The position numbers and the translations under genes were made by a program. Positions 1 through 20,080 of a stretch of 20,080 nucleotides of DNA are shown piece by piece. How positions within the stretch are numbered: the first letter of the stretch is position 1; every line of letters starts with the position of its first letter. The stretch lies in the IMG/VR virus record IMGVR_UViG_2740892269_000001. One strand, written 5' to 3'. The notes under the pieces are model-generated. The model ran no database searches. It had not been told where the DNA came from and saw only the letters and a program-made list of their open reading frames with translations. The DNA comes from a virus. Taxonomy: Duplodnaviria > Heunggongvirae > Uroviricota > Caudoviricetes.

Positions 1-2
1 GG

Positions 3-212
3 TTATCGCTCGCCACGGGAATATCTGCGGCAGCGGGCTTGTAATGGGTTAAGTGATAACAGATGTCTGGAAATATAGGGGCAAATCCAATCGTCGCCGT
101 ATTCCCGTATTAACAGAGACCGTAGCCCGACGGGGAACTCCTTCTGCGCGAGTGTGCGGGAATAATCAAAAACGATGCACACCGGGGTTACCGGGTACAC
201 ATATTTCATCAT
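3..212 (-). CDS. Hypothetical protein, N-terminal portion only; ORF continues past the window start
   Basis: Minus-strand ORF opening with tandem ATG codons at 212/209 and no stop before the window edge. It lies 45 bp downstream, in the same orientation, of the AT-rich ORF. No recognisable motif. Confidence 0.3.
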   Translation of the reverse strand: MMKYVYPVTPVCIVFDYSRTLAQKEFPVGLRSLLIREYGDDWICPYISRHLLSLNPLQARCRRYSRGER

Positions 213-257
213 GCCAGCGAGTCCGGTTCTGGCACGGAAGAAACCGGACGTTATGAT

Positions 258-668
258 TTAGTGCGGAAATATTTGTGTAGTGTTCTGTATGTTCTCAGTA
301 AAGAGTAATGAATTATCAAAGGTATAGTAATACCTTTTGTTTTCGTGGATATTTGTAATCCATCTGAAAACCCCTGCTGTAGCAAGATTTTTCCTGTATT
401 CGTAAAATGATAACTCTCCTGATTTGAATCCTTTTAAGGTGGCTTCTATAAGGCATTTATTTTTTGAAAATCTTACATTTACAACCTTACCCTGTCCTTT
501 TATTAAAACCGTATTATCGTTTTCAAGAACAAGATGAATATTCTCTGTGGCTAAATAGTAAATGTAATGTGAGACATTGTGACGTTTTAGTTCAGAATAA
601 AACCAGTGATAGTTTAAATTATTTCGCACTTTATCGAATATTTGTTTAAAAATGGCAACCTGAGCCAT
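258..668 (-). CDS. AT-rich hypothetical protein, 136 aa from the ATG at 668 (141 aa if the in-frame ATG at 683 is used); possibly DUF1398 / YdfO-YbcV-like prophage protein
   Basis: Uninterrupted minus-strand ORF in a ~30-35% GC segment, where long ORFs are unlikely by chance. The second ATG (668) is preceded by GAAGG at Shine-Dalgarno spacing; the first ATG (683) has no obvious SD. Family assignment is from memory of E. coli cryptic-prophage proteins, not a search. Confidence 0.5.
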
Positions 669-725
669 TGTAGTACCTTCCATGTGATATGAGGGGGCGT
701 AGTCTGCACGATTATCTAAATTGCT

Positions 726-959
726 TCAATCTGGTCTAACCTGTTTTCTGAGCAATTCAGTAATGTCACTCTTTTCTTTGTTTGCTTCAGGCGAAACTCT
801 TTTTTCTGAGCACAGTCTCCGGCGGCAGGCTTCAATGACCCAGGCTGAGAAATTCCCGGACCCTTTTTGAACAAGAGCGATGTTAATTTGTTCAATCATT
901 TGGTTAGGAAAGCGGATGTTGCGGGTTGTTGTTCTGCGGGTTCTGTTCTTCGTTGACAT
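726..959 (-). CDS. Small basic ribbon-helix-helix-like DNA-binding protein, 77 aa; possibly YnfO/YlcI-like
   Basis: Minus-strand ORF MSTKNRTRRTTTRNIRFPNQMIEQINIALVQKGSGNFSAWVIEACRRRL...: basic N-terminus, short beta-strand, then two helices, the pattern of Arc/MetJ/CopG-type RHH proteins. It is the first gene of the leftward cluster, immediately left of cos. Confidence 0.5.
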   Translation of the reverse strand: MSTKNRTRRTTTRNIRFPNQMIEQINIALVQKGSGNFSAWVIEACRRRLCSEKRVSPEANKEKSDITELLRKQVRPD

Positions 960-1100
960 GAGGTTGCCCTGTATTCAGTGTCGCTGATTTGTATTGTCTG
1001 AAGTTGTTTTTACGTTAAGTTGATGCAGATCAATTAATACGATACCTGCGTCATAATTGATTATTTGACGTGGTTTGATGGCGTAGATGCACGTTGTGAC
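960..1100 (-). promoter_or_regulatory. Intergenic region expected to carry the leftward promoter and 5' UTR of the RHH-led cluster; boxes not assigned
   Basis: Non-coding A/T-rich spacer between the RHH gene start (959) and cos. Several weak -35/-10-like hexamers on the minus strand, none convincing enough to call. Confidence 0.2.
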
Positions 1101-1129
1101 ATGTAGATGATAATTATTATCATTTTGCG

Positions 1130-1330
1130 GGTCCTTTCCGGCGATCCGACAGGTTACGGGGCGGAAGGCGCGCGGGTTTTCGCTATTTATGACAATTTTC
1201 CGGTTTAAGGCGTTTCCGTTCTTCTTCGCCGTAACCTAATGTTTTTATTTAAAACACCCCCTGAAAAGAAAGGAAACGACAGGTGCTGAAAACGGGCTTT
1301 TTGGCCTCTGTCGTTTCCTTTCTCTGTTTT
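1130..1330. promoter_or_regulatory. cos: cos DNA-packaging site (cosQ - cosN - cosB with R3/IHF/R2/R1-type elements)
   Basis: Sequence ...gatccgacaggttacg | gggcgg... cgcgggttttcgctatttatga... is the lambda right-end/left-end junction as I remember it. Downstream are repeated cgtttcc-type elements (1211-1226, 1268-1283, 1308-1323), including a perfect 12-bp inverted repeat aggaaacgacag/ctgtcgtttcct around an A/T-rich tract, directly upstream of Nu1. Confidence 0.8.
1159..1170 (+). other. cosN 12-nt cohesive-end segment (GGGCGGAAGGCG), variant of the canonical lambda overhang
   Basis: Position fixed by conserved flanks (caggttacg on the left, cgcgggttttcgc on the right). The 12-mer differs from the canonical GGGCGGCGACCT at 5 positions. 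Confidence 0.55.
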
Positions 1331-1347
1331 TGTCCGTGGAATGAACA

Positions 1348-1867
1348 ATGGAAGTCAACAAAAAGCAGCTGGCTGACATTTTCGGTGCGAGTATCCGTAC
1401 CATTCAGAACTGGCAGGAACAGGGAATGCCCGTTCTGCGAGGCGGTGGCAAGGGTAATGAGGTGCTTTATGACTCTGCCGCCGTTATAAGATGGTATGCC
1501 GAAAGGGATGCTGAAATTGAGAACGAAAAGCTGCGCCGGGAAGTTGAAGAACTGCGGCAGGCCAGCGAGACAGATCTCCAGCCAGGGACTATTGAGTACG
1601 AACGCCATCGACTTACGCGTGCGCAGGCCGACGCACAGGAGCTGAAAAATGCCAGAGACTCCGCTGAAGTGGTGGAAACCGCATTCTGTACTTTCGTGCT
1701 GTCGCGGATCGCAGGTGAAATTGCCAGTATTCTCGACGGGATCCCCCTGTCGGTGCAGCGGCGTTTTCCGGAACTGGAAAACCGACATGTTGATTTCCTG
1801 AAACGGGATATCATCAAAGCCATGAACAAAGCAGCCGCGCTGGATGAACTGATACCGGGGTTGCTGA

Positions 1868-1893
<26 letters not shown>
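1348..1893 (+). CDS. nu1: Terminase small subunit Nu1
   Basis: 181-aa ORF MEVNKKQLADIFGASIRTIQNWQEQGMPVLRGG... recognised as lambda gpNu1 (N-terminal winged-HTH DNA-binding domain); starts just after cosB and overlaps the A start. Confidence 0.95.
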
Positions 1894-5170
<3,277 letters not shown>

Positions 5171-5190
<20 letters not shown>

Positions 5191-6490
5191 TCTCCCGCAT
5201 ATTGCCAGCATGGCTTTTAATGAGCCGCTGATGCTTGAACCCGCCTATGCGCGGGTTTTCTTTTGTGCGCTTGCAGGCCAGCTTGGGATCAGCTGCCTGA
5301 CGGATGCAGTATCCGGCGACAGCCTGACTGCCGGAGAGGCACCCGCGGCGCTGGCGTTATCCGGTGATGATGACGGACCACGACAGGCCCGCAGTTATCA
5401 GGTAATGAACGGCATCGCCGTGCTGCCGGTGTCCGGCACGCTGGTCAGCCGGACGCGGGCGCTGCAGCCGTACTCGGGGATGACCGGTTACAACGGCATT
5501 ATCGCCCGTCTGCAACAGGCTGCCAGCGACCCGATGGTGGACGGCATTCTGCTCGATATGGACACACCGGGCGGAATGGTGGCGGGAGCATTTGACTGCG
5601 CTGACATCATCGCCCGTGTGCGTGACATAAAGCCGGTATGGGCGCTGGCCAATGACATGAACTGCAGCGCAGGTCAGCTGCTTGCCAGTGCCGCCTCCCG
5701 GCGTCTGGTCACGCAGACCGCCCGGACAGGCTCCATCGGCGTCATGATGGCTCACAGTAATTACGGCGCTGCACTGGAGAAACAGGGCGTGGAAATCACG
5801 CTGATTTACAGCGGCAGCCATAAGGTGGATGGCAACCCCTACAGCCATCTACCGGATGATGTCCGGGAAACATTGCAGTCCCGGATGGATGCAACCCGCC
5901 GGATGTTTGCACAGAAGGTGTCGGCATATACCGGCCTGTCCGTGCAGGCTGTGCTGGATACCGAGGCTGCAGTGTACAGCGGTCAGGAGGCCATTGATGC
6001 CGGACTGGCTGATGAACTTGTTAACAGTACCGATGCGATCACCGTCATGCGTGATGCACTGGATGCACGTAAATCCCGTCTCTCAGGAGGGCGAATGACC
6101 AAAGAGACTCAATCAACAACTGTTTCAGCCACTGCTTCGCAGGCTGACGTTACTGGCGTGGTGCAAGCGACGGAGGGCGAGAACGCCAGCGCGGCGCAGC
6201 CGGACGTGAACGCGCAGATCACCGCAGCGGTTGCGGCAGAAAACAGTCGCATTATGGGGATCCTCAACTGTGAGGAGGCTCACGGACGCGAAGAACAGGC
6301 ACGCGTGCTGGCCGAAACCCCCGGTATGACCGTGGAAACGGCCCGCCGTATTCTGGCCGCAGCACCACAGAGTGCACAGACGCGCAGTGACACTGCGCTG
6401 GATCGTCTGATGCAGGGGGCACCGGCACCGCTGGCTGCAGGTAACCCGGCATCTGATGCCGTTAACGATTTGCTGAACACACCAGTGTAA
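5171..6490 (+). CDS. C: Head maturation protease C (ClpP/S49-like), GTG start
   Basis: Protein VTAELRNLPHIASMAFNEPLMLEPAYARVFF... recognised as gpC (439 aa). The longer ORF from 5036 is an upstream in-frame extension overlapping B; GTG at 5171 gives the known N-terminus. Confidence 0.9.
5885..6490 (+). CDS. nu3: Scaffolding protein Nu3, in-frame internal start within C
   Basis: In-frame ATG at 5885 (MDATRRMFAQKVSAY...) sharing the C stop; the known gene-within-gene arrangement of lambda C/Nu3. Confidence 0.7.
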   Translation: MDATRRMFAQKVSAYTGLSVQAVLDTEAAVYSGQEAIDAGLADELVNSTDAITVMRDALDARKSRLSGGRMTKETQSTTVSATASQADVTGVVQATEGENASAAQPDVNAQITAAVAAENSRIMGILNCEEAHGREEQARVLAETPGMTVETARRILAAAPQSAQTRSDTALDRLMQGAPAPLAAGNPASDAVNDLLNTPV

Positions 6491-6499
6491 GGGATGTTT

Positions 6500-6832
6500 A
6501 TGACGAGCAAAGAAACCTTTACCCATTACCAGCCGCTGGGCAATAGTGACCCGGCTCATACCGCAACCGCGCCCGGCGGATTGAGTGCGAAAGCGCCTGC
6601 AATGACCCCGCTGATGCTGGACACCTCCACCCGTAAGCTGGTTGCGTGGGATGGCACCACCGACGGTGCTGCCGTTGGCATTCTTGCGGTTGCTGCTGAC
6701 CAGACCAGCACCACACTGACGTTCTACAAGTCCGGCACGTTCCGTTATGAGGATGTGCTCTGGCCGGAGGCTGCCAGCGACGAGACGAAAAAACGGACCG
6801 TGTTTGCCGGAACGGCAATCAGCATCGTTTAA
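6500..6832 (+). CDS. D: Head decoration protein D
   Basis: 110-aa protein [27 protein letters not shown]... recognised as gpD. Confidence 0.95.
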
Positions 6833-6853
6833 CTTTACCCTTCATCACTAAAG

Positions 6854-6874
6854 GCCGCCTGTGTGGCTTTTTTT
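6854..6874 (+). terminator. Weak stem-loop plus T7 run between D and E (possible attenuator)
   Basis: gccgc-ctgt-gtggc (5-bp stem including one G.U pair) followed by ttttttt; sits 22 bp after the D stop. Confidence 0.3.
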
Positions 6875-6887
6875 ACGGGATTTTTTT

Positions 6888-7913
6888 ATGTCGATGTACA
6901 CAACCGCCCAGCTGCTGGCGGCAAATGAGCAGAAATTTAAGTTTGATCCGCTGTTTCTGCGTCTCTTTTTCCGTGAGAGCTATCCCTTCACTACGGAGAA
7001 AGTCTATCTCTCACAAATTCCGGGACTGGTAAACATGGCGCTGTACGTTTCGCCGATTGTTTCCGGTGAGGTTATCCGTTCCCGTGGCGGCTCCACCTCT
7101 GAATTTACGCCGGGATATGTCAAACCCAAGCATGAGGTGAATCCGCAGATGACCCTGCGTCGCCTGCCGGATGAAGATCCGCAGAATCTGGCGGACCCGG
7201 CTTACCGCCGCCGTCGCATCATCATGCAGAACATGCGTGACGAAGAGCTGGCCATTGCTCAGGTCGAAGAGATGCAGGCAGTTTCTGCCGTGCTCAAGGG
7301 CAAATACACCATGACCGGTGAAGCCTTCGATCCGGTTGAGGTGGATATGGGCCGCAGTGCGGCGAACAACATCACACAGTCCGGCGTCACGGAGTGGAGC
7401 AAGCGTGACAAGTCCACGTATGACCCGACCGACGATATCGAAGCCTACGCGCTGAACGCCAGCGGTGTGGTGAATATCATCGTGTTTGACCCGAAAGGCT
7501 GGGCGCTGTTCCGTTCCTTCAAAGCCGTCAAGGAGAAGCTGGATACCCGTCGCGGCTCTCATTCCGAGCTGGAGACAGCGGTAAAAGACCTGGGCAAAGC
7601 GGTGTCCTATAAGGGAATGTATGGCGATGTGGCCATCGTCGTGTATTCCGGACAGTACGTGGAAAACGGCGTCAAAAAGAACTTCCTGCCGGACAACACG
7701 ATGGTGCTGGGGAACACTCAGGCTCGCGGTCTGCGCACCTATGGCTGCATTCAGGATGCGGACGCACAGCGCGAAGGCATTAACGCTTCTGCCCGTTACC
7801 CGAAAAACTGGGTGACCACCGGCGATCCGGCGCGTGAGTTCACCATGATTCAGTCAGCACCGCTGATGCTGCTGGCTGATCCTGATGAGTTCGTGTCCGT
7901 TCAACTGGCGTAA
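6888..7913 (+). CDS. E: Major capsid protein E (HK97 fold)
   Basis: 341-aa protein MSMYTTAQLLAANEQKFKFDPLFLRLFFRESYPFTTEKVYLSQIPGLVNMALYVSPIVSGEV... recognised as gpE. Confidence 0.97.
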   Translation: MSMYTTAQLLAANEQKFKFDPLFLRLFFRESYPFTTEKVYLSQIPGLVNMALYVSPIVSGEVIRSRGGSTSEFTPGYVKPKHEVNPQMTLRRLPDEDPQNLADPAYRRRRIIMQNMRDEELAIAQVEEMQAVSAVLKGKYTMTGEAFDPVEVDMGRSAANNITQSGVTEWSKRDKSTYDPTDDIEAYALNASGVVNIIVFDPKGWALFRSFKAVKEKLDTRRGSHSELETAVKDLGKAVSYKGMYGDVAIVVYSGQYVENGVKKNFLPDNTMVLGNTQARGLRTYGCIQDADAQREGINASARYPKNWVTTGDPAREFTMIQSAPLMLLADPDEFVSVQLA

Positions 7914-7915
7914 TC

Positions 7916-7941
7916 ATGGCCCTTCGGGGCCATTTTCTCTC
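7916..7941 (+). terminator. Stem-loop (7-bp stem, ttcg loop) with T-rich tail immediately after E
   Basis: atggccc-ttcg-gggccat followed by tttctctc, starting 3 nt after the E stop; likely a partial terminator or RNA-stability element. Confidence 0.4.
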
Positions 7942-7954
7942 TGTGGAGGAGTTC

Positions 7955-8353
7955 ATGACGAAAGATGAACTGATTGCCCGTCTTCAGGAGCTGGGTGAGC
8001 AATTGAACCGCGATGTCAGTTTGACGGGAACGAAAGAAGAACTGGCGCTTCGTGTGGCAGAGCTGGAAGAAGAGCTTGATGACACGGATGAAACTGCCGG
8101 TCAGGACACCCCTCTCAGCCGGGAAAATGTGCTGACCGGGCATGAAAATGAGGTGGTATCAGCGCAGCCGGATACCGTGATTCAGGATACGGCTGAACTG
8201 GTCACGGTCGTGGCACTGGTGACGCTGCATACTGATGCACTTCACGCCACGCGGGATAAACCTGTGGCATTTGTGCTGCCGGGAACGGCGTTTCGTGTCT
8301 CTGCCGGTGTGGCAGCCGAAATGACAGAGCGCGGCCTGGCCAGAATGCAATAA
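7955..8353 (+). CDS. FI: DNA-packaging / head-assembly protein FI
   Basis: 132-aa protein MTKDELIARLQELGEQLNRDVSLTGTKEELALRVAELEEELDDTDETAGQ... recognised as gpFI. Confidence 0.9.
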   Translation: MTKDELIARLQELGEQLNRDVSLTGTKEELALRVAELEEELDDTDETAGQDTPLSRENVLTGHENEVVSAQPDTVIQDTAELVTVVALVTLHTDALHATRDKPVAFVLPGTAFRVSAGVAAEMTERGLARMQ

Positions 8354-8364
8354 CGGGAGGCGCT

Positions 8365-8718
8365 GTGGCTGATTTCGATAACCTGTTCGATGCTGCCATT
8401 GCCCGCGCCGATGAAACGATACGCGGGTACATGGGAACGTCAGCCACCATGACATCCGGTGAGCAGTCAGGTGCGGTGATACGTGGTGTTTTTGATGACC
8501 CTGAAAATATCAGCTATGCCGGACAGGGCGTGCGCGTTGAAGGCTCCAGCCCGTCCCTGTTTGTCCGGACTGATGAGGTGCGGCAGCTGCGGCGTGGAGA
8601 CACGCTGACCATCGGTGAGGAAAATTTCTGGGTAGATCGGGTTTCGCCGGATGATGGCGGAAGTTGTCATCTCTGGCTTGGACGGGGCGTACCGCCTGCC
8701 GTTAACCGTCGCCGCTGA
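8365..8718 (+). CDS. FII: Head-tail joining protein FII
   Basis: 117-aa protein MADFDNLFDAAIARADETIRGYMG... recognised as gpFII. Confidence 0.9.
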   Translation: MADFDNLFDAAIARADETIRGYMGTSATMTSGEQSGAVIRGVFDDPENISYAGQGVRVEGSSPSLFVRTDEVRQLRRGDTLTIGEENFWVDRVSPDDGGSCHLWLGRGVPPAVNRRR

Positions 8719-8729
8719 AAGGGGGATGT

Positions 8730-9308
8730 ATGGCCATAAAAGGTCTTGAGCAGGCCGTTGAAAACCTCAGCCGTATCAGCAAAACGGCGGTGCCCGGTGC
8801 CGCCGCAATGGCCATTAACCGCGTTGCTTCATCCGCGATATCGCAGTCTGCGTCACAGGTTGCCCGTGAGACAAAGGTACGCCGGAAACTGGTAAAGGAA
8901 AGGGCCAGGCTGAAAAGGGCCACGGTCAAAAATCCGCAGGCCAGAATCAAAGTTAACCGGGGGGATTTGCCCGTAATCAAGCTGGGTAATGCGCGGGTTG
9001 TCCTGTCCCGCCGCAGGCGTCATAAAAAGGGGCAGCGTTCATCCCTGAAAGGTGGCGGCAGCGTGCTTGTGGTGGGTAACCGTCGTATTCCCGGCGCGTT
9101 TATTCAGCAACTGAAAAACGGCCGGTGGCATGTTATGCAGCGTGTGGCCGGGAAAAACCGTTACCCCATTGATGTGGTGAAAATCCCGATGGCGGTGCCG
9201 CTGACCACGGCGTTTAAACAGAATATTGAACGGATACGGCGTGAACGTCTTCCGAAAGAGCTGGGCTATGCGCTGCAGCATCAACTGAGAATGGTAATAA
9301 AGCGATGA
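8730..9308 (+). CDS. Z: Tail completion protein Z
   Basis: 192-aa protein MAIKGLEQAVENLSRISKTAVPG... recognised as gpZ; stop overlaps the U start. Confidence 0.92.
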   Translation: MAIKGLEQAVENLSRISKTAVPGAAAMAINRVASSAISQSASQVARETKVRRKLVKERARLKRATVKNPQARIKVNRGDLPVIKLGNARVVLSRRRRHKKGQRSSLKGGGSVLVVGNRRIPGAFIQQLKNGRWHVMQRVAGKNRYPIDVVKIPMAVPLTTAFKQNIERIRRERLPKELGYALQHQLRMVIKR

Positions 9309-9700
9309 AACATACTGAACTCCGTGCAGCCGTACTGGATGCACTGGAGAAGCATGACACCGGGGCGACGCTTTTTGATGGTCGCCCCGCTGTTTTTGAT
9401 GAGGAAGATTTTCCGGCAATTGCCGTTTATCTCACCGGCGCTGAATACACGGGCGAAGAGCTGGACAGCGATACCTGGCAGGCGGAGCTGCATATTGAAG
9501 TTTTCCTGCCTGCTCAGGTGCCGGATTCAGAGCTGGATTCGTGGATGGAGTCCCGGATTTATCCTGTGATGAGCGATATCCCGGCACTGTCAGATTTGAT
9601 CACCAGTATGGTGGCCAGCGGCTATGACTACCGGCGCGACGATGATGCGGGCCTGTGGAGTTCAGCCGATCTGACTTATGTCATTATCTATGAAATGTGA
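9305..9700 (+). CDS. U: Tail terminator protein U
   Basis: 131-aa protein [48 protein letters not shown]... recognised as gpU. Confidence 0.92.
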
Positions 9701-9707
9701 GGACGCT

Positions 9708-10448
9708 ATGCCTGTACCAAATCCTACAATGCCGGTGAAAGGTGCCGGGACCACCCTGTGGGTTTATAAGGGGAGCGGTGACCCTTATGCGAACCCGCTT
9801 TCAGACGTTGACTGGTCGCGTCTGGCAAAAGTTAAAGACCTGACGCCCGGCGAACTGACCGCTGAGTCCTATGACGACAGCTATCTCGATGATGAAGATG
9901 CAGACTGGACTGCGACCGGGCAGGGGCAGAAATCTGCCGGAGATACCAGCTTCACGCTGGCGTGGATGCCCGGAGAGCAGGGGCAGCAGGCGCTGCTGGC
10001 GTGGTTTAATGAAGGTGATACCCGTGCCTATAAAATCCGCTTCCCGAACGGCACGGTCGATGTGTTCCGTGGCTGGGTCAGCAGTATCGGTAAGGCGGTG
10101 ACGGCGAAGGAGGTGATTACCCGCACGGTGAAGGTCACCAATGTGGGACGTCCGTCGATGGCAGAAGATCGCAGCACGGTGACGGCGACGACCGGCATGA
10201 CGGTGACACCCGCCAGTGCTTCCGTAGTGAAAGGGCAGAGCACCACGCTGACCGTGGCATTCCAGCCGGATGGCGCAACCGACAAGAGCTTCCGTGCGGT
10301 GTCTGCGGATAAAACAAAAGCCACCGTGTCGGTCAGTGGTATGACCATCACCGTGAAAGGTGTTGCTGCAGGCAAGGTCAACATTCCGGTCGTATCTGGT
10401 AATGGTGAGTTTGCTGCGGTTGCAGAAATCAACGTCACCGCCAGTTAA
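9708..10448 (+). CDS. V: Major tail tube protein V, with C-terminal Ig-like (Big_2-type) domain
   Basis: 246-aa protein [36 protein letters not shown]... recognised as gpV. The C-terminal ~90 aa ([33 protein letters not shown]...) have Ig-like character. Confidence 0.95.
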
Positions 10449-10463
10449 TCCGGAGAGTCAGCG

Positions 10464-10886
10464 ATGTTCCTGAAAACCGAATCATTTGAACATAACGGTG
10501 TGACCGTCACGCTTTCTGAACTGTCAGCCCTGCAGCGTATTGAGCATCTCGACCTGATGAAACGGCAGGCAGAACAGGCGGAGTCAGACAGCAACCGGAA
10601 GTTTACTGTGGAAGACGCCATCAGAACCGGCGCTTTTGTGGTTGCGATGTCCCTGTGGCATAACCATCCGAAGAAGACGCAGATGCCGTCCATGAATGAA
10701 GCCGTTAAACAGATTGAGCAGGAAGTGCTTACCACCTGGCCCACAGAGGCAATTTCTCATGCTGAAAACGTGGTGTACCGGCTGTCCGGTATGTATGAGT
10801 TTGTGGTGAATGATGCTCCTGAACAGGCAGAGGACGCCGGGCCTGCAGAGCCTGTTTCTGCGGGAAAGTGTTCGACGGTGAGCTGA
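10464..10886 (+). CDS. G: Tail assembly chaperone G
   Basis: 140-aa protein MFLKTESFEHNGVTVTLSELSALQRIEHLDLMKRQAEQ... recognised as gpG. Confidence 0.9.
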   Translation: MFLKTESFEHNGVTVTLSELSALQRIEHLDLMKRQAEQAESDSNRKFTVEDAIRTGAFVVAMSLWHNHPKKTQMPSMNEAVKQIEQEVLTTWPTEAISHAENVVYRLSGMYEFVVNDAPEQAEDAGPAEPVSAGKCSTVS

Positions 10887-11302
10887 GTTTTGCCCTGAAA
10901 CTGGCGCGTGAGATGGGGCGACCCGACTGGCGCGCCATGCTTGCCGGGATGTCATCCACGGAGTATGCCGACTGGCACCGCTTTTACAGTACCCATTATT
11001 TTCATGATGTTCTGCTGGATATGCACTTTTCCGGGCTGACGTACACCGTGCTCAGCCTGTTTTTCAGCGATCCGGAGATGCATCCGCTGGATTTCAGTCT
11101 GCTGAACCGGCGCGAGGCTGACGAAGAGCCTGAAGATGATGTGCTGATGCAGAAAGCGGCAGGGCTTGCCGGAGGTGTCCGCTTTGGCCCGGACGGGAAT
11201 GAAGTTATCCCCGCTTCCCCGGATGTGGCGGACATGACGGAGGATGACGTAATGCTGATGACAGTATCAGAAGGGATCGCAGGAGGAGTCCGGTATGGCT
11301 GA
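10464..11302 (+). CDS. T: Tail assembly chaperone G-T fusion, made by -1 programmed ribosomal frameshift at 10862-10868
   Basis: The T-frame ORF (10868-11302, ...FDGELSFALKLAREMGRPDWRAMLAG...) overlaps the 3' end of G in the -1 frame, with slippery heptamer G GGA AAG at the junction; this is the conserved lambda G/GT arrangement. Stop overlaps the H start. Confidence 0.75.
10862..10868 (+). other. Slippery heptanucleotide GGGAAAG (-1 frameshift site for G-T)
   Basis: Heptamer sits in the G zero frame as G GGA AAG, 6 codons before the G stop. Confidence 0.75.
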
Positions 11303-13856
11303 ACCGGTAGGCGATCTGGTCGTTGATTTGAGTCTGGATGCGGCCAGATTTGACGAGCAGATGGCCAGAGTCAGGCGTCATTTTTCCGGTACGGAAAGTG
11401 ATGCGAAAAAAACAGCGGCAGTCGTTGAACAGTCGCTGAGCCGACAGGCGCTGGCTGCACAGAAAGCGGGGATTTCCGTCGGGCAGTATAAAGCCGCCAT
11501 GCGTATGCTGCCTGCACAGTTCACCGACGTGGCCACGCAGCTTGCAGGGGGGCAGAATCCCTGGCTGATCCTGCTGCAACAGGGTGGTCAGGTTAAGGAC
11601 TCCTTCGGCGGGATGATCCCCATGTTCAGGGGGCTTGCCGGCGCGATCACCCTGCCGATGGTGGGGGCCACCTCGCTGGCGGTGGCGACCGGTGCGCTGG
11701 CGTATGCCTGGTATCAGGGCAACTCAACCCTGTCCGATTTCAACAAAACGCTGGTCCTTTCCGGTAATCAGGCGGGACTGACGGCAGATCGTATGCTGGT
11801 CCTGTCCAGAGCCGGGCAGGCGGCAGGGCTGACGTTTAACCAGACCAGCGAGTCACTCAGCGCACTGGTTAAGGCGGGGGTAAGCGGTGAGGCTCAGATT
11901 GCGTCCATCAGCCAGAGTGTGGCGCGTTTCTCCTATGCATCCGGCGTGGAGGTGGACAAGGTCGCTGAAGCCTTCGGGAAGCTGACCACAGACCCGACGT
12001 CGGGGCTGACGGCGATGGCACGCCAGTTCCATAACGTGACGGCGGAGCAGATTGCGTATGTTGCTCAGTTGCAGCGTTCCGGCGATGAAGCCGGGGCATT
12101 GCAGGCGGCGAACGAGGCCGCAACGAAAGGGTTTGATGACCAGACCCGCCGCCTGAAAGAGAACATGGGCACGCTGGAGACCTGGGCAGACAGGACTGCA
12201 CGTGCATTCAAATCCATGTGGGATGCGGTGCTGGATATTGGTCGTCCTGATACCGCGCAGGAGATGCTGATTAAGGCAGAGGCTGCGTTTAAGAAAGCAG
12301 ACGACATCTGGAATCTGCGCAAGGATGATTATTTCGTTAACGATGAAGCACGGGCGCGTTACTGGGATGATCGTGAAAAAAAACGCCTGGAGCGGGATGC
12401 AGCCCAAAAGAGGGTAGATCAACAGCGTCAACAGGACAAAAATGCGCAGCAGCAGAGCGATACCGAAGCGTCACGGCTGAAATATACCGAAGAGGCGCAG
12501 AAGGCTTACGAACGGCTGCAGACGCCGCTGGAGAAATATACCGCCCGTCAGGAAGAACTGAACAAGGCACTGAAAGACGGAAAAATCCTGCAGGCAGATT
12601 ACAACACGCTGATGGCGGCGGCGAAAAAGGATTATGAAGCGACGCTGAAAAAGCCGAAACAGTCCGGCGTGAAGGTGTATGCGGGCGATCGTCAGGAAGA
12701 CAGTGCTCATGCGGCCCTGCTGACGCTTCAGGCAGAACTCCGGACGCTGGAGAAGCATGCCGGAGCGAATGAGAAAATCAGCCAGCAGCGCCGGGATTTG
12801 TGGAAGGCAGAAAGTCAGTTCGCGGTACTGGAGGAGGCGGCACAACGTCGCCAGCTGTCCGCACAGGAGAAATCCCTGCTGGCGCATAAAGACGAGACGC
12901 TGGAGTACAAACGCCAGCTGGCTGCACTTGGTGACAAGGTTACGTATCAGGAGCACCTGAATGCGCTGGCGCAGCAGGCGGATAAATTCGCACAGCAGCA
13001 ACGGGCAAAACGGGCAGCCATTGATGCGAAAAACCGGGGGCTGACTGACCGGCAGGCAGCGCGGGAAGCCACGGAACAGCGCCTGAAGGAACAGTATGGC
13101 GATAATCCTCTGGCGCTGAATAACGTCATGTCAGAGCAGAAAAAGACCTGGGCGGCTGAAGACCAGCTTCGCGGGAGCTGGATGGCAGGCCTGAAGTCCG
13201 GCTGGAGTGAGTGGGAAGAGAGCGCCACGGACAGTATGTCACAGGTTAAAAGTGCAGCCACGCAGACCTTTGATGGTATTGCACAGAATATGGCGGCGAT
13301 GCTGACCGGCAGTGAACAGAACTGGCGCAGCTTCACCCGCTCCGTGCTGTCCATGATGACAGAAATTCTGCTTAAGCAGGCAATGGTGGGGATTGTCGGG
13401 AGTATCGGCAGCGCCATTGGCGGGGCTGTTGGTGGCGGCGCATCCGCGTCAGGTGGTACAGCCATTCAGGCCGCTGCGGTGAAATTCCATTTTGCAACCG
13501 GGGGATTTACGGGAACCGGCGGCAAATATGAGCCAGCGGGGATTGTTCACCGTGGTGAATTTGTCTTCACGAAGGAGGCAACCAGCCGGATTGGCGTGGG
13601 GAATCTCTACCGGCTGATGCGCGGCTATGCGGAAGGTGGTTATGTGGGCGGTGCCGGAAGTCCGGCGCAGATGCGGCGGGCTGAAGGCATTAATTTTAAT
13701 CAGAACAATCACGTGGTGATTCAGAACGACGGTACGAATGGTCTGCCAGGTCCACAGATGATGAAGGCCGTGTATGACATGGCCCGCAAGGGTGCCCGTG
13801 ATGAAATTCAGACACAGATGCGTGATGGTGGCCTGTTCTCCGGAGGTGGACGATGA
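11295..13856 (+). CDS. H: Tail tape measure protein H
   Basis: 853-aa protein, the length of lambda gpH; N-terminus MAEPVGDLVVDLSLDAARFDEQMARVRRHF..., long coiled-coil-like central region and Gly-rich C-terminal region. Lies between G-T and M as expected. Confidence 0.95.
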   Translation: MAEPVGDLVVDLSLDAARFDEQMARVRRHFSGTESDAKKTAAVVEQSLSRQALAAQKAGISVGQYKAAMRMLPAQFTDVATQLAGGQNPWLILLQQGGQVKDSFGGMIPMFRGLAGAITLPMVGATSLAVATGALAYAWYQGNSTLSDFNKTLVLSGNQAGLTADRMLVLSRAGQAAGLTFNQTSESLSALVKAGVSGEAQIASISQSVARFSYASGVEVDKVAEAFGKLTTDPTSGLTAMARQFHNVTAEQIAYVAQLQRSGDEAGALQAANEAATKGFDDQTRRLKENMGTLETWADRTARAFKSMWDAVLDIGRPDTAQEMLIKAEAAFKKADDIWNLRKDDYFVNDEARARYWDDREKKRLERDAAQKRVDQQRQQDKNAQQQSDTEASRLKYTEEAQKAYERLQTPLEKYTARQEELNKALKDGKILQADYNTLMAAAKKDYEATLKKPKQSGVKVYAGDRQEDSAHAALLTLQAELRTLEKHAGANEKISQQRRDLWKAESQFAVLEEAAQRRQLSAQEKSLLAHKDETLEYKRQLAALGDKVTYQEHLNALAQQADKFAQQQRAKRAAIDAKNRGLTDRQAAREATEQRLKEQYGDNPLALNNVMSEQKKTWAAEDQLRGSWMAGLKSGWSEWEESATDSMSQVKSAATQTFDGIAQNMAAMLTGSEQNWRSFTRSVLSMMTEILLKQAMVGIVGSIGSAIGGAVGGGASASGGTAIQAAAVKFHFATGGFTGTGGKYEPAGIVHRGEFVFTKEATSRIGVGNLYRLMRGYAEGGYVGGAGSPAQMRRAEGINFNQNNHVVIQNDGTNGLPGPQMMKAVYDMARKGARDEIQTQMRDGGLFSGGGR

Positions 13857-14182
13857 AAACCTTCCGCTGGAAAGTGAAACCCGGTATGGATGTGGCTTCG
13901 GCCCCTTCTGTAAGAAAGGTGCGCTTTGGTGATGGCTATTCCCAGCGAGCGCCTGCCGGGCTGAATGCCAACCTGAAAACGTACAGCGTGACGCTTTCTG
14001 TCCCCCGTGAGGAGGCCATGGTACTGGAGTCGTTTCTGGAAGAGCACGGGGGCTGGAAAGCCTTTCTGTGGACGCCGCCTTATGAGTGGCGGCAGATAAA
14101 GGTGACCTGCGCAAAATGGTCGTCGCGGGTCAGTATGCTGCGTGTTGAGTTCAGCGCAGAGTTTGAACAGGTGGTGAACTGA
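13853..14182 (+). CDS. M: Tail tip protein M
   Basis: 109-aa protein MKTFRWKVKPGMDVASAPSVRKVRFGDGYSQRAP... recognised as gpM; stop overlaps the L start. Confidence 0.9.
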   Translation: MKTFRWKVKPGMDVASAPSVRKVRFGDGYSQRAPAGLNANLKTYSVTLSVPREEAMVLESFLEEHGGWKAFLWTPPYEWRQIKVTCAKWSSRVSMLRVEFSAEFEQVVN

Positions 14183-14880
14183 TGCAGGATATCCGGCAGG
14201 AAACACTGAATGAATGCACCCGTGCGGAGCAGTCGGCCAGCGTGGTGCTCTGGGAAATCGATCTGACAGAGGTCGGTGGAGAACGTTATTTTTTCTGTAA
14301 TGAGCAGAACGAAAAAGGTGAGCCGGTCACCTGGCAGGGGCGACAGTATCAGCCGTATCCCATTCAGGGGAGTGGTTTTGAACTGAATGGCAAAGGCACC
14401 AGTACGCGCCCCACGCTGATGGTTTCTAACCTGTACGGTATGGTCACCGGGATGGCGGAAGATCTACAGAGTCTGGTCGGCGGAACGGTGGTCCGGCGTA
14501 AGGTTTACGCCCGTTTTCTGGATGCGGTGAACTTCGTCAACGGAAACAGTGACGCCGATCCGGAGCAGGAGGTGATCAGCCGCTGGCGCATTGAGCAGTG
14601 CAGCGAACTGAGCGCGGTGAGTGCCTCTTTTGTACTGTCCACGCCGACGGAAACAGATGGCGCTGTTTTTCCGGGACGTATCATGCTGGCCAACACCTGC
14701 ACCTGGACCTATCGCGGCGATGAGTGCGGTTATCACGGTCCGGCGGTCGCGGATGAATATGACCAGCCAACGTCCGATATCACGAAGGATAAATGCAGCA
14801 AATGCCTGAGTGGTTGCAAGTTCCGCAATAACGTCGGCAACTTTGGCGGCTTCCTTTCCATTAACAAACTTTCGCAGTAA
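14182..14880 (+). CDS. L: Tail tip protein L
   Basis: 232-aa protein MQDIRQETLNECTRAEQSASVVLWEIDL... with C-terminal Cys cluster (CTWTYRGDECGYHG...CSKCLSGC) recognised as gpL. Confidence 0.92.
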   Translation: MQDIRQETLNECTRAEQSASVVLWEIDLTEVGGERYFFCNEQNEKGEPVTWQGRQYQPYPIQGSGFELNGKGTSTRPTLMVSNLYGMVTGMAEDLQSLVGGTVVRRKVYARFLDAVNFVNGNSDADPEQEVISRWRIEQCSELSAVSASFVLSTPTETDGAVFPGRIMLANTCTWTYRGDECGYHGPAVADEYDQPTSDITKDKCSKCLSGCKFRNNVGNFGGFLSINKLSQ

Positions 14881-14885
14881 ATCCC

Positions 14886-15629
14886 ATGACAGAGACAGAA
14901 TCAGCGATTCTGGCGCACGCCCGGCGATGTGCGCCAGCGGAGTCGTGCGGCTTCGTGGTGAGAACGCCGGAGGGGGAAAGATATTTTCCCTGCGTGAATA
15001 TTTCCGGTGAGCCGGAGGAGTATTTCCGGATGGCTCCGGAGGACTGGCTGCAGGCAGAGATGCAGGGTGAGATTGTGGCACTGGTCCACAGCCACCCCGG
15101 TGGTCTGCCCTGGCTGAGTGAGGCCGACCGGCGGCTGCAGGTGCAGAGTGATTTGCCGTGGTGGCTGGTCTGCCGGGGGGCGATTCACAAGTTCCGCTGT
15201 GTGCCACATCTTACCGGGCGGCGCTTTGAGCACGGGGTGACGGACTGTTACACGCTGTTCCGGGATGCTTACCATCTGGCGGGGATTGAGATGCCGGATT
15301 TTCATCGTGAGGATGACTGGTGGCGTCACGGTCAGAATCTCTATCTGGATAATCTGGAGGCCACAGGGCTGTATCAGGTGCCGTTGTCAGCGGCGCAGCC
15401 GGGCGATGTGCTGCTGTGCTGTTTTGGTTCATCGGTGCCGAATCATGCCGCCATTTACTGTGGTGATGGCGAGCTGCTGCACCATATTCCTGAACAACTG
15501 AGCAAACGAGAGAGGTATACCGACAAATGGCAGCGACGCACACACTCCCTCTGGCGTCACCGGGCATGGCACGCATCTGCCTTTACGGGGATTTGCAACG
15601 ATTTGGCCGCCGCATCGACCTTCGTGTGA
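14886..15629 (+). CDS. K: Tail tip assembly protein K, full-length 247-aa form with N-terminal JAB/MPN (JAMM) domain and C-terminal NlpC/P60-like domain
   Basis: ORF starts 6 nt after the L stop. Complete JAMM motif present: upstream Glu (PAESCGF) then HSHPGGLPWLSEAD (H-x-H-x7-S-x2-D). C-terminal region has an NlpC/P60-like Cys (GVTDCYTLF) and His (NHAAIY...HH). The classically annotated lambda K start corresponds to the internal Met at 15030 (MAPEDWLQ...). Confidence 0.8.
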   Translation: MTETESAILAHARRCAPAESCGFVVRTPEGERYFPCVNISGEPEEYFRMAPEDWLQAEMQGEIVALVHSHPGGLPWLSEADRRLQVQSDLPWWLVCRGAIHKFRCVPHLTGRRFEHGVTDCYTLFRDAYHLAGIEMPDFHREDDWWRHGQNLYLDNLEATGLYQVPLSAAQPGDVLLCCFGSSVPNHAAIYCGDGELLHHIPEQLSKRERYTDKWQRRTHSLWRHRAWHASAFTGICNDLAAASTFV

Positions 15630-16198
15630 AAACGGGTGCCGAAGCCATCCGGGCGATGGCCACACAGCTCCCTGCGTTTCGTCAGAAGCTGAGCGACGGC
15701 TGGTATCAGGTGCGTATTGCCGGGCAGGATGTTAGCACGTCCGGATTAACGGCACAGTTACATGAGGCTCTGCCTGACGGCGCTGTGATTCATATTGTTC
15801 CCAGAGTCGCCGGGGCCAAGTCAGGTGGTGTATTCCAGATTGTCCTGGGAGCAGCCGCCATTGCCGGATCATTCTTTACCGCCGGAGCCACCCTTGCAGC
15901 ATGGGGGGCTGCCATTGGTGCCGGTGGTATGACCGGCATTCTGTTTTCTCTCGGTGCCAGTATGGTGCTCGGCGGTGTGGCTCAGATGCTGGCACCGAAA
16001 GCCAGAACTCCCCGCACACAGACAACGGATAACGGTAAGCAGAACACCTATTTCTCCTCACTGGATAACATGGTTGCCCAGGGCAATGTTATGCCTGTTC
16101 TGTATGGTGAAATGCGCGTGGGGTCACGTGTGGTATCTCAGGAGATCAGCACGGCAGACGAAGGGGACGGTGGTCAGGTTGTGGTGATTGGTCGCTGA
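15527..16198 (+). CDS. I: Tail tip assembly protein I
   Basis: 223-aa protein MAATHTLPLASPGMARICLYGDLQRFGRRIDLRVKTGAEAIRAM... recognised as gpI; overlaps the 3' end of K by 103 nt in another frame, as in lambda. Confidence 0.9.
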   Translation: MAATHTLPLASPGMARICLYGDLQRFGRRIDLRVKTGAEAIRAMATQLPAFRQKLSDGWYQVRIAGQDVSTSGLTAQLHEALPDGAVIHIVPRVAGAKSGGVFQIVLGAAAIAGSFFTAGATLAAWGAAIGAGGMTGILFSLGASMVLGGVAQMLAPKARTPRTQTTDNGKQNTYFSSLDNMVAQGNVMPVLYGEMRVGSRVVSQEISTADEGDGGQVVVIGR

Positions 16199-16258
16199 TG
16201 CAAAATGTTTTATGTGAAATCGCCTCCGGGCGGTTTTATCGTTTATGGAGCATGACGA

Positions 16259-20080
<3,822 letters not shown>

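What the first reader, a model, noticed from the sequence alone, without database searches (positions are those of the whole stretch)
1..959. Leftward three-gene cluster beside cos: RHH-like regulator, AT-rich 136-141 aa protein, and a third gene running off the window
All other genes in the window are rightward late morphogenesis genes. Directly left of cos, three ORFs read the opposite way with short spacers (57 bp and 45 bp): a 77-aa basic ribbon-helix-helix-like protein, an AT-rich protein of unknown function, then the start of another gene. An RHH protein leading a small operon is the usual layout of autoregulated toxin-antitoxin and other accessory modules, and leftward genes at this end of lambdoid prophages (bor is the classic case) are expressed from the lysogen. 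The downstream protein has no PIN, Doc, RelE or CcdB-like motif that I can see, so its function is open. From memory these resemble the YnfO/YlcI and YdfO/YbcV (DUF1398) proteins next to the terminase remnants of E. coli cryptic prophages, which are themselves uncharacterised.
Basis: partly seen in the sequence, partly recalled or inferred. Interest (0 to 1): 0.5.

Follow-up and report, generated by a model that had tools for sequence, protein, structure and literature searches.

The report
Known YnfO–YdfO prophage genes beside cos
Two of the three leftward genes are real but already catalogued, uncharacterised lambdoid-prophage genes (a small Arc-like DNA-binding protein and a DUF1398 protein) that are inherited independently rather than as a toxin–antitoxin pair, and the third "gene" is a non-conserved reading frame cut by an IS2 insertion.

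Summary
The window starts at the lysis/packaging junction of a lambda-like E. coli prophage.

- **726–959 (−):** a 77-aa DUF3950 protein, 96% identical to K-12 YnfO.
- **258–668 (−):** a DUF1398 protein about 80% identical to YdfO (PDB 2HH8). It follows after 57 bp, exactly as in the Qin prophage.
- **How common:** matches occur in 5211 of 5426 complete E. coli genomes.
- **Third gene:** it does not run off the window. Window 1–89 is the right end of IS2 (target duplication ATCGT). The interrupted frame carries stop codons and mostly non-synonymous changes in relatives, and is probably non-coding.
- **Toxin–antitoxin/operon idea:** not supported. DUF3950 is in 155 phage records and DUF1398 in 43. 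None of about 40 non-Escherichia loci pairs them. Lambda places an opposite-strand gene between them, and K-12 YcgX is an orphan DUF1398.

In other Enterobacterales DUF3950 sits alone and reversed in PICI-type satellites, beside palindromic operator-like repeats.

Verdict: ordinary, already-known accessory genes of unknown function. Modest interest.

The parts
1..89 (+). Right end of insertion sequence IS2 (the window begins inside the element)
   Evidence: 100% identity to 'IS3-like element IS2 family transposase' ends in thousands of E. coli records. Homology to related phages starts at base 90. The complete 1.33-kb IS2 is seen at the same junction in IMG/VR contig L133.
90..94 (.). ATCGT, the 5-bp target-site duplication of the IS2 insertion
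   Evidence: The same 5 bases of the uninterrupted relative L006 (3001-3005) flank both IS2 ends in L133.
90..212 (-). Phage-derived part (41 codons) of the 'third gene'; probably non-coding junction DNA
   Evidence: Intact relatives have a 53-54-aa frame. A variant at 88.6% identity has an in-frame stop and 11 non-synonymous against 3 synonymous differences, while the neighbouring DUF1398 gene has only synonymous ones. The start codon is absent from lambda. PGAP does not annotate it. There is no Pfam, PHROG or NCBIfam hit. The same block lies downstream of Rz in BP-4795 and holds the annotated bor promoter in HK629.
258..668 (-). DUF1398 gene (YdfO/YbcV/YcgX family), 136 aa; an alternative upstream ATG at 683 gives 141 aa
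   Evidence: Pfam PF07166 E 3e-43. E 1.4e-69 to E. coli YdfO, PDB 2HH8. 100% identical to proteins of phages ev099, PhiR49_1, Kati and Chlobot. GC is 31-37%.
711..738 (-). Best sigma-70-like promoter match in the cluster (TAGACC-16-GATAAT, 9/12), overlapping the end of the DUF3950 gene and pointing into DUF1398
   Evidence: This is a consensus match only, not evidence of function.
726..959 (-). DUF3950 gene (YnfO/YlcI family), 77 aa. Residues 1-50 form the conserved Arc-like core; residues 51-77 are a variable tail.
   Evidence: Pfam PF13132 E 2e-20 and NCBIfam YlcI_YnfO_N 35.2 bits against 30. The alignment shows a nearly invariant N-terminus and several unrelated C-terminal tails. The AF2 model has residues 1-18 extended, then helices 19-32 and 34-52.
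1029..1061 (.). Inverted repeat ATCAATTAATACG / CGTCATAATTGAT (13-nt arms, 7-nt spacer), 70-100 bp upstream of the DUF3950 start; candidate operator
   Evidence: It is identical in lambda. It is not found upstream of the BP-4795-type DUF3950 gene, so the operator assignment is only a guess.
1129..1170 (.). cos core: cosQ-like GGGTCCT (1129-1135), nick site 1158/1159, 12-nt overhang GGGCGGAAGGCG
   Evidence: The right end of the linear lambda record aligns to 1158. The cosQ motif name is from my own knowledge of lambda.

Best explanation
The region holds two independent accessory ('moron'-type) genes of a lambda-like prophage, in the Qin-type arrangement, plus an IS2 insertion scar.

(1) The 77-aa DUF3950 protein (a YnfO orthologue) is most likely a small dimeric Arc/Mnt-like ribbon-helix-helix DNA-binding protein.
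- The N-terminal strand ..T-R-N-I-R-F-P would pair with that of a second subunit and read the major groove.
- The two helices (19-32 and 34-52) would form the dimer core.
- The tail after residue 50 is variable.
- It is transcribed against the late operon, as a stand-alone regulator. I infer that it represses promoters next to its own gene. In the PICI homologues this looks like a divergent-promoter switch with three palindromic sites. In this window the only candidate site is the inverted repeat at 1029-1061.

(2) The AT-rich DUF1398 gene is separate cargo of unknown biochemical activity.
- It probably has its own promoter (711-738) as well as any read-through from upstream.
- It is soluble and cytoplasmic. 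It is dispensable for lytic growth.
- In K-12 cryptic prophages its homologues are under host control.

(3) The 'third gene' is non-coding junction DNA interrupted by IS2.

Shown: the family memberships, the layout, the lack of co-inheritance, the IS2 junction and the non-coding pattern of ORF3.
Inferred: the RHH fold, DNA binding, autoregulation, and transcription in the lysogen.
For: Identity of the genes:
- Pfam, NCBIfam and PDB matches.
- Identical layout in K-12 Qin.
- Present in 5211 of 5426 E. coli genomes, with the contiguous arrangement in 2629.

RHH fold:
- AF2 gives an extended N-terminus followed by two helices, with pLDDT 84-87 over residues 21-50.
- Foldseek's top hits include ParD2 and a Rv0300/Rv0301 complex chain.
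- hhalign places RNIRFPNQ...GSGNFS on Arc FNLRWPRE...GRSVNS in register, P 0.015.

Independence of the two genes:
- DUF3950 is in 155 phage records, DUF1398 in 43.
- BP-4795 has DUF3950 alone, reversed, between Rz and HNH-TerS.
- None of about 40 non-Escherichia DUF3950 loci has DUF1398 within 6 kb.
- Lambda has ybcW on the other strand between the two genes.
- K-12 YcgX is a DUF1398 gene with no DUF3950 neighbour.

Regulator role:
- Distant homologues sit reversed in int-AlpA-AntA-[DUF3950]-primase-capsid islands.
- These have lineage-specific palindromes (for example GGTGCACATACACC, GTGTTTAAACAC) at about -105, -80 and -30 from the ATG. A TTGAC motif on the opposite strand lies next to the second palindrome.

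Dispensability and exchangeability:
- lambdap78 knock-down gives an efficiency of plating of 1.3-1.9.
- Lambda escapers of the Vulcan defence replace their segment with the Qin ynfO-ydfO layout and remain viable.

Host-controlled expression of homologues:
- ydfO rises 117-fold after ionic-liquid shock.
- ybcV falls 10-fold in a pdhR mutant.

ORF3 non-coding. IS2.
Against: - No sigma-70-like promoter better than 8/12 lies upstream of the DUF3950 gene.
- The inverted repeat at 1029-1061 is not shared with the BP-4795-type context, although the predicted DNA-reading strand is identical.
- The operator-like palindromes of the PICIs could belong to another regulator such as AlpA.
- The apparent co-variation between strand residues and palindrome cores may only reflect shared ancestry.
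- The 57-bp same-strand spacing without a terminator still allows co-transcription in the Qin-type layout.
- Nothing here says what DUF1398 does. Its AF2 model failed (pLDDT 44).
Confidence: 0.6

Rival explanations
1. Toxin-antitoxin-like or autoregulated two-gene module. The RHH protein would be the antitoxin or repressor, and the DUF1398 protein the toxin or effector it controls. Both would be transcribed as one operon.
For: - Same strand, 57-bp spacer and no terminator-like site between the genes.
- The first protein is RHH-like.
- A weak PHROG match to HicB-like antitoxins, E 0.055.
- The pair is adjacent in the contiguous arrangement in 2629 E. coli genomes.
Against: - The pair is not conserved. 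At least 112 phage records have DUF3950 without DUF1398.
- No pairing in about 40 non-Escherichia loci.
- An orphan DUF1398 exists (YcgX).
- In lambda and DLP12 the two genes are split by an opposite-strand gene.
- The lambda-type and Qin-type DUF3950 proteins have different tails after residue 50 next to the same kind of DUF1398.
- DUF1398 hits no toxin or defence model above noise.
- YdfO alone was produced for an NMR structure (2HH8), which argues against strong toxicity (inference).
- A promoter-like site sits between the genes.
Confidence: 0.07
2. Packaging accessory factor. The DUF3950 protein would bind DNA near cos and assist or modulate the terminase small subunit. This would explain why it always sits at the start of the packaging module.
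For: - It lies 199 bp from cosN here and in lambda.
- It also lies just before HNH-TerS-TerL in BP-4795-type phages, which use an unrelated terminase.
- In two satellite-encoded relatives the DUF3950 domain is fused to the first 53 positions of Terminase_2 (P0332, P0299).
Against: - It is transcribed against the late operon in every phage context seen.
- In PICIs it lies several kb from terS.
- In BP-4795 the HNH gene separates it from the terS-proximal gap where cos is expected (the location of cos there is my inference from HK97).
- By my own knowledge, minimal cos fragments of about 200 bp lacking this gene are sufficient in cis. Nu1, A, IHF and FI account for lambda packaging in vitro.
- The known satellite packaging redirector Rpp is a winged-helix protein, not DUF3950.
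Confidence: 0.1
3. The 77-aa frame is conserved only because the DNA next to cos is constrained or homogenised by recombination, and it is not a functional protein gene.
For: The first 150 nt of the gene are 98-100% identical between this window, lambda and other lambdoid phages, while the neighbouring DUF1398 gene is only about 84% identical. Substitution patterns within E. coli phages are therefore uninformative. The RefSeq records of HK629 and HK630 carry no feature there.
Against: Relatives at 36-57% amino-acid identity, in unrelated DNA contexts (PICI islands of Serratia, Klebsiella, Xenorhabdus, Proteus and others), keep the same motifs I-R-F-P and N-F-S-A-W-V-x-[ED]-A-C and the same length. 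Only selection on a protein explains this.
Confidence: 0.03

Closest known systems
YnfO-YdfO of the E. coli K-12 cryptic prophage Qin
   Same: Identical layout: the Nu1 homologue nohA diverges from ynfO (77 aa), followed after 57 bp by ydfO (136 aa). The 77-aa protein is 96% identical to YnfO-type proteins. The DUF1398 protein is about 80% identical to YdfO.
   Different: Here the genes belong to a prophage with a full set of late genes rather than a remnant. IS2 is inserted 45 bp downstream of the DUF1398 stop. The DUF1398 allele is the ev099/PhiR49_1 type (100% identity), not the K-12 allele.
Right end of phage lambda and DLP12: bor, lambdap78 (YbcV-like), lambdap79 (YbcW), and the 64-aa YlcI-like ORF missing from older lambda-type records
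   Same: Same position between Rz and cos, the same two families and the same orientation. The first 55 residues of the DUF3950 protein and the upstream DNA up to cos are nearly identical.
   Different: Lambda has about 560 bp extra carrying ybcW on the opposite strand, a different DUF3950 tail (64 aa against 77), and bor further left. ybcW is the trigger of the Vulcan defence, and lambda escapers convert to the layout seen here.
Arc and Mnt repressors of phage P22 (ribbon-helix-helix family)
   Same: Size. Predicted strand-helix-helix order. The strand motif N-[IL]-R-[FW]-P and the G-x-x-x-S start of the second helix align in register. Like them, it is a small phage-encoded regulator outside the main immunity region.
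   Different: No significant sequence or profile match. The operator is unknown. It does not sit beside an antirepressor gene that it would control. A basic, threonine- and arginine-rich 12-residue N-terminal arm precedes the strand.
DUF3950 genes of PICI / capsid-forming PICI satellites of Enterobacterales
   Same: Same domain (Pfam hits). Also a lone gene oriented against the surrounding operon.
   Different: 36-57% identity. They lie between AntA and the icd/primase genes, with three palindromic repeats around the promoter. No such repeats are seen in this window. One E. coli island has a copy fused to a TerS N-terminal domain.

Membership tests
Pfam DUF3950 / NCBIfam YlcI_YnfO_N | Profile match above the curated threshold | tested here: met
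   PF13132 scores 72.8 bits against a cut-off of 25. NF041551 scores 35.2 bits against 30.
Pfam DUF1398 (YdfO/YbcV/YcgX) | Full-length profile match above threshold, and similarity to the solved member | tested here: met
   PF07166 scores 147 bits against 22, covering profile positions 1-119 of 119. E 1.4e-69 to 2HH8 YdfO.
Ribbon-helix-helix (Arc/MetJ) superfamily | Short N-terminal strand followed by two helices joined by a tight G-x-S/T/N turn | tested here: met
   The AF2 model has an extended N-terminus, then H19-32 and H34-52 with G33/G35 and S38 at the turn. pLDDT is 84-87 over residues 21-50. The strand itself is not formed in a monomer model.
Ribbon-helix-helix (Arc/MetJ) superfamily | Significant sequence, profile or structure match to known members | tested here: inconclusive
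Ribbon-helix-helix (Arc/MetJ) superfamily | Obligate dimer that inserts a two-stranded sheet into the major groove of repeated operator half-sites | not testable with these tools
   Only a candidate inverted repeat at 1029-1061, and operator-like palindromes next to distant homologues.
Type II toxin-antitoxin module | The two genes are inherited together as a unit | tested here: not met
   155 phage records against 43. None of about 40 distant loci is paired. Orphan YcgX. ybcW lies between them in lambda.
Type II toxin-antitoxin module | The second protein belongs to a toxin family or is toxic and neutralised by the first | tested here: not met
   For family membership: no toxin or defence model above noise (Pfam HEPN_AbiA_CTD 15.8 bits against 27; PADLOC Csx23 E 0.025). 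Toxicity itself is not testable here.
Lambdoid 'moron' / lysogenic-conversion gene (bor type) | Inserted between functional modules, oriented against the late operon, with deviant base composition | tested here: met
   The genes lie between the lysis genes and cos on the opposite strand. GC is 31-37% (DUF1398) and 42-47% (DUF3950) against 52-58%.
Lambdoid 'moron' / lysogenic-conversion gene (bor type) | Own promoter and terminator; expressed from the repressed prophage | tested here: inconclusive
   A 9/12 promoter-like site lies before DUF1398 and nothing better than 8/12 before DUF3950. No terminator-like site was found. The K-12 homologues ydfO and ybcV are transcribed from cryptic prophages.
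Phage head or envelope protein (RefSeq/PHROG label for DUF1398) | Structural role in the virion or the cell envelope | tested here: not met
   The label comes only from phrog_413 and RefSeq naming. The sequence has no hydrophobic segment or signal peptide (read directly). lambdap78 knock-down does not reduce plating.

The most novel reading that the evidence does not exclude
DUF3950 proteins are a so-far unrecognised family of Arc-like repressors shared by lambdoid prophages and their PICI satellites.

- In the satellites, the protein would hold the divergent replication/packaging operon off through three palindromic operators, playing the role that Stl plays in staphylococcal islands.
- The copy beside cos in lambdoid prophages, including lambda itself, would be a lysogen-expressed regulator. 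It might cross-talk with satellites or with incoming relatives.
- The DUF3950-TerS-N fusion in some islands would then be a packaging-interference derivative.
Probability: 0.2. Interest if true: 0.65.

Novelty: already known. Interest (0 to 1): 0.3.

Why it matters
As it stands the finding adds little. These are catalogued genes of unknown function, present in almost every E. coli genome and in phage lambda itself.

Three practical points follow.
- The pair should not be annotated or screened as a toxin-antitoxin or defence module.
- The 'head protein' and 'envelope protein' labels on DUF1398 are unsupported.
- The third ORF should not be called a gene.

The one thread worth pulling is the DUF3950 protein. 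It is a conserved, probably DNA-binding gene 200 bp from cos in lambda. It is missing from older lambda-type annotations and was not tested in the genome-wide lambda knock-down screen. Its relatives occupy a switch-like position in phage satellites.

Tried and rejected
- AlphaFold2 on the DUF1398 protein with a shallow alignment (16 sequences, at least 65% identical) failed (pLDDT 44).
- Foldseek of the DUF3950 model against viral predicted structures gave nothing meaningful. The afdb50 library was not available.
- Sequence and profile searches of the PDB with DUF3950 found nothing.
- A permissive Pfam scan of 23 family members showed no RHH family.
- Rfam found no RNA family in 1-1400.
- I considered that DUF3950 might be related to Rpp, the PICI protein that redirects lambda packaging. 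Rejected: Rpp has a winged helix-turn-helix fold.
- I followed a published statement that YdfO overexpression protects against oxidative stress. The cited paper names YfdK, YfdO and YfdS of prophage CPS-53, not YdfO, so this is a mis-citation.
- YdfO is treated as an essential-gene candidate in one in-silico target study. I did not trace the source.
- I looked for the inverted repeat 1029-1061 upstream of BP-4795-type DUF3950 genes. It is absent.
- The viral-contig scan for DUF1398 returned only 99-100% identical copies and gave no view of distant relatives.
- A greedy longest-ORF gene caller produced spurious 200-400-aa antisense ORFs over the PICI DUF3950 genes. These were discarded after inspection.
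Full report
**What is in the sequence**

The window opens at the junction between the lysis genes and the packaging genes of a lambda-like E. coli prophage. Nu1 starts at 1348. The right end of the linear lambda record aligns to window 1158, so the cos nick lies between 1158 and 1159.

To its left, on the minus strand, are three ORFs:
- 726..959, 77 aa.
- 258..683, 141 aa. The ATG at 668 is preceded by GGAAGG and gives 136 aa; NCBI's automatic annotation pipeline (PGAP) starts the homologues in relatives at the equivalent ATG.
- 3..212, 69 aa.

The rest of the window is rightward late genes. The one long minus-strand ORF (17274-19301) is antisense to an open J-like frame of 1015 codons that runs off the end.

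**Identity of the two real genes**

- The 77-aa protein matches Pfam DUF3950 (72.8 bits, cut-off 25) and NCBIfam YlcI_YnfO_N.
- The second protein matches DUF1398 over the whole profile (147 bits). It also matches E. coli YdfO, PDB 2HH8, with E 1.4e-69.
- The layout is that of the K-12 cryptic prophage Qin: nohA diverging from ynfO, then 57 bp, then ydfO.
- The DNA from 90 to 1350 is 98-99% identical to phages PhiR49_1, Kati, Chlobot and ev099.
- Some match to 1-1350 is present in 5211 of 5426 complete E. coli genomes, with a median of four places per genome. The contiguous arrangement is in 2629 genomes.
- Lambda carries the same two families between bor and cos. It has about 560 bp more, encoding ybcW (lambdap79) on the other strand, and a different tail on its 64-aa DUF3950 protein.

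**The third 'gene'**

Homology to related phages begins at base 90. Bases 1-89 are 100% identical to the right end of IS2.

An IMG/VR contig with the same junction (L133) shows the whole 1.33-kb element. It is flanked by a 5-bp duplication, ATCGT, and sits between the KilA-N/hypothetical genes and the DUF1398 gene of an otherwise ordinary prophage.

The 69-aa frame is therefore 41 phage codons fused to IS2 sequence, and it ends inside the window. The evidence that even the uninterrupted frame is not a gene:
- In uninterrupted relatives the frame is 53-54 aa.
- In a variant found in 18 loci (88.6% identical) it has an in-frame stop after 32 codons. It shows 11 non-synonymous against 3 synonymous differences. 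The adjacent DUF1398 gene in the same loci has only 1-2 synonymous changes.
- Its start is absent from lambda.
- PGAP does not call it.
- No family library matches it.
- The same block follows Rz in BP-4795. In HK629 it carries the annotated bor promoter.

I read it as non-coding junction DNA.

**Is the 77-aa protein a ribbon-helix-helix protein?**

Within E. coli the first 50 residues are almost invariant, while at least five unrelated tails follow.

Evidence in favour:
- An AlphaFold2 model (mean pLDDT 69; 84-87 over residues 21-50) gives an extended N-terminus, helix 19-32, a one-residue turn at G33, and helix 34-52.
- Foldseek's non-significant top hits include ParD2 and a Rv0300/Rv0301 antitoxin-complex chain.
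- A profile of the family aligns in register with a small alignment of Arc, Mnt, CopG, ParD and NikR N-termini. RNIRFPNQMIEQINIALVQKGSGNFS falls on Arc FNLRWPREVLDLVRKVAEENGRSVNS, with P 0.015. The shared N-[IL]-R-[FW]-P strand and the G-x-x-x-S helix cap are the hallmarks of Arc and Mnt (my own knowledge).

Evidence against:
- No RHH Pfam model is hit by any of 23 members.
- PDB sequence searches are empty.
- BLASTP against Arc is empty.

I put the RHH assignment at roughly 0.8. It is a good lead, not a demonstration.

**Are the two genes a unit?**

The evidence says no.
- By tblastn the phage collection has DUF3950 in 155 records and DUF1398 in 43, so at least 112 phages have the first without the second.
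- BP-4795 and the Stx1a/Stx2c/Stx2a phages carry DUF3950 as a single reversed gene between Rz and an HNH-TerS-TerL module of HK97 type.
- The family is small: 108 representatives at 50% identity among 1.84 billion proteins.
- A scan of one genome per species gave about 40 genuine relatives outside Escherichia, at 36-57% identity. None has a DUF1398 gene within 6 kb.
- Conversely, K-12 YcgX is a DUF1398 gene next to bluR with no DUF3950 nearby.
- In lambda and DLP12 the two are separated by ybcW on the other strand. ybcV and ybcW respond to PdhR bound between them.
- In this window the best sigma-70-like match of the whole cluster (TAGACC-16-GATAAT, 9/12) lies at 738-711, just upstream of DUF1398.
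- DUF1398 matches no toxin or defence model above noise.
- YdfO alone was made for an NMR structure.
- Knock-down of lambdap78 does not reduce plating.
- Lambda mutants that escape the Vulcan defence do so by recombining with Qin. They lose ybcW and acquire the layout seen here, so the two layouts are interchangeable for lytic growth.

The toxin-antitoxin reading keeps only the weak points of adjacency and an RHH-like first gene.

**What the distant relatives add**

Outside Escherichia most DUF3950 genes lie in islands built as integrase, AlpA, AntA-like, [DUF3950 on the opposite strand], small genes, D5/Toprim primase, then capsid. These are PICI or capsid-forming-PICI satellites. A published survey also lists 'YlcI/YnfO family protein' among cf-PICI genes.

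Upstream of these genes there is a recurrent architecture:
- Two copies of a lineage-specific palindrome lie about 23 bp apart near -105 and -80. Examples are GGTGCACATACACC, GGTGCGGCCACACC, CTGTGCGCACAG and GTGTTTAAACAC.
- The motif GTCAAC follows. On the other strand this reads TTGAC, a possible -35 for the divergent operon.
- A TATAGTGT-like element comes next.
- A third copy of the palindrome lies near -30.

In about half of the loci, 3-5 copies are found where at most 0-5 of 30 shuffles reach that number. This looks like a small repressor controlling its own promoter and a divergent one. Islands with the same predicted DNA-reading strand (TTKGIRFP) have similar palindrome cores.

Two cautions apply. 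Shared ancestry could explain the match between strand and core. The sites could also belong to another regulator.

In this window the only comparable element is the inverted repeat ATCAATTAATACG/CGTCATAATTGAT at 1029-1061. It is identical in lambda but absent from the BP-4795 context. No minus-strand promoter match better than 8/12 precedes the gene.

**Rivals considered**

- *Packaging role.* This is suggested by the constant position before the terminase genes and by two satellite proteins in which the domain is fused to the first 53 positions of Terminase_2. Against it: the orientation is always against the late operon, the gene is far from terS in satellites, and the known packaging redirector Rpp has a different fold.
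- *A purely DNA-level explanation of the conservation.* This is excluded by the distant protein homologues.

**DUF1398**

Its function remains unknown.
- The AT-rich composition (31-37% GC) fits horizontally acquired cargo.
- Host-dependent transcription of its K-12 homologues (117-fold induction of ydfO by an ionic liquid; PdhR dependence of ybcV) fits the same picture.
- The 'putative envelope protein' and 'head protein' labels have no support. The sequence has no hydrophobic segment, and the lambda homologue is dispensable.
- A literature claim that YdfO protects against oxidative stress is a confusion with YfdO.

**Verdict**

The feature is already known as a pair of uncharacterised families. 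It is nearly universal in E. coli and present in lambda. Its interest is modest.

The most novel reading still open is that DUF3950 is an Arc-like repressor family shared by lambdoid prophages and their satellites.

Noticed in passing
window 1-94; L133 (reverse complement) about 2494-3829: An IS2 element is inserted in the late operon between the KilA-N/hypothetical genes and the DUF1398 gene, with target duplication ATCGT. It lies in the path of Q-dependent late transcription towards cos and Nu1, so it could be polar on the head genes.
   Followed up: partly
window 1159-1170: The 12-nt cohesive-end sequence reads GGGCGGAAGGCG where lambda has GGGCGGCGACCT. Six of 12 bases differ, although cosQ, cosB and Nu1 are lambda-like. 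The same variant is presumably present in ev099/PhiR49_1-type phages.
   Followed up: no
L008 6001-6363 and 5590-5772; L012 4714-5103: PICI-type islands of E. coli and relatives encode a 120-129-aa protein that joins a DUF3950 domain to the first 53 positions of the Terminase_2 small-subunit profile. It sits next to a second, plain DUF3950 gene. Both are reversed relative to the island operon. This may be a packaging-interference or regulatory protein.
   Followed up: partly
L052-L091, 30-110 bp upstream of the DUF3950 start (for example L083 5890-6000, L056 5870-5990): Three copies of a lineage-specific 12-14-bp palindrome (GGTG-N6-CACC type) occupy fixed positions around divergent promoters in PICI islands. 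This is an operator-like layout, and I found no report of it in the papers I searched.
   Followed up: partly
L019-L050, L069, L084 (genome-contig hits): About 30 assemblies of unrelated bacteria (Kitasatospora, Cohnella, Pedobacter, Shewanella, Arcanobacterium 'plasmid' and others) contain lambda DNA, often as a contig of about 3.5 kb. This is almost certainly sequencing-control contamination. One paper in the literature search reports YlcI/YnfO in such an Arcanobacterium genome.
   Followed up: no
lambda segment absent from this window (between the equivalents of window 725 and 810; L003 3364-3570): lambdap79 (YbcW) is reported as the trigger of the Vulcan NADase defence. Escapers lose it by recombination with Qin. 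Prophages with the layout of this window lack the trigger gene.
   Followed up: partly
literature (PMC4077768 against PMC3105296): The statement that YdfO overexpression raises oxidative-stress resistance cites a paper that actually reports YfdK, YfdO and YfdS of CPS-53. This is a gene-name mix-up.
   Followed up: yes
window 2319-2359, 2717-2968, 4725-5000, 16789-17033, 18763-19014: Five runs of N mask parts of the terminase A, portal and J genes. The first J-gene run (245 nt) is not a multiple of three, so the ORF lists break there.
   Followed up: partly
window 1262-1329: A strong hairpin lies just upstream of Nu1, in the cosB region. It produces spurious weak microRNA matches in Rfam.
   Followed up: no

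Follow-up and report, generated by a model that had tools for sequence, protein, structure and literature searches.

The window, i.e. the whole stretch of 20,080 nucleotides analysed here, carries a lambda-type cos region followed by the genes of the two terminase subunits (Table 1). The CG dinucleotides of the two nick sites, at 1157-1158 and 1171-1172, lie 12 bp apart, and the overhang's left half (GGGCGG, 1159-1164) is intact. The cosB segment comprises R3, an inverted R2 and R1 at their lambda spacing from cosN, the cosQ-cosN and cosN-R3 spacings are unchanged from lambda in the alignment of cos regions, and Nu1 and A adjoin cos and read away from it. As judged from its sequence, the site has every defining feature of a lambda-type cos.

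Table 1. Features of the cos region and of the adjacent terminase genes in the window
Feature	Position	Strand	Remarks
cosQ	1129-1135	+	GGGTCCT, packaging-termination element (PMC9026076); at lambda spacing upstream of the top-strand nick; identical to lambda/DE3
cosN core	1157-1172	+	16 bp, CG + GGGCGGAAGGCG + CG; flanking CG pairs and left half match lambda
cosN cohesive-end 12-mer	1159-1170	+	GGGCGGAAGGCG; predicted 12-nt 5' cohesive end, placed together with its nick positions by homology to the annotated cos of DE3
Overhang, variable right half	1165-1170	+	AAGGCG, against CGACCT in lambda; holds all five differences
cosB R3	1209-1224	+	GGCGTTTCCGTTCTTC; TerS binding site in the lambda model (PMC9026076; PMC4669245); identical to lambda/DE3
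cosB R2	1268-1283	-	Inverted; conserved in all five aligned sequences
cosB R1	1308-1323	+	Conserved in the same cos-region alignment
Nu1 (terminase small subunit, TerS)	1348-1893	+	Intact 181-aa ORF; homologues annotated as terminase small subunit/Nu1
Gene A (terminase large subunit, TerL/gpA)	1868-3362	+	Interrupted only by the N gaps 2319-2359 and 2717-2968

The window is a scaffolded draft containing five runs of N (2319-2359, 2717-2968, 4725-5000, 16789-17033 and 18763-19014), whose lengths are unreliable when compared with the gap-free IMG/VR contig L170: its stretches of 258, 466 and 249 bp are replaced here by 41, 252 and 276 N, respectively. Since these draft gaps are N-filled and wrongly sized, the apparent frameshifts and truncations in A, B and J are artefacts. 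Where gene A can be read it is open, and its pieces agree with the complete gpA from E. coli 582 in 148 of 150, 118 of 118 and 130 of 131 residues, and L170, which is 100% identical to the window, encodes the full 641-aa protein. A reading of genes A and J as pseudogenes was dropped, the non-matching segments being the N runs. The run nearest to cos begins at 2319, more than 1.1 kb away, so that the observation on the overhang is unaffected. On the minus strand (17274-19301), an open frame of 675 codons runs opposite the tail-fibre gene J; it stays open in part only because it crosses the N gap 18763-19014, but some 1.5 kb of true sequence in it (17274-18762) likewise lacks antisense stops.

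Read directly, positions 1148-1183 consist of GACAGGTTACG, then GGGCGGAAGGCG, then CGCGGGTTTTCGC. In the record of DE3, a lambda derivative, the annotated "cos site" (L002, 760-771) is exactly 12 bases long, GGGCGGCGACCT, and lies within identical flanks. A previous sequence-only reading of this DNA had proposed, from lambda-like flanks that it held to fix the position of the overhang, that a cohesive-end 12-mer within 1149-1180 departs from the canonical one at five of its bases; the 12-mer is indeed located inside that interval, the DE3 annotation confirms the use made of the flanks, and the count was right. The same reading regarded the canonical overhang as common to lambda and many lambdoid phages, which mostly holds and is not universal, N15 carrying GGGCGGCGTCCG and other right-half alleles being found as well. 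Alignment with lambda and other lambdoid cos regions gave seven identical bases out of 12 against lambda/DE3 and placed the five substitutions at positions 7 (C>A), 8 (G>A), 9 (A>G), 10 (C>G) and 12 (T>G), between flanks that match lambda perfectly.

These substitutions are concentrated far beyond chance in the overhang's right half. The closest canonical relative, E. coli UTAK-15, is 98.5% identical to the window over 401 bp and five of its six mismatches fall inside these 6 bases, a packing which indicates the replacement of an allele rather than scattered divergence. The window does not share all 12 bases of GGGCGGCGACCT and hence stands outside the canonical lambda overhang allele; because N15, Gifsy-1 and mEp213 differ from it too, the difference characterizes an allele and is not a trait defining the cos family. 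A local inversion was considered as the origin of the allele and rejected: the reverse complement of GCGACCTC agrees with the variant GAAGGCGC at 6 of 8 positions, versus 3 of 8 in the forward orientation, and an inversion is not more parsimonious than stepwise change because two extra changes are still needed. Intermediate alleles exist as well.

The distribution of the allele was determined with a 44-base megablast query centred on the 12-mer, over 5426 complete E. coli genomes. Each 28-base word of this query spans the 12-mer, so that every match contains it whole and exactly. In its cos context, GGGCGGAAGGCG was retrieved at 169 places in 158 of these genomes (153 chromosomal and 16 on plasmids). 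The 401-bp cos region was found at 8215 places in 4443 genomes, and the variant represents roughly 2% of the lambda-type cos sites and 3% of the genomes. The 12-mer was read directly in E. coli 582 (where one of four lambda-like cos regions is the variant), AR_0089 and FHI_NMBU_03, in the plasmids pAH01-1 and pG749_3, and in the phages YDC107_1, classified as Ravinvirus, and PhiR46_1 (PV340565), whose host is ECOR13 according to its record; both phage records are in prophage order and neither begins at cos. An unbiased sample of IMG/VR gave, among the matches listed, 115 canonical sites, 3 AAGGCG and 2 single-base variants, and targeted scans of the same resource recovered AAGGCG in 51 viral contigs with about 20 distinct left-flank haplotypes. 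Two gap-free contigs, L170 and L181, match the window at 100% identity in the cos region and over 2.3 kb. The targeted scans also revealed other, rare right halves (CAGGCG, AAGGCT, CAGACG, CTGACG, AAGCGT, AGACCT, TGACCT and CGACCG), among which CAGGCG, AAGGCT, CAGACG, CTGACG and CGACCG are intermediates as expected under drift with relaxed constraint. Among the GTDB representatives, a thin sampling of one genome per species, the allele was present only in Escherichia sp. E1V33 and in none outside Escherichia. AAGGCG is the major alternative allele among the lambda-type prophages of E. coli.

The AAGGCG cosN and lambda-type Nu1/A modules occur on plasmid replicons of roughly 46-63 kb (pAH01-1, L008, 46.9 kb; pG749_3, L010, 62.6 kb), those of about 46 kb being phage-plasmids. 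YDC107_1 (L006) is classified with N15 in Ravinvirus; N15 has the GGGCGGCGTCCG cosN and a different cosB. The spacer running from cosQ to the TACG beside the top-strand nick (1136-1154 in the window; loci L005-L010 and L134-L186) is very polymorphic, with forms such as GACAGGT, GGCAGGC, AGAACGT and GGCCTGT; cosQ and the four bases immediately preceding the nick are constant despite this polymorphism, and AAGGCG is met on about 20 spacer haplotypes. Between cosN and R3, position 1193 of the window (lambda bp 35) is C, a minority SNP among the 165 variant and canonical loci (A in 147, G in 10 and C in 8). One cos site of IMG/VR (L121) displays a change in the left half, GGGCGACGACCT (G6A), an element thought to be constrained, and one contig with the variant allele has GGGCCCT instead of GGGTCCT as cosQ; these two may represent defective copies or errors of sequencing.

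No co-variation was observed between the terminase and the cosN allele. Within a comparison set of 31 gpA sequences from variant loci and 37 from canonical loci, none of the residues sorts with the allele, the largest difference in frequency being 0.44, and association tests on the residues of Nu1 were likewise negative. A single gpA protein, identical at 641/641 residues, and five Nu1 proteins accompany both alleles, and in a first, smaller sample (8 variant, 36 canonical) gpA sequences averaged about 99% identity, whether compared inside an allele group or across the two. Moreover, the 641-aa gpA is intact at 32 of the 35 variant loci having enough downstream sequence. A partial linkage was observed between the cosN allele and SNPs of the cosB region at lambda bp 71, 97 and 137 (1229, 1255 and 1295 in the window): at bp 71, for example, C is found in 49 of 54 variant loci and T in 91 of 111 canonical ones. 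Each of the three linked SNPs is also found with the canonical allele, and UTAK-15 combines the same haplotype with a canonical cosN. A subtle co-adaptation in cis of the cosN allele and the cosB SNPs may underlie this pattern.

The genetics of lambda cosN provide a framework for these observations. Mutations at bp 7-12 have a minimal effect, whereas the symmetric mutations in the left half are severe (PMC4669245, citing Xu & Feiss 1991); in particular, G2C lowers the yield of lambda about 10-fold and C11G has no phenotype (PMC4669245). Natural variation follows this tolerant half, at bp 9 and 12 in N15 and phiD326 and at bp 8, 9 and 11 in Gifsy-1, while the CG pairs flanking the nicks are highly conserved and cosQ is conserved (PMC4669245). 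TerS bound to R3 anchors TerL for the nick in the bottom strand and a second TerL nicks the top strand (PMC9026076; for the role of R3 also PMC4669245), and the spacing between cosN and R3 is critical for accurate nicking (PMC9026076). With all five changes within bp 7-12 and the known constrained elements unchanged, the sequence of the window fits the published lambda rule exactly.

Very probably, the window holds a functional lambda-type cohesive-end site (cosQ-cosN-cosB, then Nu1 and A) carrying a common natural cosN allele. The steps of its processing would be those of lambda: Nu1 at R3 would anchor gpA for a bottom-strand nick between bp 12 and 13, largely whatever the neighbouring sequence, and a second TerL would nick the top strand 5' of bp 1, in dependence on the conserved GGGCGG and the flanking CG. 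The same terminase would therefore be expected to cut the variant site like that of lambda; homology and the lambda genetics thus predict both the exact nick positions and a normal cleavage efficiency. The virion would then have 5'-GGGCGGAAGGCG at its left end and the complement, 5'-CGCCTTCCGCCC, at its right end, which should anneal to each other about as stably as those of lambda. Both overhangs contain 10 G+C out of 12 and their nearest-neighbour Tm are 46.3 °C for the variant and 47.8 °C for lambda; with equal G+C and nearly equal predicted Tm, self-cyclisation should be unaffected, and the allele would be effectively neutral for packaging. Counting against this interpretation, positions 10 and 12, both changed, adjoin the bottom-strand nick, and of the five symmetric pairs that lambda cosN has, two are lost (3/10 and 6/7, with 4/9 gained), which leaves a twofold symmetry of 8/16 bp here versus 10/16 in lambda.

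The one predictable consequence of the allele concerns the pairing of its ends with canonical lambda ends. A variant end pairs with a canonical end at only 7 of 12 positions, so that hybrid chromosomes with mixed ends should cyclise poorly: the two-base mismatch between lambda and N15 ends causes about a 4-fold loss of viable yield (PMC4669245), and a mismatch of five bases should cost much more. AAGGCG might on this ground mark off a second group of cohesive-end compatibility within lambda-type packaging modules that can otherwise replace one another, and not be a mere product of neutral drift. The carriers often share a cell with canonical-cos prophages and the ends are non-complementary, by which hybrids arising from mixed cuts would be kept from cyclising. 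If true, the allele would act as a mild barrier of isolation or anti-interference, keeping it at a few per cent on many backgrounds; we regard this proposal as doubtful, with a small but appreciable chance of being correct.

A switch of specificity, in which the variant cosN would be cut only or preferentially by a co-evolved terminase, as lambda and 21 are separated through cosB and Nu1, is improbable. The changes beside the bottom-strand nick, the reduced symmetry and the partial linkage with cosB SNPs would be in line with it. Against it, the allele is tracked by no residue of gpA, the two alleles share identical gpA and Nu1 proteins, gpA is as similar between the allele groups as within them, and R3 is identical to that of lambda; furthermore, lambda and N15 terminases are without cosN specificity, giving equal yields on either cosN, and right-half changes are tolerated (PMC4669245). 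The sequence-only reading had raised possible consequences for packaging specificity, on the ground that cosN bases affect nicking by terminase. This is unlikely, given the confinement of the changes to the tolerant bp 7-12 (PMC4669245) and the identical terminase proteins.

Very improbable, too, is a shift of the nicks giving a real overhang other than the 12 bases deduced by homology. The nick positions of the carriers are indeed placed by homology, and lambda-like phages have overhangs of other lengths, ranging from 7 to 12 nt (PMC9303873). The nick-site CG pairs and the cosQ-cosN and cosN-R3 spacings are however unchanged, the latter spacing being critical (PMC9026076), and the terminase is the same as beside the canonical allele.

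The decay of the 12-mer in a defective prophage that no longer packages DNA, another of the options left by the sequence-only reading, deserves hardly any credence. In its favour, gene A at first sight falls about 430 bp short and is divided among several ORFs, J is split too, and some related prophages carry pseudogenes, the portal and J genes of ET82 being so annotated. The splits in A and J nevertheless coincide exactly with N runs, what can be read of gene A is open and has 98.7% or more identity with an intact gpA, and cosQ, GGGCGG, the CG pairs, R3/R2/R1 and Nu1 are all intact. Decay, moreover, would not change five bases within 6 bp and spare about 300 flanking bases near-identical to those of functional phages, nor would it yield the same 12-mer at 169 places in E. 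coli and in 51 viral contigs. As for a sequencing or assembly error, which a low-quality scaffolded draft with five wrongly sized N gaps could suggest, it has a negligible probability and is excluded by the recurrence of the identical 12-mer in complete, independently sequenced genomes, plasmids, viral contigs and phage records, including two gap-free contigs 100% identical over 2.3 kb, and by the distance of more than 1.1 kb to the nearest gap. Among the three options of the sequence-only reading, that of a real cos variant is thus the one borne out, the 12-mer recurring in many independent genomes, viral contigs and deposited phages beside intact terminase genes.

The variant is ordinary, neither a defect nor an error, and probably entails no change in packaging specificity; its one notable trait is that five of the six tolerant positions are changed beside an essentially lambda-identical terminase. 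Natural variation in cosN's right half is already established, and the AAGGCG allele is new or at least not visibly described: a full-text literature search for the 12-mer and its complement returned only unrelated papers on plants and Streptomyces, its scope leaving aside the survey of Vahanian et al. (2017), and a literature search on the PhiR phages gave no paper that describes them. That survey (Vahanian, Oh, Sippy & Feiss 2017, Virology 509:140) is reportedly dedicated to natural cosN variation and is the likeliest place for the allele to be tabulated. The significance of the allele is mainly one of annotation. The lambda overhang is not invariant in the lambda-type prophages of E. coli, about 2-3% of which have GGGCGGAAGGCG, and tools or cloning and packaging protocols keyed to the canonical 12-mer will miss such elements or fail on them. 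The allele also adds a natural case of five substitutions to the rule, already published, by which constraint is limited to cosN's left half and the nick-flanking CG. If its ends are confirmed by experiment, it would diverge more than any other right-half allele yet associated with an essentially lambda-identical terminase.

Among known systems, the cos of lambda (overhang GGGCGGCGACCT) is the closest, sharing with the window the flanks, cosQ, the CG pairs, GGGCGG, R3/R2/R1 and their spacing, as well as Nu1 and A downstream; the gpA of the relatives compared are about 99% identical. It differs by its overhang, changed in the window at positions 7, 8, 9, 10 and 12, and by its greater number of symmetric base pairs (10 of 16, against 8). 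The cosN of N15 and phiD326, GGGCGGCGTCCG, is likewise a natural lambda-like cosN with changes in the right half only, including the same G at position 12 as in the window, and that of N15 was shown by experiment to be cut equally by lambda-specific and N15-specific terminases (PMC4669245). N15 has, however, only two changes relative to lambda (9 and 12), a cosB with a single R3 and a TerL 64.9% identical to that of lambda (PMC4669245), whereas the cosB and gpA of the window are of lambda type. The cosN of the Salmonella phage Gifsy-1 (bp 8, 9 and 11; PMC4669245) and the mEp213/LLS overhang GGGCGGCGCGCT (bp 9 and 10; PMC12315714) are also modified in the right half only, by other substitutions and in more distant relatives of lambda.
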